Below the pieces are notes generated by a model. That model worked only from the letters and a program-made list of their open reading frames with translations, had not been told where the DNA came from and made no database searches. A stretch of 64,000 bases of DNA. Origin: a virus. Lineage: Duplodnaviria > Caudoviricetes. The stretch is taken from IMG/VR virus record IMGVR_UViG_3300011008_000041, positions 1-64,000 of that record; one strand, given 5' to 3'. This document shows positions 1-64,000 of the stretch, one piece after another (within the stretch, counting starts at the first letter, position 1; every line of letters begins with the position of its first letter). The position numbers and the translations under genes were made by a program.

Positions 1-243
1 CAGCGCCAGCACCCGTTTCAGATCCTCCGGCTGTTCCCGGAGGACGTAGAACAGATTGACGATGTTGCTGTCCAGATCGTTGATCGTCTCAACAGCGCCG
101 GGAGCCTTGTTGAAGAACACCGCGCCGGAACCGACGAAAGGTTCCAGGTACACCATCCGTTCATATCCTTCCGGGAAGTGGTCGATGATCCAGTTGGCTA
201 TCGACCACTTACTGCCGGGATAGCGGAAGATCGCTCTCACGGG

Positions 244-1737
244 TTATCCCTCGTTCACCTTGTCAAACAGCTCGTGCGTTCCCGTCCGCATCTGATCCTC
301 TTCCGTACTGCGTTTATAGCCAATACGATCCAGGAAGCGATAGATTTCATCGAGGTTTCGGTCTTCACGGTAGACGTTCTTGTAACATCCTTCCTCGCTG
401 CACCACTCCTGTTTGAAATAGCTGCCGGTTCTTCTTGCATCCACATCCCGGAAATACCACGCCATCAAAAACGCGGTCTTAACCGGGTTTTCCATTTTGA
501 GGGAGAGAAGTTCCGCTCGGTTCATGCTTCTGAATTCTTTGTCGTAGCTGATGCCAAGGAATTTGGCGAGACCCTCCGCGATATCATCGTTTCTGTAATA
601 CGAGAGGCTCCCCAATTCCATCAACGTATCAGTAACAAATTCAAGAACCTCGGCCTGTTTTGCCTTGTACTGGTCGAAGTCGAGGATGAAATCAAGCCGC
701 AACTTCCGATGTCTGTCAGTAATCTCGTTGAGCTGTTCCAGCCGCTTCTTCCGCTCCTCGGCCAGGCGATCCCTCTCCTGTTTCTCTCGGTCAGCCTCCG
801 CGTCGCGGCGGTGCTTTCTGTAAAGGTCGATCTGTGTCCGGGAGCTGTTGACCTTGTAAAAGAACGGACCGTCGCCGTCCGGCCTTACGACATCCTCATC
901 CTTGTCGTGGCTCCATGAACCGTAGTTGCGGATATAATCAATTTCCACTTTGCTCTTGCCACGGATGCCGTATGTCTTGCCGCCTTTCCATTCGGTATCA
1001 TCCAAGCTCGTCGCCCATTCCGAAATCTGCGCCTCCCATTTCTCGATGAGCTTGCGCTTCTTCTGATCAGACAGGGCAGAGGATAACTTGTTCTTGAAAT
1101 CATTCGTCCCCATGGCCGCGAGCAGTTCGTCTTTGACCTCGGGATCCTCGATCTTGTCCAGCTCGGCAAAATCAAACAGGGTAGCGCCTCGGTCAACCGC
1201 CTTTTTGAATTTCTTTTCATCCAACTCGGCGAGTTTGGCGCGGCGCCGAACAGTAGTTTCCGAGAAGCCTGCCATCTGTGCCACATCTGCCACGGTGCTG
1301 CCGAGGTCAAGCATCATCTGGAAGCCTTTCGCTTCCTCATACAGCGTCAGGTCTGACCGCTGCATATTCTCCGTGAGCATAGTGCCGATCTGCTCTTTCT
1401 CGGTCATTGCAACGACCACACAGGGCAGTTCCGTGAGACCTGCGAGCTTCGCGGCGTTGAAACGGCGGTGACCGATGATGATGGTATAGCCAGCCGGGGT
1501 AAAGGAATTTTCGCGATCATAGGACCCGATTGCATCCACCTTGGCAACGCCCTCGCGCTTCGCCATGTCCAGGTATTCGCTTTTTGTCATCCAATGCCCC
1601 GGAATGACTGTCAGTTACTGCAGGAGCCCGTTTGCTCTGAGGCTCTCGGCCAGCTCAGTCACATCCCCGATATCCTTACGTGGATTATCCGGGTGCTCGT
1701 AGAGTTCGTTGATAGGGATGATTTTCAGCTCGCTCAC
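244..1737 (-). pseudogene. ParB/Spo0J-family protein interrupted by an in-frame TAA at codon 41 (1615-1617)
   Basis: GTG at 1737 overlaps the upstream stop (GTGA). It gives MSELKIIPINELYEHPDNPRKDIGDVTELAESLRANGLLQ*LTVIPGHW, in frame with the 448-aa ORF containing IIIGHRRFNAAKLAGL and ENMQRSDLTLYEEA. Confidence 0.8.
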
Positions 1738-2132
1738 AGGTCATCCTCCCCGTACTCATACGCATCGTCGAACATCGACGCCTGGTCATCTTTGATTGGA
1801 ACCATAGCGAACGTGCCGGAAGATCTGTCCCATACCAGTTCCCAATCAGGACCACCGAGGACACCGGCTTTCTCGCTCTGCAGTTTCATGTTGGCGGTGA
1901 TCTTGTGCTTGATCATCGGGGCGACGAAAGACCGCTCGGCGGCGCTGTCAGGAGCGTTCGTATTGGGGTTGATGCCAGGGATCAGCGCGATCTCAAATTT
2001 TGCGGTGACCGTCGCCTTGTCGACGTCTTTTTCCTGCATGGTTTCGAACGTGTTGTTCAGGATGGTTTTGAAATCCTGTTTGAAGCCGTTGAATGCTTCG
2101 CTTTCCAACGAAAGGGAAATGCCTACGCTCAT
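1734..2132 (-). CDS. hypothetical phage protein
   Basis: ORF with RBS (ggagg) before MSVGISL; coupled to neighbours. Confidence 0.7.
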   Translation of the reverse strand: MSVGISLSLESEAFNGFKQDFKTILNNTFETMQEKDVDKATVTAKFEIALIPGINPNTNAPDSAAERSFVAPMIKHKITANMKLQSEKAGVLGGPDWELVWDRSSGTFAMVPIKDDQASMFDDAYEYGEDDL

Positions 2133-2557
2133 GTTGGGTTTACCTCCTTGATGTTTTCGATGGTGATCTCCACCCGCGGGGAGTCGGAGTAGAACTTCCG
2201 AACCATGCAATCGACGATCTGTGCATCGTCGCGAAAAGCCACGCCGTTTAGCGCATCAGCGACGATCTTCACGATGTTGTCCATGTCCGGCTTCTTCGTC
2301 GGGCGGATCACATTTGCCAGTTTTCTAAGAGTGGTTTTTGCGCTGTCTGATTTCGGGACTCCGAAATAAGCCTTTATTCGGAGATCGAGAGCACCGTCCG
2401 GGAATGCCAGTTCCGGATAGTGCAGGCGGTAGATGTCAGATATCTGTTTTTCGTACTTCTTTGTGTCGCTCGGGGTATATGCGCGACGGCTCCTGCTGTC
2501 GAACTTAGGTCGGGCTTTACCCTTCGGCTCGCCAGGGACGGTCAGAATGATCTTCAT
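2129..2557 (-). CDS. rusA: RusA-like Holliday junction resolvase
   Basis: GEPKGKARP N-terminus; KPDMDNIVKIVADALNGVAFRDDAQIV catalytic motif. Confidence 0.9.
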   Translation of the reverse strand: MKIILTVPGEPKGKARPKFDSRSRRAYTPSDTKKYEKQISDIYRLHYPELAFPDGALDLRIKAYFGVPKSDSAKTTLRKLANVIRPTKKPDMDNIVKIVADALNGVAFRDDAQIVDCMVRKFYSDSPRVEITIENIKEVNPT

Positions 2558-4305
2558 GTTGCCGGAGCCATCAGAGCGGGCATTTTCTGCGTCGGTTCGC
2601 TCAGATAGAACGAGGCGTTTGCCAGAACCTCCTCGTATGCCTGGGCACCGGAGCCCTCGGAGCCGTCGCCGTGGAAGCTGTCCACGACTGCCCGCTCCGC
2701 CGTGTCCATATTGGTGTAGGTGGATTTTCCGTAGTTGGGAGGCAGCCACCCCTTTTTCTGCGAGGCGTAGATGTTCAGGCGCTCAACCAAGGGCATGGCA
2801 TCCTCGAGGAATTTGATGTGCGTCGTGCCCTTCTTGAACACGTCGATCTTGAAGTAGGCAAGCTCGATGTTGCGTGTCTTCCCGCTCTGCTCGGCCCAAT
2901 TCAGTCTTGCGTTCAGGTCGTACCCCTCGGGACGCTTGCCGCCCAGGTAGTCAAAGGCTTTTTCCAGATCAGAGATCACCGCGTAAGCCTTGTGGATATC
3001 AAACTCCTGCCTGTTGGTTCCCCAGTTCAGCCGGAACATATCCTCGGGCACGATGCACTTTTTCCCGATCTTGTGAGCCTTGTTGGTGGCCCAACCGTTG
3101 TAGTAGTGCCGGTTGTTTGAGCACTCCGGATACCACGAATGTTCATAGGTCAGCTTGTCGAACAACTTCATGATGGCGTCTTCAACGCCGCTGGTAAGCG
3201 AGGCGTTCATTTCCACTAGCACCTGCCGGATGTTGAAGGCCGAGAACTCGTAGTTTGCCATCCGATCGACATTCTCCCGGAAGGTCTTCTGCAGATCGCT
3301 CGTCAGCCTCCCAATGAACTGCTGGTTGCTGAACAGCGCGTTCCAGTACTTCATGCGGACCGTGCGCATGTACTTGCGGTGATCAAAGCCGGTGAGGTAA
3401 TTATCATCACCCACCACGAGGTGCAGGATCGGGCCGGCGTCAAACTTATCTTTCGGATTAAGTCTGCACGACATATAGGGAACAAGGGCCCTGTACTGCT
3501 TCACAAGTTCCAGCGTCGCAGCGACCTCGGTGTTGTACAGCTGTATCGCCTGTTCGATGTAGTCGCCGGGGATCAGCGCGTTAAGTTCCGGGTCAGGTAT
3601 GTTCTGCGCCTCCTCGGCCTTCTTCATCCGCTCCCAGATTGTGCTCTCGTACTCCGCACGGGGGATGGACACCCGGATGATGGCCACGTCAACGCGTGCT
3701 GATCGCTCGGCGTCGGCGAAAGCGTCCTCCATGAAGGTGATCTCCGCATTCAGCTCGTGCATCTTCCTCGCGAGCTCCTCCCGGATGTAGGTGTAAGGGT
3801 TGCGGAGTGTCTCAGCGTTCAGCAGGCAGATCACCGTCCCGCCGTCCTTCTGCATATCCAACGCTTTCAGCAGATGCTTGTCCCCGTCCGCAAAAGGCGG
3901 ATTCATCAGAATCAGGTCGTAGTGCGCCCGGCCGCGGAAGGTCAGGAAATCGTCGTGGACGATGTGCAGCTCCACCTTGTCGATGTACTCATACTCCGGG
4001 CTGAACCGCCCGTACTCGTCGCTCAGCTCGCGCTTGCGCTGGTCGGAAAAGTTGTATTTCAGGATCTGCCGCAGGTAAGGATCGATCTCGCAGCAGTCCA
4101 CTTCCAGATCCCGCCCGTGACGATGGTGAACGACGTACTTCTCGGCGACGGCTCGGACGAGATCGCCCTTTCCGGCCGATGGCTCTAAAATGGTTTGGAT
4201 GTAATTCATATCCAGCCCGGCCAGCATCTTCTCGGCCACGTTCGGCGGCGTCGGGTAGAAGCCCTTGACCGCCTCCGGGGTGGATACGAGGTCAGTTGCA
4301 TTCAT
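2554..4305 (-). CDS. amino-methyltransferase (EPSAGxG, NPPF) with DUF4942-like C-terminal region
   Basis: SAM-binding ILEPSAGKG, catalytic LILMNPPF, C-terminal FKKGTTHIKF pattern. Confidence 0.8.
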   Translation of the reverse strand: MNATDLVSTPEAVKGFYPTPPNVAEKMLAGLDMNYIQTILEPSAGKGDLVRAVAEKYVVHHRHGRDLEVDCCEIDPYLRQILKYNFSDQRKRELSDEYGRFSPEYEYIDKVELHIVHDDFLTFRGRAHYDLILMNPPFADGDKHLLKALDMQKDGGTVICLLNAETLRNPYTYIREELARKMHELNAEITFMEDAFADAERSARVDVAIIRVSIPRAEYESTIWERMKKAEEAQNIPDPELNALIPGDYIEQAIQLYNTEVAATLELVKQYRALVPYMSCRLNPKDKFDAGPILHLVVGDDNYLTGFDHRKYMRTVRMKYWNALFSNQQFIGRLTSDLQKTFRENVDRMANYEFSAFNIRQVLVEMNASLTSGVEDAIMKLFDKLTYEHSWYPECSNNRHYYNGWATNKAHKIGKKCIVPEDMFRLNWGTNRQEFDIHKAYAVISDLEKAFDYLGGKRPEGYDLNARLNWAEQSGKTRNIELAYFKIDVFKKGTTHIKFLEDAMPLVERLNIYASQKKGWLPPNYGKSTYTNMDTAERAVVDSFHGDGSEGSGAQAYEEVLANASFYLSEPTQKMPALMAPAT

Positions 4306-4309
4306 TCGT

Positions 4310-4645
4310 TCATTCCTTTCTTTCGTACTGCGCCGGTCTCATGCGGTACACAGCCTCATAGAAACTATTGGCCGTATCAATAGATGGATTCTTCGCGAAC
4401 GCCACGGCAGCGGGTTCGATGCGCTTCCAGAGGAGCACGTTCCGTTCAAACGCTTCACACTCCGAATGGAAAGAGTTGACCGCCGTCTGCTTTTCCTCTT
4501 TTCCCTGAGCGACGCTCTTCACGCCAGACTCTACATCACGGTAGATATCTCTCAGCCTGTACCAAAGCAGCCACTCGTGGGGCAAGGCGCTTTCGGGTGG
4601 TTTGCCGCTATGCGCGAGCTTTGCGATGGTTTTTTCATCCATCAT
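4310..4645 (-). CDS. hypothetical protein
   Basis: Coupled ORF in operon. Confidence 0.65.
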   Translation of the reverse strand: MMDEKTIAKLAHSGKPPESALPHEWLLWYRLRDIYRDVESGVKSVAQGKEEKQTAVNSFHSECEAFERNVLLWKRIEPAAVAFAKNPSIDTANSFYEAVYRMRPAQYERKE

Positions 4646-5343
4646 CCATACAGCTCCGGGTTATCCGTCAGGCAGAAGTAGGTTTTTGTGTGTAGTGACC
4701 AGTCCGTGTAGGTCATGACCTCCCCGCCGCCTTGTTCAAACAAAGCCTGATACACGATCCTTGGATCATTCAGGACGCGCTCACCTTTCATCAGCCGAGC
4801 GGCCAATCTCAAATATCGCTCTTCTGGCTGTACCTGATCCCAACTTACCGCTTGCACCGGGGCGTACTGAGTTGGATTTGTCTGATGGAGCACCTCTATG
4901 ACGCTGTTCGGAAACTCTGGTGAGTCCACGCGGTTCAATACAACCTCGCCCAGGGCCATGATCATCATGTCCGGCCAGCCGACGCCGTCCTCCTCCTGCA
5001 TGATCTTCGCAAGGTCGATGAGGTCGAAGTATCGCAAGCCGTTGTCCAGGCCGTAGGAGATCATCTGTTCCTCCGTGCTGGTGCCTATGTAGGTGTTGCC
5101 CTCAACAGCCGCCTGGATGATGATTTCCTCCCAGTCGATTTCGTCAGCCGAAATGACGTGAGCCGTTTCTTCCAGAGCGTCAATATTGGCCTGTATGGTT
5201 TCCTCAGATACGGACGGCTCTTCACGCGTGCAACTGGTCGTAACAAGCATGATCAGGAGCGCCAGCAAGGCAATGGTCATTACAAGAGTGCAAATGAGCC
5301 GCCGCCTGTATCGCGCAAGTTGCCGTTTATTTACTTTATCCAT
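4642..5343 (-). CDS. membrane-anchored SleB-like cell wall hydrolase (Hydrolase_2)
   Basis: N-terminal TM helix; GEVVLNRVDSPEFPNSVIEVLHQ..QYAPV motif. Confidence 0.8.
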   Translation of the reverse strand: MDKVNKRQLARYRRRLICTLVMTIALLALLIMLVTTSCTREEPSVSEETIQANIDALEETAHVISADEIDWEEIIIQAAVEGNTYIGTSTEEQMISYGLDNGLRYFDLIDLAKIMQEEDGVGWPDMMIMALGEVVLNRVDSPEFPNSVIEVLHQTNPTQYAPVQAVSWDQVQPEERYLRLAARLMKGERVLNDPRIVYQALFEQGGGEVMTYTDWSLHTKTYFCLTDNPELYG

Positions 5344-5866
5344 CGGTTTTTCCTTTCTCGCTCAGCAAGGCATGATCCTTGCTGGTCAGCTGGTTTGATT
5401 GTCGGGCTAACGCCTTGTAGATTTTTCGGATTGTCTCGATCCTCCATATTTGGGTTGTCTGCCCGTTGAACTCATGCTCCTCAAACAGGTTTTGCGGTCC
5501 ACCCATAGCGTCGATAACCGCCTTGGTCTTACTATCCGCTGGGAGCTTCTCGTACATTTCTTGGGTAGAACCATACAAGCTGGTATATGACCGTATGTGG
5601 CCGAACACCGCATCCGCTCCTTGCTCGAGTTCTTTTGTTACATCTTGTGCGGCGGTCCGAAATTCTGCGATGCTTGGAGGAAATACACACTCCTTGCACA
5701 CGCGAATAACAGCCTGCTGGCCTGTCCAGAAATCAACATCATCTAGGCACGTCGCCCACAAGGAAATTGTTGGCCCGAGTTTCTGAATGCCGCCCTTAAA
5801 CATTTCTGCCCTCGGATAGGCAAGCATCAGAACAGAGAAGATCTCCGTTACTTCCTTCCTGGTCAT
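5336..5866 (-). CDS. helicase loader/inhibitor (G39P-like)
   Basis: LMLAYP..LWATCLDDVD..FPPSIAEFR pattern directly after the replication initiator. Confidence 0.7.
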   Translation of the reverse strand: MTRKEVTEIFSVLMLAYPRAEMFKGGIQKLGPTISLWATCLDDVDFWTGQQAVIRVCKECVFPPSIAEFRTAAQDVTKELEQGADAVFGHIRSYTSLYGSTQEMYEKLPADSKTKAVIDAMGGPQNLFEEHEFNGQTTQIWRIETIRKIYKALARQSNQLTSKDHALLSEKGKTDG

Positions 5867-6735
5867 TTGTCTTCCTCGTCAAACAGTTCATGGAGTTCCC
5901 TCAAATCGTCCATAGCATCGTGATCCTTTTGTGTGGAGCAGGTCGCCTGCTGACTTTGCCTGTCGTCGTAGTTGCCCTCGAGTACTTTGGGAAAATTGTT
6001 CGGTTTGACAAACCACTCAAACGTAATCATCCATCCGTCCCGGTTTTGCCCTTTTAGGAAGGAGCTATTTCTGATTTTTTCAATGGCGGACAGAACTGTA
6101 TCGACCCCGTATTCGTTCACGCGAGCCCTCAGCATACTGCCGCGCTTCGATTCACTCGTGACCTTGACCAGCTGTTGTAACCCGAGCGAATTCCATGCCT
6201 GTACAATGCGTCGGACATCCTTTGTCCGACAAACAAACCCGTCAGGGTTTGTAGAAACATCTTTCTCTTTCTCTGTATCTGTATCTATCTCTAACTCTTT
6301 ATCTATCTCTATATCTTGGGGACAACCGGGGGACAATCGGGGGACATTGTCCCCCGTATCGTCCAAACTGCGCTGTTCCCGTTTTCGCTTCGCCGCATAC
6401 GTCTCGCTGTCCAGAAGCTTTGCAACTTCGGACATGAACAGCGTCTTATCGTCGAAGACCTCAACCATGCCGAGTTCTTCAAAGAGCTTTAGCGCTGTGC
6501 GAACAACATCAACATTCGTCTTTGTCACGCTGGCCAGCATTTGCTCGTTGTATGGGATGGTATCGGAGAAACGAAGGGCACCTTCATGGTCAATGCTTTC
6601 GAGCATGAGCTTGAGATAGAACAGGACATAATCCTTGCCGTTTGGCATATCCTCGATCACGGTAATATCGTGGCGTTTGAAAAAATCCCGATGGAGCTTT
6701 AGCCAGTAATACCGTTCCTTATCGCGTGATGCCAT
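5863..6735 (-). CDS. phage replisome organiser/replication initiator
   Basis: RYYWLKLHRDFF..NGKDYVLFYLKLMLES N-terminal domain; ITFEWFVKPNNFPKVLEGNY C-terminal motif. Confidence 0.9.
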   Translation of the reverse strand: MASRDKERYYWLKLHRDFFKRHDITVIEDMPNGKDYVLFYLKLMLESIDHEGALRFSDTIPYNEQMLASVTKTNVDVVRTALKLFEELGMVEVFDDKTLFMSEVAKLLDSETYAAKRKREQRSLDDTGDNVPRLSPGCPQDIEIDKELEIDTDTEKEKDVSTNPDGFVCRTKDVRRIVQAWNSLGLQQLVKVTSESKRGSMLRARVNEYGVDTVLSAIEKIRNSSFLKGQNRDGWMITFEWFVKPNNFPKVLEGNYDDRQSQQATCSTQKDHDAMDDLRELHELFDEEDK

Positions 6736-6748
6736 AGCCTACCTCCGA

Positions 6749-7198
6749 TCAGAACGGCAGATCCTCGTCTTCGCCTTCGTCGGGCAATTCGGTAAACTGA
6801 CTGCCGCTGGGCTGCTGATACTGTCCGGTCGGGGGAGGTGCCGAAGATGTTGACCGCGGAGCGGTATCACCGTCTTTCTTACTGTCGCCAAAGTACATAC
6901 TGTCAACGACAACCTCGGCCGACCGCCGCTTGTTACCGTCGCGGTCCGTCCAGTCGCGCAGCTGCAACCTGCCGGACGCTACCGCCATGCGGCCTTTGGC
7001 GAAGTACTTCGCGGCGAACTCTGCCGTGGAGCGCCACGCCACGCAGTCGATGAAGTCCGTGGCTCGCTCGCCGGTGGACTTGTCGGCAAAGTCTCGGTCA
7101 ACCGCCAGGGTGAAAGAGGCCACCGGCGTCTGACTCTGCGTGTACCGCAATTCAGGATCGCGGGTCAGGCGTCCCATGATGACGATATGGTTAAGCAT
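6749..7198 (-). CDS. ssb: single-stranded DNA-binding protein
   Basis: MLNHIVIMGRLTRDPELRYTQ OB-fold; acidic DEDLPF tail. Confidence 0.97.
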   Translation of the reverse strand: MLNHIVIMGRLTRDPELRYTQSQTPVASFTLAVDRDFADKSTGERATDFIDCVAWRSTAEFAAKYFAKGRMAVASGRLQLRDWTDRDGNKRRSAEVVVDSMYFGDSKKDGDTAPRSTSSAPPPTGQYQQPSGSQFTELPDEGEDEDLPF

Positions 7199-7424
7199 CG
7201 GGCTCCCCCTTTGCTTCATCCTTGGTGAAGTCCATATCGCTGGGCCGATGTGCATCGTCTTCCAACTTGCGGATCAGTTCGATCAGCCCGCGATCAACAC
7301 GGTCGTAGTCGGTGTTGCTTGCCAGGATCAGCGTCAGCCGCGCCTCTGCGGTGATCAGCTCGTCGTACCTTTCCAGGGGGATGGTAACGGTATCATCAGC
7401 GATGATTACGATAGATTTTTCCAT
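7191..7424 (-). CDS. hypothetical protein
   Basis: RBS (gaaaggag) before MEKSIV; coupled. Confidence 0.65.
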   Translation of the reverse strand: MEKSIVIIADDTVTIPLERYDELITAEARLTLILASNTDYDRVDRGLIELIRKLEDDAHRPSDMDFTKDEAKGEPDA

Positions 7425-7791
7425 GAGTTTTTCTCCTTTCGCGTTGGCAGATATCAATGACCTGCTTGCATTGGTCCACATCGAACATGCCGATGTGCGT
7501 TTTCTCTTGCGGTAAGCCCATCTGTTCAGAGAGCCACCTGTACGCAGCGTTTCGCTGGTGCTTGAACTGTCCGACCTTCCAGAAAGGGTCAAAGAATGCG
7601 TGAGCCGTGCGTTTCCAGTGCCGGAGTTCGGCGTTTGCAAGCCGCCCAAGGGGGACGTCGGTTCCTTTATGAACGCCCACATAGGCGTCGCAGCGCTCAC
7701 ACAAATAGATCATTCCATAGCTGCGTCCATACACAGTTTTGCTGTCCACATATTTCGCAGGGAGACCACAATAGTCACATAGAACCTTCAT
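7396..7791 (-). CDS. DUF3268-like zinc-finger protein
   Basis: CDYCG..YLCERCDAYVGVHKGT..LGRLANAELR..AHAFFDPFW. Confidence 0.8.
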   Translation of the reverse strand: MKVLCDYCGLPAKYVDSKTVYGRSYGMIYLCERCDAYVGVHKGTDVPLGRLANAELRHWKRTAHAFFDPFWKVGQFKHQRNAAYRWLSEQMGLPQEKTHIGMFDVDQCKQVIDICQRERRKTHGKIYRNHR

Positions 7792-8293
7792 GCGAAGCCC
7801 TCCTTTGTGTTGCCCTGGTGTTCCGGTTTTGTTCCGCTCTGGTAGCCCATCTGCAATTTTGAGGACAATAGCCCATATCATTGTCGATTCGATCAATAGT
7901 CAAATCTTCCGAATATCCGCTTGATAGAGCCCAGTCCTTAAAGGTTGCAAAATCATTCATCCACTCGTTGCATACGGTTATCCCTCGTGCGCCGTAATTC
8001 TTCCAGTCCCGAGTATTCGGATCCGTACACCGCGTTTTCATAGCGCACCAGATGCGGTACAGACGGGTATTTCGTCCTCCGTGTTTGGTTGATCTTGCCG
8101 ACAGCAGTTCTCGTTGTAGACATCCACAACTCTTGGTTGTGCCATCCAGCAGACGCTTCCCGTTAATGACTACTTCTCGCCCACATGAGCATCGACATTG
8201 CCAAAGGACATCCCTGCTGGTAGATCTACGGCCAGAATCAGAGATCACGAGTAACCTTCCAAATCTCTGGTTAATAAGGTCATTTTTCATCAT
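7775..8293 (-). CDS. HNH-type (homing-like) endonuclease
   Basis: FGRLLV..WQCRCSCG..TKSCGC; LTIDRIDNDMGYCPQNCRWAT. Confidence 0.8.
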   Translation of the reverse strand: MMKNDLINQRFGRLLVISDSGRRSTSRDVLWQCRCSCGREVVINGKRLLDGTTKSCGCLQRELLSARSTKHGGRNTRLYRIWCAMKTRCTDPNTRDWKNYGARGITVCNEWMNDFATFKDWALSSGYSEDLTIDRIDNDMGYCPQNCRWATRAEQNRNTRATQRRASHEGSM

Positions 8294-8808
8294 CGACCCT
8301 CCATCATGGAGGCGAGTTCCTCCGGGGAAAGCGTCTCGATGCCGAGCTCTTTGCAATCCTGCACAATGGCGTCTATCAGCCGTGACATCCGCTTGGTGGA
8401 GTAAGTGCTGGAGCCGTAATAGGCACGGATCACAACATGATCTCCATCCGGGGCATAATCGACCTGCTCAGTCGGCCAGCCTGTACCGAGTTCATGCCAT
8501 GCGTACTGGAATGTGCGGGCCTCGTCTGCGGTCAGGGTGAAATCCTTGAACTGACCAAACTTCCGTATGTACTCGATATACAGGTCGTTTTTGTCGCGGC
8601 CCAGAGCCGCCGCCAGCTTGTCCAACAGGACCCACATATAAGAATTGGCCTCGCGGCTTCTCTTGTCGCGCCACTTCTTGAAAGAGGCGTCAACATCACC
8701 GCTGTACAGAGCGTCGTATTTCTCCCGGAAGTCCTCGTCGAGCTCCACGGTCACGCGCCACTTTCCGTTTCTGCCGCGGACCATTTCACCGACAAAACGC
8801 CCTCTCAT
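8290..8808 (-). CDS. NinB/Orf-like recombination protein
   Basis: RSREANSYMWVLLDKLA..GSSTYSTKRMSRLIDAIVQDCKELGIET. Confidence 0.75.
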   Translation of the reverse strand: MRGRFVGEMVRGRNGKWRVTVELDEDFREKYDALYSGDVDASFKKWRDKRSREANSYMWVLLDKLAAALGRDKNDLYIEYIRKFGQFKDFTLTADEARTFQYAWHELGTGWPTEQVDYAPDGDHVVIRAYYGSSTYSTKRMSRLIDAIVQDCKELGIETLSPEELASMMEGR

Positions 8809-9569
8809 GAACCAAACGCTCCCTGAAACACTTCCTCGGACATCCGCCGGGCTTCGCAATCCATAATCTTCTTGAATGCGGTATCAACGTCAGCCTCATC
8901 CTCAACCGCTGGCTTCTGCGGGAGCGATTTGAGTGTATCGGACTTTGGTCTGTCAGCCTCCCACTTCTCTTTGTAGAGATCGAGCAAGCCCATACTCTGT
9001 AAGGACTGAACGAAATCGCTGATAAAGTCGGCAATGTCCCGGGTCTCCTGCGGTATGTACCGCTCGGTGTACAGATCCTCGCCGTCGCTGACGAGATAGA
9101 TAAACTCGTGTGCTTCGGGAATGAGATAGAAGTATGTCGGATGCTGCGGGCTGTTCAGATAGTCGCCGGCAAGATCAAGGTCTTTGAAACTCTTGGCCTT
9201 ATACTTCACATCGAAGATTGTGCCGGCCTTGAGTCCATCCAGAATTCCGTAGACAAGGAACGTCATACCGGCAACCCTGATCTCTCGTGACGCCCGGACT
9301 TGCACCTGAGCGCCTTTCAGGTACGTTGCAACGCTCTCCACGCCGTTTTTCCACTTGCCGGGATATTCCCGCTTGCCCGTTCCGGCCAAAGCGTACACAG
9401 CGTTTTCAAATGCGATGCCGTCCCGCATGGCTTGGTTGGGCTCCTCGTGTTCTCTGTTGAGGGTTTTGAGGAAAGAGGCTTTCGCCTCTTCCTCGCCGCC
9501 CTCATAGCAGTCGAACATGTATGCCCACGAGCCGAGGAGAGATTGCGTTACGAGATAACGCGCCATCAT
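8805..9569 (-). CDS. PD-(D/E)xK-like exonuclease (recombination)
   Basis: YGILDGLKAGTIFDVKYK and QHPTY motifs; adjacent to Sak4-like ATPase. Confidence 0.65.
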   Translation of the reverse strand: MMARYLVTQSLLGSWAYMFDCYEGGEEEAKASFLKTLNREHEEPNQAMRDGIAFENAVYALAGTGKREYPGKWKNGVESVATYLKGAQVQVRASREIRVAGMTFLVYGILDGLKAGTIFDVKYKAKSFKDLDLAGDYLNSPQHPTYFYLIPEAHEFIYLVSDGEDLYTERYIPQETRDIADFISDFVQSLQSMGLLDLYKEKWEADRPKSDTLKSLPQKPAVEDEADVDTAFKKIMDCEARRMSEEVFQGAFGS

Positions 9570-10510
9570 GTAACCTCCGCGTTGATGTAGCAGCCCGCCT
9601 CCTTGCTCCACTTGAAGCCGAGGGAGGCAACCTTTTTCTTGAGCATTTCCGACGCCTCTTTCTTTGAGGTCAGCGCGTGGTCCAGTTCAGGCAGCGCTTT
9701 CGCGGCAGCGTCGGCGCTTTCGAGATCGTGGATGTTCTCAACGATCTCGGTGACCTCGACCATGACGTGCTCGTACTGTTCGCGGAGGGGGGCAAACGCC
9801 TCGTTCTCTGCGGCGATATTCGCCTTGGCCTCATCAAACAGGCGGGTCAGAAAGTCGTTCTTATCATTCGGGCCAATGGCCGGGATGGGCCGTCTGCCGA
9901 CAATGCCGTGACAGCCTTTTGCAAAGAACTCCTGTTCGGGGGTGAAGCAGATAACGCGCTGATCACCGATCATCTGAACGTAGCCACCGAAGTCACAGGG
10001 CGTCCATACGGTATTGCGGACGCTGCCCTCACAGACAAGGCGCTGGATGGGATTGCCGTCTTTGTCTGCGCCCTCATTGGAATGGAACACATAGATGATG
10101 TTCTTGTTGAGGCGGGTCTTCACATCCTCGGTAAAGCGGTTCCATTCCGACTTGACGAAACCGAAGCCTTTGAGCCCGTTGAACTCGCCGCTCTTGGTCT
10201 TCGCTCCTTTCTCGGTCATGGCCCAGTCTTTGAGGAACGTCACAAAGCTGCCGCCCGTGTCGATCACCACCGTCTGGTAGTCCCGCATATCGGGCGAGTT
10301 GATGTCCTGCAGAACTTCCAGATAGGTGTTGCAGAACGCGGTATCCTTGCGGTGGGCGGCAGACACGCGGGAAATGCCGCGGTCGAAGTCCAGCAGGATC
10401 GGATCAGGGGCAGACAGTGCCAGCGTGGTCTTGCCGACGCCGGGCGAGCCGTAGATGATCATGGAGAACTTCTTATCGGAAAAGTTCATATTCTCAGGCT
10501 TTACGATCAT
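9566..10510 (-). CDS. Sak4-like/AAA_24 ATPase (phage recombinase)
   Basis: Walker A GSPGVGKTT, LLDFDRG, Walker B TVVIDT. Confidence 0.85.
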   Translation of the reverse strand: MIVKPENMNFSDKKFSMIIYGSPGVGKTTLALSAPDPILLDFDRGISRVSAAHRKDTAFCNTYLEVLQDINSPDMRDYQTVVIDTGGSFVTFLKDWAMTEKGAKTKSGEFNGLKGFGFVKSEWNRFTEDVKTRLNKNIIYVFHSNEGADKDGNPIQRLVCEGSVRNTVWTPCDFGGYVQMIGDQRVICFTPEQEFFAKGCHGIVGRRPIPAIGPNDKNDFLTRLFDEAKANIAAENEAFAPLREQYEHVMVEVTEIVENIHDLESADAAAKALPELDHALTSKKEASEMLKKKVASLGFKWSKEAGCYINAEVT

Positions 10511-10524
10511 TGCTCCCGCTCCTT

Positions 10525-10908
10525 TCAGCCGAGTTCGGCCAGCAGCGCCAGCAGTTCATCCTCGGACTTATTCTGCAGAGAAGCATCCTGCTTCTGGGCA
10601 AGGATTTCCATGATGCGCTTCTTCTTGTCCGCGTTTTCCTTCGCCTGCTTCTTGGCGGCGATCTCCGCCTGCTTGACGTCGAAAACGTGCCGGACGATTG
10701 CCAGTTTGCGGGTGAGGGTCTTATCCTCGACGGTCTGAGAAGAAAGCAGGGACTCCTCGTCTGCCTTTTTCTTCTCCGCGTTCAGTGCCCGGAAGACCTT
10801 ATCCAGATCGGCGGGCGAGAGATCATAAAGATCCTCGGTGGTGATAACGCCGCGGAAGGGGAAGCGGTATTTGTTCGCCGCCGCAATCTCAAAGATGTTT
10901 TCGTTCAT
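10525..10908 (-). CDS. conserved coiled-coil phage protein
   Basis: KYRFPFRGVITTEDLYDL N-terminus; RBS. Confidence 0.75.
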   Translation of the reverse strand: MNENIFEIAAANKYRFPFRGVITTEDLYDLSPADLDKVFRALNAEKKKADEESLLSSQTVEDKTLTRKLAIVRHVFDVKQAEIAAKKQAKENADKKKRIMEILAQKQDASLQNKSEDELLALLAELG

Positions 10909-11000
10909 GAGTAAAAACTCCTTTCAAATTTGCATATTTGTGTTCGATAATGAAAATTTGGGGGCGTGTTCTTTAATTACCAGGCAATGCCGGGTGGTAA

Positions 11001-13043
11001 TTAAAAGAGGATTTTCATAATTCGTTCTGTGGCTCCTTTGACCTTAACCACCAGCGTATTCCGCTTGGTGGAGCTGAAGCCAAGTCCGGAGAGCTGGTCG
11101 GGCACGGTCTGAACAGCCATCTTGCCGCCGAGCGCCTCGAATACCCGCTTGTGTTCAGCAAGCTCCTGTTTCAGAAACTCGTTATAAAAGCCGTTGGGCT
11201 GTTCGGGGTTGACGCAGTCTTTGAGCATGAAGAAGTAGTGGCGATGGCCGATGCCTGTCTGAGCGTCCCAGTAATTGGGGGAATACATTGCTACAGTCAC
11301 GGGGACAAAGTTGTTGGTTTTCACGCCCCACAGATCAACCGATGCTGTATCGGCGGGAAGTTTGGTAACGATAGTGAACGTTCCATCCGGTTTCAGCTGG
11401 ACAGCGGCAACATCGACGTTTTCGCCCTGGCGGAGTTCTTTGCGGTAGTCGAACCGGAAGATTTGTCCATCGAATTCGATTTCTGCCCGAAAACCATCAC
11501 GCCCACCGCGATTGGCATACTGGTGTACGAAGAAGTTGTAAACACCGGGATACATGCGGCGCTTATCGGGCCAGGTGATGTTTTCTACCGCAGGAACTCC
11601 ATCAATTGGGTGGGTAATGTCCACGTCGAGGTTGCCTCCGTCAGAAACCCGCTTATGACCGAAGAAGATATGCTCATCCATCGGCGTTATACAATGCGCA
11701 TCGAGGTCGTTCCGGCTGTATTCGCCTGTATCATTCCACTGAATGGAAAAGCGCAGAACGCCATCCACCCGGCCACCGGCCGATTTGACATTTTCCTTCA
11801 CGTCGCTATCGGTGATGTTTCCGGAATAGGCCCAGGAAAACGAGTTGTTCCACTTGAACATGCTAGGCGCGTCGGCGTTCACCGGGGCGATAAGGGACAC
11901 CATGTTGGGAGCATGGCGGTTCTCCACATACACCTCCATTTCGGTCACGCAAGGGAGCACATCGGCAATGAACTTATTCACCGGGATTTCCTCGGCGCGG
12001 TCGAACCGCTTAGGTGTGGTTTTCGCCTCAGAGAGCATTTCGTCGAACACGGAGCCGCCAATTCTCTTGGAAGCGTCGCGATTGGAAAACAGGATGTTGT
12101 TCACGGTGATATCATCCAGGGTTGCGAAGCGCCGAGGCAGAGAATCCATATAGCCCAGATCGGTGATTTTCTGCTTAGCCTCCTCCAGCATCCTCGCGGT
12201 AAAGATAGCTTTAGGCCGCTTGTAGTTTGCCGGGGCAACGATCTTCTCGTAGCGTGTCACCGCGGCATTCAGATCCATACCCGAGGACACATCCGTCAGC
12301 AGGACGCCGATAGAATGATTGCGGATGCGCCCGATCACAGAACCAACATTGGGCGCCTCTTTCCACGCAAAGAGCGATTTCTTCTCTTCGGACAGCATGT
12401 CATAGACCTCTTTGCGGGATTTGAACGCCGCAAGAGGCTTTTTCCACTCCTCGCCCTTGTAGAGCGTATTGGATACGATCAGTTCCAGGATGGTGTCGAG
12501 GGCGACCATGCTGATTTCGTCCAGCGAGCGCTTGAATACGTTGCGAGTGTCCCGGCGCTGGCCACGCGCGGTATCGATAGTGTCTCGCGTAGTGTTCGTG
12601 AGATAGCCCGGAAGAAGCAGGTGGAAATGATCCCATGCCCTAATCTTTCCGTTGTCGTTCTCGTGAGAAACGTCAGTGCCTATATAGCGTTCTCTTGCGA
12701 TGTAGTAGCCCGTGATGTTGCATCCAGTCACATAGGCCGCAAGCGCATCCATGACAGGCTGGTAGGTGGTGCTCCCGGTGTCGAATTCAAAGATGCTGTG
12801 CATCGTCAGATCGTCATCGATGTACACAACGCCGCCAATTTCCTTGATGAAGTGGCGGCAGCAGGAACAGTCGTGTTCCCGGCGCTCCCGGAAGATTTCG
12901 TTTGTACCGGCAGGGAAACTGTCAAGGTACAGGTTCCAAAGGGCATCTTTATCGACATCCGTTTCAAACAACAGTCGTTCGGGATCCTCGACGGACCGTT
13001 TGAAATTTGCCAAGAGCTTGAGTTTCATTTCTTTGAAGCTCAT
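11001..13043 (-). CDS. 680-aa conserved phage protein with HDCSCC motif and YfaP/DUF2135-like domain
   Basis: HDCSCCRHFI; VLRFSIQW..NDLDAHC..GNLDVDI..AVENITW. Confidence 0.8.
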   Translation of the reverse strand: MSFKEMKLKLLANFKRSVEDPERLLFETDVDKDALWNLYLDSFPAGTNEIFRERREHDCSCCRHFIKEIGGVVYIDDDLTMHSIFEFDTGSTTYQPVMDALAAYVTGCNITGYYIARERYIGTDVSHENDNGKIRAWDHFHLLLPGYLTNTTRDTIDTARGQRRDTRNVFKRSLDEISMVALDTILELIVSNTLYKGEEWKKPLAAFKSRKEVYDMLSEEKKSLFAWKEAPNVGSVIGRIRNHSIGVLLTDVSSGMDLNAAVTRYEKIVAPANYKRPKAIFTARMLEEAKQKITDLGYMDSLPRRFATLDDITVNNILFSNRDASKRIGGSVFDEMLSEAKTTPKRFDRAEEIPVNKFIADVLPCVTEMEVYVENRHAPNMVSLIAPVNADAPSMFKWNNSFSWAYSGNITDSDVKENVKSAGGRVDGVLRFSIQWNDTGEYSRNDLDAHCITPMDEHIFFGHKRVSDGGNLDVDITHPIDGVPAVENITWPDKRRMYPGVYNFFVHQYANRGGRDGFRAEIEFDGQIFRFDYRKELRQGENVDVAAVQLKPDGTFTIVTKLPADTASVDLWGVKTNNFVPVTVAMYSPNYWDAQTGIGHRHYFFMLKDCVNPEQPNGFYNEFLKQELAEHKRVFEALGGKMAVQTVPDQLSGLGFSSTKRNTLVVKVKGATERIMKILF

Positions 13044-13064
13044 AAGGCGCTGTTCTCCTTTCTA

Positions 13065-13634
13065 TTAATCATAGGTTTCGCGGGCTTCCATCTGCTTTAC
13101 ACCGCCCTCCCAGCAATCGCGGCAGTATACACCGGCGAAGTACCGGCCCGCGATCTCGGCGGTGCTGATGATCTTCCCGCATTTTGAGCAGGGGATATAA
13201 CCCTCGCAAAACTGCTTGGTTTGCTCCTCGATCCACTCGATGAAGTCGTCAGTTGGCGGTTGGCTCATGCTACGGATCGTAAACTCACCGATATGTCGGT
13301 CGAAGTCATCCCACAAGGAAAACAGGCCAGCATCTAGCCGTATTCCTTTGTGCGTGTTGTGGTAAACGGAGAACTTGAACCGCTTGTTTTCTCGGATAAG
13401 GTAGAACTCGTGGTTGCCAAGGTTCATTTGCATGAGCTCGTTCCGCAGGGCGTGAACCTTGTCCAGCATTTCAACGCCCTCATCCCATGTCACCCCGCAG
13501 CGCTGCATTTCCCGAAACACATTCCTGGGATAGATCTGTTTCGTTACGGTGTTGAACCAGGGGTAAACAGGCAAGCCGACAAAGAGTTCCTGCCAGATAC
13601 TCTCGATCAGATTGGCTTGTTTAGTCCGCTCCAT
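13065..13634 (-). CDS. hypothetical protein with C-terminal Zn finger
   Basis: CSKC..CRDC; RBS before MERTK. Confidence 0.65.
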   Translation of the reverse strand: MERTKQANLIESIWQELFVGLPVYPWFNTVTKQIYPRNVFREMQRCGVTWDEGVEMLDKVHALRNELMQMNLGNHEFYLIRENKRFKFSVYHNTHKGIRLDAGLFSLWDDFDRHIGEFTIRSMSQPPTDDFIEWIEEQTKQFCEGYIPCSKCGKIISTAEIAGRYFAGVYCRDCWEGGVKQMEARETYD

Positions 13635-14193
13635 ACTTCGCCTCCATCTTCTCGATGAATGCATCGACCTGAGCGGTGACCCAGTCCTGGACGGTCTCAT
13701 AGCCCTCGGCCTCGATGTACCTCTGTAACCGCAGGAACTTGTCATCCGGGAGTCGCCCCGCAACACGGGCTGTATACCTATGTCTGCCGCTCCGGTGCTT
13801 TTTCGTCGGCGTGGAAGCGGTCTCATGAGGCGGCGCGGGTTCATCTTCAATGCGGGTCACTCCCGATCCTCCGCAGGGCGGGAGGGGTGGCGCCGGCTCT
13901 TCGGCTGGCACGTTGGCAATGTTGTCCCGAAGAATGGCAAAACCGCCAGGATGAAGTACACAGCCGTACAGGTTCGGCCGGGTGCATTTCGATACGACGG
14001 TTTTATCCAACTTCGGATAGTGTGATCGCAGAAGCCTCGTCGCGTCCTTGGGCGTCAGAGAAGCCGCGTTGATCGCGCCTCTCAGGTCATACCGTTTGAC
14101 AGCGGCATCGAACTCTGCTAAGATGTCTGTGGGTTTACTAGCCTTGGGGTCGTTGTGTGCCAGCACAGCGGCCTCGTTTTCTTTTGTGATCAT
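13621..14193 (-). CDS. hypothetical (possible DNA-binding) protein
   Basis: Coupled ORF; C-terminal RHH-like segment. Confidence 0.6.
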   Translation of the reverse strand: MITKENEAAVLAHNDPKASKPTDILAEFDAAVKRYDLRGAINAASLTPKDATRLLRSHYPKLDKTVVSKCTRPNLYGCVLHPGGFAILRDNIANVPAEEPAPPLPPCGGSGVTRIEDEPAPPHETASTPTKKHRSGRHRYTARVAGRLPDDKFLRLQRYIEAEGYETVQDWVTAQVDAFIEKMEAKYGAD

Positions 14194-14639
14194 GCGATAT
14201 TCTCCTGACTGATGTTGTCCATAGCCTCGAACACCGCGGCCAGCTCCGAGAGCGCCCGGTATTTCGCCTTGAATGCCTCAAGCTCTTCCAGCGCGTTCGT
14301 CAGAAGTGCCTTGCGCAGTTCCTCGTTGCTCATGGCCGCATAAAGGGTCGTGTAGCCCTTTTCCGCATGAACGAACTGTCGGACCGGCGTATCGTCCGCG
14401 GCCTCCTGGACAGTAATGTTTCGGATGATGTACTGTGCCTGCACAGTGCGAAATCGCTCCGCAGCGACACGATCATCCCACTCGAACAGAGCGTGAAGCG
14501 GAGCGTCCTCCGCACGGCTGGCATCAACCACCGCCTGCGGTGTCAGTGTCCCGTCCTTGCTCTGGTCCCTGATGCGGTTCAGCTCGGCGACCGCCGTTTG
14601 AACCGGTACCTTCATCGGGATCTTCCATTGATAGGTCAT
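14190..14639 (-). CDS. conserved protein immediately downstream of the GGY-NN array (putative accessory factor)
   Basis: Strong RBS (agaaaggagg); LTPQAVVDASRAEDAPLHALFEWDDRVAAERFRTVQAQYIIRNI motif. Confidence 0.8.
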   Translation of the reverse strand: MTYQWKIPMKVPVQTAVAELNRIRDQSKDGTLTPQAVVDASRAEDAPLHALFEWDDRVAAERFRTVQAQYIIRNITVQEAADDTPVRQFVHAEKGYTTLYAAMSNEELRKALLTNALEELEAFKAKYRALSELAAVFEAMDNISQENIA

Positions 14640-14678
14640 TGGGGTTTCCTCCTTTCTTTCAGATTTGCTCTTCACGGC

Positions 14679-15819
14679 GCGCCTAAACTAGCCGTGCCTC
14701 GGCGACCCAAACCACGCCTGCCCATCCGCTCCGGACCGCACCACAACGCATCATTCCAAACCACGCCTGCCAAACCGAACCCTTCCGATCCCATCCGCAC
14801 CGGACCTAACCTTGCCTGCCATACCACGTCCACCCTCGGCTCTACCGACCTCGCCATCCATGCCTGCCAGCCTTGCCATTCCGTACCGCGCCGAACCTTG
14901 CGTCAACGCGCCATGCCGAGCCGCGCCTGCCATAACGTTCCCTTCCGGGCCCAACTCTGCCTTGACAAGCCATGCCAGCCAGTCCACACCTGAGCATGCC
15001 GTTTCCCACCGGAACTGACCTCGCCTTGCCCGCCATGCCTCACAGATCCAAAGCGAACACTACCGAAGCCAACCATGCCCGCCGCGCGTAGCCACCTCGT
15101 ACCGTAACTAGCCTCAGCAAACCGGGCCTGCCATGCCCAGCCATGTCCCGCCTTGACGTTCCGAACCTGAACGGACCATGACTGCCAAACCGCCCGTGCC
15201 GTACCGGGCGCAGCCTACCCGGACCATGCCAGCCGTACCGTACCAAAGCCCACCACAACAAGCCGTGCCATGTCACACCGGAACTGCCTTGCCTGGACGT
15301 GCCTGACCTCGCGTCGACTTTCCACGCCTAGCCTAGCCTGGCAAACCGTACCGAAGCTCATCCAACCGGAACCAACCGAGCCCCGCCTAAACCCGCCTGT
15401 CATATATGTACCGAGCCCAGCCCCGCAAAGCCGTTCCACAACTGGCCCTTCCTTGCCTGCCGCACCGAGCCTTTCCAGACCGTGCCTAGCCCCAGCGAAG
15501 CATGCCCCGCCTGCCGCACCGAGCCGAACCTTGCCAAACCCCGCAAGACCCAGCCTAAACAGAGCGAACCGTGCCTTGCCTGCCTTGCCGGACCTAGCCG
15601 GGACAAACCGGGACTTGACACACCTAGCCTGCCGGGCCATTCCACGCTCTGCCACGACGCACCGCTCAGGACCACGCCATTACGTGACTTGCCTTGCCTG
15701 CCAGTCCATGCCATAACGAGACGCGCCAAGCCCCGCCATCCTTACCCTGACCGCCGTACCGAACCAATCCAGAACGGGCCCAGCCAAACCGGAACATGAC
15801 TTACCCAGCCGTGCCTGTC
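14679..15819 (-). ncRNA. array of about 21 putative guide RNAs built from GGY-NN pentamers (VIPR-like)
   Basis: Strict 5-nt periodicity (plus strand NN+RCC-like triplet), broken every 8-13 pentamers by a 4-nt unit (tgcc/agcc/cgcc; GGCAGGC on minus). Starts 7 nt after the RAMP stop; no credible ORF. Confidence 0.85.
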
Positions 15820-15825
15820 GCGGAA

Positions 15826-16494
15826 TTACTCGATATGAAACATTCCTGACTGCCCGGATTTCTCGACACGCCACTCACCGATGCCGCAGACCATCCCGGC
15901 AGCGTTGATCATGTTCACGATATTCTCCAGGGAATACTGGCCGTTCTTGTTGTATTTCAGGATCACGTCTGTGCTCCAATTGCGGAACTCGCCGCGGTAA
16001 CGGAGATCGGCGGTGCCAAGGCCGACTTTGACCATATCCTCGCGCATGATCGGGGGGTCGCTAATGATCTCCAGCATGTCGAGGCCGCTATCCCCGAGTT
16101 GGCCGACGCCGTACAGGAAGAACGCACCCTGCAGGGAGACCTTGTCCTTCGACCACCCCATACGATAGGCGGCGCTTATCGCAGCCTTTTTGAGTCCGAC
16201 CACAGGGAAACCAAACCGGGCACCCTTGGCGATGGCCTCCTCAAACGCCTCCTCGGTCATTTCCGTGGGCTTCTCGGTGAGCCAGTACATGGAGTTGATG
16301 AAATCCTCGACGGGGTTCTTTACGGGCTTCTTCTTGCCCTTCGCGAGGCCCATCTGCGCCTCCAGCATCTGCCGCTTGGCCTTCTCGCTCCAGCAGTGGA
16401 CGATCAGGGGCGTGTCACCGACGATATGAAGGGTGACCTGGGCCATGTCCAGAGGGCGAACTTCAACGATCTCATCATTCTTCTTGGTTGCCAT
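15826..16494 (-). CDS. stand-alone Cas7/RAMP-like protein (Vipr-like), 222 aa
   Basis: RBS+ATG at 16494; VTLHIVGDTPLIVH strand, FGFPVVGLKKAAISAA helix (cf. IPGSSLKG), C-terminal Gly loop GMVCGIGEWRVEKSGQSGMF. No other cas genes in the window. Confidence 0.8.
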   Translation of the reverse strand: MATKKNDEIVEVRPLDMAQVTLHIVGDTPLIVHCWSEKAKRQMLEAQMGLAKGKKKPVKNPVEDFINSMYWLTEKPTEMTEEAFEEAIAKGARFGFPVVGLKKAAISAAYRMGWSKDKVSLQGAFFLYGVGQLGDSGLDMLEIISDPPIMREDMVKVGLGTADLRYRGEFRNWSTDVILKYNKNGQYSLENIVNMINAAGMVCGIGEWRVEKSGQSGMFHIE

Positions 16495-16523
16495 TTGCAA
16501 TTTCCTTTCTGCCGTGCTATAAT
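16495..16523 (+). promoter_or_regulatory. sigma70-type promoter TTGCAA-17-TATAAT with extended -10, antisense to the early operon
   Basis: ttgcaa 16495-16500, tgc+tataat 16515-16523. Confidence 0.6.
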
Positions 16524-16552
16524 GACGGCGCAACAAAATATTTTTGGTGTTT

Positions 16553-16591
16553 GCCGCTTCGGATGTTCCAGCATCCGGGGCGGCGCTTTTT
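16553..16591 (+). terminator. GC hairpin plus T-run
   Basis: gccgcttcggatg-ttccag-catccggggcggc-gcttttt. Confidence 0.55.
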
Positions 16592-16835
16592 ATTCCTGTT
16601 CTGGAACAGAAATCTCGATCTCGCCATCCATGGCATTCAGCTTGTCGATTGTGATCCCTGCGGCTTCAAGTTCCTTGCCTTTCCTCTCGTACATCCGCAG
16701 GGTGTACATCTGCTGTCGGCGTCGGTACCGAATTCGCTCTTCCTTTTTGGCGAGCTTCACATGCGGCGACGCTTGGAGGCGTCTGATTTCCTCCTCGACC
16801 TCGGCATCCGTCATGCACCGCTTACCTTCTGCCAC
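16590..16835 (-). CDS. hypothetical protein
   Basis: Short ORF with RBS. Confidence 0.65.
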   Translation of the reverse strand: MAEGKRCMTDAEVEEEIRRLQASPHVKLAKKEERIRYRRRQQMYTLRMYERKGKELEAAGITIDKLNAMDGEIEISVPEQE

Positions 16836-16989
16836 TTTTCTTCACCTCCTTCTCAGCGATTCGGACGCAGATACCCGCGACGGCTATGGAGCCAATCGCC
16901 CAGAGCGGACGGGTTTCGATCAAGGCCGGGCCGACAATAAAGATCATCAACGCTGCCGTGCTGTAGAAAATGTTCTGTGCCTTGTTCAT
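16822..16989 (-). CDS. small membrane protein (55 aa; not in ORF track)
   Basis: MNKAQNIFYSTAALMIFIVGPALIETRPLWAIGSIAVAGICVRIAEKEVKKSGRR; RBS aggggtga. Confidence 0.55.
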   Translation of the reverse strand: MNKAQNIFYSTAALMIFIVGPALIETRPLWAIGSIAVAGICVRIAEKEVKKSGRR

Positions 16990-17141
16990 ATTGGTTCACC
17001 CCTTTCGTCATGCGTTTTGGCCCATTCCTCATATTCCCGTTTTAGCTCTGGATCGCTCAGCGCCAGTCGAACACTGTCATTCAGCGCTCGGCATGAAGCC
17101 TCCCATACGCTTTCAGGAATTAGTTTTGGATCGATGCCCAT
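16986..17141 (-). CDS. hypothetical protein (51 aa)
   Basis: RBS agaaagga before MGIDPKLIP. Confidence 0.6.
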   Translation of the reverse strand: MGIDPKLIPESVWEASCRALNDSVRLALSDPELKREYEEWAKTHDERGEPI

Positions 17142-17162
17142 AAATGGATCCTTTCTTCTGCC

Positions 17163-17462
17163 TATCCGCTCCACGGTGCCAACACAGGGTTGTCGTACTT
17201 GGAACCCCACAAGACAGACATTCAGACAGACAGTGTAATCGTGTGTTCGTGTTGGCACTATGGAACGGATAAGTAGTTTGGCGTACTTGGTCGTTCGATC
17301 TATCCGCTCCACGGCACCGCCATCCTCCGATAAGGTCAGAAAGGAGATATGTCACAATGGCAGCAGTCATCCGCATGAAGGGGTAGCGCAGCGCGCTCGC
17401 TCTTGGCCATCAAGCGGCTCGATGGAGCAAGAGTAAAGAATGGCGGCACGGTGGAACGGATA
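17163..17462 (-). ncRNA. two tandem structured RNA units closed by homologous 23-bp stems
   Basis: TATCCGTTCCA..TGCC...GG(C/T)(A/G)CCGTGGAGCGGATA brackets at 17301-17462 and 17163-17271, with compensatory changes. Confidence 0.55.
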
Positions 17463-17479
17463 ATCCTTAGTGGCTCATT

Positions 17480-17707
17480 TTAGGCGCATTTATGCGACTT
17501 TTGAGACAAAAAAATAGCGATTGCTTCATCCGTGGTCAGATCCAGAACTTCGCACATCTTATGTATGTCCCTTATCTGTAGGCGACCGGAATTCAGGCGT
17601 CTCCTTAAAGTTGCGCGATCAATGCCCAATTCTTCTGCCAAGACCTCTTGAGTGATTCCACATTCAACGATTTTTGCCTGCAATTTCTTTATATCGATTT
17701 GATACAT
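17480..17707 (-). CDS. Cro-like HTH regulator
   Basis: ITQEVLAEELGIDRATLRRRL HTH; divergent from the repressor. Confidence 0.85.
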   Translation of the reverse strand: MYQIDIKKLQAKIVECGITQEVLAEELGIDRATLRRRLNSGRLQIRDIHKMCEVLDLTTDEAIAIFLSQKSHKCA

Positions 17708-17723
17708 CGGTTCCTCCTTTCCA

Positions 17724-17840
17724 GTAGCATTTTTGCTACTTCTTGGTTAAACATTACACCACAGCGAAACAAAAGTCAATACAAATGTCGCAATTTTGCA
17801 ATATCAAAATGTTGCAATTTTGCCCCACGCCTGTTATACT
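17724..17840. promoter_or_regulatory. lysis/lysogeny switch: divergent promoters and three GCA(A/T)TTTTGC operators
   Basis: Minus TTGACT-17-TAATGT (17779-17751); plus TTGCAA-17-TATACT (17812-17840); palindromic boxes at 17727, 17790, 17814. Confidence 0.7.
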
Positions 17841-17870
17841 ATATACAACATGCACGGGGTGGTGTTACTT

Positions 17871-18206
17871 ATGACTACAGGCGAACGGATCAGAGAGCGA
17901 AGAAAGGCTATAGGTATGTCGGCAGATACTCTTGCCGAGAAGATCGGTCTGTCAAGGTCTACCATTTTCCGTTACGAGAACGGTTTCATTGAGAAAATGC
18001 CAATAGAAAATCTGGTGCCAATAGCGCGAGCCCTCCGAACGACTGTTGGCTATTTAATGGGATGGGAAGAAGAAGCACCCATCACCGGCGCCGATGATGA
18101 GTGCGAAAAAGAAGCTATGCAATATTTTGAGGCTCTTTCAGAGACTCGCAAGGCCGAGGCTCTGAATTACCTTCGATATCTTGCAGTGAACGAAGATAGA
18201 AAATGA
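17871..18206 (+). CDS. CI-like XRE repressor (no obvious S24 peptidase domain)
   Basis: MTTGERIRERRKAIGMSADTLAEKIGLSRSTIFRYENG. Confidence 0.9.
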   Translation: MTTGERIRERRKAIGMSADTLAEKIGLSRSTIFRYENGFIEKMPIENLVPIARALRTTVGYLMGWEEEAPITGADDECEKEAMQYFEALSETRKAEALNYLRYLAVNEDRK

Positions 18207-18431
18207 ACTCATCCCGCTCAGCAGATGTCAAAAGCATATAGAGGCCCCTTATGTCCGCCCATGTCATATTATACATTTCGGTACGCCTCCAATTTGTGAT
18301 GATCTGCCAGCAGTAAATCAATTATATCACACTATATGTTACTTTTGTTACTTTTGCAGAAAGTTTACGTATGCCCGTAAGACTGTTACGCAAAGCGAAA
18401 ACTAAATTCATAGTAAGGAAAGGTTGTAATC

Positions 18432-19505
18432 ATGCGACGACTTTTTTCTATAGTTCTTGCCTTGCTTATGATTTGCGCTGCCGGGTGCAACTCATCAGGA
18501 AAAAGCGGTTCTGTGATGAAGGATTCATTATCTTTCGATACTCTTCCGTCTGTGATCTCATGCGGTGAATATTCGTTTGAAATTACTGACGTTTCTTTTT
18601 CCCAAACCAAAACAGACTCCAGCTATACCGGATATATTATCGTTGCATTTGATCGTTCTGCATTATCCGATGATGACGTGTTTGATCTGTTCTATAGCAA
18701 GGAAGATCGATATACGGAAAAGATGGACGTAAACGCTTATCTGAGCGGATCTGATTCAGAGTCCATTGATTGCATTGGCTCGAATTATGACGATCAATAT
18801 GTGTACTTCGCGTTTCAGACCAACACGCAGGAAGATCCATTGTCAAACAGCAGGTTCTCTATACAGATTGTTTCCGCTCCTGATGGCAACATTCTTGATG
18901 ATTCTACAATTTATTACTATTACCGTTTCCAATTATCCGATGATGAAGATTATAGTTCAACTACACTTGATCGGAATGAGTATACCGCTTTGTCAAGGAT
19001 AATCGACCAGAATGAAGTCGACAAAGCATGGGCTTCTTCGCAATGGACGGTCGAGCACTTTGTTGACGAGTTTGGTGACGAAACAGAGAACATGTATGTC
19101 CGTAGTAAAATGATTTCTGGGTATTTCAGCAACACTGCAACAAGTCATTCTGAATTAACTGTTTACGTCTATTATGAAAAAGGGGACTATATTAAGTTTA
19201 GGCTTCTTGAATATGGGAACCACAAGGCAACGCATTTATCATCCGACAAAATAACCTTGAGATTCAAAATAGATGGCGAAACATACAGCATGACGTTGAA
19301 AGGTGGTTCTGATTTGTCTGGCGACGTCTATACTTCAGCTACGATGAACGAATATGATAAAAAAGATTTTTCCATTTTAAAAGACGCCTTGTTGTCAGGG
19401 GAAGTATTTCCCTGCTACATAAAAATTGGTAATTCTTCTGAATATCATTTTACCGTAGATGGGCTTGGTTTTGCTCTTGCTCTCGACGAAATAGGTATAA
19501 GTTGA
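18432..19505 (+). CDS. AT-rich lipoprotein moron
   Basis: Signal peptide with lipobox-like AAGC; visibly lower GC than flanks. Confidence 0.75.
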   Translation: MRRLFSIVLALLMICAAGCNSSGKSGSVMKDSLSFDTLPSVISCGEYSFEITDVSFSQTKTDSSYTGYIIVAFDRSALSDDDVFDLFYSKEDRYTEKMDVNAYLSGSDSESIDCIGSNYDDQYVYFAFQTNTQEDPLSNSRFSIQIVSAPDGNILDDSTIYYYYRFQLSDDEDYSSTTLDRNEYTALSRIIDQNEVDKAWASSQWTVEHFVDEFGDETENMYVRSKMISGYFSNTATSHSELTVYVYYEKGDYIKFRLLEYGNHKATHLSSDKITLRFKIDGETYSMTLKGGSDLSGDVYTSATMNEYDKKDFSILKDALLSGEVFPCYIKIGNSSEYHFTVDGLGFALALDEIGIS

Positions 19506-19526
19506 CGAAAACTGGAGGATAAGACT

Positions 19527-19688
19527 ATGACAGATCAAAAAGCATCCGCCATTGCATTTGAAAAGGATCCAGTCAAGCGCGATGCAATGATCGACGAACT
19601 GACCGCTGACGAGGTAAAGGAACTGCTGAAGCTGACGCTCCGGGTTGTCAACTTCGACGAGCAACGCAAGGCACGAGGGGAGATATAA
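19527..19688 (+). CDS. small hypothetical protein (53 aa; not in ORF track)
   Basis: ggagg RBS; MTDQKASAIAFEKDPVKRDAMIDELTADEVKELLKLTLRVVNFDEQRKARGEI. Confidence 0.55.
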   Translation: MTDQKASAIAFEKDPVKRDAMIDELTADEVKELLKLTLRVVNFDEQRKARGEI

Positions 19689-19799
19689 AAAGAACCGTCC
19701 CCGGCGTTGGAAGCACCGGGGGGCGGCATAGAGGTCAGACCGCTTTGAGAGAGTCGTGTCTGCTCTCTGATCATAGCATAGATCGGAGGAAAGCACAAG

Positions 19800-21395
19800 G
19801 TGAAGGTGCAGCCACCGTCAACTGAACAGGAGAAGGGCGTTATTTACGCCCGCTATTCCTCTGCCGGTCAGCGAGATGAGAGCATCGAGGGACAGCTCCG
19901 TGACTGCCATGCATTCGCGGAGCGGTTCGGCATCCGCATCGTAGGCGAGTACTGTGACCGCGCTCTGACTGGAACGTCGGATAAGCGCCCGGAGTTCCAG
20001 CGCATGATAAAGGACAGCGCCAAGGGACAGTTCTCCGTCGTGATATGTTGGAAGAACGACCGCTTCGCCCGCTCGCGATACGACAGTGCGATATACAAGG
20101 CCCGGCTCAAGCAGAACGGCGTCAAAGTGCTGTACGCGAAAGAGAGTATACCGGACGGCCCGGAGGGGATCATCCTCGAATCCGTCATGGAGGGCTTTGC
20201 GGAATACTACTCAGCCAACCTATCCCAGAACGTGAAGCGGGGCAACTATGACAGCGCTCTCCAGCGGCAGACGCTTGGCCAAACTGTGTATGGCCTTCGA
20301 AAAGGACCTGACAAGAGGTTTGAGTTGGACCCGGCCACCGCCCCCGTTGTGCGACGTATCTTTCAAGAATATGCCGATGGCAGGCCCATGAAAGAGATAT
20401 ATGCCGATCTGAACCGTGAGGGATATCGTACAAGCAGAGGGAACCTCTTCAACAAGAATTCCCTGCGGCGCATTCTTCAGAACAAGAAATACATGGGCGT
20501 ATACGAGTACGCAGATATTTATGATGAGAACGGTATACCGCCGATCGTTGACAAAGACTTGTTTGAGAGGGTGCAGAAAATGCTTGACCTTCATCATGAG
20601 GCTCCTGCGCTAAAGAAGATAGACGGTGGTTTTTTGCTCACAGCCAAACTGTTCTGTGGCGAGTGCGGTAAGCCGATGACCGGCGACGGCGGCACCGGCA
20701 AGAGCGGAAAGGTATATGCCTATTACACCTGCAAAGGCAGACGCGAGCATAAATGCAAAAAAGAACGCGCAGCGAAAGAGTGGATCGAAGATATCGTTGT
20801 CCAGGCGCTCGCCAACATCGTCAACGACGATGATATGATACAGGACTTTGCAGACCGATTCATGGAATGGCAAGAGCGGCAGAACAATGACGACGTGCTG
20901 GATGGTCTGGAAAACCAGCTGCGCCAGGTTGAGACTGCTATCAAGAACAATCTCAACCTGATAAACACCGGCTTCATCACCGACAGTGTCAAAAGTAATC
21001 TGATGGAGTTGGAAAGCCAGAAGGCCGCGATCGAGGTCGGCATAGCAAAGGAAAAGTTGGAAGGTAGCGCCCCCCAAATTCCGCGAAAGTCCATCGTTTG
21101 GTTCATGAAACGCTTCCGAACAAAGGACACTTCTGATATCAGGTGGAGGATTCACATCATCGACACCTTCCTCAAGGCGGCATATCTCTACGACGACGGA
21201 CGCCTGATACTCCATTTGAATTTCAGCGGTGACAAGAGCGCGGTATCGCTGAAAATCGCGGAGGCAGCGATTGCAGAGGGCGAGGCTCTGTGTTCAGATT
21301 TCGCGCCGCCCGGCGTACCAAATGGCGCGAATTTGAACACCCGAGTTTACTTCCATAACGGAGTACTCGCGGCTCTTGTTTTCGCGCAAAATTGA
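19800..21395 (+). CDS. large serine recombinase (integrase)
   Basis: VIYARYSS catalytic motif, recombinase domain, CGECGKPM..YYTC..C Zn ribbon, coiled coil. Confidence 0.95.
   Translation: MKVQPPSTEQEKGVIYARYSSAGQRDESIEGQLRDCHAFAERFGIRIVGEYCDRALTGTSDKRPEFQRMIKDSAKGQFSVVICWKNDRFARSRYDSAIYKARLKQNGVKVLYAKESIPDGPEGIILESVMEGFAEYYSANLSQNVKRGNYDSALQRQTLGQTVYGLRKGPDKRFELDPATAPVVRRIFQEYADGRPMKEIYADLNREGYRTSRGNLFNKNSLRRILQNKKYMGVYEYADIYDENGIPPIVDKDLFERVQKMLDLHHEAPALKKIDGGFLLTAKLFCGECGKPMTGDGGTGKSGKVYAYYTCKGRREHKCKKERAAKEWIEDIVVQALANIVNDDDMIQDFADRFMEWQERQNNDDVLDGLENQLRQVETAIKNNLNLINTGFITDSVKSNLMELESQKAAIEVGIAKEKLEGSAPQIPRKSIVWFMKRFRTKDTSDIRWRIHIIDTFLKAAYLYDDGRLILHLNFSGDKSAVSLKIAEAAIAEGEALCSDFAPPGVPNGANLNTRVYFHNGVLAALVFAQN
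21292..21338. other. candidate attP inside the 3' end of the integrase
   Basis: Imperfect inverted arms gttcagatttcgcgcc / ggcgcgaatttgaac around gcccggcgtaccaaat. Confidence 0.5.
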
Positions 21396-21441
21396 AAAGA
21401 GTAGCAACCATGTTATAATATTGCATGGTTGCTACTCTTTT
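21395..21441. terminator. perfect 18-bp inverted repeat after the integrase
   Basis: aaaagagtagcaaccatg...catggttgctactctttt followed by a T-run. Confidence 0.75.
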
Positions 21442-21567
21442 TTTTACTTTATACGCGCTCCACCTTTACGCTTGCTGTCACATATCCGACGCACGTCTGG
21501 AAAGTTTCGACAAATCACAGCAGAATACGGAAAAATGTGCTATACAAGCGTAAAGGAGTAACGCGCT

Positions 21568-21810
21568 ATGATTAAAATTTTACTGTCAGCCCGCCTCGGC
21601 GAAAGGCGGATGACGCAATCCGCAGTAGCCCAGGCCGCGAACATCAGACCGGCAACGGTAAGTCACATGTACAACGAGTTCTGCGACCGTATCATGCTTG
21701 CCCACCTCAACAACCTCTGCAAGGTCCTCAACTGCACTGTCGGTGATCTACTCGAATACGTCCCCGACGAAGAAGATGAGGAAGAGATCGGCAGCAAGAA
21801 AAAAGGCTAA
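21568..21810 (+). CDS. XRE/Cro-type HTH regulator
   Basis: MTQSAVAQAANIRPATVS..LNCTVGDLLEYVPD. Confidence 0.85.
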   Translation: MIKILLSARLGERRMTQSAVAQAANIRPATVSHMYNEFCDRIMLAHLNNLCKVLNCTVGDLLEYVPDEEDEEEIGSKKKG

Positions 21811-21834
21811 GCGGTGCTCCTCTGCCCCGGATGC

Positions 21835-22089
21835 TTATGCGTCCGGGGTTTTTCTATATTCCTCGCGTAGATCATCCTGCGTCAGTGGTATCACAGTTCC
21901 GTCCGGATATGTGAATTGCAACCGCGCACCTGTTAGACTGGCGATCTGTATCAGCTCGTCTGCTGTGAAGCGATTCAAGCGGAGCTTATTGCTCAAACTC
22001 GCATCGCTGGTAACGCCGAGCACTTCTCCAAGATCCGACCTTGTCTTCCCGGCCAACTCAAGCAGAGCTTTGACTTTATCTGAGACCAT
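21835..22089 (-). CDS. small HTH-like regulator
   Basis: KTRSDLGEVLGVTSDASLSNKLRLNRFTADEL. Confidence 0.7.
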   Translation of the reverse strand: MVSDKVKALLELAGKTRSDLGEVLGVTSDASLSNKLRLNRFTADELIQIASLTGARLQFTYPDGTVIPLTQDDLREEYRKTPDA

Positions 22090-22176
22090 GGTATCCCTCC
22101 TTCCTGTTTACACCATACTAACACCGAAAAGATGAAAAGTCAAACTAGAAAAATTAAATTTTTTCTCAAAAAGGTG

Positions 22177-22205
22177 TTGACTTTTTCATCATATAGGTAT
22201 AATAT
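22177..22205 (+). promoter_or_regulatory. promoter for the small-gene cluster
   Basis: AT-rich UP element, TTGACT-17-TAATAT with overlapping TATAAT. Confidence 0.65.
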
Positions 22206-22256
22206 ATCACCAGAAAGATAAAGAAATACACCGAACCGATTAGGGAGGAGTCTCCA

Positions 22257-22454
22257 ATGAAAAAAGGTCTTGAAGCGATCTCGGCCAGAACCGAAAAGCT
22301 CTGGAACGAAGTAGTCAAAAAGTACGGCCCCCACACCTACGTCCTCGCGGTGAACGGACTGGATGAGGTAGTTCTCTCCAAGGGTTACACGAAGGACATC
22401 GCCAAAGGCAACCGCGAAGTACAGAGAGTTCTCAAAGAACTCTTGAACGCCTGA
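22257..22454 (+). CDS. small early protein
   Basis: RBS ggaggag. Confidence 0.7.
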   Translation: MKKGLEAISARTEKLWNEVVKKYGPHTYVLAVNGLDEVVLSKGYTKDIAKGNREVQRVLKELLNA

Positions 22455-22473
22455 CTGATAGGAGGATCCAGAA

Positions 22474-22770
22474 ATGAAGATCGTTAAAACAGACTTCCAC
22501 ATGAACGTGAACAGCTCCAGCAGTTGGATCGTTTACATCACAAAAAGCCAGGAAGACTACAGATCCATCTACAGCATGGAAATGACGAAGCGGGAACTGC
22601 TTCACGATCAGCTCGGCTGGTACTACAGCGTTGGCGGTCGAGACACCATCCAAAGTGATTGCCGCGCGCCAGAATTCTTTCACGGCGACGAGTTCAAAAT
22701 GGTTGCCGTCGAGCATAACAACGGGGATTGGAACCTTGCCCCAACCTACACCCTGTACATCGTAACGTAA
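22474..22770 (+). CDS. small early protein
   Basis: RBS aggagga. Confidence 0.7.
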   Translation: MKIVKTDFHMNVNSSSSWIVYITKSQEDYRSIYSMEMTKRELLHDQLGWYYSVGGRDTIQSDCRAPEFFHGDEFKMVAVEHNNGDWNLAPTYTLYIVT

Positions 22771-22821
22771 GAACTCACACGCCGAGCCGGGGCGGCTAAT
22801 CCCCGGCAGAAAGGATCGGCA

Positions 22822-23004
22822 ATGGAACGAGAGGAGATCATGGTCTGTGTCGCTGAATACTTCGGCATCGAGCCTGACGAGAACGGTGAGCACGACATCA
22901 ATGATTACGACTGGCAGGCCGGGTGCTACATCGGCAGCGACGGGCGGTTCCTGTCCCTCGCGGAAGTCGTGAAGTGCATCGAGAGTTTCATCTACGATAT
23001 CTGA
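22822..23004 (+). CDS. small acidic early protein
   Basis: RBS agaaagga after a hairpin. Confidence 0.7.
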   Translation: MEREEIMVCVAEYFGIEPDENGEHDINDYDWQAGCYIGSDGRFLSLAEVVKCIESFIYDI

Positions 23005-23019
23005 TAGGAGGATTGAATC

Positions 23020-23466
23020 ATGAAAAACAACTTTGCAGAAGAGTATGCCCGGGACATGGCGATCCACAACGCATATGACGCGGCCCGCGATGCGAACGAC
23101 GAGGCCGGAAAGGAAAAGGCCCGTGCGGACCACAAGGAGTTTGACAACGATCTGATGCTGAAAGGCAACTCCTACTGCCGGCTGTACGACCTCTACAAAC
23201 TGGCCCGCGACGCTGGGAACGAGTACATCGACTTCTCCGACGTCATCTGGGACAAGGATGTTCCAGCAAAGATCGAGAGCCTCCGCGAGTGCGGGATCGA
23301 GAAGTTCACTTTCTCCTCCACCTGGAGCAGCGCCGTCGAAACGGCGTGGCTGTTCCTGCAGAACGGATGCTCCCTGGAAGGTCTGGTTCAGATCAACAGC
23401 CGGTTCAACAAGTTCATGAGCGAAGATCGGGAACGGATCCCGGCTTACCTCTTCGCAGTCAATTAA
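23020..23466 (+). CDS. conserved hypothetical protein
   Basis: RBS; IEKFTFSSTWS..GCSLEGLVQIN. Confidence 0.75.
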   Translation: MKNNFAEEYARDMAIHNAYDAARDANDEAGKEKARADHKEFDNDLMLKGNSYCRLYDLYKLARDAGNEYIDFSDVIWDKDVPAKIESLRECGIEKFTFSSTWSSAVETAWLFLQNGCSLEGLVQINSRFNKFMSEDRERIPAYLFAVN

Positions 23467-23478
23467 GGAGGAAGCAGA

Positions 23479-23718
23479 ATGAGAACCACCGTAAAGATGG
23501 ACGCACAAGCACTTCGTTCCCTCATGGGCGAAAACTTCGACTACGACGAGTATGAGAAAGGCCGCAAGGACGCGAGAGACCTTTTCCGCAAAAGCCCGGA
23601 GATCCGAGAGGGAAAAGTCGAGGAGGTAAAACAGGTCATCGAAAGCGGCGAGTACCGCCACCGTCCCGGCCCGTCCTACTGGATCGGATGCCTGACAGAA
23701 GCAGATTTCACTTGGTAA
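23479..23718 (+). CDS. small early protein
   Basis: RBS aaggagg. Confidence 0.7.
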   Translation: MRTTVKMDAQALRSLMGENFDYDEYEKGRKDARDLFRKSPEIREGKVEEVKQVIESGEYRHRPGPSYWIGCLTEADFTW

Positions 23719-23726
23719 AGGAGGAA

Positions 23727-24014
23727 ATGAAAATGCTGTACCCGCAAATCACCCGCACCCCTCATTGGAGCGTAAGCGACGTCCGCGAGGCTTGCATCAG
23801 AAACAGCCTCTATACCCGCGGAACCAATGAGGAATACATGAAGATGTTCAATATGGTGAGTCGGGTTCCCAACCCGTCTGACATCGGCATCTGGCAGGTA
23901 GCCAAGGACATCGCCGAGCACAGCGCCGGCCAGACCGTCACGAACGTGATGTTCATCCTCGCAAATGAGGCGGTCAAGTACACCTTCGAGCTCGACGGCA
24001 ACGACGACATCTGA
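23727..24014 (+). CDS. small early protein
   Basis: RBS aaaggagg before MKMLYP. Confidence 0.7.
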   Translation: MKMLYPQITRTPHWSVSDVREACIRNSLYTRGTNEEYMKMFNMVSRVPNPSDIGIWQVAKDIAEHSAGQTVTNVMFILANEAVKYTFELDGNDDI

Positions 24015-24063
24015 ACCATATACGCCCTCCCGGCCGGGCAATAGACCGGGAGAAAGGAACAGC

Positions 24064-24309
24064 ATGAAGGCCGCTACTCTTATGGATCTGGCAATCAACC
24101 GCATACGCCAGTATCTACCAGAAGATCATGAAATCGACGACATTAACTGCGAGGACAACATTTTCCAGATCTGTGTGTTCGACGTGGCAAAATTCCCTGG
24201 GCGCCTCGTTGATCGTTTCCGCTTTGAGATCAGAGCCAGCGAAACGGAACTGGAAACCTACGACCGTTTCAATGACACACTCTGCAAATTCGTCGAAAGT
24301 TGGAGGTAA
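24064..24309 (+). CDS. small early protein
   Basis: RBS agaaagga after a hairpin. Confidence 0.65.
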   Translation: MKAATLMDLAINRIRQYLPEDHEIDDINCEDNIFQICVFDVAKFPGRLVDRFRFEIRASETELETYDRFNDTLCKFVESWR

Positions 24310-24313
24310 CAAC

Positions 24314-24496
24314 ATGAAATTCTACTTCTACCCTACCCACGGCGGCAAACGCCGGGAGCTGACGGAGGATGAGGTGCGCGAGCACCTCTCCGCCGCCCAG
24401 ATCGAGGAGGCCATTGAAGCCAAACGCGCTGATCCGTTGGAGGAGGTCAGCTATATGAGCGAAGGAGGTTTCATTCACTGTGAATCTTCTGAATGA
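24314..24496 (+). CDS. small early protein
   Basis: RBS ggagg before MKFYFY. Confidence 0.65.
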   Translation: MKFYFYPTHGGKRRELTEDEVREHLSAAQIEEAIEAKRADPLEEVSYMSEGGFIHCESSE

Positions 24497-24938
24497 TGAA
24501 AGAGCTGTGACCGAGTATAAAGTCCAATTCAAACTCGGCCAGGCTATGACAGAATATATAGATGCATTCGTATGGGAAACTGTCAAAGATGGTTCACTTA
24601 CCTGGCACAGGAAAAGAGAGATTGGCGCATGCAAATCACTTAAAGAGGCGTCTGATATAGCCGAAAGGATGGCAAAAAGTTGGCCCGACAAAGCAAATCC
24701 TCTTCAGGCAACGCGGATTGTGTCTCGTGTAAAAATCGTTACCGATTGGGATCCGGAAGAGGGGAGCGAAAAACAATTCCTTGAGCCCATTCGCAGAAGC
24801 GAACTGTGGCCAAGACTTGTAGAAGAGAGAAAAATAAGGGAGCAAACAAAACTTGAAACAGTTGCAGCCCAAATAAATTCTGCCAACACCACCGAAGAAG
24901 TCCTTTCCATCTTGCGCGATTTCAAATACGCTTATTAA
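24480..24938 (+). CDS. AT-rich hypothetical protein
   Basis: RBS aaggagg; overlapping start. Confidence 0.6.
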   Translation: MNLLNDERAVTEYKVQFKLGQAMTEYIDAFVWETVKDGSLTWHRKREIGACKSLKEASDIAERMAKSWPDKANPLQATRIVSRVKIVTDWDPEEGSEKQFLEPIRRSELWPRLVEERKIREQTKLETVAAQINSANTTEEVLSILRDFKYAY

Positions 24939-24949
24939 GGAGGTACACC

Positions 24950-25243
24950 ATGAACACAATCGAGAGGATCAATATGGTCAAGGCCATGGAGTACATCTGT
25001 CGAAACATCAACGATGAAGAGGTTGTCATGACATGGCTTGCCTGCGGCGTCGCTGACGGCGACATCATTTACGGGGACCTTGGCACAAAGGGAACCGACC
25101 CAGAGGAACTAGAATACTACATTGAGGATAAAACGTTTGCTGACCTCATGGACACATTCCTTCGCTGCATGAAACGCGCCTGCAAATCTGGCGGGCTGTA
25201 TTGCGACAGCGTGGTCAGCAAAGCGGATAAAGGGAGTGAATGA
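24950..25243 (+). CDS. hypothetical protein
   Basis: RBS aaggagg. Confidence 0.7.
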   Translation: MNTIERINMVKAMEYICRNINDEEVVMTWLACGVADGDIIYGDLGTKGTDPEELEYYIEDKTFADLMDTFLRCMKRACKSGGLYCDSVVSKADKGSE

Positions 25244-25246
25244 CAC

Positions 25247-25639
25247 ATGACGATAGGTGAAAGAATCAGGTCCGTACGAGAAGCGGCGGAAATGTCGCAG
25301 CAGGAACTGGCTGAACGTGTAGGTGTTCTTTACCAAGCCATCAGTCAGTGGGAACGTGGAGTGCGGTCACCAAAATATCAATCACTACTAAAAATCGCGG
25401 ACGCTCTCGATATTGACGTAACGGAACTAATTACAGGAACAAAATCCGATCTGCATCCGCAATCCGATCAGCGCCCGTGTGCAATTTGGCAGGGCCACAA
25501 CGTAATCGGCTACATCGGTCTGACCAAACTTCAACGTGACACACTCAACGCCATACCGGGCATCGGCTGCTATTTTGGTAGCGACCCGTTGACCAATCCG
25601 GAGATGTATAGCAATACAGATGACACCATGGAGGATTAA
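25247..25639 (+). CDS. XRE-family HTH protein
   Basis: MTIGERIRSVREAAEMSQQELAERVGVLYQAISQWERG. Confidence 0.85.
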   Translation: MTIGERIRSVREAAEMSQQELAERVGVLYQAISQWERGVRSPKYQSLLKIADALDIDVTELITGTKSDLHPQSDQRPCAIWQGHNVIGYIGLTKLQRDTLNAIPGIGCYFGSDPLTNPEMYSNTDDTMED

Positions 25640-25642
25640 CAC

Positions 25643-25855
25643 ATGACCAAACCCACCATCCACTTCAACAGCCGCGGGGAGAGCGGCAATATCTTCTGGA
25701 TCCTGGGGGCGGTCAAAACCGCCCTCCACAAACAGCGGAGGATCACCGACTATAACAACCTGCGCGACCGTGTGACTGCCTCCGGCTCCTACAACGAGGC
25801 CCTGTCTATCATCCGGGAATACGTCGATTTGGTAGACGATGACAGCGAAGTGTGA
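25643..25855 (+). CDS. small conserved protein
   Basis: GESGNIFWILG..SYNEALSIIREYV. Confidence 0.7.
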   Translation: MTKPTIHFNSRGESGNIFWILGAVKTALHKQRRITDYNNLRDRVTASGSYNEALSIIREYVDLVDDDSEV

Positions 25856-25987
25856 CAGACACCTCCTGATTACCCTCTCTCGCCCTCTCCGTTGCGTTGC
25901 AACGGCGTTCTTCGAGACTTCCCCTATAGTTACATGGTATGGAAGAAAAGCACGAGGGAACGCAAAGAAACGACACAAAACGAAAAA

Positions 25988-26023
25988 ACACCCCTCCCGA
26001 TCGCAATTGATCGAGAGGGGTGT
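25988..26023. terminator. hairpin between the convergent early and lysis transcripts
   Basis: acacccctc..cgatc..gatcg..gaggggtgt preceded by an A-run. Confidence 0.6.
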
Positions 26024-26106
26024 AGTCATAGGAGCCTCGTAATTATTTTACGAGGCTGTTGCGAGGTCGTTACGAGGTTGCAAGGTTGTTGCAAGGTTTT
26101 GAAAGG

Positions 26107-26244
26107 TTAATCGCTGATACCGCTACCGCCGTCTTTGTGCTTCCAATAGACAAGCAGACACACAATCCCGAACACAGCTGCCAAAGCCACGACGCAGCCG
26201 ACAAAGCCGCCGATCAGGAACGCCCACCATGACCACGGGCTCAT
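26107..26244 (-). CDS. small single-TM protein after the endolysin (45 aa; not in ORF track)
   Basis: MSPWSWWAFLIGGFVGCVVALAAVFGIVCLLVYWKHKDGGSGISD. Confidence 0.5.
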   Translation of the reverse strand: MSPWSWWAFLIGGFVGCVVALAAVFGIVCLLVYWKHKDGGSGISD

Positions 26245-26246
26245 GA

Positions 26247-27746
26247 TCAGAACCCAAGCTTGGCGAACTCGCCGCGCGTCTGATCTCCGACGATGCCGTC
26301 CACCGTGATGCCACGAGCCGCCTGGAAGCGCTTGACCGCGTCACTGGTGTCTGTGCCGTACTCGCCGTCGATCCCGTAGGACCCCACGGAATAGCCGAGG
26401 GCCTCCAGTGCGTACTGGATAGCCTTCACGCCGTCATGCCGCTTGCCGTAGCGAACAAGGCCCGTGGTGGCGCTGGCACGGCCATAAGGATAGACCACCA
26501 CAGGGACGACAATAGCTTCGACCTGAGCAACCGTCAGGCCATTGAGACCAGCGTTCAGCATAATCGCCGGATAGTCCTTGTACGCCAGATCCATGTCGCA
26601 GTTGCCGGCGATGCCAGCGACCTTACCCGTGCTGCCATACTGCCAGATACCGCAGCTCTTGGACGGTGCGGACACGCCCCAATGAGCGAGCCAGAGGTCG
26701 AACTGCGTCAGCTTGGAGAAGCCGCGGTTCAGGTAGTCCCAGTTGGTGTAGTTTACGGCGTAATAGCCGCGCTGCTCCACACGGGCGAGGAAAGTGTCAG
26801 CAAGGGCCACGATGTCGGGCGAATACCCAGCGGCCTTGGACTTGACATCAGAGTCATACTCGTAGTCAAAAGCCAGAGGGAACGTGACGGGCAGTCCAAG
26901 GCTCTCCACAGCGTCGCAGAGGTAGTCTGCCTCAGCACGAGCCATGTCCTTGGTATAAGCATAGGAGAACCAGTAGAAGCCCACATGGACCCCAGCCTTG
27001 ATAGCTCCTAGCGCATTGGCCTTGAACTGCTGGTCGATATGGCCCACACCATAGCCGGCGCGGATCATAGCGAACGCCACGCCGTCGGCCTTGGCCTTCT
27101 GCCAGTCGATAGTACCCTGCCAAGTGGACACGTCCACGCCCTTCGCGGGCAAAGCCAGCACCGCGTCGGCAAGGTCCTGAGTCAGCGACTCCGTGGCAGG
27201 CTCCGCCTCCGCAGTCTCCTCGTCCTCCCACATGGGGCGCCCGTAATCGGCGATGTAAGGATCCCAGCGGGAATAGGTGCAAACCTGAACGCGGTTGCCT
27301 TTGTTGCCCTCGATGATCGTTACGGTGGCGTCATCGACAGCTACCACGCCGCCAGTATGGACGATGCTGCCACCCTGCTGGAAGAAAGCCTGATCGCCCA
27401 CCTCCGGCGTGGTATACAGCCGCCCGTGGTCACGGTAGTAGCCACGGCTCCACGGGCAACCAGCGCCGTATAGAGTGCCGATCTGGAACTGCATCGTCTG
27501 AGCCTTATCGGCGTCGCCGCCGCAGGCCTGAAGCAGGCACCAGTCATAGAACATATCGCACCATTCAAAGCCCTGCTTGGACGCCTGGTAGTAACCAGCC
27601 TCGGCCAGATCTCTGGCGTACTTGGTGTAATTGTTGGAGCCGGCGTTCGCGGCCTTGTCGTCTAGGTATGCGTTGGAGGCCTTCTCGTAGTAGCCGACCT
27701 CACCCTGCATAACCGCGACCATCTTCTTCGCAGTCACCTTACTCAT
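26247..27746 (-). CDS. endolysin: CHAP + GH25 muramidase + peptidoglycan-binding domain
   Basis: EWCDMF..HTGGV..IIEGN (CHAP); GVDVSTWQG..FDYEY (GH25); VKAIQYAL..DGEYG..AVKRFQ..DGIVG (PG_binding_1). Confidence 0.9.
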   Translation of the reverse strand: MSKVTAKKMVAVMQGEVGYYEKASNAYLDDKAANAGSNNYTKYARDLAEAGYYQASKQGFEWCDMFYDWCLLQACGGDADKAQTMQFQIGTLYGAGCPWSRGYYRDHGRLYTTPEVGDQAFFQQGGSIVHTGGVVAVDDATVTIIEGNKGNRVQVCTYSRWDPYIADYGRPMWEDEETAEAEPATESLTQDLADAVLALPAKGVDVSTWQGTIDWQKAKADGVAFAMIRAGYGVGHIDQQFKANALGAIKAGVHVGFYWFSYAYTKDMARAEADYLCDAVESLGLPVTFPLAFDYEYDSDVKSKAAGYSPDIVALADTFLARVEQRGYYAVNYTNWDYLNRGFSKLTQFDLWLAHWGVSAPSKSCGIWQYGSTGKVAGIAGNCDMDLAYKDYPAIMLNAGLNGLTVAQVEAIVVPVVVYPYGRASATTGLVRYGKRHDGVKAIQYALEALGYSVGSYGIDGEYGTDTSDAVKRFQAARGITVDGIVGDQTRGEFAKLGF

Positions 27747-27939
27747 GATCGTCAACCTCCGGCAGTCCCGCCACGCTCGTCAGCAGAGACAGGACGCCCG
27801 CCAGCACCGCGGCGCTCGCCACGTTGATCCAGTTCACGTCCCCAAGCAGGGCAGACGTGCCGATCATGGCCACAGCGGTCTGGGCGACGGTCTTGATAGC
27901 GCGGACACCCGCAGCCTTGATCCAAGTGGTTTTCTTCAT
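27739..27939 (-). CDS. holin (r1t family)
   Basis: WIKAAGVRAIKTVAQTAVAMI..SLLTSVAGLPEV. Confidence 0.9.
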   Translation of the reverse strand: MKKTTWIKAAGVRAIKTVAQTAVAMIGTSALLGDVNWINVASAAVLAGVLSLLTSVAGLPEVDDHE

Positions 27940-27940
27940 A

Positions 27941-28234
27941 TCAATCGTTCCTTTCTTTCCGGCCTTCCAGCCGGTCAATTCTATGGTGAGCCTGATTCGC
28001 AGAGGATTCCACGGAGGCCAGGCGCTCCCGGATCTCCGTGTTCATCTGCCGCTGATCCTTCTGCTCTGCTTTGATGTCGTCGATGCCGGACTTGATATAC
28101 CCAAGTTCTGTCATGACGGTCCCGGACTCCCGGCCTTCGGCCTTGTTTTCCTTCTTGGTGCTCAGGCGATGACCGGCATACGCAACCAGCAACGCGAGCA
28201 ACGCGCAGAGTGCACCGATTTCAACATTCGTCAT
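27941..28234 (-). CDS. TM plus coiled-coil lysis-associated protein
   Basis: N-terminal TM; LGYIKSGIDDIK..ERLASVESSANQAHHRID. Confidence 0.7.
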   Translation of the reverse strand: MTNVEIGALCALLALLVAYAGHRLSTKKENKAEGRESGTVMTELGYIKSGIDDIKAEQKDQRQMNTEIRERLASVESSANQAHHRIDRLEGRKERND

Positions 28235-28632
28235 TCGGCCTCGCCCTCGCTCTCCTCGGTGGCGTTCTCCGGCTCACCCTCGTCTTCCTGAACAGCACCG
28301 GAATCATCCTCCGGATCCTCTGGCTCCGGGAACTCGTCGCTCTCATCGAGGTTGACGAAGTACTGGGAAACGCCGCCATCCATATAGAAGTGGCCGATCA
28401 TAGTCCCGTCAGGCAGATTGTGGGTCTGCGTTCCGGTGATGTACATTCCCTCCACCGTTTGGTAGAGTTCGCCGTCATCCATGATCTTCACTTCTGCAAG
28501 GTTGGCCTCCGTGAGCTTTCCCCAAATCCTCTGAAACGCCGTTTTACTGGCACAGGACACAACAAGATGCCTGTCCCCGATCGACTCCGGCATAAGATCG
28601 ATCACAGTTTCATCCACAAGAATCATCTGCAT
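28231..28632 (-). CDS. hypothetical protein with acidic tail
   Basis: RBS aggggg; coupled. Confidence 0.65.
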   Translation of the reverse strand: MQMILVDETVIDLMPESIGDRHLVVSCASKTAFQRIWGKLTEANLAEVKIMDDGELYQTVEGMYITGTQTHNLPDGTMIGHFYMDGGVSQYFVNLDESDEFPEPEDPEDDSGAVQEDEGEPENATEESEGEAE

Positions 28633-28784
28633 GGTAACTATCCCCCTGTTCCTTTAAAATTGAATTGTGGTGGTATTACAGGAACTTCTTCATGGCGCTC
28701 ACCTCCAAAAAGAAAAGCCCGTGGTCACCCACGAGCTTCGGTTTATATATGGCTGCAACAAAAAAGGAGCCGCCGCAGCGACCC

Positions 28785-28979
28785 CTATATCGGGATGTCA
28801 TCAGGTAATTCATCCGCGCCGATAATGCGCGAATAGGCATCCTCGACGCCCTTGACCGCCTCCCTCTCAGCATCGTCCAGGCTTTCCACCTGTGCCAGCT
28901 TCTCCGAGAGGTTCCGAACTAGCCTGATTTGCCGCTCCACCAGATAGCAGAGTTCCTCGATCAGTTGCAGGTTTGACAT
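28785..28979 (-). CDS. 64-aa helical protein directly downstream of the DGR RT
   Basis: RBS taggagg 10 nt after RT stop; followed by a terminator-like hairpin at about 28761-28790. Confidence 0.7.
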   Translation of the reverse strand: MSNLQLIEELCYLVERQIRLVRNLSEKLAQVESLDDAEREAVKGVEDAYSRIIGADELPDDIPI

Positions 28980-28989
28980 GGCGTTCCTC

Positions 28990-30060
28990 CTATGCGGCTT
29001 TCGGCATGGCCATACTGTGTTCCCTCACAACATCTTTCAGCACCTTCGCACTTATTGGGTCGAAATACTTCACCCGGATATTGTAAGAGTTGCAATGCTT
29101 GAGCTGCCCCGCACGGGATAGGAGCCCTGACGCAGAGTGGAAGGGTATCTTCCTGCCCTCGTCGATCATGCGCTGTACGCGCCGGCACTGCTGGGCATAG
29201 CGAAGGAAGTTCCTGCGGCGGAGTGTTGTATGGGAATGGTAGAACCGGAATCCGACAAAATCAATGCCGCGGGCATCGACCGGGAACACCTGCCAGTTTT
29301 CTTTCAGGCGCAGGCCGAGGCCAGAGAGGAACGCGGCTATGGACTTCCTGGCCTTGTGGAGCAGCTTTTTGTTCGGCCCCATCAAAACCATATCGTCCAT
29401 GTTCCGAGTGTAGTATTTCACCCCTGGGAGCGTGCAGATATGACGATCCAGCGGTTCCAGATAGAAGTTCGCCAGCCATTGGTTGATATAGAAGCCAATG
29501 GCGAGCCCGCCGTCTGAATTGGAGGTCATGATATCGTACACGGTTTTCAGGAATAGCTTATCCTTGATCTTCCGGGCCAGCGCCCAGATCAGACGCCGTG
29601 GCGAGATTGAAGGATAGAAGTGCTTGATGTCCATCTTCAAGCAGTATTTTGTGCCCTTATGGTCATTCCGCAGGGCACGGCGTACATAGTTCATGGCGCA
29701 TTTGTTCCCGCGTCCGGGGATGGATGCGCAGGACCAGCGGTACATACCACGCATGAGGATGTCTTCCATGGCCATTACGCAAAGTTGGTGCATAAGACCG
29801 TCAGGATAAAACGGTACGATCTGTATCGTTCTCTCCTTCATGCAAGTACGATCAAATATCACCTTTGATCGAGGCGTGGTTGGGATATAGGAGCGTGTCA
29901 TCAGCATTTCATAGGCTTGATCGACATAGCTTTCCTCGTCGGCCAGCACGATCTTTACATCCCAGCGATTACGCTTTCCTCGTGTCCCTTCGCGGATAGC
30001 GGCGCGGATCATGTCCTTGTCACACATCCGCTCATAGATGTGGCCCACTCTATGGGGCAT
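28990..30060 (-). CDS. DGR reverse transcriptase (356 aa)
   Basis: RBS aggagg before ATG 30060; CLKMDIKHFYPSI, GLAIGFYINQWLAN, YYTRNMDD, GIDFVGF. Confidence 0.95.
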   Translation of the reverse strand: MPHRVGHIYERMCDKDMIRAAIREGTRGKRNRWDVKIVLADEESYVDQAYEMLMTRSYIPTTPRSKVIFDRTCMKERTIQIVPFYPDGLMHQLCVMAMEDILMRGMYRWSCASIPGRGNKCAMNYVRRALRNDHKGTKYCLKMDIKHFYPSISPRRLIWALARKIKDKLFLKTVYDIMTSNSDGGLAIGFYINQWLANFYLEPLDRHICTLPGVKYYTRNMDDMVLMGPNKKLLHKARKSIAAFLSGLGLRLKENWQVFPVDARGIDFVGFRFYHSHTTLRRRNFLRYAQQCRRVQRMIDEGRKIPFHSASGLLSRAGQLKHCNSYNIRVKYFDPISAKVLKDVVREHSMAMPKAA

Positions 30061-30180
30061 AGGGCATTCCTCCTTGTTTGCCTCAAGGCCGTTCGAGAGT
30101 GAACCTACTAAGCCCTGTCCTGACGGCAAGATTTTTACCGAGCGGTATGGACTTATCTGCGCACGTGTGCGTGAGAAAAC

Positions 30181-30317
30181 AAGGTGTCGGGAGCCGAGGT
30201 TCGCGTTGGTGTTCGAGGCCGCGTTGTTGGCGTTGAAGTAGAAGAAGCCATAGTTATCGTTGCTGTTATAGTTGCCGCCAACGTTCAGCGCTTGGTCGCC
30301 GGTGTTCGAGTTGACGT
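30181..30317 (-). repeat. DGR template repeat (TR), 137 bp
   Basis: Aligns without gaps to 30574-30710; AAC-rich; 15 of 16 mismatches are at TR adenines. Confidence 0.95.
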
Positions 30318-30533
30318 GAACACCCAGCAGAACGGGCTCGCATGGCGCAAATAATCCCGCAGGGGATGATAGCACACATTCTGCTGGTACGCTTGAAAAT
30401 GGAAAAGGTTTACACACAGGTGTCGGTGTATTACGCCAAGCGTAATTTTTGAATTTTATAAAACGTGGGGCTCCGCCCCACACCCCGGTTAAGGGGTGCA
30501 TACGAGGACGGAGCCACAGCGTTTTAACGAACC

Positions 30534-30555
30534 TCCGGGGGTTGCGACCCCCGGA
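30534..30555 (-). other. DGR target-recognition hairpin downstream of VR/IMH
   Basis: 9-bp stem tccgggggt-(4 nt)-acccccgga a few nt after the target stop. Confidence 0.8.
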
Positions 30556-30561
30556 CCCCCG

Positions 30562-33500
30562 TTAGGGGATATAAAGGAGTCGGGAGCCGAGGAACGCGCT
30601 GGTGTACGAGGCCGCGTAGTAGGCGCTGAAGAAGAAGAAGCCAAAGTTATCGTCGCTGAGATAGACGCCGCCAACGTTCAGCGCTTGGTCGCCGGTCTTC
30701 GAGTTGACGTAGTCTGGGACATACGTACTCGCAGAGCCTCCCGACGCTGCATCAGGAATGAAGGCGTACGGGCACTCTTCGCTGTAACCAAAGCCAGTAA
30801 TATACTGTGAAGACGGGAGTGTAATACCCGTCTCAACGAGTGCACTCTTGTTATCGGCAAACGAGGCATTGTCCAGACTGGTGTATACCGCTCTGCTGGA
30901 TGCCATAAAGCCATCCACCCAGTCACGCACGTTACTGAACGGATCCTCGACCCATCGGTACTGGTTATGTGCGCCATTGAGTTTCAGCGTGTGATACGCC
31001 GCGCCGGTCGTGCCGCCGCAGTTGCTGATCGAACCCGTATTCCAGCCCGTTCCAAGAGTATTCTGGCTATGGAAGTTGGCAAACTCGACCAAGTAGAGCA
31101 TCTGCAGAGCCGACCACGAGGCAATGTCCAGCATGTACCAATTCGTACCCTTGTTATGGGAGTAGGTGCGGAAGTTGGTACGGGTGGTGTTCACCAACAG
31201 TGCCGCACCGGATTTGGAATAGACCGCCGAGGAATCACCGGAAGTATGGAAGCGGCCAATATACCGCCCGGAGCCGGGATGCTTCACAAAGCCGGTCTTT
31301 GCAGTCGGCGAGATTGCCCACATCCACTTGCTGTTTGCGGTGTCCTTATAGGCGGTGTAGTAGAACTCCGGGATGTAGACCACGGTATCGTAGTCCGTTT
31401 CCGAGAAGCCTGCGTCATCTTCGGAATAGGAGATTGCACCGTCGATGACGTTGTACCGCTTCATGCCGCTCCACGGCAGGATGTTGTCAAACGGAGAGGA
31501 GCCGGATCCAGCAAGGGACGTGGCCGGCGAAGGATCGGAGAACGAGGCCGCAAGGCCGAGCCTTGTGAGGGCGGGGCTGGAATTGGCGTAGTTCCATTCG
31601 ACGCCGTATGCGCCGTCTGCGCTGGTGGCGGTGGGAACCTCCACATTGCTTGCCGCCTTGAACTGCGCGTAGCAGGATGTATTGGCGGTGATGTTGGTGT
31701 TGCTGGGGTTCCAACCGATGAACGTGCCACCGTTGGGGTCAACAGGGGTCTCTCCGGTATAGTTTGCGGTGCCTCCCGAAGTGACGCCCGTAACGGTCTG
31801 CAAAAGGGTCGTGCCATTGTAGAAATAGACCGTGTACGTCACGATGTACGACGCTGTGTAGGTGGCGTTGCCAGTAACTGTGGTGACTGTCGGTGTCCAC
31901 CCCTGGAACGAACCGCCGCCCGACACCGGATTCTGAGGCGTGGAGCCGTTATAGGTGGGCGTCGCACCATACGGGACGTTGGTATCGGTCTCAAGCGTGG
32001 TGCCGTCGCTGTTCTTCCAAGTAATCGTGTACGTCCGCACCGTCCAGGAATAGGCCGCGTAAACGGTACGATCCTCCAGGACGTTGGTCGTGCACCCGCT
32101 TTCCGCTGTCTGCTGGTCCTGCTGAGTGTTCCAGCCAACAAACGAATAAGAGTACTGCGCAGTCGAACTTCTGGTGGGGGCGGTCGGCGCGCTCTCCTGC
32201 GGGACGCCATCAATGCAGGTGACAGTCTTCAGCGTCGAGCTGCCGTCATAGGTCTTGTAGGTCAGGTAACTTGTGGTGTGATCAGCCGTCACGGACAGAT
32301 AGGGATAAGCCTCAAGTCTGGTGTTGATCGCGGCGAGTTCGGCTCCTGTGAGGGAGCTGGTATGAATGGTGCCGGACACCTGGGCCGTGTCCATGTTGTT
32401 GCCATATTCATCCAAGCCGCGCATTACATCGAGCTTGTCGAGCAGGGCGTTGATCTCCGTAGCACCCGCCGCTTCCCACGCAAGCCCAATCAGACGCACA
32501 CGGGAAGCCGCAGGGATCGCGTTCAGGATTGCCTTGCTGTTAACCGCCGAGCTGACGTTCTCCAGCCACAAAGTAGAGATATTGGAGTAAGACGGGATGG
32601 TAAAATCCGCAATCGCCGTCTGATTGCGGATGGTCAGGTTGGTGATCGTAGAAGGAAGATGCAGCACTTTCAGAATGCCGCCGTTCGGAAGATCAATACC
32701 GGTGATGACCGTGCCGTCGAAGTACACGTTCTCGATGTTGGCGCAACCCGAGATATCCACCGACTTCATATCGCCAGTGCCAAGGCCGGCGCAGTTACGC
32801 ACATCCAGCGTGCGGAGCAGGGTGTTATTGCCAAGGTACAGCTCTTTGAGGTTGCCGTTGGAGTAGGATCCGGAACTATCGCCGAGCTTGATGCTCTGCA
32901 ACTTTGTGGCCATGCTGAAATCAGCAAAGCCGACTTTCAAACCAGAGAGGTCACCCACGGCCGCAAGCTGAGACGCAGAGTAGATGTAGATTTCGGTATC
33001 GTTCACGTTATCCAGCGGGCAGATAAGCGTGTATGCCTGATTGCGCGTGGCGCGGGTCTGCACGAGGTAAGAGCCGTACTTCACCGAGGCGTACACGTCA
33101 GCATACGGGGTAACGGTGATGTTCGACTTCGCGTAGCCGCGGAGCTGGATCACGTCGCTCTGTGCGTCGCCGGCGTTGTACTTCGAGTCGATGTAGCGGA
33201 AGCGGTTGTAGAGCCACCATTTGCGCTGTTCGGCCTTCGAGCCCTGCAGCATGGCGAGATACGCGCCGGAGCCGTCCTCGACCAAAGGTGCAAGGTATTT
33301 GAACCAGGCGTCTTCATTGAAGACTGCCTCGCCCCATTTCTCCTGGTGTTCCTCAAACGCGGTCTCGACCCTCGCATACGACAGCGCCCCGCTCGAGCGA
33401 AGCGTCTGATACATAGCCTTGATCTCGTCATAGAAGGCCTGACGCATGTTGATCCAGAGGACAGACTGCTGACCATTGAAGACATCTGCGCCGCCCGTGA

Positions 33501-36500
33501 TGGTGTCGATATCCTCCAGGTTGTAGGAGAAAACGAGAGCGCCCTCGTTGTTGATACCAAGGGCGGTATCGAAGTCGTAGGGGAGCCAGCACCATTTATC
33601 GCCGCTGAGCTGGGACGGGAAAGCGTTCTTTGCGCGGCTGTCGACCATCAGGAAGAGCTCGGTGAACAGGTAGTAGAAAATCGTACTGTCCATCTCCATA
33701 TGATCTGCGGCCTCGGCCTTAAACTTCGCCAGCCGGTACGCCGCTGTATCATTGGTGTAGGTAACGGCATCATCGCCGGTTCCGTAGGTAACAGCGCTCG
33801 GCAAGGCGTTGCCGGTCGCCGCGCTCTGATCGGTGGATTTCAGCCACGTTGCTAGTGCAGAGAGCTTTGTTGCGTCGGTATAGGCCGGGTCGGTATCAGG
33901 GTAGCGAGCCTCGAAGTCATTGAGCCATCCATCCCCCGTGTAATCATCACTCTTCCAGAGTACGCGATCGCTGGTGTTGTTCTTGATCTCCCACGACTCG
34001 TCGCCGGAAATAAATCCGAACACTTCTTCGGTGCCCTTATCATTATTGAAGTTGTATTTGCCGAGGAACGTTGTGGTTTCGCCGTTGCTCCAGAAGATGA
34101 CGCACGGGAAGCCGTCGATGCCTTGCCTGACGGCACTGTTCTGCTCCTGTGGCGGCGTCTTGTACGGACAGGCGTCGTTGTAGAGGATCGCCAGCTCGAC
34201 GTTGTTAGCGCCCTCAGAGCTTGCCACGTCAGCTTTCATACAAAAAGCGTTGGTAGCAATAGCGCCCGGGCGCAGGGAGTATGCGCTTGCCAGAGTGCCG
34301 CTGTTCAGCAGGAAGCCGCCCTTGAATTTCAACTTATAGTTCTTCCGGGCGTAGTACTGCGAGGACGTACCTTGGACATCAGCCTGGACATTCGTGGCCG
34401 TGAAGCTCTTGGAGGGAGTGACCGGGTCAACATAGGTAACAGCTACCGTCCGTTTATCGCCCTTGTACTGCGGGAGCTCGTCGCACTCGATTATCATGTA
34501 AGGAAGATCGCTGGGAAGCTGTGCGATCACCACATTCCCATAGGCATCGTAGATGCTGTTGCGGTTATACCGCGCAATCATGTCATCCACGTTCTGGCTG
34601 TCGGCAATCCAGTTTTCAAGCACCTGATAGCGAGTCAGGTCGTTGTCATAGATGCGAATGCGGTACACGTCGATGGTGCAGTCATTGGAGCCGATGGAAA
34701 TGCCGACCGGGGTGGTCTGTGCGAAGTCATCCGAGGCCGGATACTGAACCACGCCGCTCATGATGCCGTTCACATAGATATACAGCAGGCGGTTTTCGCT
34801 GCGCTTCTCAGCCACGAAAGCCAGCCGGACGTGCTCGTTCTCCTTATACTGCATGCTGATCTCCGACTGCTCGGAGGTCAGCGTCGCTTTCTGTGCCGTC
34901 ATGGACAGGCCACGACCACCGGAGAGACAGGACAGGATCACGGCATCGTAATTCATGACGTCCCGCGTGGCAAATTCGACCTCGATGGTCTTGCCGGTTC
35001 CGCGGAAGTCGGAGCCGAAGATCTGATAGGGAATCGTGACGCGGGCGTCGCCCGCCACACGCAGGACGGTAACGCCGTCCTCGTCAAGCAGCCAGCCGTC
35101 CGAGGAGAAGTTGAAGCCCGTCATGGTGGCAGCAATGTTGTTGTCGCCGTCCGTCCATGTGCCGGGATTTGCCTCGTTGTTACTGCGTCCCACACTGGAC
35201 AGATGAAGCACAAGGTTCTGGGTTTCAGCTTCTACGTTGATATCGCTCTCGGTGATCGTTACCGTGATGGTCTTCCGCGCGGTTCCGGATGCAATAACAA
35301 CCGTCAGGCTCCCCGCCGTGTCTGCGCGATATGCGAACACCTGTTCCGTGCGGTCTACCGTCTGCTGGGAGACCTGAGAACCGTTCACAGAGATCGTTGC
35401 AACCGCCGTCAAGGACGTTGGATCATACACGGTATATCCGATGTTCAGCGTACTGTACTGGATTGCTGTGCTCTTGTTGAACGAGGATACGATGATCGGA
35501 GTATTGTTCAGCGCTTCAAGGCAGATGATCTCGTAATACAGGTGGTTGGACTCAACCGACTCACCGTTGATTACGCAGTCGAAATAGCACTCAAGGGTGT
35601 GCGCTCCGTGGGACTGCTGCGGGATCGTGTAGGTCATCTGTCTGCCGGATACCGAGGTTGACGCGGTTCCGATCTCCCTGCCGTCCAGCAGGAAGCGCAC
35701 TGTCTTCTGCACCTCGCCAACCGGCGTGTACGGGAAGCTGATCGCGCCCTGATACGGCGTGGAGGCGTCAAAGGTCGAGCTGATCGAAACAGCGACCACC
35801 GTAACGGAGAAGTTGATGGTCCGGCTGTTGTCGTATACGTCGCTGATTGTGACCTTGATCACGTTGGCGCCGGAGGAACAGTATGCAGCAAGGTCGATGT
35901 TGACCGTGCCCTGCTGGATGTTCAGCATGGCCTTGACCGCGCCGTTTACGGTGATCTTCGCCGTTCCGTCACCCGTGGGCATACCGTCCTCCTCGGAGGA
36001 CCAGACAACCGTGATGGGAGCTGTGCCATCCTCGGCAATGGTCTTCGAGAGCCAGCCGGTGTTGTTGGTGACGCTGAGGGACGCGGTATTCCCGGATGAC
36101 CCGCCGCCACCACCGCCAGAGCCCGAGAAGGGGCCAAGAGGACCGGCCACGACTTCGCCATTCGACGTCAGATAGAGGTAACCGTTATCGACATAGGCAT
36201 CATCGACCTTGCCCTCGATCACCAGCTGCATAGCCGCGTCGCTGCGCCGAAGGGCGGCAACAGCGTTATTCAGTTCGGCAACCTCGTTCTCCGCGTTGTT
36301 TGCCGCGGACAACGCCTGTGCTGCCTTGGTATTTGCGTCAGTCGTGATGTTGGCGATTGCCTGCGCCTTCTCATCGATCTGCTCAATGGCATCGTCAATC
36401 TTCTGATCGAGAGACGTTTCTTTTCTCTCGATATAGACAATGGCGGCATTCTTTGCCGCTACAGCATCGTCCGCAGAGCCCTCCGCGTTTGATGCAGCTG

Positions 36501-36987
36501 TCTCCGCACGGGTAGTCAGCGCCGCGATATCCGCGACCGCGTCCTCTGCCTGCTGACCAGCGGCAATGATTTCGGCGGAATTATCCAGCACGTTCACGAG
36601 CTCGCGGATGACGGACTCCGACGCGAGGGTATCCTTATCCAGCGCGGCGCGTTCGATATGCAGGACGAAATTGGCGGTGTTCAGCTCCTTCCCGTTGTTG
36701 AACAGGGTGAGTTCAAAAACGCCGTGCCCCGCAGCCGCCGTCATCTGCTGATCACCGGTAACGGTGACTATGGCGTTGGCCACATCCACCGTGGCATTGA
36801 CGGAATACCCGTTGCCATCCGGCTTTGTGCCTCGGATTTGAGCCGTGGTTCCACTCTGGATTGTGAAATTCCCCTGACGGGAAACCAAATGAATACGGAG
36901 GCTGAAATCACTGTCGTACTGATTCAGCCTCCGCTCCACTTTCGCCCCGCCCGGAACCATGTCCAGGTCAAATGCGTGAATGATCAT
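30562..36987 (-). CDS. 2141-aa tail fibre/receptor-binding protein, DGR target
   Basis: BppU-like N-terminus, CotH-kinase-like middle, LRR-like segment, InlB-B-like repeats, C-terminal C-type-lectin-like domain carrying VR. Confidence 0.9.
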   Translation of the reverse strand: MIIHAFDLDMVPGGAKVERRLNQYDSDFSLRIHLVSRQGNFTIQSGTTAQIRGTKPDGNGYSVNATVDVANAIVTVTGDQQMTAAAGHGVFELTLFNNGKELNTANFVLHIERAALDKDTLASESVIRELVNVLDNSAEIIAAGQQAEDAVADIAALTTRAETAASNAEGSADDAVAAKNAAIVYIERKETSLDQKIDDAIEQIDEKAQAIANITTDANTKAAQALSAANNAENEVAELNNAVAALRRSDAAMQLVIEGKVDDAYVDNGYLYLTSNGEVVAGPLGPFSGSGGGGGGSSGNTASLSVTNNTGWLSKTIAEDGTAPITVVWSSEEDGMPTGDGTAKITVNGAVKAMLNIQQGTVNIDLAAYCSSGANVIKVTISDVYDNSRTINFSVTVVAVSISSTFDASTPYQGAISFPYTPVGEVQKTVRFLLDGREIGTASTSVSGRQMTYTIPQQSHGAHTLECYFDCVINGESVESNHLYYEIICLEALNNTPIIVSSFNKSTAIQYSTLNIGYTVYDPTSLTAVATISVNGSQVSQQTVDRTEQVFAYRADTAGSLTVVIASGTARKTITVTITESDINVEAETQNLVLHLSSVGRSNNEANPGTWTDGDNNIAATMTGFNFSSDGWLLDEDGVTVLRVAGDARVTIPYQIFGSDFRGTGKTIEVEFATRDVMNYDAVILSCLSGGRGLSMTAQKATLTSEQSEISMQYKENEHVRLAFVAEKRSENRLLYIYVNGIMSGVVQYPASDDFAQTTPVGISIGSNDCTIDVYRIRIYDNDLTRYQVLENWIADSQNVDDMIARYNRNSIYDAYGNVVIAQLPSDLPYMIIECDELPQYKGDKRTVAVTYVDPVTPSKSFTATNVQADVQGTSSQYYARKNYKLKFKGGFLLNSGTLASAYSLRPGAIATNAFCMKADVASSEGANNVELAILYNDACPYKTPPQEQNSAVRQGIDGFPCVIFWSNGETTTFLGKYNFNNDKGTEEVFGFISGDESWEIKNNTSDRVLWKSDDYTGDGWLNDFEARYPDTDPAYTDATKLSALATWLKSTDQSAATGNALPSAVTYGTGDDAVTYTNDTAAYRLAKFKAEAADHMEMDSTIFYYLFTELFLMVDSRAKNAFPSQLSGDKWCWLPYDFDTALGINNEGALVFSYNLEDIDTITGGADVFNGQQSVLWINMRQAFYDEIKAMYQTLRSSGALSYARVETAFEEHQEKWGEAVFNEDAWFKYLAPLVEDGSGAYLAMLQGSKAEQRKWWLYNRFRYIDSKYNAGDAQSDVIQLRGYAKSNITVTPYADVYASVKYGSYLVQTRATRNQAYTLICPLDNVNDTEIYIYSASQLAAVGDLSGLKVGFADFSMATKLQSIKLGDSSGSYSNGNLKELYLGNNTLLRTLDVRNCAGLGTGDMKSVDISGCANIENVYFDGTVITGIDLPNGGILKVLHLPSTITNLTIRNQTAIADFTIPSYSNISTLWLENVSSAVNSKAILNAIPAASRVRLIGLAWEAAGATEINALLDKLDVMRGLDEYGNNMDTAQVSGTIHTSSLTGAELAAINTRLEAYPYLSVTADHTTSYLTYKTYDGSSTLKTVTCIDGVPQESAPTAPTRSSTAQYSYSFVGWNTQQDQQTAESGCTTNVLEDRTVYAAYSWTVRTYTITWKNSDGTTLETDTNVPYGATPTYNGSTPQNPVSGGGSFQGWTPTVTTVTGNATYTASYIVTYTVYFYNGTTLLQTVTGVTSGGTANYTGETPVDPNGGTFIGWNPSNTNITANTSCYAQFKAASNVEVPTATSADGAYGVEWNYANSSPALTRLGLAASFSDPSPATSLAGSGSSPFDNILPWSGMKRYNVIDGAISYSEDDAGFSETDYDTVVYIPEFYYTAYKDTANSKWMWAISPTAKTGFVKHPGSGRYIGRFHTSGDSSAVYSKSGAALLVNTTRTNFRTYSHNKGTNWYMLDIASWSALQMLYLVEFANFHSQNTLGTGWNTGSISNCGGTTGAAYHTLKLNGAHNQYRWVEDPFSNVRDWVDGFMASSRAVYTSLDNASFADNKSALVETGITLPSSQYITGFGYSEECPYAFIPDAASGGSASTYVPDYVNSKTGDQALNVGGVYLSDDNFGFFFFSAYYAASYTSAFLGSRLLYIP
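30574..30710 (-). repeat. DGR variable repeat (VR) at the 3' end of the tail fibre gene
   Basis: VNSKTGDQALNVGGVYLSDDNFGFFFFSAYYAASYTSAFLGSRLL vs TR VNSNTGDQALNVGGNYNSNDNYGFFYFNANNAASNTNANLGSRHL. Confidence 0.95.
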
Positions 36988-37005
36988 GTCGTATCACTCC
37001 AATCC

Positions 37006-37359
37006 TTATGTAGTCTCACGAGCCGCCCGCTCGAAGTTGATGAAGAAGTTGGCGGTATTGAGTTCCTTGCCGCTATGGGTAAGCGTCAGCTCGAAAACGC
37101 CCTGCCCGGCCGCAGACGTCATATCCGCGTCTCCGACTACGGTCACGGTCGTACCATTGAGCGTCGCGGCCTTTGTGTACGCCGTCCCGTCCGGCTTGGT
37201 GCCGTTGATTGCGACAGTGGTGCCGCTCTCGATCGTCAGCTCTCCCGTTCTGGCAAAGAGATTGAAGACAAGAGTGTAATTCTCGTCGTTCTGGCTCAGC
37301 CAAAGAGTTTTCGGCTGCTTATCGGGGACAACATCGAGATCCAGTGTGTGCGTAATCAT
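37006..37359 (-). CDS. BppU-like baseplate protein (paralogue of the tail fibre N-terminus)
   Basis: Shares GTKPDG..MT.AAG.GVFELTL...KELNTANF...ERAA with residues 1-115 of the next gene. Confidence 0.8.
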   Translation of the reverse strand: MITHTLDLDVVPDKQPKTLWLSQNDENYTLVFNLFARTGELTIESGTTVAINGTKPDGTAYTKAATLNGTTVTVVGDADMTSAAGQGVFELTLTHSGKELNTANFFINFERAARETT

Positions 37360-37673
37360 GTCTCATCCTCCGTTTTCTCTCCCTCGGCGGGAGGCGTTTT
37401 CTTGAGTTTTTCCTGCCATCTTTCAAAGTCTCTCTGATACTCCACAGCTGCCGCCGCACGGAGCTGACGGAGAACATCGTCGATCACAGGAATGATGCAG
37501 AAGTTCGGGAGCCCACACCTGTTGATGAGATCAACGAGCTTCTGGCTGAACTCTTCATATAGAACAGACGCTGGTTTGGGGATTGGCTTCGAGGTGGCAT
37601 GAAGTGCACAGGCATTCATTTCGTCGCGAAGTTCCTCAACACTTCCGGTTCGTTCGATCTTATCAGCTTTCAT
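37356..37673 (-). CDS. hypothetical tail-region protein
   Basis: Coupled ORF. Confidence 0.6.
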   Translation of the reverse strand: MKADKIERTGSVEELRDEMNACALHATSKPIPKPASVLYEEFSQKLVDLINRCGLPNFCIIPVIDDVLRQLRAAAAVEYQRDFERWQEKLKKTPPAEGEKTEDET

Positions 37674-37881
37674 CTTGACTTTCCCCTCCCGGCTTGAAAT
37701 ATTGGCTCATTGGCTCTGCGTTGGATACCTCTGCTTGTACATCCAGCACCTCAGTTTCCACCTCGTCTTCGATCTTGTAGACGGAATAGCCCTGCAAGGT
37801 ATATTTAGGGATATGATGAGCCTGGATATACCGCGAAATACCGTTCTTTTCTGCTCTGTAAGAAACCATCTCTCCCTCCAT
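37663..37881 (-). CDS. hypothetical tail-region protein
   Basis: Coupled ORF with RBS. Confidence 0.6.
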   Translation of the reverse strand: MEGEMVSYRAEKNGISRYIQAHHIPKYTLQGYSVYKIEDEVETEVLDVQAEVSNAEPMSQYFKPGGESQDES

Positions 37882-37884
37882 TCC

Positions 37885-40512
37885 TTAACTTATGTCACTT
37901 ATCATAAGGCCGTTTTTGAAATATATTGTCCAGTTAGTCCATGACATTGATCCGTCACTATTCGATCTCAAATCTGTGCAGAATGTTAAATGACCCGAAC
38001 CGCCCTCATCTCCAGTAAAACTTCCGCCATCCTGATATGATCCGGTGAGCAAATGCGGAGTCATAAGACAGAGACAACCTTTTCCAGCTACGCGAGTACC
38101 GTATACGCCTTGATACGTACCGCCGCCGTTCCAATAGTTATTGAAATCAATATAGCCGGTCTTAGTCCCGTATCCTCCACTGAACTGTGCATCTGCTATC
38201 TCGCCATATAGCGACCCTGACGAATTCTTGATTGTCGCGCTTCTTGCGACAAGATTGCCGCTTGCATCAACCGAAAACGGGTAAACCCCGTTTGTCGGAG
38301 TCCCATTTCGAATGGCGATAGACGTCATAGTTCCGGTTCCGATGTACGTTGCATTGATGTACAATTTCCCATCATTGAGGTAAATACCTTGTGTCTGACC
38401 GTTGTTGGTCAGGCGGTTAAATACCTTTTGTTGTGTGAGCGTGTCATCGTAACTATCAACTGCATCATCTATCGCAGAGGCGTAGTCTGTTTGTTTCGAC
38501 CATGCCGAGCCGGTCCATTTATAGGTGCATCCAGTATAGCTGTCAACCAAGTAGTCACCGGTCTCGGCTGCGGTGAACCTTGTCCACGTCGGCGTAGAAA
38601 CATCAGTGCAGATGTATGTATAGCCGCTGTAATAACGAAAATCACCAACAGCAAGCGCTTTTGTCGTACTGTTCGGAGTGTAGTTGCTGGCTGATCCCGT
38701 TCGATATGTACCGTAAAAAATCGTAGATTTTCCGTCCGCGAGATCAAACAGGTTATCAGACGTGGAGGAGTATGCCGACCACACGGGTGAGCCAGAATTG
38801 TAATTGTACTGATATACACCTTGCGGCTTTATCGTGACACCACCCACAGTAATACTTGACGTTCCGGTATAGAGCCAGAGATCTCCGTCGTGCTTCTGCC
38901 GTATTGCGTTGGTCGTCCACGCGGAAGCCGGATTTGTGCTTTGCGCCCAGGTCTCGACCTTTGCATCGATCTGCGTTTCCAGCGTTGTTTGAAGGGCGCT
39001 TGTTGCATCAGAAATGAGTGAGGGGATGGTGTCAGTCGTTCCGGAAGCCCCAATTTTGGTATTTGACGCAAGCCGGAACTCGCCGGTCTCCATATCCCAA
39101 TAGTTCGTGCCAAGAACATCCTGCAGAACGCCGGCGCGAACCAGGTTGGCGTCCAGAACACCCGTTCCGATGAAGTTCGCAGAAAAAACACCGTCAATGG
39201 TCCAGCCTGTGTTATAGGTCACGCCGCCATTCGTTGAAAACGCGATGCCGTTCTTATTGAACCGCATGATGTTGGTGGCAGTATCCTCGCTTTGGGTGTC
39301 CATAATGAGCATTTCTTCCGGGAGTCCGTCCGCATTGTAGTTGAACACAATGTAGCCGCCCTTGCCGCCTGTGATCTTCTCAGTCACATAGTTGATATAG
39401 GCCTCCAACATACTTTTGGAGTCTTTGATCTTCTGATTGGTGATTTCACTCTGAGCGACAATAGTTTTCGCAAGAGTTGACCTCGTGTTTCCGATGTCAA
39501 TCGAGCGATACCTTTCACGGAGAACATCAAACACGGTTTTCACAACTTTCGCCTGTGCTGAAATACCAAGTTTCTCGAACACCACCGTTACAGTATCGCA
39601 AAGGTTTACTCTCTCAAGATTTGCCGTGTTCGCATACTCCGCTGACTGCCAAAGCGAAATAAATGCCATGTTGATGGTCACATCCGGAACACCTATGTTG
39701 TTTGTGCTGATATAGTTGTTCCCCGCTTCACGCAGTTGAGTATCAGTAGGCTCTTCCTCGAAGTCGTCAGAGAAATCTACAGGCACCGTTCTCTTATAAG
39801 GGAAATTGCCGGCCCGACTGCTCCATAGGACTTTCTCGGGCAATGTCTTACAATCACCTGTTCCGCGGTCTACCCAATATGGGCATATACCTGTGATCGT
39901 ATTTGCTATATTCTCTTCTTGTTTGAGATCGGTGATATTCTTTCCGTACCGCAGGACAACGCCCCGATCCACGCCGCGGTTGACATGGGCCTTGACAACA
40001 TATTTATCGAATTCGTACTCTGCCGTTCCGAAAGCATCAAGCAACGACCCTTCCTGCCCGCCAAGTAGCGAGCGAAAAGAGGTAGGAACCGAAACCTCAA
40101 ATTCTCCGGTGGTTGTTTTATCGGTCCAGACTGTGAACGGACAGGTTTCGGCGGCGTTATTCACAAGGCCGGAAAGGGCTGCTGTAAAACTACGCGCCGA
40201 AAACGGCATAACCGGGATGTGTGAGAGCTGATAACTGATATGCCGGGCATAGATCATGCAACGTCCATTCAACGGTTTGCTGATTCGATATATCCGAAAC
40301 GGCTGAGGATCCTTCCCGTCTGCCGGCTTCGCATAGATGATACGTGAATGAGAAATATCGCCCCAATGGATACCGTCAACGGGATATTCAAGTTCCAATT
40401 CATATTGGCCGTTTCGTTCCTCGGTGACGATACAATCAAGAGCCCCGGACAACCGTCCGAGGCCCTGCGTCGTAAAAGATGTTTCATTTTCAGGGTAAAG
40501 AATCGGGATCAT
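37885..40512 (-). CDS. tail-associated hub/endopeptidase-like protein (Tal)
   Basis: IVTEERNGQYELELEYP..QPFRIYRI..LRYGKNITDL..VNLCDTVTV; follows Dit. Confidence 0.85.
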   Translation of the reverse strand: MIPILYPENETSFTTQGLGRLSGALDCIVTEERNGQYELELEYPVDGIHWGDISHSRIIYAKPADGKDPQPFRIYRISKPLNGRCMIYARHISYQLSHIPVMPFSARSFTAALSGLVNNAAETCPFTVWTDKTTTGEFEVSVPTSFRSLLGGQEGSLLDAFGTAEYEFDKYVVKAHVNRGVDRGVVLRYGKNITDLKQEENIANTITGICPYWVDRGTGDCKTLPEKVLWSSRAGNFPYKRTVPVDFSDDFEEEPTDTQLREAGNNYISTNNIGVPDVTINMAFISLWQSAEYANTANLERVNLCDTVTVVFEKLGISAQAKVVKTVFDVLRERYRSIDIGNTRSTLAKTIVAQSEITNQKIKDSKSMLEAYINYVTEKITGGKGGYIVFNYNADGLPEEMLIMDTQSEDTATNIMRFNKNGIAFSTNGGVTYNTGWTIDGVFSANFIGTGVLDANLVRAGVLQDVLGTNYWDMETGEFRLASNTKIGASGTTDTIPSLISDATSALQTTLETQIDAKVETWAQSTNPASAWTTNAIRQKHDGDLWLYTGTSSITVGGVTIKPQGVYQYNYNSGSPVWSAYSSTSDNLFDLADGKSTIFYGTYRTGSASNYTPNSTTKALAVGDFRYYSGYTYICTDVSTPTWTRFTAAETGDYLVDSYTGCTYKWTGSAWSKQTDYASAIDDAVDSYDDTLTQQKVFNRLTNNGQTQGIYLNDGKLYINATYIGTGTMTSIAIRNGTPTNGVYPFSVDASGNLVARSATIKNSSGSLYGEIADAQFSGGYGTKTGYIDFNNYWNGGGTYQGVYGTRVAGKGCLCLMTPHLLTGSYQDGGSFTGDEGGSGHLTFCTDLRSNSDGSMSWTNWTIYFKNGLMISDIS

Positions 40513-41222
40513 AGTGTCCACCACCTTGGAGTGATTATCACCCTTGTAACCGAGCCACCCAGCGTTATGTTGTTGATGCCGGCTTTCAACGTCGGATATT
40601 CGCTCCCGGAGAGGGTAATATAGCTGTTTGCGTTCGTGCTCCCGTAGTACGCATCTTGAATATCACAGTCCAGATCGATGTAACTCAGACTGGAATGCTG
40701 GGCGATTGTTATGGTGTCGCTCCCGATTTTAAGCGTTCCATACCCGTAGACGCGGAGAAGCGGCTTCGCTGGGTAAAGCGTCGGATTTGTGATATTTCCA
40801 CTTGCTGTCAGCGTGGTGGTGGTATTGCCGGCAGTCAGAAACCTTTGAGGCTTGCAGTTGAATTCCACTTTGAATTTACCTGCTCGCTGTGCGACAAGCA
40901 TTTCAGGATCCAGCCCGTTAATCGGCATGCCGAGCCTGTATTCACCGGGATGGTAAGAGTCTTCTATTCGGCAATATCCGGTATGACTCAACAGCCATGC
41001 CCGGAATTCATCCATTTGATCGTCGTCATTCACAAGGCCACATTCATATGAGACAACAACATTCTCATACCGCCCTTCGTCAAAAAGCACGTCGCCATTC
41101 TTTCCTGGGACAGATATGGATTCATAAACACGGGCAGGGGCGTTGTATGCCCCCGCCTTCGATATAAGGACGCCGTATGCCGTCGATCTTACATAGTCCA
41201 GAGCAAAGTAATTCACGCCCAT
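40509..41222 (-). CDS. distal tail protein (Dit)
   Basis: Position after TMP; VEFNCKPQRF..NPTLYPAKPLLRV..ITPRWWTL. Confidence 0.85.
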   Translation of the reverse strand: MGVNYFALDYVRSTAYGVLISKAGAYNAPARVYESISVPGKNGDVLFDEGRYENVVVSYECGLVNDDDQMDEFRAWLLSHTGYCRIEDSYHPGEYRLGMPINGLDPEMLVAQRAGKFKVEFNCKPQRFLTAGNTTTTLTASGNITNPTLYPAKPLLRVYGYGTLKIGSDTITIAQHSSLSYIDLDCDIQDAYYGSTNANSYITLSGSEYPTLKAGINNITLGGSVTRVIITPRWWTL

Positions 41223-44200
41223 GCCGCATCCTCCTTCCCGACGTTATCATTGATTAAAGCAGCAAGCTCTTGAGCAAGTACACGTTCATCCTGACCCTCT
41301 CTGGGGTATACATTGATGATCGTGTCGCCTCTGGTGATTGTTGTAGTGCTGGAGGCGTTTTCTTTTTCGCTCGGAGATTTAACGTATGTAGCCGTCAGGT
41401 CTCGGTCGTTTATGGATGTCATCTTGTCGGAAATATCATTCTTCACATCTACATCCATAGCCGACTCGACCACTGACTGCATCTTATCCTCCAACGCCTT
41501 GCGCCGGTTCTCAATGCCGACGATCATGCCCTCGCCGACGTACTCAAAGATTTCCGTGGTCTTCTTCGATGGCGAGGCCACCGCCGCCGCAGCTCGCGCC
41601 CGTGCAATCGCGCTATTTACGACATAGCTGATTGCGTAATACAGAGAGCCGGAGGCCCCGTATATGCCGTTGGTCATGCCATAGACGATTTGTGCGCCTA
41701 TGTCGTACATGTAACTCGGCAAGGAACTTACGCCGCTCTCGATGGCACTTCGCAAAGAGTTTATCTGTTGTGCGGTCTTATCTACGATCTGACTAAATTC
41801 AGAATCGAACGATTCAACAGCCCTTTTAGCGCCGTCCTCCATTTCTTGGTTGACATCGTCGGCCATATCCGTCACAGAGGAAACCACCGTGTCGGCGTCA
41901 CCGTCGATACCCTCGACCAATCCTTCATCCAGGTTCCGGCCGATTTCTTCAAAGACCTTCGAAGGGGATTGCGTTTGGAAAGTAGACTTTGTACCGTCCG
42001 TGACTTCCTCTGCCATACTCTCGGCAGAACCGCGAGCGGTGTCAGTGCTACCTTCGATGCCCGTTGACAACCCAAGACCAAGGTTGTTGCCGATGGTTTC
42101 ACCATCAAGACCGACGTTCGCAAACGCATCGTTGAAAGCCTGCGTGAAACCGTCAAAATTCACCGCCGCCGCTTCTGTTTCAAGGGCTGTGATGGTGTCG
42201 GTGAAATCAGTCTGTATTGCAGCTGCTGTCTCAGCAAAGGATTCTTTCGCCTGCTCTGTTTCCGCAAAGGAGGCATTGAAATCCTCGACAAACGCCGCTG
42301 CATCCGTGCTCATTCCCTCGGTGCTTCCACCAAGTTCTTCGATTTTGCCGATAATAACGGCAAGATATGCCGCTGACTCCGCAGAACCATCGGAGAGCGA
42401 CGCCACAAGGCCGTCATCCAAGCCATACTGTCCGGCCAGTTTCAGATTCTCGGTGTATTCGGAAAGTGCCGCCGTCTGATCAGCCCAGCGCTGCATCATT
42501 TCCTCGACAGTATCAACGTCCTCGCTGATTTCTGCCGCAAATTCACCGAACAAACCAACCTGTCCGCTGATGCTGGAATACGCAGAATCGTATGCATCCT
42601 TGTACGCCTGGGCTAGTTCGTCGAGATCGTCCCGAATTTGCTGCACTGCAGCAGCATTGGTCGTTGTTGCTTCGGTGTGTTCATCAGTGGCTGCGGCCCC
42701 AGCTTCCTGGGCGGAGGTAAGGTTGTCGATAGCCTCCTCCATAAGAGCTATCTCTTCCTCTGCTGCGGAAACGGCATCTGTATCGTCTTCGATTGCCTCC
42801 TGGTAATTCTCTACGGTATCTTCCGCTGTAATTACCTGGTCATTCAGCGATCCAAGAGAATTATAAAGATCCCAGTATTCTTGTGTAAGCCAGTCCGTGG
42901 CCCCTGTTAATTGCCCCGTTTCTTCATACCACTCGTCGGCTTTAACTTGTGCCTCGCCCATGATTTCGTCCATGCGCGCAATAGCATCATTCTGAGCCTG
43001 TTGAGCAGTCGCAAGGTCATCCTGGGCCTGAGTGAGTTTAATGCTGTTTTTTTCTGCTTCTATAAGGACGTCGGCGTGTTTTTCGATAAGTTCATTAAGG
43101 CGCTCTTGATAAGCCTGCTGTTCGGCATTTTTCTTCCACGCTTCGGTATTCGCACGCAAAGCCTCCGTACCGCCGTCAATACTGTCGGTTTCCAGATCGA
43201 TGTAACTAGACAGCTCCGGGATGAGATTGCACAGCATCACAAGCGTGTTGTGATACTCTTTCTGCTGCTCTTCCGTTTTCAGCCCCGTCGCTTCAAGTTC
43301 CTCGAGTTTTGTAATATATCTATCTGCAACATCCGCAACCGCTTGGGTATCCTCTAGGCTTTGGGATAAAGCCTCTCCCGAATCTTCGAGAGAGCCCTGC
43401 ATCTCCTGAGCCGCTTCCGTGAGATCCTTTACAGAAGGCACAGCTCCGTCAGTGGTGGCAACAAGAACAGCTATCCCCGCAGATAAGGCGGCAATCGCGC
43501 TCACAGCAAGAAAAATCGGGTTTGTTTTGAGAATCGCTGTAAACAATCCGGCCGCAGCTGCCGCCAACTTTGTCACAGCTGTATAACCAACAATAGCCGC
43601 CGCCAGGACACCAATGGCAGTTGCAGCAGCCGTTATCGTTGGCACAAATGCATCACTTTTGGATATCGCATCTGCCATCCACGAAAGGCCATCTGTGGCC
43701 GCAGATGCAAGGTTCTTCAGAGTCGGCGTCAGCTTTTCACCGATCGCGATCTTTACCGCGTCGAACGCCGACTGCATAAGGGTGACCTGGCCCGTCAGGT
43801 TATCCATGCGGGTATCGGCCATCGTTTTGGCCGCTCCCGTACAATCCTCAATGGCAGAGGTCAGACTTGCATAGTCGGCTTCGGTAGTATTCAGAATGGC
43901 GAGCAGTCCTGCATAGGCACGAGTGCCAACGAGGGCCTGCGCATTATTAACCTTCTCCGCTTCGGTCATCTGCCCGAAGTACAACTTGAGCTCGTCAAGC
44001 GTTTCGGAGAAGTCTTTCATGGTGCCATCGGAATTCTGTGCCGTCAGCGTGACCTCTCCAAAAGCAGCCGCCGAAAGTTTTACATCGCCAGTCAGCGCAG
44101 AGAACATATTTCGGAGCGATGTACCTGCCATGCTGCCTTTAATGCCGTTGTTCGCCATGAGGCCCATTGCAACAGCAACATCCTCGACGGAATAGCCCAG

Positions 44201-45298
44201 AGCACCGGCGACCGGTGCGGCGTACTTGAACGCCTCCCCAAGCATGGAAACGGTGGTGTTGGAATTGGTCGCAGCGGCCGCGAGAACATCAACGAAATGG
44301 CCGGAGTCAGATGCGGAAAGGCCAAACGCGGTAAGCGCGTCGGTCACAATATCAGAGACGCGAGCAAGATCCTCACCGGAGGCTGCGGCAAGCGAAATGA
44401 CGCCATCTACACCGGCCAGCATTTCCTCTGCTGACCAACCGGCAAGGGCCATATACGAAAGGGCCTCGCCAGCTTGCTGTGCGGTGTACATGGTGCCGGC
44501 GCCAATTTCCTTTGCCTTGGCATTCAGTTTCTCCATGTCCTCGGAGGACGCGCTGGAAATTGCCGCGACGGAGCTCATGGTATACTCGAAGTCAGCCGCC
44601 GAATTAACGCAGGCCTCAAACGCCTCGGCGGTTTTCTCCAATGCAGCAATAACGCCGGCCGAGACAAGAGCTTCTTTCAACTCACTTGCCTGGTCGGCGG
44701 TTTCCTGTATTCTGTCCCCAAAACGATCGATGGATGTCGCACAGCCGTCTGCACTGTTTTTCGCTTCGCCCAAATACTCATTGTTGAGCTGGATTTCAGC
44801 GTCCAGATCATTCAGTTTGATTTCTGCATTATTGAGCTGAGTCTGCCAGGAGTTGACGCCCTTCTCCGCGGCAGTGAGATTGGCATCGCACTTATCGAGC
44901 TGCTCGTTCAGAGCCTTGTTCTCTTCGGTGAGAGCCTTTTCCTCTTTCGAGGTATCGCCGGTCGTGTTTTTGAGGGCTTCGAGCTTTTTGTTGTTCTCCT
45001 CGATCTTTGCAATCAGCGCGGCTTTCTGCTGTGCATATTCCTCCTCGGCCTTCTTCGCATTATCGAGGGCAGATTTCAGGGCCTCAACCTTCTGCTGTTG
45101 TGCCTTGTATAGATTGGACAATGCCTCCCCTTTGGCGGTGAGGGCCTGCATAGAGTTGGCATTTGTCTGGTACTGGCTTTCCGTCAGCTTGAGAGAAGAC
45201 TGCAGAGTCTTGATCTCTGTGTTGATCTTCGATAGTGCTGCTCTGTATTCGGACTCGCCGTCAATGGCAAGTTTTGTCGATATAGTCCTCGTCGCCAA
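41213..45298 (-). CDS. tape measure protein (TP901 family)
   Basis: TTG start with ggagg RBS; FEYTMSSVAAIS..TMYTAQQAGEAL core; Ala-rich helical repeats. Confidence 0.95.
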   Translation of the reverse strand: MATRTISTKLAIDGESEYRAALSKINTEIKTLQSSLKLTESQYQTNANSMQALTAKGEALSNLYKAQQQKVEALKSALDNAKKAEEEYAQQKAALIAKIEENNKKLEALKNTTGDTSKEEKALTEENKALNEQLDKCDANLTAAEKGVNSWQTQLNNAEIKLNDLDAEIQLNNEYLGEAKNSADGCATSIDRFGDRIQETADQASELKEALVSAGVIAALEKTAEAFEACVNSAADFEYTMSSVAAISSASSEDMEKLNAKAKEIGAGTMYTAQQAGEALSYMALAGWSAEEMLAGVDGVISLAAASGEDLARVSDIVTDALTAFGLSASDSGHFVDVLAAAATNSNTTVSMLGEAFKYAAPVAGALGYSVEDVAVAMGLMANNGIKGSMAGTSLRNMFSALTGDVKLSAAAFGEVTLTAQNSDGTMKDFSETLDELKLYFGQMTEAEKVNNAQALVGTRAYAGLLAILNTTEADYASLTSAIEDCTGAAKTMADTRMDNLTGQVTLMQSAFDAVKIAIGEKLTPTLKNLASAATDGLSWMADAISKSDAFVPTITAAATAIGVLAAAIVGYTAVTKLAAAAAGLFTAILKTNPIFLAVSAIAALSAGIAVLVATTDGAVPSVKDLTEAAQEMQGSLEDSGEALSQSLEDTQAVADVADRYITKLEELEATGLKTEEQQKEYHNTLVMLCNLIPELSSYIDLETDSIDGGTEALRANTEAWKKNAEQQAYQERLNELIEKHADVLIEAEKNSIKLTQAQDDLATAQQAQNDAIARMDEIMGEAQVKADEWYEETGQLTGATDWLTQEYWDLYNSLGSLNDQVITAEDTVENYQEAIEDDTDAVSAAEEEIALMEEAIDNLTSAQEAGAAATDEHTEATTTNAAAVQQIRDDLDELAQAYKDAYDSAYSSISGQVGLFGEFAAEISEDVDTVEEMMQRWADQTAALSEYTENLKLAGQYGLDDGLVASLSDGSAESAAYLAVIIGKIEELGGSTEGMSTDAAAFVEDFNASFAETEQAKESFAETAAAIQTDFTDTITALETEAAAVNFDGFTQAFNDAFANVGLDGETIGNNLGLGLSTGIEGSTDTARGSAESMAEEVTDGTKSTFQTQSPSKVFEEIGRNLDEGLVEGIDGDADTVVSSVTDMADDVNQEMEDGAKRAVESFDSEFSQIVDKTAQQINSLRSAIESGVSSLPSYMYDIGAQIVYGMTNGIYGASGSLYYAISYVVNSAIARARAAAAVASPSKKTTEIFEYVGEGMIVGIENRRKALEDKMQSVVESAMDVDVKNDISDKMTSINDRDLTATYVKSPSEKENASSTTTITRGDTIINVYPREGQDERVLAQELAALINDNVGKEDAAWA

Positions 45299-45340
45299 CG
45301 TCCGCACCTCCAATATGGCAAGAACATCGGCACTCAGGCA

Positions 45341-45502
45341 CTACTTGTCGCTCGTTTTCTTGATCACTATTTCAAAGACCTTCCCGCATTGTCGGCCTTT
45401 ACACTTGATGTATAGACCGTGGCTCACTGCGGTTACGGGGTCATACCAAACCGGCATTTCATAACCACAGAAAGGACAGGTCACTTTCCGCTTGTTGGTC
45501 AT
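45341..45502 (-). CDS. 53-aa Cys4 zinc-ribbon protein (not in ORF track)
   Basis: MTNKRKVTCPFCGYEMPVWYDPVTAVSHGLYIKCKGRQCGKVFEIVIKKTSDK. Confidence 0.7.
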   Translation of the reverse strand: MTNKRKVTCPFCGYEMPVWYDPVTAVSHGLYIKCKGRQCGKVFEIVIKKTSDK

Positions 45503-45870
45503 TTTTTCTTTTTCCCATTCTGGGTAAGTTTTGCGGATACCTCGCGGCGATGCGCGGCTGTGTGTTCCTGGAATACACTCGCGAGAAACACGCAGATATC
45601 CGCCATGTCATCCGTGCGCACTTCACGCCCTTCAAAAATTGCGGCCGTCGCCCCCTCGCCGAGAAGGTGGTCGATGATCTCGGTATAAACGCCGATAATA
45701 TCAGCCTCCGTCTTCTCACCCTCCATGAGCTTCTCAGAAAGCTCAGTCAGAACGTTTCCCTGCTGGCCGATGTATTCGCCGGTCTTGGTAGTACAGTCAA
45801 TCGCATAGGTCTTACCGGCGATTTCCACTTCAACTTCATGATTTGCGAACTCAAACTTGCGAATGCTCAT
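45499..45870 (-). CDS. tail assembly chaperone-like/hypothetical protein
   Basis: RBS ggagg; position before TMP. Confidence 0.7.
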   Translation of the reverse strand: MSIRKFEFANHEVEVEIAGKTYAIDCTTKTGEYIGQQGNVLTELSEKLMEGEKTEADIIGVYTEIIDHLLGEGATAAIFEGREVRTDDMADICVFLASVFQEHTAAHRREVSAKLTQNGKKKK

Positions 45871-45879
45871 AGTAGCCTC

Positions 45880-46439
45880 CTAATCAATGTTGGTCCCTAA
45901 GTTTGGGGCGCGATCATTATGTATCTGCACCATATCGTAGAACAAGCCGGGGTTCATTCGGTAAAACTCGCGCCGTGTCAGGTGCAAATGAACAACAGCG
46001 TCGTAATTATGCCGCGCTCTTAGTCCCCGGCCTTTGCTTTTTTTGCACGTAATTCCTCCAAACCAAGATCAATCTCCTGGTTCTCATCTGCGGTCTCTCG
46101 CATATACCCCTTGTTGATTGCGTCAACAATAGCCGATTTCAACACGGCATATTCCAGCGGGGACATTCTGAGCGATATATCCTCCTCTTTCAGCATGGGA
46201 AGATGATCGTAACCAGCATCCCTGCGGTACAGTTCCGCATCGTTCACCATGCTGACCAAAAACCAGCGCATGGCCTCAAACGACGCTTTATCCTCACCGG
46301 ATAGGACATCCAGCGCCGCCCGAATGTTGCCAAACTTCTCCGTCATGTTAAACATGACTTCCACAGAGTAATTCAGGCAGCGTTCCTCGCCGTTTACCAT
46401 CACGGTTATCATTCTGTCCACGGCATACAACTCCTTCAT
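45880..46439 (-). CDS. tail assembly chaperone G (46020-46439) with -1 frameshift product GT (to 45880)
   Basis: A AAA AAA slippery run at 46038-46044; -1 frame open to TAG at 45880. Confidence 0.75.
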
Positions 46440-46534
46440 TATTTGGGCGGTTGCAACGCCCATACATCGTAGAAAAGCCCCACGGGGTATATAGGAATAC
46501 CCCGTGAGGGAAAAACTCGTTCGAGGCGCTTGGA

Positions 46535-47065
46535 TCAGGAAGTGATGGTGCACTTCGTATTGACGTATGCGATAGCGTCAGCGACGTTCTCGAACGTCTT
46601 GGTCTTTCTCCAATCGCCGTTGTCATCGGTAAACACCGTGAATGTGGTGTTTGCCGTCTGGAAGGTGATGGAACTGCCGCGCGTCTGGGCGTTGTCGTTA
46701 CCAAGCGCCGCCCGAACACGGGGATAGTAGAACGCTTTGTAATACTTCACGCCGTTACGCAGAAGCACCTTGTAATAGGCAAGAACGCCCTCCGGGGGCG
46801 TGTCTTCCTTGTTATAGGTGACTTCGCCTCCGCTGACCGTGCAGCCATAGATCGCGCTGGCGCTGGCATCCACCAGATCGTCAGTCTCCATGGCGAGGGA
46901 ACCGGAGGCGAATTCGGAAATCTGCTCCGCAAGACCGTCATCCGCAAACAGCTCGCCGGAGGCAAGGTTTACGGTCAGGTTGGCGGATACGAGCTTGCCG
47001 ATCACAACGCCGGTTACGGCATCGTTGGCTTTGAAGCAAGGGTAGTTGGCGCCAAATTCAGCCAT
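46535..47065 (-). CDS. major tail protein
   Basis: LFADDGLAEQISEF..YKAFYYPRV..TRGSSITFQT; position. Confidence 0.85.
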   Translation of the reverse strand: MAEFGANYPCFKANDAVTGVVIGKLVSANLTVNLASGELFADDGLAEQISEFASGSLAMETDDLVDASASAIYGCTVSGGEVTYNKEDTPPEGVLAYYKVLLRNGVKYYKAFYYPRVRAALGNDNAQTRGSSITFQTANTTFTVFTDDNGDWRKTKTFENVADAIAYVNTKCTITS

Positions 47066-47082
47066 TGAAGTTCATTCCTTTC

Positions 47083-47499
47083 TTACAGACCCTTTGAGGT
47101 CAGGTATTGATCATAGACGCGGGCAGCGGCGTCAACCGCTTCCTCCGCATAACGCTCGTTTGCTTCGCGGATGAATTGTCTCGCCGGTTGCCCGTGTTTT
47201 CCGTATTCGTTGATAAAGGCGATCTCTGCAATACGGTTTCCGTGTTGAGAGCCCTCGAAGGTCACATACATGGTCGCGTTGCCGGCATTCCGCTTGTATT
47301 TCCCGAGCCTTATACCTGAAACAACTCCGCCCCTGTAATACGGACCTTGAAGCATACTCGCCGCTGTTTGGCTTTGGCCGCGTTTGATAACCTCTCCCTC
47401 GGCCTGCAGCATCGCTTTCAGAACCGTATCCGGCAAGGTTGCCAGTTCCTTGAAACTGAAAGCGTATTCATCAAGCCCCGTTATCGTCATCGACGCCAT
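47083..47499 (-). CDS. HK97 gp10-like tail component
   Basis: IAFINEYGKHGQPARQFIR. Confidence 0.85.
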   Translation of the reverse strand: MASMTITGLDEYAFSFKELATLPDTVLKAMLQAEGEVIKRGQSQTAASMLQGPYYRGGVVSGIRLGKYKRNAGNATMYVTFEGSQHGNRIAEIAFINEYGKHGQPARQFIREANERYAEEAVDAAARVYDQYLTSKGL

Positions 47500-47830
47500 C
47501 TGTATCAACTCCTTCGGCTATCTCGCACTCGAACACGATGTGGCGGCTGTTCTCATCCGAGGCGTCCGTAATGGACGGCCAGGTGAATCCGGCAGCGTAC
47601 AACCTCTGCCTCACGCTCTTTTTAAGCCTCGTGATATTCACGTTCAGAGGGCAGAAAAAATGCACCTGCACGAGATATCGCTCGTGGCAAGGTGCATCAT
47701 CGGCAAAGTCTGCCGGGATAACAGTATAGTTGAATGCGAAATAGGTCTTGTTTTTGGTGAAACTCACCCCATTTGCCACGTCATACGAGAACGGATCCAG
47801 GGCGGTTACGATCTTGGAATCAACACTCAT
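47471..47830 (-). CDS. tail terminator/completion protein
   Basis: Synteny; YLVQVHFF..LYAAGF. Confidence 0.7.
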   Translation of the reverse strand: MSVDSKIVTALDPFSYDVANGVSFTKNKTYFAFNYTVIPADFADDAPCHERYLVQVHFFCPLNVNITRLKKSVRQRLYAAGFTWPSITDASDENSRHIVFECEIAEGVDTDGVDDDNGA

Positions 47831-48189
47831 CGTGCCGCCTCCCTTCGTCTCACTTTGATCTCCAGCCAGGCATTTCGCTCCTCAACATTGTCGATGGTCT
47901 CGATCTCATAAGGCTCTTCGTCCGATCCTTTGTAGATCAGGCAATCAGGTTTTATAAGGGGCGAATACCGGCAGGTGATCGTGGCGGGCTCCCGTACCTG
48001 CATCTGCATGGCGATATAGGCGTCGGAACCATGGGCATTTACCCATTTGCACATGACGGCCGTGCCTTCGCCAAAAACGTTCACTTCCGGGCGCACTGGG
48101 TATCCTTCGCTATCGGTTTTGTTGCCTTCGGTGATCTTCATGACGTAGATCGCCGTCCGCAGTTCGCCGGGGTTTGCGGATTTACTCAC
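47827..48189 (-). CDS. head closure/head-tail adaptor (SPP1 gp16-like)
   Basis: NPGELRT..TITCRY..YEIETIDNVEERNAWLEI. Confidence 0.85.
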   Translation of the reverse strand: MSKSANPGELRTAIYVMKITEGNKTDSEGYPVRPEVNVFGEGTAVMCKWVNAHGSDAYIAMQMQVREPATITCRYSPLIKPDCLIYKGSDEEPYEIETIDNVEERNAWLEIKVRRREAAR

Positions 48190-48500
48190 CCTGTATCACC
48201 GGTCCCCTCTGAAACACCGTCCTCTGCGAACCGAAGTTCCAGTACGAAACTGTTGATAAGCTTACGGGCGTTTTCTTCGGCGGTAGCCTGATAGGAGCCA
48301 GAGAACGACATTCCGCGGTTCTCGTAATACAAAGAGGCCAACGCCATGATGAACAGGTCATACATGGCGTTGTTCTCAAAATCAGGTATTCCCGCAGTCT
48401 TTGCTTTGGCTTTCGCCGCCGCAAGATATGGTTCGAGGTTTTCGGTGCTGTCGGGTGCAATCCGCAAATACTCTTTGAGGTTGGAGGTTGTAACCGACAT
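48186..48500 (-). CDS. head-tail connector (gp6/gp15-like)
   Basis: LKEYLRI..LASLYYENR. Confidence 0.85.
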   Translation of the reverse strand: MSVTTSNLKEYLRIAPDSTENLEPYLAAAKAKAKTAGIPDFENNAMYDLFIMALASLYYENRGMSFSGSYQATAEENARKLINSFVLELRFAEDGVSEGTGDTG

Positions 48501-48516
48501 ACGATCACCCGCCCTT

Positions 48517-48825
48517 TCAGGACTTGGTGACCGTTACGGTGTAAACCGTTTCATCCTCTCCGTTCGTCACCGTAATGGTGAGCGTGTTTTCACCCGCCTC
48601 CCATGTCGGGGACGAACCGTTTTCGATCGCCGTTTCGCCGAGCAGGATCGTGACCGTTGCGTTTTCATCCTCTGTGGTCACGGTGACCTTGTTCTGACCA
48701 TTCGTGGTGCTCACGGCATACTCAAGCGTTCCGGGATCGAAAGTCGGCGTAAGGGATAGCGCGCCGATAGTCAAGCCCGAGAGCTTCGGGCCTCCCTCAT
48801 CGGGACTATCGGCCGTTATTCCCCC
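48517..48825 (-). CDS. cadherin/Ig-like domain probably appended to the capsid protein by -1 frameshift
   Basis: No own RBS/ATG; -1 frame open from GGGGGAA (48819-48825) into LSGLTIGALSLTPTFDPGTLEY..YTVTVTKS. Confidence 0.7.
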   Translation of the reverse strand, partial: GGITADSPDEGGPKLSGLTIGALSLTPTFDPGTLEYAVSTTNGQNKVTVTTEDENATVTILLGETAIENGSSPTWEAGENTLTITVTNGEDETVYTVTVTKS

Positions 48826-49976
48826 GAGACTACCGCCAGGCGGAACGCGCTCTTGAGACGGATCTGCTGATCTCCCCAGGCGGTGAAGATGAAGTAGTAC
48901 TCGCCCTTCTTGCCGTCCTTGTCGGTCTCATACACAGCGCCGATATCGTAGTTGATACCGTAGTACTGGAAGTCGCCCACAACAGGAGTCTCGGCCTTGT
49001 CGCAGAACACGACAGGATAGCCGAGGATGGACGCAGGCTTGGAGCCGAACAGCGCCTCGCTGTCGTTGGTGAGCGTCTGGATCATCTCATAATAATCAGA
49101 CTTCTTCATGACAACGCGGGCGTTGGCAGCGAAGTCATCAGCGAGGTCGGCAAGCGCGGCCACGATGGCAGCGTACATGGTGGCACCGGTCTTCTCGGTG
49201 ATGGCACCGTCCTTGTAGAAGCTCATGTGCGCATGAGCGGTATCGGTGCCGCAGGCCGTCGCGGAGAGGAACGCATAGTGCTTCTCGCGCTTGGCAAGCG
49301 CAGAACGCAGAGCGCTCTCGACAGCGGTCACGACATCGAGGTCGGTGCCATACATGACGGTGTCCTTCAGGGTGGCGGTGACCTTCATCTTCATGCGGCC
49401 GTATGCGATGGAATCGCCCTCCATCTCGATCTCGTTTGCGGTCTGCTTGTCGGTCACATCCGCGATGTCGGTATCCTCGATGGTGAAGCCGAGCTTGGGC
49501 TCCTCCAGGCCGGTGATGTTGGTGACCCGGCAAATGGTGCGCAGGGGATTGACCTCAACAGGCTCAAGCACGAGCTGGCTGCTGAGGTTGGTGGGCAGGA
49601 GCTTATCGCCGCTGCCGAGATCGGCGTTCGCCGCAGGGATGCCGCCGAGGCCCTCATAGGCCTTGGACACGTCGCCGCCCAGGATAGCCGCACGATAGAA
49701 GTCAGCCTTCGCCTTGATGCGGACCTGCTCCTCGTTCATGCCGGCGCCGGAGCCGTTCTTCAGGGCAAGACGCTTGCGCTGGGCTTCCTCCTCCTCGGCG
49801 ATGTTGCCGTCGATGATGGAGATACGGTTCTTCAGGTCCTCGGCCTTTTTCTGGCGTTCCTGAAGATCCTCGGTGCTGACGGTGGGGTCGGCAGACTTGT
49901 TGAGGATGTCTTCCTTCACCGTGGACAGTTCCTGCTCAAGCTGGAACTTCTTTTCCTTCATTTCAAACAGAGTCAT
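48816..49976 (-). CDS. major capsid protein (HK97 fold)
   Basis: N-terminal coiled-coil delta domain; ILGYPVVF..VVGDFQYY..WGDQQI. Confidence 0.92.
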   Translation of the reverse strand: MTLFEMKEKKFQLEQELSTVKEDILNKSADPTVSTEDLQERQKKAEDLKNRISIIDGNIAEEEEAQRKRLALKNGSGAGMNEEQVRIKAKADFYRAAILGGDVSKAYEGLGGIPAANADLGSGDKLLPTNLSSQLVLEPVEVNPLRTICRVTNITGLEEPKLGFTIEDTDIADVTDKQTANEIEMEGDSIAYGRMKMKVTATLKDTVMYGTDLDVVTAVESALRSALAKREKHYAFLSATACGTDTAHAHMSFYKDGAITEKTGATMYAAIVAALADLADDFAANARVVMKKSDYYEMIQTLTNDSEALFGSKPASILGYPVVFCDKAETPVVGDFQYYGINYDIGAVYETDKDGKKGEYYFIFTAWGDQQIRLKSAFRLAVVSGE

Positions 49977-49994
49977 TTTCAGTTCGTCCTTTCG

Positions 49995-50807
49995 TTAAAA
50001 ATTTTCTTCCGCATATTTGCGGATGGCTTCACGTTTTGCACGTTCGTCGGCAGACAGCATCGCCGTCTGCAAGTGTTTGATGACCGCCTCGTTTGCTTCG
50101 GGATACTCGGCCAATTCCTCGACGGACATTTTCATAATCGTCTCGTGAATGTCGATCCCGGCGCATTTCAGGCTCTTTGTGGCTCCCGCCCCTCTCTGAG
50201 CGGGAACAGCGACAAAGGAGAATTCATAGGCGTCCCCAGGGTCTCTCAGTTCGCCAATGCACCGAACACCGTCGTAGAGTTCGCCCAAGACGTGATCGTT
50301 TTTGCACTTGCGACGCCCGGTGGCCCAACTGAAAAAGAGTTCTTCACCACAAAGGGAGCAGTGTGCGCGGCTCTTGGTGGCGAAGCCCACCGAGACTTCC
50401 TTCACAATGCCGCCCTCGATTGCCTCGATCATGGCCTTGTTATCATCGTTGCACAGCATGTAGGCGCTACCGTGCAGACGTTTGAGCGGCTGACCCAAAC
50501 TGTTCTTCTCCTTTGTGGTCTGCACTTCGACGCGATAGAGCCGCGCGACCTGGTTATTTGCCGTCCAGTTATGATCCTTGATACCGGTCTTGCCGACGAA
50601 CAGTTCAGCAAGGGTATCAAGCGCCTCGTCTGTAAAGCGTTCCAGATCACGGTCTACCTCGTTGTCGCAGAGCACGACGTTGAAACAGAAAACGTCATCA
50701 GCGGTAAGCTCCTTCAAGCTGTACTGATTGATCAGGTCGATATCGGCCTCGGCGTTGGCTTTCGTGATGGAATTCGATTTGTATTTCAGTTCAATTTCCA
50801 AGCTCAA
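49995..50807 (-). CDS. prohead maturation protease
   Basis: TTG start with aaggagg RBS; DRDLERF..KEVSVG..YEFSFVAVPAQ. Confidence 0.85.
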   Translation of the reverse strand: MSLEIELKYKSNSITKANAEADIDLINQYSLKELTADDVFCFNVVLCDNEVDRDLERFTDEALDTLAELFVGKTGIKDHNWTANNQVARLYRVEVQTTKEKNSLGQPLKRLHGSAYMLCNDDNKAMIEAIEGGIVKEVSVGFATKSRAHCSLCGEELFFSWATGRRKCKNDHVLGELYDGVRCIGELRDPGDAYEFSFVAVPAQRGAGATKSLKCAGIDIHETIMKMSVEELAEYPEANEAVIKHLQTAMLSADERAKREAIRKYAEENF

Positions 50808-50859
50808 ATCCTCCTTTCCTCGAAGATTTCCGCGTGAGAGGTATGAAAAAACCGGCGCC

Positions 50860-51003
50860 TCATTTGGCGTCGGTTGCGGACTGGTTTTTCGCCCTGGCAA
50901 TATCCCTGCACAAGGCATCATCCCGCTTATCGGGAGGGAGAAGGTAATACATCGAGGCGTTGATGCCGAGGGCCTCAGCCTCTTTCATCAACTCCTCATT
51001 CAT
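50860..51003 (-). CDS. 47-aa protein between portal and protease (not in ORF track)
   Basis: MNEELMKEAEALGINASMYYLLPPDKRDDALCRDIARAKNQSATDAK; overlaps the portal stop. Confidence 0.5.
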   Translation of the reverse strand: MNEELMKEAEALGINASMYYLLPPDKRDDALCRDIARAKNQSATDAK

Positions 51004-52300
51004 CGGCCGTTTCCTCCGGCTTTTTGGGTTCCTCTGACTCTTCCGTCTTTGTCGGCGGCGTTTTTCCCGCCGCCAAAACCTTCGGCTTGTCGTTGACGGT
51101 ATAGTCCAGCGTTGCCAGATCCTGCGAGACGAGCGCCTTACTTCCTACGCCGCCCGGAAGAGCCGGAAGATTGCGGGAGGCACGTATCTCATCGACTGTT
51201 TTCCAGCCGGAACGCACAGCCTTGTAGTCAACCTCGGCCTGCGTCGAGGCGTCCGCCCGCAGTACGGCGTCCATATCGAACTTGAAATGAAAACCGCGGC
51301 GCCGAAGCTCCGCGGTCAGTAATTTACGATTCAGTTCTTGCTCATAGGCGGTGACAATGGGCAGCATCGTCATGGTCAGGAATTCAAGCATCTGCTGCTC
51401 CTGATTGCCAGAGCCGCCCTCGGAATAATCACCGAGAAGATGCGGCGGGATGTTATAGACCATCGCCACCTTAGATCTTGTGATCTTCTCCACCTCGAAC
51501 AACTTGGTATCAACCGGCGACAGGTTCAGCGTGGATGCTTTTACGCCAGATTCCAGAAGCAGGATATTGCCCGATGTCTCCCGATAAGTCTCCATAAAGG
51601 ACTCAATCATGGCTTTCTTCTGCGAGTCGCCCAGATTGGCAGGAGCCTCGAGGACAATAGCGGAATTCACGCCCTGTTCCAACAGTTCCTTTTGGAAGGT
51701 CTGGATTTTGTCGCTATATCCCAAGGTATCAAACAGCACCCTGACAGGGTTCACGCCGATGTATCCGTTTGTGGAGATAAACGGCACATGAAGCATATAG
51801 AAATTGTGGATGTAGTAGTCGTTCCCGTGTTCAGGCCTGACCCTATACCACAATTCCTGAGATTCCACTTCCATAATCGGGGTGACACGCAAAGGGTCCA
51901 GAATATCAAGGCGCGATAGAATACCGTGTACGTCGTAGACTTTCAGAGCGTAGGCATTGCCGGACGTAGAGCGGCATGCTTCCATCGTCTTGAAGAAATT
52001 ACAGCTCGTCATGCTTGGATTTGGGGAAAATCCAACCATATCGCTAAGCGCATTGTTGTACAACTTCGCGCCCTTGTACAGGTGAACGGGCATAGCGGAG
52101 AGCGAATTTGCTATCCTGGACACAGCGGAGAAAATCAATTCGCTGTTCTCCAGCGTGTAGTCGCCGCGTCGTTTGAACAGTTGATCTCCGCGATCCAGCC
52201 GCCAGCGGCTTGGCACGGTCAGACCTTCCGCGATAGCCGCCTTGATGATCCTGTTCCGGCGACGCTGCTTTCGCCTTTCTTTAAAAGTCAAGTGCATCAA
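50996..52300 (-). CDS. portal protein (HK97 family)
   Basis: SGNAYA..FEVEKITRSKVAMVYNIPPHLLG..TVDEIRASRNLP. Confidence 0.95.
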   Translation of the reverse strand: MMHLTFKERRKQRRRNRIIKAAIAEGLTVPSRWRLDRGDQLFKRRGDYTLENSELIFSAVSRIANSLSAMPVHLYKGAKLYNNALSDMVGFSPNPSMTSCNFFKTMEACRSTSGNAYALKVYDVHGILSRLDILDPLRVTPIMEVESQELWYRVRPEHGNDYYIHNFYMLHVPFISTNGYIGVNPVRVLFDTLGYSDKIQTFQKELLEQGVNSAIVLEAPANLGDSQKKAMIESFMETYRETSGNILLLESGVKASTLNLSPVDTKLFEVEKITRSKVAMVYNIPPHLLGDYSEGGSGNQEQQMLEFLTMTMLPIVTAYEQELNRKLLTAELRRRGFHFKFDMDAVLRADASTQAEVDYKAVRSGWKTVDEIRASRNLPALPGGVGSKALVSQDLATLDYTVNDKPKVLAAGKTPPTKTEESEEPKKPEETADE

Positions 52301-52325
52301 GCCTCCTTTGTTCGTTCCAAAGCCA

Positions 52326-54056
52326 TCACGACAGCTTTATCACGGTTGTCAGTTGTTTATCTTCCGGGATATACGTCGGGTGTTTACGCAAATACTCGGT
52401 ATGAGCGTCTAAAAACGCCGCAAAACCGTCAATTTTGCGATATTTTGACTGTTTTGTGGGCAAATAGGTCGCATTTGCCGACCTTTTCGTGAGTTTCACG
52501 TTGCCCAGATACCAGTTGAACATGGCGTTATTGTTGTGGATGATCTTTCCGTCCAGAAAACGCTCTTTGAGGTTATCCAGCGGCGCGGTCAGAGTAAGCT
52601 CGCCCTGCCGGACTTCATTCATAACGAATCCCGTTTCTTTCATTTTCTGAACCATCATGAACGCCTTTGCCGGGTCATAGCCGATAGAGTCAATGCGGTA
52701 GATTTTCCGCATATCCTCAAACCACTGATAGACGAGCATGTAATCCACATATTCGCCCTCGCAGATCGTGAGCAGATCTTTCTTCACAAGCGTCTGCCAA
52801 TCTAGCTTTTCGTGATCGATCTCGACCTTCTTTTGAGGCACCCAAGTGTGCTCCAAAACGAAAAAATAGTTGTCTCGAAGGGGGAATTCGAGGCATGCGG
52901 AGGTAAAATCCTCGGTTTCTGCGAGGTCAAAGCCCCCGTAGCAGAGCTCTCCGCGCAGCGATTCGATGTCGATTTCCTTATTGTTCTTCCTTATCGTTTT
53001 GACGTCGAGGAAAGAAAGTTCATCGACCATCGTAAACACATTGAGTTGCTTGTTGATGAAGTTGGAGCGTTCGGCAGGAATGGACTTCACCCGCTCCCAC
53101 TCGTCAATCAGATCATCCAGATCAAGGAGAGCGCCAAGGGATGGGTTGGCCTTGGCCCAGCAACTTGTATCATTCGGATCGTCATCCTCGTCGATCTCGT
53201 CGATATATACGAACATTCGATCTGCGGCTCTCTGCGAAATAGCGCCTGTATCGTCCAAAATCTGGCTTCCAAGCACGTAAAAGTCCATCAAAGGGCCGTC
53301 TATGACCGTTCCGAGGGTCGAAATATAGATAATCAAGGGCTGTTTTCGCTTTTTCAGCTTGCCCTTGATGACGTTTATGAGCTTGTAGTCCCGAAACTCG
53401 TGGATCTCGTCGAACACGCCGATGTGCACGTTGCGCCCGTCGAGGTTTTTGCTTTCCGAAGACAGCGGTTCAAACTTGGAATTCTTGAAGTACATTCCGT
53501 CGCGCCGAACCTCAATGTGCTTCGAGAGGATCTTACTCCCGGATACCTGTGCGGAGCATTCATCAAAAATGATGCGGGCCTGTTCACGGGAGTTCGCGAG
53601 ACAATAGATCTCTGCGCCTCTCTCGCCGTCCTTTGTGAGTCCGTATGAACCGTTTCCGGCGATCATAGTGCTCTTTCCGTTGCCTTGTCCGACCAGAATC
53701 AGGGCCTCCCGGAAGCGCCGATAGCCTGTTTTTCGCGAAATCCAACCATAGAGATTGGCTTCCACGAAGTGTTGCCATGGCAAAAGCTCCATGCGGCTGT
53801 AAGCACCTTTTGTCGGCGTCAAAAACCGCTCCATGAAATCAATGGGGCGGTAGGCTTTTTCGATGTCAAATTCCCAGGGGTATTGAGGGTCAGTCGCCGA
53901 CTTTTCCAGCTCGTTCACAAATCTTATGCAGGATTGTTGGCGTTTCTTGCCGGACACGATTTTCCCGTCAAGAACGTCAACGCAAAACTGGAACGCTTTG
54001 GACGCCTGAATGATACTCGCGATATGGAGTTCCGGGTATAGTTCCTTAAAAGACAT
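52326..54056 (-). CDS. terL: terminase large subunit
   Basis: Walker A VGQGNGKS, Walker B FDEIHE, GGFDLA, KIDGFAA nuclease motifs. Confidence 0.95.
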   Translation of the reverse strand: MSFKELYPELHIASIIQASKAFQFCVDVLDGKIVSGKKRQQSCIRFVNELEKSATDPQYPWEFDIEKAYRPIDFMERFLTPTKGAYSRMELLPWQHFVEANLYGWISRKTGYRRFREALILVGQGNGKSTMIAGNGSYGLTKDGERGAEIYCLANSREQARIIFDECSAQVSGSKILSKHIEVRRDGMYFKNSKFEPLSSESKNLDGRNVHIGVFDEIHEFRDYKLINVIKGKLKKRKQPLIIYISTLGTVIDGPLMDFYVLGSQILDDTGAISQRAADRMFVYIDEIDEDDDPNDTSCWAKANPSLGALLDLDDLIDEWERVKSIPAERSNFINKQLNVFTMVDELSFLDVKTIRKNNKEIDIESLRGELCYGGFDLAETEDFTSACLEFPLRDNYFFVLEHTWVPQKKVEIDHEKLDWQTLVKKDLLTICEGEYVDYMLVYQWFEDMRKIYRIDSIGYDPAKAFMMVQKMKETGFVMNEVRQGELTLTAPLDNLKERFLDGKIIHNNNAMFNWYLGNVKLTKRSANATYLPTKQSKYRKIDGFAAFLDAHTEYLRKHPTYIPEDKQLTTVIKLS

Positions 54057-54408
54057 CGAATTCATCCCCCTCGTCGCCATCATTGGACAGCGGCTGGACG
54101 ATGTATCTGAGCAAAAGCTGGGCTGTCCGGTCTGCTGCCGCCGCCGTTGCGTTGTAGGCGTTCACGGCAGGGTGGACATAGATGTTCTGACGGCCCTTGA
54201 CGTACTCTTTCGTCACCATGAGGCCGTCTTCGCTTATGGATTTCTGGAGCTCGGCAAGGTGGCCTATCAGCTCCTGATACCGTTTGAACGCCGTCACGAA
54301 CATGAAACTGTGCTCCACACCTTTGGCGGTTGCCTTTTCAAGGATTTCCATCGCCTGAGCGTTGAGGTCCACCCGGATTACGTTCTGCTTTTCCTTTGCC
54401 ACACTCAC
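54046..54408 (-). CDS. terS: terminase small subunit (P27 family)
   Basis: DGLMVTKEYVKGRQNIYVHPAV. Confidence 0.9.
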   Translation of the reverse strand: MSVAKEKQNVIRVDLNAQAMEILEKATAKGVEHSFMFVTAFKRYQELIGHLAELQKSISEDGLMVTKEYVKGRQNIYVHPAVNAYNATAAAADRTAQLLLRYIVQPLSNDGDEGDEFDVF

Positions 54409-54419
54409 AACCTCCTTTC

Positions 54420-54555
54420 CAAAAAAACGTTACGCATAACTCGCGGTGAAAAGGTATAAGGGCGCGCGGTTACATACGGCCCCTGTTTCGGCTCGAAGGG
54501 TAGGGGGGTATCATCGCCCGACAAGGCCGGGCACCCCATCCGATCGTGATGATGA
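54420..54555. other. probable cos region
   Basis: Non-coding gap between HNH and terS with TACCCCCCTACC and CGCGCGCCC motifs on minus, the usual position in HK97-like cos phages. Exact cut site not determinable. Confidence 0.5.
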
Positions 54556-54558
54556 CAA

Positions 54559-54921
54559 TCAATCGAGCTCGCTGCCATCAGTGATCTTGATGACCTTCAC
54601 TCCTGACGGAACGCTCACAGACTTCCGTCCGTGAGACTTCGTCTGCTCATGACAATCCCAACAAAGCGATTGAAGGTTCGAGAGATCCAACGCAAGAGAA
54701 GGAAAGTCTTCAAGTGGTTGAATGTGATGAACTTCTGTCGCTTTCGTGAACCGATGGTTTTTCAGACAGGCTTGGCAGAGGTAATGATCACGCTGGAGGG
54801 CCATCTGCCGAATCCGTCGCCATGCGCTTGTGTGATAAAAGCCCTGGCTTTTTAGGCTATCCTTTTTCCCCTCCCCCGTTTTTAGGGCCGGGTGATAGCC
54901 AGGGCGTTTTTCAGTGGCCAT
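54559..54921 (-). CDS. HNH endonuclease (HK97 gp74-like packaging cofactor)
   Basis: RDHYLCQAC..EVHHI..NLQSLCWDCH. Confidence 0.92.
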   Translation of the reverse strand: MATEKRPGYHPALKTGEGKKDSLKSQGFYHTSAWRRIRQMALQRDHYLCQACLKNHRFTKATEVHHIQPLEDFPSLALDLSNLQSLCWDCHEQTKSHGRKSVSVPSGVKVIKITDGSELD

Positions 54922-55087
54922 ATTTATTTTTGCGGCGCGTCTTCTCCCACTGGTCGAACTTGTCCCGCGTCACGGTATCCCTCACGCATGAGGCCTTGCC
55001 GCACCCCTTATACCCGGCATGACAAATACAGACGGTGCGTCCTTTCCTTACGTCGATGTATACAGGGATTTTCTCAGTGGTCTGCAC
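54911..55087 (-). CDS. small Cys-rich protein
   Basis: GTG start with ggagg RBS; CICH..C..C. Confidence 0.5.
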   Translation of the reverse strand: MQTTEKIPVYIDVRKGRTVCICHAGYKGCGKASCVRDTVTRDKFDQWEKTRRKNKYGH

Positions 55088-55202
55088 AGCGCCGTCCTCC
55101 TCTCGTGGTGGATATAATAAATGCCGGACTTTCACCGGCGCGGTTTGTCGCATCTCAACGCAGTATTGCGCAGCCGCCGTGGAGCGTATTTTCAGGAGGT
55201 GC

Positions 55203-55730
55203 CTACACGTTCTTATAGACCACTGCCCGGCTATACCCGGTGACATCTTCTGTCATCAGCGCGAGGAACTCCTCACGGGTGAAGCCGGACAGTCGGAACA
55301 CTTCCTCTGGTCTCATGCCGAGCTGCTTGCCGATCTCCTGCACAGACTTCCCCTCGTCGAGGAGCTTTTTTACGATGGCCTTCATCGGCTCCAAGAGGTG
55401 CTGCCCCCTTGCGCGATTATGGGTAATCGTGCCGTACACGTCGGCGCTTTCGTCGCCGGCGTGGTCTACCACGACAACGGGAACCTTGCCGCCCAGCATA
55501 GAAAGAAGCGGCTCCCTGCCGCTGACTGTCCAGCGGTGGAAGCCGTCGATGATGGTATAATCAGGGCGCACCACAATGGGAAGCGTCCAGCCGTTGGTGA
55601 GAATGGATTGTGTGAGGAGCTTCAAGTTCTCCTCGCTGACCTTGTTCGGGTTATATGAATTGGGTATGACCTTGTCACGATCCACCCACTGCAACGACGC
55701 CAGCGGCGCGAAGATGTTCATGTCAGCCAT
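55203..55730 (-). CDS. ParB/Srx-domain protein (IbrB-like)
   Basis: PNSYNPN..GWTLPIVV..IIDGFHRW..TITHNRARG. Confidence 0.88.
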   Translation of the reverse strand: MADMNIFAPLASLQWVDRDKVIPNSYNPNKVSEENLKLLTQSILTNGWTLPIVVRPDYTIIDGFHRWTVSGREPLLSMLGGKVPVVVVDHAGDESADVYGTITHNRARGQHLLEPMKAIVKKLLDEGKSVQEIGKQLGMRPEEVFRLSGFTREEFLALMTEDVTGYSRAVVYKNV

Positions 55731-56865
55731 GAGCGTTCTCCTTCCGCGCCTGATCCGCGTAGTCGTTGAAGATGGTGGAGAACAGGATGCGGTACACCCT
55801 CAGCTTCGGATCACCGTACAGCACGCCCTCGTACATCTTCCGATATATGTCGTTGCCGGCGATGCCATAGCTTTTGATAAACAGTCGCCGCCACAGGTTG
55901 ATTTTTTTGCGGGTGTCGCTCGGAATTGTGTACCGTTCGGGGTGTAGGAAAAGAAGATCCTCGCACATGGCGCGGTAATCCTTCTGCGGCTCGCCGCTCT
56001 CCAACTCCCGCCGCTTCTCAGAGGTGCGCCGGAACATTTCACTGTCCCAGTACAGCAGCACAAGATAAGCGTTCGGCTCCCTTCGTTCGATCCTCTGCCA
56101 AAGGTCGTTGTCCGTCTCGGCGATCCACCGCAACCCCTGCGTAGACATATCCCCGAAGAAACAGCAAAGGCGTAGTTGGCGCTTTGAAACGCCTGCCTCA
56201 TATAACCTCATGTAGATTTCAGGGAACGCAAGCCCTCGCTCCTTGATGTAGAGCCAGACGTCATTGTCCTTCCAGTCGTAGATCGGATAAAAAGGACCGC
56301 CCGGACGAATGTGCTGCATATCCATCCGTGCGACCGCTTTCAGCCTCGTGAGGCTTTCCGCCGTCCGCAGGCCGATCATCTGAATGCCGTCGTCAAAAGC
56401 AATCCGGCAAAACGTCTGGTAGTTCATCTGACCAGGATATTTCAGCGTATCACTCTGCATGATGGCGAAAGGCGGCGGCTCGCGCATCCACACGTCCTCC
56501 TTGCCCGGTTCCCAGGTGATCCAGCTCTCGGACGCGGACAGATGGTTGATCACGCACACCTGTTTGAACGGTAGGCAGAACCAAAGAAACTCGGCTCCGA
56601 TGGACAGGAATTTCTTTCGCCAGCGCAGCGCCGCCTCGACCATCGAGGGGTACAGCCCTTCCTCGTCAATGAATATGACGGTCAGACGCTTCGGGTCGAT
56701 CTCCCCGACGACAGCCAGGTCATAGGTGAGGCTGGACAGCACAAGCGAATCCTTCCCTGCGGAAAAGCTCAGGTAGACCTTGCACCCATTGGAGAAAACG
56801 TTCCGGATCCGGATTTTCGCCGCGTCCAGAACGTTCATAGTGCTCTCAAGTTTTTTCACCGGCAT
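55723..56865 (-). CDS. PAPS-reductase/PP-loop family protein (IbrA-like)
   Basis: YLSFSAGKDS PP-loop; IGLRTAESLTR; YPIYDW; MRLYEAGV. Confidence 0.88.
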   Translation of the reverse strand: MPVKKLESTMNVLDAAKIRIRNVFSNGCKVYLSFSAGKDSLVLSSLTYDLAVVGEIDPKRLTVIFIDEEGLYPSMVEAALRWRKKFLSIGAEFLWFCLPFKQVCVINHLSASESWITWEPGKEDVWMREPPPFAIMQSDTLKYPGQMNYQTFCRIAFDDGIQMIGLRTAESLTRLKAVARMDMQHIRPGGPFYPIYDWKDNDVWLYIKERGLAFPEIYMRLYEAGVSKRQLRLCCFFGDMSTQGLRWIAETDNDLWQRIERREPNAYLVLLYWDSEMFRRTSEKRRELESGEPQKDYRAMCEDLLFLHPERYTIPSDTRKKINLWRRLFIKSYGIAGNDIYRKMYEGVLYGDPKLRVYRILFSTIFNDYADQARKENAHG

Positions 56866-56866
56866 A

Positions 56867-57517
56867 TCAGACGCCTCCCAATAAGATGCGTTCTCCGCAC
56901 CTCGGGCAAATGACATACCGTCCGGTCGGTTCGTCTTCCGGCCCGTTTCCGGCGTTTCCCTCGTGTTTTTCCCCGGTGATAGGGTTCGATATGGGTGCGG
57001 GTGGGGAATACGCAGGAACACCCGTTGCAACGCCCTCTGTATGGTTTTCGGGCGGTCTGGCCTGTATCCGTTCTACCTCATCCGGTTCAAACGAGCCGTA
57101 ACCACTGATATAGTCATCCACTTCCGTGAATGACATGGACAGCATTTCCAGCATGGAGGAGTCGTAACCAGGGATATCGAAATCCGTACCAAGATCCTTC
57201 AAGATATCCTCAAAGGCGTCCGTGTCAGTGATCCCCAGTTCGAACACTTTGTTGTCCGCCAGCATGAGCTTTTTCTTCTGCGCTTCCGTCAGCCCGGAGA
57301 CGACATAGCACTCTGCTGTATCTCGCCCCATTCGGACAAGGGCATCATACAGTCCGTTTCCCGCAATGATCTCCCCGGCCTCATCCACCACCAGCGGACG
57401 TATCTGACCGAACATTTCCAGCGAGCGGACGTACTCCTCCAACTGCTTGGCGGTGTGGAGGCGGACATTCTTCTCGGGCTTTCGCAGCTCCGAGAGCTTC
57501 TTCACCGTGATCTTCAT
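56867..57517 (-). CDS. ParB N-terminal-domain protein with C-terminal Zn ribbon
   Basis: FGQIRPLVVD..IIAGNG..LMLADNK; CPRCG. Confidence 0.85.
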   Translation of the reverse strand: MKITVKKLSELRKPEKNVRLHTAKQLEEYVRSLEMFGQIRPLVVDEAGEIIAGNGLYDALVRMGRDTAECYVVSGLTEAQKKKLMLADNKVFELGITDTDAFEDILKDLGTDFDIPGYDSSMLEMLSMSFTEVDDYISGYGSFEPDEVERIQARPPENHTEGVATGVPAYSPPAPISNPITGEKHEGNAGNGPEDEPTGRYVICPRCGERILLGGV

Positions 57518-58296
57518 GCGCCCACCTCCTGCAGGAAGTGACGCGCAGAGGGAATGTGCTTTGCCGCCTCGATGATGATTGAAGGATCGATGTCGTATAC
57601 TTCCCGATACCCCTGATCGAGCGTATCGCAATAATCCCGCTCCGGCCATGCGTGGGTGCCCTGGACATATCCGTCCTTCCACCCGTAAATCGGCGGGAGC
57701 GCCAGATCGTGGTAATGGATATAGCCAAGCAATGCCTCGTGCGGCCAATCGTACAAAGGATTGAACCGAACCTCACCGGATTTCTTGCGGATAAAACCTT
57801 CTGCTCCGCACACGTTCCCATCAATGACTCGATGTCCCAGAACCAGGATATCGAGGCCATTGCCGAAGAACATTTCTGTAAACGGACCCCTCTGGCTGAT
57901 CTGGTGCCAGCGCTGCCCGACGAGGCCAGTCGCAAAAATAAGCTCCTGGTGCTTGGCGAGCCATTCCAGGTCGTACCCTGTGTGCATCATCTTCACGCCA
58001 TCAGGCTTATTCGCATTCACCCAGCGGATGAATTCAGGATAATCCAGATCGCAGTATGCAAAATAGCCCTCGGAGACACCCTGCTTTTCGAGGATGTCCG
58101 CGAGGACTATACTATCTTTCCCGCCCGACCACGCATAAGCGGCTTTTTTTCCGGCGCACACCTTTCGGATACGCTCCGCTGCCTGCGCCGCGAATATCTC
58201 CACCTCTTCCGGGGAGATCAGCTCCTCTATGTGCTCCACAGCATCCAGCCAGTCGGCATTTGAGCTGGAATGCTTTCGGCCAAGAACCTTTTTCAT
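57514..58296 (-). CDS. second PAPS-reductase/PP-loop family protein
   Basis: YAWSGGKDS; VLGHRVIDGN; NPLYDW. Confidence 0.85.
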   Translation of the reverse strand: MKKVLGRKHSSSNADWLDAVEHIEELISPEEVEIFAAQAAERIRKVCAGKKAAYAWSGGKDSIVLADILEKQGVSEGYFAYCDLDYPEFIRWVNANKPDGVKMMHTGYDLEWLAKHQELIFATGLVGQRWHQISQRGPFTEMFFGNGLDILVLGHRVIDGNVCGAEGFIRKKSGEVRFNPLYDWPHEALLGYIHYHDLALPPIYGWKDGYVQGTHAWPERDYCDTLDQGYREVYDIDPSIIIEAAKHIPSARHFLQEVGA

Positions 58297-59291
58297 GCCG
58301 CCGCCCTCCGTTTCTCAACGAAGTGCCATATCAGCGCGGCAATAATGGCGCCGGCCACAAAGTATATGCGCACCGAGGCCATGAGCGTCCACATCCCCAT
58401 CACGCCCAGCGGGATGAGGAACTGCCATCCGAGGATCAGACCGCCGTTTACGGCGAGCCCAGCTTTTTTCCCAAACGCGATGTAGATCGAGTACATGGAG
58501 CTGGAGAGCGTCGATGTGCCGATGATGGTGATGAGGATGGCCTTGAGCGTGTTCAGAAAGGGAGTGAACTGCACCCAGGCCAGCAGGAAGGTGATGAGCA
58601 TATACACACCGAAGTACACGCCGCCCATCGTGAACGCTTCCTGCACATCGATCTTTTGCGTCCCGTCCTCGTTCCCGTCGTTATAGGACAGAATCTCGAA
58701 GAAGTACGGGTAGGTGAAAGGACCCGGCAGAAGTAAGATCGCTTTCCAGATGCCGGTTTTCAATGCGCCCTCTCCGGCGATGGCCGGGATGACTTTGAAG
58801 CTGTCCTGTGAGTGGATCGCCGCCGCCACGGTCACGCCGTAGGCGAGGATATACACGATAATCCAGCCGAAACCATCTGTCAGCACGTTCCGTATCATTC
58901 CCCGCTTGATCAGGATGACCAGGAACAGTACCGCCAGCGTGTAGGCGACAATGGTGCCGCCGAGGGAGCCGATGGGCGTGTCCGCAAACACCGACTGCAT
59001 ACCGTTCATGCTGAGCCACGCCTGGAACACGCACATGATGGCGCAGATCCATTTCATGATCCTGGTGTTGAATACCTCGCGCACCTTCGGGATCTTCATT
59101 GCCACCGCGCCGAACAGGATACAGGCGAGCACATTGCCCAGCACCCAAATCGCGGAGGGCACAAAGCCGTAGGTCTGCGTCATGGTGACGCCGTTCATCA
59201 GCGAGCCGATGCCGGCCCACGTCGCACAGATGGAGAGCGCGTAATAGATCTTCGGGTCTTCCCGGAATCTCGTTTTAATCTTTGAAAACAC
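58293..59291 (-). CDS. polytopic membrane transporter (sodium:solute-symporter-like)
   Basis: About 10 hydrophobic segments; SICATWAGIGSL..YG..W N-terminal pattern. Confidence 0.7.
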   Translation of the reverse strand: MFSKIKTRFREDPKIYYALSICATWAGIGSLMNGVTMTQTYGFVPSAIWVLGNVLACILFGAVAMKIPKVREVFNTRIMKWICAIMCVFQAWLSMNGMQSVFADTPIGSLGGTIVAYTLAVLFLVILIKRGMIRNVLTDGFGWIIVYILAYGVTVAAAIHSQDSFKVIPAIAGEGALKTGIWKAILLLPGPFTYPYFFEILSYNDGNEDGTQKIDVQEAFTMGGVYFGVYMLITFLLAWVQFTPFLNTLKAILITIIGTSTLSSSMYSIYIAFGKKAGLAVNGGLILGWQFLIPLGVMGMWTLMASVRIYFVAGAIIAALIWHFVEKRRAAA

Positions 59292-59489
59292 TTTTGTTTT
59301 CCTCCTTTATATGCTGGCCCATGACCGTCGTTGCGGCGAACATCGTCGGTATAGGTCGCTGATAAAACGGGTCTGCCAAGGAGTAAAACAGGCCCGGAAT
59401 CCTCCTTTCTTCGGATATGCAAAACTCCCGATCTTCATAGGCCTCAGCCTCAAAGATCGGGAGTTCCGGCGTCTGATTAAAATTTTACA

Positions 59490-59545
59490 TCTGCGATTGT
59501 ATCACGGACGTATTGACATAGCAATGAAAGGTTTTTGACATCAGC
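59490..59545 (-). promoter_or_regulatory. putative late promoter
   Basis: TGTCA x2 and TGATACAAT (-10) right after the activator gene. Confidence 0.5.
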
Positions 59546-60098
59546 CTTTCTTGATCCCATCAATGCCGAAGATCAGCGCCGCAATCCGCTCACATGCGAT
59601 ATCCACGTCCCGGTAAATGGTCCGTTCTGTCACAAAGTGATCATTGGCGAGCTGCCGGACGGTGGCCGCAGGTTCGTCCATATACAGTCCCTTGATGACT
59701 TCCCACCGCCGCGATTCTTCCGGGTTGCCGCAGTTGAAACAGTATGCCTCGTACAGATGTAGCATCGTTTCCACATGGGTCACAATCGTCACCGTCCGGG
59801 CTACGGACTGTTTGATACTCTCGACAAATACCTCGCTGTCCTGCCAGCGGTCCGACATGAGATCAATGATATCATAGGCATCCTCGTCGATTTGTTCGGC
59901 GTCGTATACGGCGTTTTCTGCATGAGCCTTGAACATCCGGTAATTGCGGAGGAGGAGCTTTGTATTCCTCAGTCGGCGGTCAACTCTCTCGGTTTTTGTC
60001 CTGGTCATTTCAGCGTCAAAAGTCTTGAGGGCCGTCTTCGCGGCAACCTCAGCCGCCAACTTGATAATGTGATCCTTGTCTTCGCGTTTGTTGCTCAT
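59541..60098 (-). CDS. ArpU/RinA-like late transcriptional activator
   Basis: TKLLLRNY..VIKGLYM..VTERTIYRD HTH; position before the packaging operon. Confidence 0.8.
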   Translation of the reverse strand: MSNKREDKDHIIKLAAEVAAKTALKTFDAEMTRTKTERVDRRLRNTKLLLRNYRMFKAHAENAVYDAEQIDEDAYDIIDLMSDRWQDSEVFVESIKQSVARTVTIVTHVETMLHLYEAYCFNCGNPEESRRWEVIKGLYMDEPAATVRQLANDHFVTERTIYRDVDIACERIAALIFGIDGIKKG

Positions 60099-60312
60099 TT
60101 TCTCCTCCTTCCTCCGCATCAAAGAAATAGCACTCCTTGACGCCGCAATCAAATGTCACCTGATACCATCTGTGGGATGGATGTATGTATGTTACCGTGC
60201 CGTTCTGCAACGGTCGTAACTCGATAAAGCCTTTGGCTTTCTTTTCAGCGAGTCCGGAACCAAAGGTTTCCGGGATCATCCGAACTCGATCACCCAGCCG
60301 AATCTCCGCCAT
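60049..60312 (-). CDS. hypothetical protein
   Basis: GTVTYIHPSHRWYQVTF. Confidence 0.6.
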   Translation of the reverse strand: MAEIRLGDRVRMIPETFGSGLAEKKAKGFIELRPLQNGTVTYIHPSHRWYQVTFDCGVKECYFFDAEEGGENEQQTRRQGSHYQVGG

Positions 60313-60640
60313 TCTCCACCATCACTTTCAGACAAGTGGTTTCCTCGGCGATAGCCAGCTCGACATCAGAAGCGTTCCCGAACATGATCTCCATCTGCCG
60401 AAGCATGATATAGACCTTGGCCATTTTCTTTGTGATGTGTTCACGGTCCCCGTGCCCTCGGAGTTGCTTTGCTAGTTCTTTCGTTAGCTCAGACATTTCC
60501 TCCATGGAAACGACAATCTGATTAGCCTGTCCAAAGCAAGTGAGCGCCGCGCAATATACACGGTCAGATGCATCCATTTCCCGACTGGCAAGAAGGCCCT
60601 CGGCGTACCCCCGCTGATAGTCCTTGGTTTCCGCTTCCAT
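60290..60640 (-). CDS. MazG-like protein with degenerate second acidic motif
   Basis: EEMSELTKEL intact; HITKKMAKV where HIxEEIADV is expected. Confidence 0.65.
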   Translation of the reverse strand: MEAETKDYQRGYAEGLLASREMDASDRVYCAALTCFGQANQIVVSMEEMSELTKELAKQLRGHGDREHITKKMAKVYIMLRQMEIMFGNASDVELAIAEETTCLKVMVENGGDSAG

Positions 60641-60643
60641 GGA

Positions 60644-60856
60644 TCAGCCCTCCTGGTGTTTGGCGATTTCCTTGACCGCACCGCTCTGCTGAGGGGTCTT
60701 TCGATGGAGAAACGCCGCCATACGGCCAAAGATGTTCATGTTATGGTTATCGTAGGCCGTTCGATAGAACGCCTGGCGGCTGGACGCCTTGAACGCCGCA
60801 CCCTTGATCTGCTCCGAATAGCGGGAACGCTTCTTGTGGTTCATTTTGCTGCTCAT
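60644..60856 (-). CDS. small basic protein
   Basis: Coupled ORF. Confidence 0.55.
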   Translation of the reverse strand: MSSKMNHKKRSRYSEQIKGAAFKASSRQAFYRTAYDNHNMNIFGRMAAFLHRKTPQQSGAVKEIAKHQEG

Positions 60857-61134
60857 GATATATCCTCCGTTTCGAGATAGTTTTTTCCGAATTGGTAAAT
60901 GAAATCGTCAACGCTCCAACCATGCTCTTTCATGAGCTGACGTTGGAACGTAGCTTTGAGCCAGTCGTCGGCCTCTTGGTCGAAATGGACGCCACCAGGC
61001 GGCTCGTTGTGGCAATAGTGGCAGAGATTTACAACAGCACCGTATTTCTCCGACTTCTTCCGAAGCGCCCCGTTGAAAACGTGATGCCGTTCGAGCTCGG
61101 CGTACTTTCCGCATATATAGCACTCGCCGGTCAT
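60853..61134 (-). CDS. HNH-like zinc-binding protein
   Basis: CYICG..ERHHVF..LCHYCH. Confidence 0.75.
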   Translation of the reverse strand: MTGECYICGKYAELERHHVFNGALRKKSEKYGAVVNLCHYCHNEPPGGVHFDQEADDWLKATFQRQLMKEHGWSVDDFIYQFGKNYLETEDIS

Positions 61135-61433
61135 TGACTGTCTGCCTCACCAGTCGAATTTCTCAGACCAAGGAATTTTCGCCGGCGCTTCTCACGAGAG
61201 ACTACGTTGCCGTCCTTGTCCTTGACTTCGTGTATGTACTCCTCCAGCGGGATCTTCTTCCGGCGCTCCGCCTCGACCGTATTCCATCCGCAGTGCTCGC
61301 ATCCGCCTGTGCCGGATACGCACGACGGGTTCAGGCACATTACACCACCTTCGCGCTTGACCTGGGTGTGAGTGCCCTTGTGATACTCCCTGTAATTCTT
61401 AGTCTTGGGTTCTTCCATTTCATCCTCCATCAA
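61131..61433 (-). CDS. hypothetical protein
   Basis: Coupled ORF, Cys cluster. Confidence 0.55.
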   Translation of the reverse strand: MMEDEMEEPKTKNYREYHKGTHTQVKREGGVMCLNPSCVSGTGGCEHCGWNTVEAERRKKIPLEEYIHEVKDKDGNVVSREKRRRKFLGLRNSTGEADSQ

Positions 61434-61642
61434 TGAGTAATTACGCCACCGATCGGCGTCGGGCGCTGAATGGGTGAATGAGGCTCATCATCAATTTCGA
61501 TTTCCTCGAAGATCTCATTATCGGCATACAAGCCCACGGTTCTTTTGTGGTGCTTTTTCTTCCTGCCGTATTCCGTCCCGCAGTATTCGCAGACGCAACC
61601 CGTCAGCGGGGCCCCGCAGTTCACGCAGTTGGTTGTGGTCAT
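61430..61642 (-). CDS. zinc-ribbon protein
   Basis: CVNCGAPL..CEYCG. Confidence 0.65.
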   Translation of the reverse strand: MTTTNCVNCGAPLTGCVCEYCGTEYGRKKKHHKRTVGLYADNEIFEEIEIDDEPHSPIQRPTPIGGVITH

Positions 61643-61944
61643 ATCATCACCTTCCCTGTGATCTGGATGAACTCGCGGCGAGAGTAGGGAATGCCACGGC
61701 CACCCTTATGGTTGATATGCCTCGTGATATTCTCGATAGTGTCGTGCGTCATAAGGTCCACGGCCTTTACCGTGTCCCGGTCGCAGCAGTCGTTCCAGAG
61801 CATATAGAGCTTGTCCCCGGTGATACCGTTATCCTGCATTCTCCGGAACGCTGGTTCGGCCCTGCTCGGGGTACACACCGTGTATGCTCCGATCATGAAG
61901 CTGATTGCTCCAGGGTTGCCCTCGCAGATAGTCAGACTTACCAT
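61639..61944 (-). CDS. conserved hypothetical protein
   Basis: CEGNPGA..ITGDKLYMLWNDCC. Confidence 0.65.
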   Translation of the reverse strand: MVSLTICEGNPGAISFMIGAYTVCTPSRAEPAFRRMQDNGITGDKLYMLWNDCCDRDTVKAVDLMTHDTIENITRHINHKGGRGIPYSRREFIQITGKVMI

Positions 61945-62539
61945 CCTTGATCCTCCTTTCGATCTCTTCCGTGAGCTTCTTCCAGAAGGTAGCCCACTGC
62001 TTTCTGTCGCATTCGTCGCCCCAGTACTCAAACGACCCGATCCGCTCGGCCCGTTCAAGCTCGCTCTCGATGTCCTGCCACATGATACCCAGGCACCAGT
62101 CGGAGAGACGGGGCAGGAGCCCGCCGATGTATGAGCAGGTATCGCTCACGATGTACGTTCGCCGCCCGAAGGCATACCGCTCAGCGCTGATGATCATCTG
62201 CTCCAGCTTCTCGCACAGCGGGACGGCGCCTTTCAACTTCTCCATCGCAGCATCGCGCTCTTGTGCTGCTTTGGAATAAAGCGCCTGGTAGTTCTGCGCC
62301 TGCTCTTTGATATCGCCGCAGGTGACACAGACCCCCGCATCAAGAGGATCTTCTGCTTTGAGAACGTAGCCCCGAACCTCCATCGCCCGAATGATCTCGC
62401 CGATACTCTGCTTCCCGAGGTTCCTGATCCTGCGAAGATCGTCTTCCGTCCTCTCGCTCAACTGCTCTATGGTATCTATGCCGACACGCTTGAGGCAGTT
62501 ATAGGACCGGACGGACAGGTCCATTTCCTCTATTTTCAT
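61829..62539 (-). CDS. protein with N-terminal RNA polymerase alpha-CTD-like domain
   Basis: IEEMDLSVRSYNCLKRVGIDTIEQL..IRNLGKQSIGEI. Confidence 0.8.
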   Translation of the reverse strand: MKIEEMDLSVRSYNCLKRVGIDTIEQLSERTEDDLRRIRNLGKQSIGEIIRAMEVRGYVLKAEDPLDAGVCVTCGDIKEQAQNYQALYSKAAQERDAAMEKLKGAVPLCEKLEQMIISAERYAFGRRTYIVSDTCSYIGGLLPRLSDWCLGIMWQDIESELERAERIGSFEYWGDECDRKQWATFWKKLTEEIERRIKDGKSDYLRGQPWSNQLHDRSIHGVYPEQGRTSVPENAG

Positions 62540-62796
62540 TTGCTTCTCCTTCTCAGATCCCGCCCGCACTCCGGGCAGAAATTCAGTTTGTAGCCGATGC
62601 CGCGGTAACGGTAGTCGGTTATTCGCGTTGCATGCCTTTTACCGCGGTCCTTGTTCCATGTTCGGATCACAATGGCAACCGTGTATTCGTGCTTAATGCC
62701 TTTATCCGACTCGTCGCCGTGATCACGCAGGAAATCGTTGATATTCTTGTGCGATTTCAGCTCCCGGCAGAACACACATTCGTTCTCGCCCGTCAT
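62536..62796 (-). CDS. zinc-binding hypothetical protein
   Basis: CVFC..LNFCPECGRDL. Confidence 0.65.
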   Translation of the reverse strand: MTGENECVFCRELKSHKNINDFLRDHGDESDKGIKHEYTVAIVIRTWNKDRGKRHATRITDYRYRGIGYKLNFCPECGRDLRRRSK

Positions 62797-63038
62797 CCAG
62801 AGATCAGCACCGCGTCTGTGCTGTGGACCAGATATGTAACGCCGTCGATGGTGATCTGGAGCTGATCTCCATCCTCGAAATCCCGCCAGCTTTCGACCGT
62901 CCCCTCGACAGTCTCATCGTTGGGGAGCAGGATGATCGCGCGGTCAAACTTGTACTTCAGATCGATCATCTGCCGGTTGCAGGCGCAGAGCGCCGCCAGC
63001 ATGAACAGGGTAATGAGAATTGTAATTACTTTTTTCAT
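62793..63038 (-). CDS. small phage lipoprotein
   Basis: Lipobox LCAC; NRQMIDLKYKFDRAII. Confidence 0.75.
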   Translation of the reverse strand: MKKVITILITLFMLAALCACNRQMIDLKYKFDRAIILLPNDETVEGTVESWRDFEDGDQLQITIDGVTYLVHSTDAVLISG

Positions 63039-63226
63039 TTGAATTTCCTTTCTTTGTTTGCGCCCGGTTTATACGGGCAGTAAGTTGGAGGCGTCATGAT
63101 GATCGTTCCGTCAGCTTTGCACTGGTCTATGAACTCGCCGGCGCTGTACTGCACCCCTCGCAGCGGGCAGTTCTCGCACAAGCATGGGCGAGGCCAGTCA
63201 TGCGCTTTGGGCTTATGACGTTTCAT
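63035..63226 (-). CDS. small Cys-rich protein
   Basis: Coupled ORF. Confidence 0.5.
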   Translation of the reverse strand: MKRHKPKAHDWPRPCLCENCPLRGVQYSAGEFIDQCKADGTIIMTPPTYCPYKPGANKERKFK

Positions 63227-63582
63227 AGATCGACCGCTCCTTCCTTCGGTTTCACCAGGCGGATTATCCCCCGGTATTCTGTTGCTCCCTCATATAGACA
63301 AGGCTCACTCCAAAGTTCCATAAACTCAGGAGAAGAAATGAGATCGACCATCTCGCGCCCAAGCATTTTCCGCAAGTCTTCCTCGCTTCTCGGCCACCGC
63401 TCCTGCACATATCGATCAATCTTTAAGGCTGACTGGACTTTTACCACATCGGTAGGAAACACGATCTGATTGACCATCGTGACAGGGCAGGGTATCCATT
63501 CAAAGACTGTCCCGCAATACTCACATTTCGGGGAGTAACCAATGGGAGCTCCGCAGTTCGGGCAGTTGTATCTTCTTTTCAT
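63223..63582 (-). CDS. zinc-ribbon protein
   Basis: CPNCGAPI..CEYCG. Confidence 0.65.
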   Translation of the reverse strand: MKRRYNCPNCGAPIGYSPKCEYCGTVFEWIPCPVTMVNQIVFPTDVVKVQSALKIDRYVQERWPRSEEDLRKMLGREMVDLISSPEFMELWSEPCLYEGATEYRGIIRLVKPKEGAVDL

Positions 63583-63920
63583 ATGACCCCCTCCTCAACC
63601 GCAGCAGAGAATCCATCTGCAAAGCCCTGCGCCCATCTTTGGCCCCTCATGTCAGCGCCACAATCTGGGCAAAAATCTGAATTAGAATTACCATTCCCGG
63701 TTTTGTCTCCACACTCGGAGCATTTGTAGACATGCGGATGCAGTCTAATCCAGTAACCGGTTTTTCGTTCGCTCACATCAGCGGCAGGCTCTGTTTCCAG
63801 AGCCATCAAAAACTGCCCCTTGGCATAGTTGAATAGTGGATGGCACTGATCTCCTTTTGTGAATGGAGGAATTCTATCTATCCTTTCACGGAATTTTTCG
63901 CAGTCTATGTATTTACGCAT
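63579..63920 (-). CDS. zinc-ribbon hypothetical protein
   Basis: YKCSECG..FCPDCGADM. Confidence 0.65.
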   Translation of the reverse strand: MRKYIDCEKFRERIDRIPPFTKGDQCHPLFNYAKGQFLMALETEPAADVSERKTGYWIRLHPHVYKCSECGDKTGNGNSNSDFCPDCGADMRGQRWAQGFADGFSAAVEEGVI

Positions 63921-64000
63921 CCCACATCCCCCCATCTTTGAGAATAATCACATTCTTTATTGCATTGAATGGCACCCCACACCAAGGACAGAAATTGTAT

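What the first reader, a model, noticed from the sequence alone, without database searches (positions are those of the whole stretch)
14873..14927. Guide spelling the phage family-A DNA polymerase motif A (xIVADFSAIEA)
NN string TT AT GT GC GA TT TC GC AT GA GC reads F/L-I/M-V-A-D/E-F/L-S-A-I/M-D/E-A. Established: ADFSAIEAR is the catalytic motif A of the PolA clade common in Firmicutes temperate phages. This phage has no polA in the window (it uses a replisome organiser), so the target would be a competitor's essential gene, at a site where only wobble positions can drift, which are exactly the bases this code skips.
Basis: partly seen in the sequence, partly recalled or inferred. Interest (0 to 1): 0.88.

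Follow-up and report, generated by a model that had tools for sequence, protein, structure and literature searches.

The report
VIPR guide RNA against rival polymerase
This stretch is one guide RNA of a phage VIPR system, a CRISPR-related silencer first described in 2026 preprints; its variable letters match the first two bases of eleven codons at the catalytic motif of a DNA polymerase carried by many rival phages, so it is a clear new example of a known kind.

Summary
Window 14873-14927 is eleven NNxCC pentamers (GGY-NN on the transcribed minus strand). They lie in a 1.15-kb array of about 22 such units, between a 222-aa gene and a 150-aa gene of a complete 72-kb phage.

The reading is supported. 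All 231 hits are in codon phase, and 225 of them spell FIVADFSAIEA of family-A polymerase motif A. A control with the codon order shuffled gave 0 hits. The phage has no polA of its own and no self-target.

The system is already published: VIPR (bioRxiv 10.64898/2026.04.26.720920, .720927 and 2026.10.15.759431). The 222-aa protein folds as a Cas7/Csm3-type RAMP and is homologous to SUSP1 Vipr. The array is the tail-less "staggered" form.

The claim that only wobble bases can drift is partly wrong. At least 93 contigs carry the same motif with serine coded AGY, which leaves 10/11 NN matched.

Guides in related arrays hit the same replication module on both DNA strands. This scan has already noted VIPR on other DNA (134 findings). 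Function here is inferred, not shown.

The parts
14873..14927 (-). The finding: one vrRNA guide of 11 GGY-NN pentamers. Its NN string, read as NNx on the + strand, equals codon positions 1-2 of FIVADFSAIEA (family-A polymerase motif A). The RNA would be complementary to the coding strand of polA.
   Evidence: sequence. (231 exact in-frame hits). (shuffled control, 0 hits). (DNA_pol_A; alignment to motif A of Pol I).
14928..14931 (-). 4-nt slip TGCC (GGCA in the RNA). It is a pentamer short by one base and separates this guide from the next unit.
   Evidence: The same TGCC delimiter occurs in related arrays. It fits the 'staggered arrays' with 1-nt overlap in fig. S18 of 10.64898/2026.04.26.720920.
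14865..14872 (-). Two consecutive 4-nt slips (TGCC AGCC) on the other side of the guide.
14676..15825 (-). The whole vrRNA array: about 22 tail-less guide units of 8-13 pentamers each, lying between vipr and the accessory gene.
   Evidence: No Rfam family and no hammerhead ribozyme. The same architecture lies downstream of the homologous gene in 17 of 23 related viral loci.
15826..16494 (-). vipr gene: a 222-aa RAMP (Cas7/Csm3-like) protein with a conserved C-terminal GxGEWR...G..G.F loop.
   Evidence: Alignment A1. AF2 model with pLDDT 81. Foldseek: 38 PDB hits at E<=1e-3, and all those listed are CRISPR RAMP subunits, mostly Csm3/Cas7. VIA-align: Csm3 6ae2_B at Z 10.2. The profile hits SUSP1 vipr at E 2.5e-13, and hhalign gives 97.8%.
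14190..14642 (-). Accessory (vap-like) gene, 150 aa, PHROG 15946. A predicted alpha/beta N-domain is followed by a C-terminal coiled-coil hairpin.
   Evidence: Conserved downstream of vipr and the array in 20 of 23 loci. AF2 model with pLDDT 90. Only weak winged-helix/forkhead-like matches, Z 5.3-5.8. Not similar to SUSP1 vap1.
15235..15284 (-). Second guide aimed at the same rival module: the N-terminus (xxNPTKVITG) of the Enc34-type ssDNA-binding protein (PF10991, DUF2815).
   Evidence: 17-19 of 20 bases match in polA loci, against 15-16 for shuffles. 8/10 NN in 3 of 12 complete polA phage genomes, against 0 for shuffles. Pfam on such a gene.
15634..15698 (-). Guide matching GITLTAAGTMVFY (12/13 NN) in the Helicase_C domain of an SNF2 helicase of a 71-kb phage.
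   Evidence: No match in 35 polA-carrying phage records.
15756..15815 (-). Guide nearest vipr. It matches VEKGGQNGMFHV at the C-terminal loop of rival vipr genes. The phage's own vipr matches at only 9/12 NN.

Best explanation
The stretch is one guide (vrRNA) of a phage-borne VIPR system.

Shown here:
- The array is built of GGY-NN pentamers in the same sense as the upstream gene.
- That gene encodes a RAMP-fold protein homologous to the characterised SUSP1 Vipr.
- The guide's 11 NN pairs equal codon positions 1-2 of the invariant motif A (FIVADFSAIEA) of a family-A polymerase. That polymerase is carried by several hundred phage and prophage sequences and is absent from this phage.

Inferred from the VIPR preprints, not shown here:
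- The array is transcribed with vipr and cut into units at the 4-nt slips.
- Vipr protomers polymerise along each unit. They hold each GGY and expose each NN.
- The filament pairs with one strand of double-stranded target DNA and skips every third base, forming an R-loop triplex.
- The bound filament blocks transcription of polA, so a co-infecting or co-resident rival phage that depends on this polymerase cannot replicate.

Because the skipped base is the wobble base, this one guide fits 98 different underlying 33-mers.
For: - Sequence and periodicity.
- Target: at least 111 viral and at least 120 genomic exact hits, all in frame, against 0 for the shuffled order. Target genes are DNA_pol_A and the motif aligns to Pol I motif A. 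Skipped bases are near-maximally variable, and the guide's third base does not track them.
- Self versus non-self: no polA in the complete genome. No self-match reaches 80% NN.
- Protein: RAMP fold and homology to SUSP1 Vipr. The SUSP1 locus shows YNNGG arrays in vipr sense.
- Conservation: the same gene-array-gene layout occurs in related viral contigs, with different NN content and some shared units.
- Family-wide test: 81 guides gave 433 hits at >=85% NN, against 3 for shuffled guides. The hits fall on both strands with the skip at the wobble base, and converge on PolA, the Enc34-type SSB, DUF2800/PD-(D/E)XK, DUF7768 and a D5 primase.
- Mechanism from the literature: 10.64898/2026.04.26.720920.720927 and 10.64898/2026.10.15.759431.
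Against: - Nothing here shows expression, processing, RNP formation or DNA binding.
- Two of the eleven pentamers lack the canonical GG (GTTGA and CGCAA in RNA sense).
- This array has no 3' tail like the characterised type II vrRNAs. The preprint does not report experimental confirmation of the staggered architecture.
- The accessory gene is unrelated to vap1, and its fold is unresolved.
- At least 93 contigs carry the motif with Ser as AGY, so part of the target population is mismatched at one NN pair. The effect of one central NN mismatch on this system is unknown.
- The host of this phage was not identified, so it is not shown that it ever meets polA-carrying phages.
Confidence: 0.85

Rival explanations
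1. The guide acts on mRNA rather than on double-stranded DNA. In this view a Csm3-like backbone holds an antisense RNA that blocks or destroys polA transcripts.
For: The best structural matches are Csm3/Cmr4, the RNA-targeting type III backbone subunits. All four decoded guides of this window are antisense to the target mRNA.
Against: Across the family, 11 of 18 decoded guides match the strand opposite to the gene and still skip the wobble base. Those guides could not pair with mRNA. The characterised VIPRs bind double-stranded DNA and silence from either strand. Four of four on one strand is weak evidence, p about 0.06 one-sided.
Confidence: 0.06
2. The match is an inherited relic. The unit once targeted polA phages but is now a decaying or unexpressed part of a long array, with no present function.
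For: Two pentamers of this unit, and several neighbouring units (14821-14860, 15183-15234), are degenerate. None of the 17 related arrays carries this particular guide. No listed sequencing run is on record as RNA, which is uninformative either way.
Against: All 22 informative bases are intact, whereas drift would hit them first. The guide starts and stops exactly where codon positions 1-2 stop being invariant in the targets: a variable codon at -1 and Arg split CG/AG at +1. The preprint calls internal degeneracy of GGY frequent in working vrRNAs.
Confidence: 0.07
3. The match is chance, or a by-product of composition. The C-rich repeat is a DNA-level element (origin, packaging or protein-binding array), and the peptide reading is pareidolia.
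For: A reader scanning about 230 pentamers against remembered motifs makes many implicit comparisons.
Against: The shuffled control gave 0 hits against at least 111. Independent units hit other genes of the same module and rival vipr genes. Guides from related arrays gave 433 hits against 3 for shuffles. The adjacent protein is a RAMP homologous to Vipr.
Confidence: 0.01

Closest known systems
VIPR systems (Vipr protein + vrRNA + vap); characterised type II of Escherichia phage SUSP1 and a Pseudomonas fulva prophage. bioRxiv 10.64898/2026.04.26.720920, 10.64898/2026.04.26.720927, 10.64898/2026.10.15.759431
   Same: - A small RAMP protein homologous to SUSP1 Vipr.
- Guides of 9-16 GGY-NN pentamers in vipr sense.
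- NNx (1-nt skip) matches with the skip at the codon wobble base.
- Targets in rival mobile elements on both strands, and no self-target at 80% NN.
- Some guides aimed at rival vipr genes near their 3' end, with a lower self-match.
- A phage location.
   Different: - The gene order here is vipr - array - accessory gene, not vrRNA - vipr - vap1 - vrRNAs.
- There are about 22 guides rather than 4.
- There is no roughly 40-nt pseudoknot tail; units are separated only by a 4-nt slip.
- The accessory protein is unrelated to vap1.
- The target class is the replication module of PolA phages of Bacillota and Actinomycetota, not satellites or lysis-lysogeny regulators.
'Staggered' VIPR arrays with vrRNAs overlapping by 1 nt (fig. 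S18 of 10.64898/2026.04.26.720920)
   Same: Guides abut with a one-base shift of the pentamer register, and there is no ribozyme between them.
   Different: Only the figure legend could be read. The preprint names no VIPR type or sequence for it that I could compare, and it does not report experimental confirmation of this architecture.
Cas7-family backbone subunits of class 1 CRISPR effectors (Csm3, Cmr4, Cas7 of types I, IV, VII; gRAMP)
   Same: The fold matches: RRM core, glycine-rich loop and thumb-like insertion. Csm3 6ae2_B gives Z 10.2 with 140 residues at 3.1 A. A filament along a guide RNA with periodic interruption of pairing is inferred.
   Different: - No CRISPR repeats or other cas genes were seen among the genes examined.
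- The period is 5 nt on the guide and 3 nt on the target, instead of 6 and 6.
- Only 2 of 5 guide bases pair.
- Each period carries a sequence-specific GGY handle.
This scan's earlier VIPR reports on other genomes (e.g. e1-5709135, a gut phage whose guide spells a DNA polymerase motif; e1-5345848; e1-5847458)
   Same: The same kind of system and the same decoding logic; 134 findings in at least 116 genomes.
   Different: They come from different genomes, scaffolds and targets. I did not re-test them.

Membership tests
VIPR system | Vipr protein: a small (~20 kDa) stand-alone RAMP with an RRM core, thumb and glycine-rich loop | tested here: met
   222 aa. AF2 model with pLDDT 81. Foldseek and VIA-align top hits are all CRISPR RAMPs, led by Csm3 at Z 10.2. 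Invariant C-terminal G..G.GEWR...G..G loop. Homology to SUSP1 Vipr: E 2.5e-13, hhalign 97.8%.
VIPR system | vrRNA of tandem YNNGG (GGY/NN) pentamers, 9-16 per guide, in vipr sense | tested here: met
   11 pentamers at 14873-14927, 9 of them with canonical GG. The array has a 5-nt periodicity and units of 8-13 pentamers.
VIPR system | NN pairs match natural targets by the 1-nt skip rule (>=80% NN), with the skip at the wobble base and no self-target | tested here: met
   11/11 NN in at least 231 loci, all in frame. Shuffled control gave 0. The best match in the phage's own genome is 75%, and for this guide 45%.
VIPR system | Minimal locus on a virus or provirus, without cas genes or CRISPR repeats | tested here: met
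   The record is a complete virus genome with direct terminal repeats. Neighbouring genes are phage early, replication and integration genes. Only the neighbourhood was annotated, not all 72 kb.
VIPR system | Adjacent vap accessory gene with a DNA-interacting fold | tested here: inconclusive
   A 150-aa gene is conserved next to the array in 20 of 23 loci. Fold matches are weak (forkhead/winged-helix-like, Z 5.3-5.8) alongside a coiled coil.
VIPR system | vrRNA is expressed, binds Vipr, and the RNP binds and silences double-stranded DNA targets | not testable with these tools
   Needs small-RNA sequencing, pull-down, and binding and reporter assays.
VIPR type II (SUSP1 / P. fulva clade) | Each vrRNA ends in a conserved structured 3' tail of about 40 nt (a pseudoknot in the SUSP1 clade) | tested here: not met
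   Units are separated by only 3-4 nt in most cases. No structured family was found.
VIPR type II (SUSP1 / P. fulva clade) | vap1 accessory gene directly after vipr | tested here: not met
   The array, not a gene, follows vipr. The downstream protein shows no similarity to SUSP1 vap1 (hhalign probability 0.2%).

The most novel reading that the evidence does not exclude
The invariant motif-A serine of this polymerase clade is coded TCN in at least 231 sequences and AGY in at least 93. This split could be a trace of an arms race. A switch of serine codon family is almost the only synonymous change that alters an NN pair, so it would be the natural escape from a wobble-skipping guide. On this reading, tail-less staggered arrays such as this one, with about 22 guides and a non-vap1 partner, are a distinct VIPR subtype that keeps up with such escapes by carrying many guides against one replication module.
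Probability: 0.15. Interest if true: 0.6.

Novelty: new member of a known kind. Interest (0 to 1): 0.4.

Why it matters
- It is a very clean natural example of the VIPR gapped code. One 55-nt guide fits 98 different target sequences because it reads only the protein-constrained bases of a catalytic motif.
- It extends the documented targets from satellites and lysis-lysogeny regulators to the replication module (PolA, Enc34-type SSB, DUF2800 nuclease, D5 primase, DUF7768) of phages of gut Bacillota and Actinomycetota.
- It shows a limit of the code: six-fold degenerate serine offers a synonymous way out.
- The tail-less staggered array with about 22 guides and an uncharacterised accessory protein is a good candidate for working out how such arrays are processed.

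Tried and rejected
- Tandem Repeats Finder saw only fragments of the array.
- BLASTN of the locus against GenBank phages found only a 65-nt match inside vipr homologues of Gordonia phages.
- Pfam gave nothing above threshold for Vipr or the accessory protein.
- Rfam gave no family and no hammerhead ribozyme in 13500-17500.
- Consensus promoter and terminator scans gave nothing useful on the minus strand.
- The preprint's supplementary tables are not held, so the VIPR type (I-VII) could not be assigned.
- Guide 15516-15580 had no exact 11-codon match in viral contigs.
- Guide 15634-15698 does not hit 35 polA-carrying phage records at up to 3 mismatches.
- Most other guides of this window found no target in 12 complete polA phage genomes.
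- I rejected the idea that the third base of each pentamer pairs with the wobble base: it equals the skipped base in 0-35% of targets.
- I rejected a coding reading, because units of 49, 54 or 59 nt shift the frame.
- The 4-nt slips next to the guide (TG, AG) match the -2 and -1 codons of only 53 and 29 of 231 targets, so I do not count them as guide positions.

Full report
**What is there.** The stretch belongs to a 1150-nt non-coding region, 14676-15825, that is 43% C on the + strand. In that region CC recurs at every multiple of 5 nt at about twice expectation and is depleted in between. A segmentation shows about 22 units of 8-13 pentamers. Most are separated by a 4-nt slip, usually TGCC, which is a pentamer short by one base. 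The flanking genes are both on the minus strand. On that strand the array reads GGY-NN.

**Is the peptide reading real?** Yes.
- I wrote the NN pairs with one free base after each and scanned public viral contigs. 
- All 231 matches are in codon phase. 225 spell FIVADFSAIEA and the other 6 differ only at F/L or I/M, followed by RV.
- The same eleven dinucleotides in a shuffled codon order gave no hit at all in the viral collection. In 1 Mb of local sequence, shuffled orders reached at most 18 of 22 bases.
- The four target genes I scanned are Pfam DNA_pol_A. One of them was aligned to a solved Pol I, and there the motif aligns to AADYSQIELRV, the catalytic motif A.
- The genomes that carry the target are mostly Lachnospiraceae, Oscillospiraceae, Ruminococcus, Clostridium, Selenomonas and Bacillus relatives, with some Actinomyces, Gardnerella and kin.
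- The 111 viral sites are 98 different 33-mers. The skipped bases vary almost as freely as synonymy allows, and the guide's own third base does not follow them.
- The guide begins after a variable codon. It ends just before an arginine whose first two bases are split CG 130 to AG 100. It therefore covers exactly the stretch in which codon positions 1-2 are fixed.

**What system is it?**
- The upstream gene (15826-16494, 222 aa) has no Pfam family. Its AlphaFold model (pLDDT 81) matches only CRISPR RAMP subunits: Csm3, Cmr4, gRAMP, Cas7 of types I, IV and VII, then Cas6. The best match is Csm3 at Z 10.2.
- A literature search found the system already described as VIPR, Viral Interference Programmable Repeat. 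It consists of a stand-alone RAMP (Vipr), guide RNAs of 9-16 YNNGG repeats (vrRNAs) and an accessory gene (vap).
- In the preprints, the NN bases pair with double-stranded DNA while every third target base, usually the wobble base, is skipped. The complex silences transcription of rival phages and satellites.
- A structural companion preprint shows a Vipr filament that holds each GGY and presents each NN, forming an R-loop triplex.
- A profile of the protein family found here hits the vipr gene of phage SUSP1 (E 2.5e-13; hhalign 97.8%). The SUSP1 locus shows the published YNNGG arrays in vipr sense.
- The finding is therefore a vrRNA.

**How this locus differs from the characterised one.**
- The array lies between vipr and the accessory gene.
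- It holds about 22 guides rather than four.
- The guides have no structured 3' tail and no ribozyme between them. This fits the 'staggered arrays' with 1-nt overlap that the preprint shows only as a supplementary figure and does not report as experimentally confirmed.
- The 150-aa downstream gene is conserved in 20 of 23 related loci, but it is unrelated to SUSP1 vap1. Its fold gives only weak winged-helix-like matches plus a coiled coil.
- I could not assign one of the seven published types, because the supplementary tables are not held.

**Context that supports a role in phage rivalry.**
- The record is a complete 72,096-bp virus genome with terminal repeats. It has no family-A polymerase. 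It replicates with a DnaD-like replisome organiser, a helicase loader, an SSB and Sak4.
- No guide matches the phage's own genome at the preprint's 80% NN threshold.
- A second guide (15235-15284) matches the N-terminus of the Enc34-type SSB that lies next to polA in the same rival phages.
- A third guide (15634-15698) matches an SNF2 helicase motif, but in a different 71-kb phage and not in the polA phages.
- The guide nearest vipr (15756-15815) matches the C-terminal loop of rival vipr genes. It is exact over the eleven codons specified in the search pattern on one related contig. The phage's own vipr differs at three codons, giving 75% NN. The October 2026 preprint reports the same pattern for SUSP1 relatives.
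- In 17 related viral contigs the same gene is followed by the same kind of array with other NN contents.
- Together, 81 distinct guides gave 433 hits at 85% NN or better in 2 Mb of local sequence, against 3 for shuffled guides. The 18 guides with targets hit PolA, the Enc34-type SSB, DUF2800/PD-(D/E)XK, DUF7768 and a D5-type primase.
- Seven of those guides match the sense strand and eleven the antisense strand, with the skip at the wobble base in both cases. This fits DNA targeting and speaks against an mRNA-only mechanism, even though all four decoded guides of this window happen to be antisense to the mRNA.

The site is not one where only wobble bases can change. The same peptide motif with serine coded AGY instead of TCN occurs in at least 93 further viral contigs. 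Those targets match the guide at 10 of 11 NN pairs. Whether that suffices for binding is unknown. The switch of serine codon family is a synonymous escape route that the wobble-skipping code does not cover.

**What is shown and what is inferred.**
- Shown: the repeat architecture, the RAMP fold and the homology to Vipr, the exact in-phase match to motif A with controls, the absence of self-targets, and the convergence of the family's guides on one replication module.
- Inferred from the preprints: transcription and processing of the array, filament assembly, DNA binding and silencing. No RNA data were available.

**Verdict.** This is a real and well-supported member of a system published in 2026, and this scan has met the system many times on other DNA. 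It is not a new kind of system. It is a useful example, with a new target class, a long tail-less array and an uncharacterised accessory protein.

Noticed in passing
window 15756-15815 and 15832-15867: The guide closest to vipr spells VEK?GQNGMFHV, the consensus C-terminal glycine loop of rival Vipr proteins. It is exact over the eleven codons specified in the search pattern on contig IMGVR_UViG_3300028914_001362. The phage's own vipr reads VEKSGQSGMFHI and matches at only 9/12 NN. This looks like anti-VIPR targeting with self-avoidance.
   Followed up: partly
L303-L395 (viral contigs): At least 93 contigs carry FIVADFSAIEARV with Ser coded AGY instead of TCN. Among the 80 rows listed per scan, contigs of data set 3300045988, which also holds most related VIPR loci, make up 17 of the AGY rows against 7 of the TCN rows.
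   Followed up: partly
L112-L132 arrays, e.g. L113:3205-3259, L117:2953-3203, L125:1497-1600: Related VIPR arrays share some guide units, for instance the fGyGkGfTy unit of window 15585-15629 recurs in L117 and L118. They also carry guides to the Enc34-type SSB (YANVWEPKSIN, on the antisense strand), DUF2800 nuclease, DUF7768 and D5 primase of the same PolA module.
   Followed up: partly
window 15183-15234 and 15398-15407: Two irregular spots in the array. One is a 52-nt stretch with several closely spaced slips and short, degenerate units. The other is a 10-nt insert, TGTCATATAT, between two units, the only AT-rich spot in the array.
   Followed up: no
GenBank phages: Full-length homologues of this Vipr (28-38% identity) are annotated as hypothetical proteins in Gordonia phages (UmaThurman gp39, ODay gp19) and in many Mycobacterium phages (Quico, Florinda, Brocalys and others). 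C-terminal matches occur in Felixounavirus and Suspvirus phages. In phage wV8 the gene is flanked by annotated 'DR_4' repeat regions.
   Followed up: no
window 11001-13043 (-): A 680-aa protein of PHROG 1735 (unknown function, E 1.9e-261) lies three genes downstream of the VIPR locus in the same early operon. It has no Pfam family.
   Followed up: no
window 30562-36987 (-): A very long open reading frame of 2141 aa, not examined.
   Followed up: no

Follow-up and report, generated by a model that had tools for sequence, protein, structure and literature searches.

VIPR, which was first described in 2026, silences DNA under the guidance of RNA in a manner reminiscent of CRISPR. It consists of a phage-encoded minimal RAMP protein, Vipr, and of guide RNAs (vrRNAs) made up of alternating GGY and NN; one Vipr protomer per repeat hides the GGY, and the NN dinucleotides pair with DNA in such a way that every third base is skipped (10.64898/2026.04.26.720920). 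The natural targets are mostly coding sequences, where it is the wobble position that is skipped, and the outcome is the transcriptional silencing of competing mobile elements (10.64898/2026.04.26.720920). Structures of Vipr have also been reported (bioRxiv 10.64898/2026.04.26.720927), and the VIPR papers name R138, C173, D177, W178 and R179 of SUSP1 Vipr as residues that hold the GGY. In type II VIPR, known from Escherichia phage SUSP1 and a P. fulva prophage, the vrRNAs are separate molecules of ~100 nt with a 3' pseudoknot tail. Staggered arrays, ribozyme-interspersed arrays and single vrRNAs are alternative architectures, and, in the description given in 10.64898/2026.04.26.720920, the latter two are the ones confirmed by sRNA-seq, while the published staggered arrays, as they are presented there, appear to have been recognised by sequence analysis alone.

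We analysed a window of 64,000 nucleotides (positions 1 to 64,000 of the IMG/VR virus record IMGVR_UViG_3300011008_000041), within which a stretch of the plus strand had been predicted to spell the beginning of a DUF2815 phage SSB when every third base is left out. This stretch is very probably one guide, that is, a vrRNA segment, of a VIPR system in a temperate Firmicutes-type phage, and the guide concept of the original prediction corresponds to the published vrRNAs with their one-nucleotide skip rule (bioRxiv 10.64898/2026.04.26.720920). The features of the locus are collected in Table 1.

Table 1. Positions of the VIPR components and neighbouring genes in the window
Feature	Position	Strand	Basis
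Guide (ten GGY-NN units)	15235..15284	-	pentamer parse and target matches
5' delimiter of the guide (RNA sense), 4-nt unit GGC-A, pentamer phase shifted by one	15285..15288	-	
3' delimiter of the guide (RNA sense), 4-nt unit GGC-T	15231..15234	-	
Second guide, eleven NN reading F-I-V-A-D-F-S-A-I-E-A of family-A DNA polymerase	14873..14927	-	target matches
Whole vrRNA array, about 1.14 kb, some 22 guides that abut, each with 7-13 (or more) units	14676..15822	-	
vipr gene, 222-aa RAMP protein	15826..16494	-	PDB sequence match and Cas7-like model
Candidate vap (vipr-accessory protein), 149 aa, ribosome-binding site at array end	14190..14639	-	synteny
cro-like HTH gene, head of minus-strand early operon with vipr, array and vap	17480..17707	-	
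Divergent cI-like HTH gene	17796..18206	+	

With type II VIPR the locus shares a Vipr RAMP protein that carries the GGY-binding residues, GGY/NN pentamers, a one-nucleotide skip at the wobble position, targets that belong to competing mobile elements, the lack of a self-target and a small accessory gene adjoining vipr. In contrast to the separate, tailed vrRNAs of type II, however, some 22 guides abut here within 1.14 kb; the array is placed between vipr and vap, the inferred host is of a Gram-positive gut or rumen type, and the target is a replication operon of SSB plus polA, where those of type II are a satellite recombinase or regulators of lysis and lysogeny. Since the guides abut and there is no tail between them, the system is assigned to VIPR with a staggered array and not to type II. 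The staggered arrays of fig. S18 in 10.64898/2026.04.26.720920, as described there, likewise have abutting guides, the end of one marking the start of the next, and a one-nucleotide offset; in comparison with that description, the delimiters at this locus have the support of targets, complementarity of two guides ending at 4-nt units. Class 1 CRISPR, with its Cas7 backbone, and CRISPRi have in common with this system that a RAMP protein forms a filament along the guide RNA, that bases are flipped periodically and that a programmable binding event blocks transcription, but here the system is phage-encoded, is devoid of cas1/2 and of a repeat-spacer array, and leaves three of every five guide bases and one of every three target bases unpaired.

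The protein encoded next to the array was identified as Vipr by several searches. In a phmmer search against the PDB its sole significant match was 36pp, 'SUSP1 Vipr protein' (E 3.1e-5), and a profile built from 17 homologues found the same entry with an E of 1.6e-9. An AF2 model (pLDDT 80.7) was compared with the PDB by Foldseek, and the matches listed were all of the Cas7 family, namely Csm3, Cmr4, Cas7-11 and type VII Cas7, with a best E of 1.7e-5 and a TM of about 0.45-0.5; the protein also matches phrog_4652. It is distant in sequence from SUSP1 Vipr, with 57-65 residues alignable, and within the alignment the SUSP1 residues R138, C173, D177, W178 and R179 fall on R167, C203, E207, W208 and R209, the equivalent of H17 not being aligned. 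R167, E207, W208 and R209 are invariant in the 17 homologues and C203 is kept in at least 90% of them, and the change from D177 to E207 at a GGY-binding position is conservative. The family is large (7153 homologues at E<=1e-3), and a pentamer-periodic tract directly follows vipr in 27 of 31 related IMG/VR loci. The four loci in which no tract rose above the threshold comprise one truncated contig, one in which vipr and vap lie only ~85 nt apart, and those of the two remotest homologues.

The array begins 7 nt past the vipr stop and is non-coding. Between about 14680 and 15820 the plus strand is 42% C, and the autocorrelation of C in this tract is 0.46 at lag 5, 0.43 at lag 10 and 0.37 at lag 15, whereas the lag-5 value stays below 0.25 in all other 300-nt windows of the 64 kb, which makes it the sole pentamer-periodic tract present. 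A dynamic-programming parse resolved it into about 22 in-phase pentamer runs, between which stand 4-nt units, mostly GGCA, each shifting the phase by one. As both genes flanking the array lie on the minus strand, the RNA sense was taken to be minus and the units to be GGY-NN. A coding reading of the tract was rejected, given its periodicity of 5 and open reading frames that overlap in all frames. The parse revealed no inter-guide tail, repeated tail sequence or ribozyme between the guides, and no Rfam family, hammerhead ribozymes included, matched the array at the gathering threshold. A scan of the minus strand for sigma-70-like promoters and for terminators found none.

The guide itself consists of ten NN-RCC pentamers on the plus strand (GT-acc GT-acc AA-agc CC-acc AC-aac AA-gcc GT-gcc AT-gtc AC-acc GG-aac), which in RNA sense become GTT-CC GGT-GT GAC-AT GGC-AC GGC-TT GTT-GT GGT-GG GCT-TT GGT-AC GGT-AC; several of the GGY positions are thus degenerate (GTT, GAC and GCT). 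The parse bears out the dinucleotide string GT GT AA CC AC AA GT AT AC GG that had been read from the letters, and the NN of the guide form the reverse complement of GTxGTxAAxCCxACxAAxGTxATxACxGG, which, with one base skipped, reads V-V-N-P-T-K-V-I-T-G. The 4-nt units on either side read TGCC (15285-15288) and AGCC (15231-15234) on the plus strand; most boundaries between guides in the array show the GGC-A unit again, and in RNA sense a GGCA (15227-15230) comes directly after the 3' delimiter. Because phase-shifting units bound both of its sides, the ten units constitute a discrete guide and not an arbitrary slice of the array.

The full pattern of ten dinucleotides (20/20 bases), GTNGTNAANCCNACNAANGTNATNACNGG, was searched for in two collections. 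In IMG/VR it gave no exact match, the best site there reaching 9/10 NN. In 596 Gb of prokaryote genomes it gave three exact matches, where about 1.1 would be expected by chance from the size of the collection, and all three were in frame, at codons 4/5-13/14 and thus at the start of an open reading frame. The proteins begin M-S-K-K-VVNPTKVITG in a Hespellia sp. MAG, Hespellia being a genus of the Lachnospiraceae, and M-T-K-VVNPTKVITG in two Erysipelotrichaceae MAGs, and the contigs that carry them are prophage-like. The two of these reading frames that were tested proved to be PF10991 (Enc34_ssDNA-bd), scoring 254 and 226 bits where the cut-off is 26; the third is truncated where its locus ends.

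A wider set of targets was obtained with the core of eight dinucleotides that reads NPTKVITG. In its real order and with a one-nucleotide skip this core matched IMG/VR at least 114 times, compared with 37 matches for the reversed order of dinucleotides at the same skip, and with six each when the real order was searched with a skip of zero or of two nucleotides. Among the matches listed, 108 of 114 fall on the same N-terminal site of open reading frames of ~180 aa, and 28 of these 108 sites reach 9/10 NN; in all, at least 108 sites thus match 8-9/10 NN, in line with the published limit of 80% NN or above. All 11 of the target reading frames that were tested are PF10991 (199-274 bits against the cut-off of 26; E 1e-59 to 1e-82), the profile of which begins at the T of NPTKVITG. 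Since the counts for the real order stand far above those of the skip controls and the sites lie in DUF2815 genes, the one-nucleotide skip rule holds and the target is the N-terminus of DUF2815. DUF2815 genes are therefore the top matches, as the original prediction required of its reading of VVNPTKVITG as their start, with 3/3 exact matches and 108/114 of the listed core matches at this N-terminus. A sub-pattern of the first eight NN, in comparison, gave 26 heterogeneous, chance-like matches in IMG/VR, none of them in DUF2815.

The 108 listed sites comprise 70 distinct 23-nt sequences, the pairwise identity of which is 39% at the skipped positions. Were the guide to run on in phase beyond its 3' delimiter, its next dinucleotide would be CA on the plus strand; this matches only 1 of 111 targets, and the complementarity therefore ends where the punctuation of the array ends the guide. 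In the order to which the Hespellia MAG belongs, PF10991 was found in 62 of 401 Lachnospirales genomes, and 7 of 30 Lachnospirales DUF2815 genes (the best 30 loci, chosen by the Pfam model) reach 8/10 NN at the N-terminus; the guide thus covers a sub-clade of DUF2815 and not the whole family.

A further guide in the same array was found to be directed at a neighbouring gene. Every offset of the array was taken as an 8-NN pattern and tiled against 117 loci that had been fetched solely for their DUF2815 match. Two places of the array matched: the SSB guide, by construction, and 14868-14893, which reads FIVADFSAIEA. The eleven NN of the corresponding guide are TT AT GT GC GA TT TC GC AT GA GC, and it is punctuated like the SSB guide, with GGCA at the 5' end and GGC-T at the 3' end in RNA sense. 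In the DUF2815-selected loci it matched 11/11 NN in 23, 10/11 in 21 and 9/11 in 24, so that 68 of the 117 reach at least 9/11, while the others are mostly short, and the site was always located 1.7-3 kb downstream of the DUF2815 site on the same strand. All four of the reading frames with the FIVADFSAIEA site that were searched are PF00476 (DNA_pol_A; 70-76 bits against a cut-off of 34.3), with the site near codon 414 of about 677. The Hespellia contig that bears an exact SSB site carries a polA site with 20/22 bases 1.8 kb downstream, and the same MAG contains a second polA site, which has one mismatch, as well as three DUF2815 genes. Ten shuffles of the in-phase string of eleven dinucleotides gave no match in the loci, and neither did shuffled-order versions of both guides in the 117 loci. 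Thus the expectation that a polA guide would co-occur with the SSB guide was borne out, and so was the proposal that the two are aimed at one replication module. Complementarity to the targets begins and ends at the phase-shift delimiters of the array itself. Most of the other guides found no match in the flanks of the DUF2815 loci; a guide resembling SNF2 helicase (15634-15698) reached 20/26 at best within the flanks searched.

The phage does not carry the gene that its guide would strike. A search of its genome, which is complete (72,096 bp, with terminal repeats), detected no PF10991 gene, no family-A polymerase was seen among the reading frames of the window that were scanned, and the SSB guide had no match in the window with up to three mismatches. 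Its best self-match in the 72-kb genome is 15/20 bases, so that there is no self-target at 80% NN or above. Replication genes of its own are present in the form of a PF00436 SSB, a replisome organiser and a G39P-type loader. A sister phage (L200/L201), the Vipr of which is 98% identical, holds an identical SSB guide. In another (L198/L199) the copy of the guide lacks one nucleotide in a GGY and shows a change from GGT to GGA as well as one changed NN, which would turn the first V codon into I/M as in IMG/VR alleles such as K-I-V-NPTKVITG; because of the deletion in a GGY this copy may be decaying. Neither the SSB nor the polA guide was found in 31 related IMG/VR VIPR loci (best 14/20 and 15/22, respectively). 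Guide content is hence not shared beyond the sister phages, as expected for hypervariable guides.

On the far side of the array lies the candidate vap. Of 32 related loci, 29 have a homologue at the syntenic position after the array, and the protein matches phrog_15946. It had no match in Pfam or among PDB sequences, nuclease and helicase families included. Its model (pLDDT 93) presents a small alpha/beta domain and a helical hairpin; VIA-align gave Z scores of 5-6 (maximum 6.2), with weak winged-helix-like rows among many helical-hairpin rows, and all Foldseek matches had E>1. No DNA-binding or nuclease domain was recognisable in it by Pfam, PDB sequence or structure searches. The genes vipr and vap, together with the array, follow the cro-like gene and belong to the minus-strand run that also includes the replication genes of the phage, and the layout of the cro-like and cI-like genes recurs in sister contigs. 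A serine recombinase and this divergent pair mark the phage as temperate. A GH25+CHAP+PG_binding endolysin, the G39P-type loader, a Phage_rep_org_N replisome organiser and SleB-type hydrolase domains are genes of a Gram-positive type, and these point to a Firmicute as host. A megablast search with 20 kb of the window gave no match among isolated phages.

The expression and processing of the RNA, the formation of a filament and the silencing are here envisaged by analogy with the work on SUSP1 and P. fulva. The minus strand would be transcribed as part of an early operon of vipr, array and vap, and each run between 4-nt units would give rise to its own filament or processed vrRNA. One Vipr protomer would bind each GGY and hide its bases, leaving ten NN dinucleotides exposed. 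With respect to the SSB gene, the vrRNA is antisense to the coding strand, with which it is therefore expected to pair; the ten NN would pair with two of every three bases of that strand over codons ~5-14 of DUF2815 SSB genes, with the wobble position skipped. An R-loop-triplex filament placed in this way at the 5' end of the first gene could block transcription of the SSB-polA operon, the polA guide could impose a second block on the same operon, and the victims would be competing phages or resident prophages. Since only codon positions 1-2 of a conserved motif would be read, one guide could span many synonymous variants, and escape would need a change of the protein. It is possible, and we put it forward tentatively, that the array acts as a motif-level, family-wide silencer of replication modules across several Firmicutes families, in which the 4-nt units alone define independent filaments. 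If so, an entire class of phages could have its replication module switched off by a single temperate phage, and neither tails, ribozymes nor a processing enzyme would be needed to define filaments on one long transcript.

With the same guide and target, the role could instead be defence of the lysogen, in which the prophage would express the system to exclude superinfecting DUF2815-polA phages, where the alternative is an attack on resident prophages during lytic growth. This is unlikely. In its favour, the phage is temperate, phages with DUF2815 are frequent in the order from which the host may come (62/401 Lachnospirales genomes, as mentioned above), and a plasmid-borne VIPR shields cells from lambda (10.64898/2026.04.26.720920). 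However, the position of vipr downstream of the cro-like gene and in the operon of the replication genes predicts expression in the lytic cycle, and no separate promoter was detected. Early lytic expression of vipr, array and vap thus seems likely.

It is improbable that the guide and target are as proposed but that the outcome is destruction or nicking of the target DNA, as in systems like VIPR types III-V. The vap of 149 aa is functionally uncharacterised, vaps of a nuclease or helicase type have been reported in some VIPR types (10.64898/2026.04.26.720920), and downstream genes (13621-14193 and a 680-aa DUF8224 protein) are possible partners. Against this, the searches linked the vap to no family of nucleases or helicases and its model shows an alpha/beta domain with a hairpin, and the types that bear nucleases are reported to be host-encoded in defence islands, in contrast to the early operon of a phage in which this system is found.

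We consider it very improbable that the guide is a relic that is no longer used, or that the array is not processed into a guide of ten units. The altered copy in L198/L199, with its GGY deletion and two further changes, and the degenerate GGY in the copy of the window could be taken in this sense, but the other sister phage carries an identical copy, exact present-day targets exist, and internal degeneracy of GGY is frequent in functional vrRNAs (10.64898/2026.04.26.720920). Chance, that is, the notion that a degenerate two-of-three reading of a long array will always find some motif, is in keeping with the behaviour of the first-8-NN sub-pattern and with the many guides for which the loci searched held no match, but it is effectively refuted by the controls, given that 3/3 exact matches of 20 bases are located at the same codons in a single gene family where about one would be expected anywhere, that the count is at least 3-fold above that of the reversed order and 19-fold above those of other skip rules, that 95% of the listed core matches lie at one site, that the bounds of complementarity coincide with the delimiters of the array, and that an independent guide to the neighbouring gene co-occurs.

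The locus can also be set beside SUSP1 vrRNA4, which is directed at a satellite recombinase (10.64898/2026.10.15.759431). In both, codon positions 1-2 are read and synonymous drift offers no escape, and the principle of reading these positions in a conserved stretch of a competitor is already published for vrRNA4. While vrRNA4 addresses one satellite family in one host genus, the guide described here addresses the family-wide N-terminal motif of DUF2815, and its footprint is found in over 100 distinct viral contigs as well as in the Hespellia and Erysipelotrichaceae MAGs. The reach of the wobble-skipping code is apparent from this, one guide of ten units spanning at least 70 contiguous sequences in over 100 viral contigs. 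DUF2815, SSB and DNA polymerase targets are not mentioned in the VIPR preprints (10.64898/2026.04.26.720920, 10.64898/2026.04.26.720927 and 10.64898/2026.10.15.759431), and the target class is therefore a new detail, which adds the SSB-polA replication operon to the natural targets. That tail-less, staggered arrays are made of discrete guides is supported by the finding that complementarity ends exactly at the 4-nt delimiters. The known principle of VIPR is left unchanged by these findings.

With this locus the range of VIPR, described in E. coli and Pseudomonas models, widens to take in Firmicutes-type phages of the gut or rumen. Relatives of its Vipr are present in 2 of the 401 Lachnospirales genomes, and one homologue was binned to a MAG labelled 'Alistipes sp.'. 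Among isolated phages, a tblastn search with Vipr recovered distant homologues only, in Gordonia and Mycobacterium phages and in one cyanophage.

Three DUF2815 genes were found in G001, the metagenome-assembled genome of a Hespellia sp., together with two sites matching the polA guide of the VIPR array, at which the mismatches number one and two. This genome therefore contains several targetable prophage-like elements.

The sister phage represented by contigs L198 and L199, whose Vipr is 98% identical to that of the window, carries a homologue of the DUF2815 guide. In this copy one NN, in RNA sense, is AT instead of AC, so that the first V would be read as I/M; the copy also displays a GGT to GGA change and a 1-nt deletion in one GGY. 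These differences reflect either diversification of the guide towards another DUF2815 allele or its decay.

Elsewhere in the array, the NN of the SNF2-like guide decode to G-I-T-L-T-A-A-G-T-x-V-F-F, and its best match in a search of 117 DUF2815 loci with their flanks was 20 of 26 bases. A stretch of 23 in-phase units with a degenerate centre, ATA-TA TGA-CA in RNA sense, probably represents two guides with an atypical boundary between them; the boundaries outside this stretch are mostly GGCA.

Relatives of Vipr, with 28-38% identity over its full length, are encoded by the Gordonia phages UmaThurman, Pipp, ODay and Ecliptus and by many Mycobacterium phages (e.g. Donkeykong gp49), where they are annotated as 'hypothetical proteins'. 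Given such relatives in isolated actinophages, cultured model phages may carry related VIPR systems.

Features of the window and of other contigs
Feature	Position	Strand	Remark
DUF2815 genes/polA-guide sites, G001	C13:58761-60616; C124:11379-13388; C159:44601-45137
DUF2815-guide homologue, sister phage	L198:5204-5265; also L199
SNF2-like guide	15634-15698
In-phase units	15343-15457
Replisome-organiser gene	5863-6735		Phage_rep_org_N
Tandem repeats	6259-6346		18-24 nt and 11 nt units; within replisome-organiser gene
Short tandem repeats	26058-26108		GTTGCAAGGT-like; 11-19 nt units
ORF	25427-26029
Endolysin gene	26247-27755
RT/CotH region	28990-36987	minus
RT-18 RNA	30070-30147		Rfam RF03021, 72.9 bits

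The tandem repeats of the replisome-organiser gene are probably the iteron-type origin of the phage, and the short tandem repeats lie between the tabulated ORF and the endolysin gene. The RT/CotH region holds a 503-aa RVT_1 reverse-transcriptase gene, with the RT-18 RNA within or adjoining it, and both are adjoined by a 2141-aa CotH-domain protein, an arrangement that looks like a diversity-generating retroelement targeting a large tail or receptor-binding protein.

What the first reader, a model, noticed from the sequence alone, without database searches (positions are those of the whole stretch)
15634..15698. Guide spelling an SNF2/DEAD-like helicase motif V (GITLTAAGTxVFF)
NN string GG AT AC CT AC GC GC GG AC AT GT TT TT reads G-I/M-T-L-T-A-A-G-T-I/M-V-F/L-F/L. 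This matches the GITLTAAxTxVF motif of the SNF2-family helicase found in polA/DUF2815 phage replication modules. It is the third independent guide pointing to that module.
Basis: partly seen in the sequence, partly recalled or inferred. Interest (0 to 1): 0.8.

Follow-up and report, generated by a model that had tools for sequence, protein, structure and literature searches.

The report
Phage VIPR guide against rival's helicase
This 69-base stretch is one guide RNA of a phage-borne VIPR system (a CRISPR relative described in 2026 that reads two bases and skips one), and it matches the DNA coding for a conserved helicase motif in a rival prophage almost perfectly; it is a clear new example of an already known kind of phage-against-phage weapon.

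Summary
Bases 15634-15698 are 13 five-base units (GGY+NN on the minus strand), and the NN string is as reported. The stretch is guide 3 of about 20 in a 1.14-kb staggered VIPR vrRNA array. The array lies directly 3' of a vipr gene, whose family profile finds only the solved SUSP1 Vipr in the PDB (E 9e-10).

Read by the published 1-nt-skip rule, the guide matches 27 of 28 read bases (13 of 14 NN), in frame, with wobble bases skipped. The site codes for LGITLTAAGTMVFY, motif V of a 417-aa SNF2 helicase. That gene is in the replication operon of a 71-kb provirus, also found in an Oscillospiraceae MAG. Shuffled guides reach at most 21/28 on that provirus, and the phage's own genome reaches 18/28.

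The claim that three guides converge on one module does not hold. The target provirus has PolA but no DUF2815. The SNF2 genes of the phages hit by the polA and DUF2815 guides match only 15-18/28.

VIPR, staggered arrays and codon-phased targeting are already published. This scan has also found VIPR guides against SNF2 motifs on other genomes, and has already identified VIPR in this genome. This is a new member of a known kind.

The parts
15630..15698 (-). The vrRNA guide in question. It has 13 GGY-NN units plus a terminal GGCA unit that shares the G at 15629 with the next guide (14 NN in all).
   Evidence: It matches 27/28 bases of an SNF2 helicase motif V coding site in provirus G001.
14678..15815 (-). 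Staggered VIPR vrRNA array of about 20 guides. Guide lengths are 5n-1 nt and the junctions are mostly GGCA|GG.
   Evidence: It is the only such array in the 72-kb phage genome.
15826..16494 (-). vipr gene (222 aa), a RAMP/Cas7-like protein. It ends 10 nt upstream of the first parsed array unit.
   Evidence: Sequence and profile hits to the SUSP1 Vipr structure 36pp (E 3e-5 and 8.8e-10). AF2 model with pLDDT 81, whose top Foldseek hits are Cas7/Csm3. 31 homologues in IMG/VR; a GGY-NN array was detected directly downstream in 27 of them.
14190..14639 (-). Candidate vap (accessory) gene, 149 aa, directly after the array.
   Evidence: Gene call on the identical ENA contig. No Pfam hit; phrog_15946, function unknown. 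Its role is inferred from position only.
14858..14927 (-). Neighbouring guide that decodes to PolA motif A (FIVADFSAIEA). Context only.
   Evidence: More than 111 exact 11-unit matches in IMG/VR. The gene carrying the match is PolA in L127.
15231..15284 (-). Neighbouring guide that decodes to the DUF2815/Enc34 SSB N-terminus (VVNPTKVITG). Context only.
   Evidence: 0 exact hits, but 18-20/22 bases in 11 of 80 polA-hit loci. The gene is PF10991 in L127.
17480..17707 (-). Cro-like HTH_3 gene at the head of the operon that holds vipr. The divergent cI-like HTH_3 gene lies at 17916-18206 (+).
   Evidence: Pfam marks on the gene calls of the identical contig L190.

Best explanation
Bases 15698->15630 on the minus strand are one guide (vrRNA) of a staggered VIPR array carried by a temperate, Bacillota-type siphovirus. 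By analogy with the characterised SUSP1 and P. fulva systems, Vipr protomers would each bind one GGY and present the 14 NN dinucleotides. These NN pair with the sense strand of the DNA coding for motif V (LGITLTAAGTMVFY) of an SNF2-family helicase, with every wobble base skipped. The helicase gene is the second gene (after a sigma-factor-like ORF) in a same-strand replication gene block (helicase, DUF7307, unknown, PolA, deoxyribosyltransferase-like, primase) of a 71-kb provirus found in an Oscillospiraceae genome. Binding there would block transcription of the rival's replication genes. Because the guide reads only codon positions 1-2 of a catalytic motif, synonymous drift does not break the match, and escape would cost helicase function. 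The phage itself has no SNF2 helicase, so it cannot hit itself. Shown here: the guide anatomy, Vipr homology, the target match and its significance, and the absence of self-targeting. Inferred: expression and processing of the RNA, binding, silencing, a shared host, and the operon reading of the target gene block.
For: Anatomy of the guide and array. Published rule (GGY/NN, 1-nt skip, wobble alignment, staggered arrays with 1-nt overlap, transcriptional silencing): bioRxiv 10.64898/2026.04.26.720920; filament, triplex and the 5' leading edge: 10.64898/2026.04.26.720927. Vipr homology. Family-wide link of vipr and array. Target: the 10-unit exact pattern finds 3 identical 71,205-bp proviruses. 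Extended, it matches 13/14 NN and 27/28 bases, in frame. The gene has SNF2-rel_dom and Helicase_C, and the site aligns with motif V of SsoRad54 and CHD1L, followed by motif VI. The same site is in an Oscillospiraceae MAG and in two ENA assemblies. Null tests: 200 shuffled guides on G001 give mean 18.1 and maximum 21; the reversed pattern gives 0 viral hits; all non-helicase hits of the same 10-unit pattern reach only 20-22/28. Homologous helicases at 52-84% aa identity still match 21-25/28, and within the footprint identity to G001 is 0.82/0.95/0.40 at codon positions 1/2/3. Self: best match 18/28, no SNF2 or Helicase_C domain in the phage.
Against: No expression, processing or binding data exist for this locus. 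The 5'-most NN (AA, target TA) mismatches in every sampled homologue. The target lineage is rare in the databases: essentially one provirus sequence. A shared host is not shown. No DNA of this phage and no Vipr were found in the target's MAG, and no Vipr was found in 401 genomes of its order. Only one of about 20 guides hits this provirus. No minus-strand promoter was found by a simple scan.
Confidence: 0.85

Rival explanations
1. It is a real guide, but the provirus found here is only a relative of the true target. The true target would be an unsampled phage or a bacterial SNF2 gene (for example a defence-system helicase) that codes VFF and matches 28/28.
For: The 5'-terminal NN mismatches in all nine sampled homologues, which all code FY. 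The full 13-unit pattern has no exact match in any collection.
Against: The 10-unit exact pattern found no other helicase among one genome for each of 185,579 species or in the metagenome contigs. 27/28 passes the published threshold of at least 80% NN match. In the published structures the 5' end is the last part to engage, so a mismatch there is probably the least harmful; this last point is inference.
Confidence: 0.08
2. The guide acts on the helicase mRNA as an antisense RNA rather than on DNA.
For: The vrRNA is complementary to the sense strand, as are the polA and DUF2815 guides. NN composition of the whole array fits the antisense reading. Vipr filaments can hold an RNA target strand.
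Against: In the characterised systems, targets lie on both strands, silencing works on either strand, and the stabilising triplex needs DNA. Sister arrays do not show the same composition bias. Three of three in one orientation is weak evidence (p = 0.25).
Confidence: 0.04
3. The match is chance, or the unit is a decayed, unprocessed remnant without function.
For: Several units have imperfect GGY (GTC, GTA, TGA, AGC). There are no expression data.
Against: With uniform base frequencies, the expected number of sites with at least 27/28 matches in 596 Gb, both strands, is about 1e-3 (my calculation). Given a 10-unit match, the chance that the flanks add 7 of 8 bases is 4e-4. The hit fell in the protein family that was predicted beforehand. 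Internal GGY degeneracy is described as common in vrRNAs. The locus is 100% identical on an independent ENA assembly contig.
Confidence: 0.03

Closest known systems
VIPR systems with staggered vrRNA arrays (bioRxiv 10.64898/2026.04.26.720920, text and fig. S18 legend)
   Same: A vipr RAMP gene is followed by GGY/NN pentamer repeats. Guides have 9-16 units. Adjacent vrRNAs overlap by 1 nt (here the GGCA|GG junctions). A small accessory gene follows the array. The system is phage-borne. Targets follow the 1-nt-skip rule with the skip base on the wobble position.
   Different: Which of the seven published types this locus belongs to could not be determined. The array is long, about 20 guides in 1.14 kb, against about 150-700 nt in the 27 sister loci where an array was detected. 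Processing of staggered arrays has not been shown for this clade.
Type II VIPR of Escherichia phage SUSP1 and the Pseudomonas fulva prophage (same preprint; structures in 10.64898/2026.04.26.720927; biology in 10.64898/2026.10.15.759431)
   Same: The Vipr C-terminal region, including the G-loop (CGxGxWRP), aligns with SUSP1 Vipr (PDB 36pp). The guide reads codon positions 1-2 of an essential, conserved gene of a competing element, the same escape-proof logic shown for the satellite recombinase.
   Different: Only about 80 of 215 profile positions align. There is no separate structured 3' tail per vrRNA; the guides abut each other. The target is a replication helicase of a full-size prophage of Clostridia, not a satellite recombinase or a lysis-lysogeny regulator.
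Class 1 CRISPR Cas7 backbone with crRNA (for example Csm3, type VII Cas7)
   Same: The predicted fold is RAMP/Cas7-like, and the top Foldseek hits are Cas7-family subunits (E about 1e-4). One protomer binds each repeat of the guide.
   Different: There are no CRISPR repeats, no cas1/cas2 and no nuclease. The guide is noncontiguous (2 read, 3 hidden in the RNA; 2 read, 1 skipped in the DNA).

Membership tests
VIPR system | A Vipr protein homologous to characterised Vipr, with a RAMP fold and G-loop | tested here: met
   phmmer against SUSP1 Vipr 36pp gives E 3.1e-5. The 18-sequence profile finds only 36pp, at E 8.8e-10. The AF2 model has pLDDT 81, and its top Foldseek PDB hits are all Cas7/Csm3/Cmr RAMPs.
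VIPR system | Tandem GGY-NN pentamer repeats next to vipr, 9-16 units per vrRNA | tested here: met
   The array at 14678-15815 (-) starts about 10 nt after the vipr stop. This guide has 14 units. Guide lengths in this array and 9 sister arrays are mostly 44-79 nt, that is 5n-1. A GGY-NN array was detected directly after vipr in 27 of 31 sister loci.
VIPR system | A natural target that obeys the 1-nt-skip rule with at least 80% NN match, with skip bases on wobble positions | tested here: met
   13/14 NN (93%) and 27/28 bases match, in frame with the helicase ORF, and every skipped base is a codon third position.
VIPR system | No self-targeting by the guide | tested here: met
   The best match in the phage's own 72,096-bp genome is 18/28, at the shuffled-guide level. 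The phage has no SNF2 or Helicase_C domain.
VIPR system | Staggered array: adjacent vrRNAs overlap by 1 nt | tested here: met
   Junctions are 4-nt units, GGCA|GG in at least 53 of about 80 junctions across 10 arrays. The overlapped 14th NN (AG) also matches the target codon CTC, though the chance of that match alone is 1/16.
VIPR system | A vap accessory gene of a known vap family | tested here: inconclusive
   A 149-aa gene follows the array. It has no Pfam hit and falls in phrog_15946, function unknown.
VIPR system | vrRNA is expressed, processed, bound by Vipr, and silences the target | not testable with these tools
   This needs sRNA-seq, pull-down and reporter assays.
SNF2-family helicase (the target gene) | SNF2-related N-lobe plus Helicase_C; the site lies in motif V, just before motif VI | tested here: met
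   PF00176 at 9e-25 and PF00271 at 2e-12. The alignment to 1z63 and 7otq places GITLTAAGTMVFY on GINLTSANRVIHF and GMNLTAADTVIFV, followed by the QA..R..R.GQ motif.
   PF10991 was not found in the complete G001 record, while the positive control G405 scored 1.5e-77. PolA is present. In four phages hit by the polA guide, three of which also carry sites for the DUF2815 guide, the SNF2 genes match this guide at only 15-18/28.

The most novel reading that the evidence does not exclude
The roughly 20-guide array is a deliberately broad anti-replication arsenal. Each guide is tuned to an invariant catalytic motif of a different replication protein family (PolA motif A, Enc34-type SSB N-terminus, SNF2 motif V). 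One phage that lacks all these families could then silence whole classes of unrelated rivals at once: the polA guide alone has more than 111 exact sites in IMG/VR. The guides appear to be uniformly antisense to the target mRNAs, which would point to a strand rule not seen in type II VIPR.
Probability: 0.3. Interest if true: 0.5.

Novelty: new member of a known kind. Interest (0 to 1): 0.3.

Why it matters
The finding gives a concrete natural guide-target pair for a VIPR clade that has not been studied experimentally: a staggered array in a Bacillota-type temperate phage. It links two uncultured phages as probable competitors. It also shows the published codon-phased, escape-resistant targeting logic applied to a replication helicase motif. 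It could serve as a ready-made test case for staggered-array processing and for mismatch tolerance at the 5' end. It does not change what is known about how VIPR works.

Tried and rejected
- Full 13-unit exact pattern: 0 hits in viral, genome and metagenome contigs. The 3'-shifted 10-unit pattern (units 4-13) also gave 0 hits, because the target codes FY, not FF.
- blastn of the locus against GenBank phages: no match. Rfam: nothing at the array. TRF sees only fragments of the array.
- Protein-coding reading of the array: rejected. The period is 5 nt, not 15, there are phase slips, and only short overlapping ORFs of at most about 150 aa, in several frames, cross the array.
- TRAP-like ring-binding RNA, G-quadruplex tract or reverse-transcriptase template were my first guesses. 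I dropped them once Vipr homology and the target match were found.
- Other guides against provirus G001: none above the null. Guides of 31 sister arrays against G001: none.
- Host link: no DNA of this phage and no Vipr in the target's MAG. No Vipr in 3 genomes of its family or 401 genomes of its order.
- Promoter scan: nothing on the minus strand.
- Trace of templated guide origin: I compared the Y of each GGY with the target's skipped base by eye and saw no relation.
- Strand-bias test from NN composition: suggestive for this array, not for sister arrays, so left as inconclusive.

Full report
**1. What is in the sequence**

The + strand at 15634-15698 consists of 13 units of two variable bases followed by RCC. 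On the minus strand these are GGY-NN units.

The stretch lies in an intergenic tract of about 1.15 kb (14676-15825) between two minus-strand genes. This tract has a strong 5-nt period: lag-5 identity is 0.46, against 0.24 in a control region. It is the only such tract in the window. The phase slips by one base every 44-79 nt.

A Viterbi parse divides the tract into about 20 blocks. Most blocks end in a 4-nt unit GGCA that runs straight into the GG of the next block. The block in question runs 15698->15630: 13 full units plus GGCA. If the G at 15629 is shared with the next block, there is a 14th NN (AG, which is CT on the + strand).

**2. What kind of element it is**

Earlier notes of this scan on the same genome pointed to VIPR systems, so I read the three preprints.

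- bioRxiv 10.64898/2026.04.26.720920 describes phage-borne Vipr RAMP proteins with vrRNAs of 9-16 GGY/NN repeats. Only the NN bases pair with DNA and one target base is skipped per unit. In natural targets the skipped base falls mostly on the codon wobble position, and binding silences transcription. Some systems have 'staggered arrays' in which neighbouring vrRNAs overlap by 1 nt.
- 10.64898/2026.04.26.720927 gives the structures. One protomer binds each repeat, an R-loop triplex forms, and unwinding advances towards the 5' end of the vrRNA.
- 10.64898/2026.10.15.759431 shows that reading codon positions 1-2 of an essential gene prevents escape by mutation.

I tested membership directly.

- The 222-aa protein at 15826-16494 (-) hits the solved SUSP1 Vipr (PDB 36pp) at E 3e-5.
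- A profile of 18 homologues finds only that chain in the whole PDB, at E 8.8e-10, and the alignment includes the G-loop CGxGxWRP.
- An AlphaFold model (pLDDT 81) has Cas7/Csm3-type RAMPs as its top Foldseek hits.
- IMG/VR holds 31 loci with a homologue at 34-68% identity. A GGY-NN array was detected directly after vipr in 27 of them.
- Across this array and nine sister arrays, the junction GGCA|GG dominates and block lengths are 5n-1 (44, 49... 79 nt).
- A 149-aa gene of unknown family follows the array, in the position of a vap gene.

The locus is therefore a VIPR system with a staggered array, and the finding is its third guide.

**3. The target**

The full 13-unit pattern has no exact match in the viral, genome or metagenome collections. 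The first ten units (GG..AT) find three viral records, which are identical 71,205-bp proviruses.

There the guide matches 12 of 13 units, and the preceding codon CTC also matches the overlapped 14th unit. In total 13 of 14 NN and 27 of 28 bases match, in frame, and every skipped base is a codon third position. The only mismatch is in the 5'-most unit (guide AA, target TA; the codon is TAT, Tyr, where the guide spells Phe/Leu).

The gene codes for a 417-aa protein with SNF2-rel_dom and Helicase_C. The site, LGITLTAAGTMVFY (residues 338-351), aligns with motif V of SsoRad54 (1z63) and CHD1L, and motif VI (QA..R..R.GQ) follows it.

The neighbouring genes run in the same direction: a sigma-factor-like ORF upstream, then the helicase, DUF7307, an unknown 258-aa protein, PolA, a deoxyribosyltransferase-like protein and a D5-type primase.

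The same site occurs in one bacterial genome, an Oscillospiraceae MAG (contig WRHM01000001.1 = Ga0082212_10000002). The identical helicase protein is encoded in two ENA assemblies, and the one whose DNA could be read carries the same site.

**4. Is the match more than chance?**

- On the provirus, 200 base-shuffled guides reach a mean of 18.1 and at most 21 of 28. The real guide reaches 27.
- The reversed pattern finds nothing in the viral collection.
- The same 10-unit pattern also hits ten genome contigs and twelve metagenome contigs in unrelated genes: an Acidobacteriaceae protein family, a Dehalococcoidia family and two single contigs. These are natural decoys. Their flanking units do not match, and they stop at 20-22 of 28.
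- With uniform base frequencies, I calculate about 1e-3 expected sites with at least 27/28 matches in 596 Gb, both strands.

**5. Breadth and self-avoidance**

Nine further viral contigs carry homologues of the helicase. The guide matches those at 62-84% protein identity at 22-25/28 (25/28 in five of the six), and those at 52-53% identity at 21-22/28. Within the 42-nt footprint, identity to the best target is 0.82, 0.95 and 0.40 at codon positions 1, 2 and 3. This is the published codon-phased logic.

The phage's own genome (72,096 bp, direct terminal repeats) gives at best 18/28. It has no SNF2 or Helicase_C domain at all.

**6. The 'third guide on one module' claim**

Sliding every register of the array over the provirus shows that only this guide hits it. 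The provirus has no DUF2815/Enc34_ssDNA-bd gene, while a positive control scored.

The guide at 14927-14858 (FIVADFSAIEA, PolA motif A) has more than 111 exact sites in IMG/VR. In 11 of the 80 fetched loci, the guide at 15284-15231 matches the NPTKVITG start of the SSB at 18-20 of 22 bases, which is above the null. One such locus is a classical DUF2800 / Enc34-SSB / PolA / VapE module. So those two guides do converge.

I checked four of the polA-hit phages, three of which also carry DUF2815-guide sites. Each has an SNF2 helicase, but it matches the present guide only 15-18/28 (motif V in one of them reads HGLNLQAGGSILVW), which is background. The SNF2 guide is therefore aimed at a different lineage.

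**7. Likely biology (inferred)**

The phage is a temperate siphovirus. It has a large terminase, portal, HK97-type capsid, tape measure, a CHAP+GH25 endolysin and a serine integrase, and its portal is closest to phages of Bacillota.

vipr lies downstream of a cro-like HTH gene that faces a divergent cI-like gene. It is therefore probably an early lytic gene, deployed at infection or induction.

The closest cultured phages with the target helicase infect Thermoanaerobacterium and Faecalibacterium. This fits a Clostridia host for both parties, but a shared host is not shown.

A Vipr filament bound inside the helicase gene would be expected to block transcription of the helicase and, by polarity, of the PolA and primase genes behind it.

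**8. Verdict**

The main interpretation is correct, and the convergence claim is not. The system, its code, staggered arrays and escape-proof targeting are all published. This scan had already identified VIPR in this genome and had found SNF2-motif guides in other genomes. This is a well-supported new member of a known kind.

Noticed in passing
A single vrRNA may therefore cover a very wide range of PolA-bearing phages.
   Followed up: partly
window 28990-30501 (-), 30070-30147 (-), 30562-36987 (-): A reverse transcriptase (RVT_1) has an RT-18 RNA motif (Rfam RF03021, 72.9 bits) inside the 5' part of its over-long ORF. Next to it is a 2141-aa protein with a CotH-like domain. This is probably a diversity-generating retroelement acting on a tail or receptor-binding protein.
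   Followed up: no
GenBank phages, e.g. NC_031249.1:32729-33319 (Gordonia phage UmaThurman gp39), NC_051648.1:37379-37963 (Mycobacterium phage Donkeykong gp49): Homologues of this Vipr (28-38% identity, E 1e-16 to 1e-34) are annotated as hypothetical proteins in 34 cultured phages, mostly actinobacteriophages. I did not check whether they have arrays.
   Followed up: no
L012-L016, L018, L021, L177, L179, L180 and others: A conserved Acidobacteriaceae protein (..YRAAGMTLTAAGTIYF.KDDD..) matches ten units of the guide exactly but nothing beyond them. It is a useful natural decoy, and it shows that 10-unit exact hits alone are not evidence of targeting.
   Followed up: yes
window 14678-15815 (-): The NN composition of this array fits codon positions 1-2 only if the vrRNAs are antisense to the target mRNAs (position 1 G 0.33, position 2 G 0.11). 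All three guides with identified targets have that orientation. Sister arrays do not show the bias. N1 is C-poor (0.08-0.11) in all arrays, which may be a structural constraint.
   Followed up: partly
L190 (ENA ERZ3810914 NODE_226, 30,490 bp): A second assembly carries the vipr-array-vap locus at 100% identity over 2,305 bp, so no guide turnover can be seen between the two records.
   Followed up: yes
window 15342-15457, 15183-15230, 14817-14927 (-): A few blocks of the array have irregular phase: a 116-nt block with an ATA-TA / TGA-CA interruption, and short 9-11-nt blocks. These may be decayed guides or junction variants.
   Followed up: no
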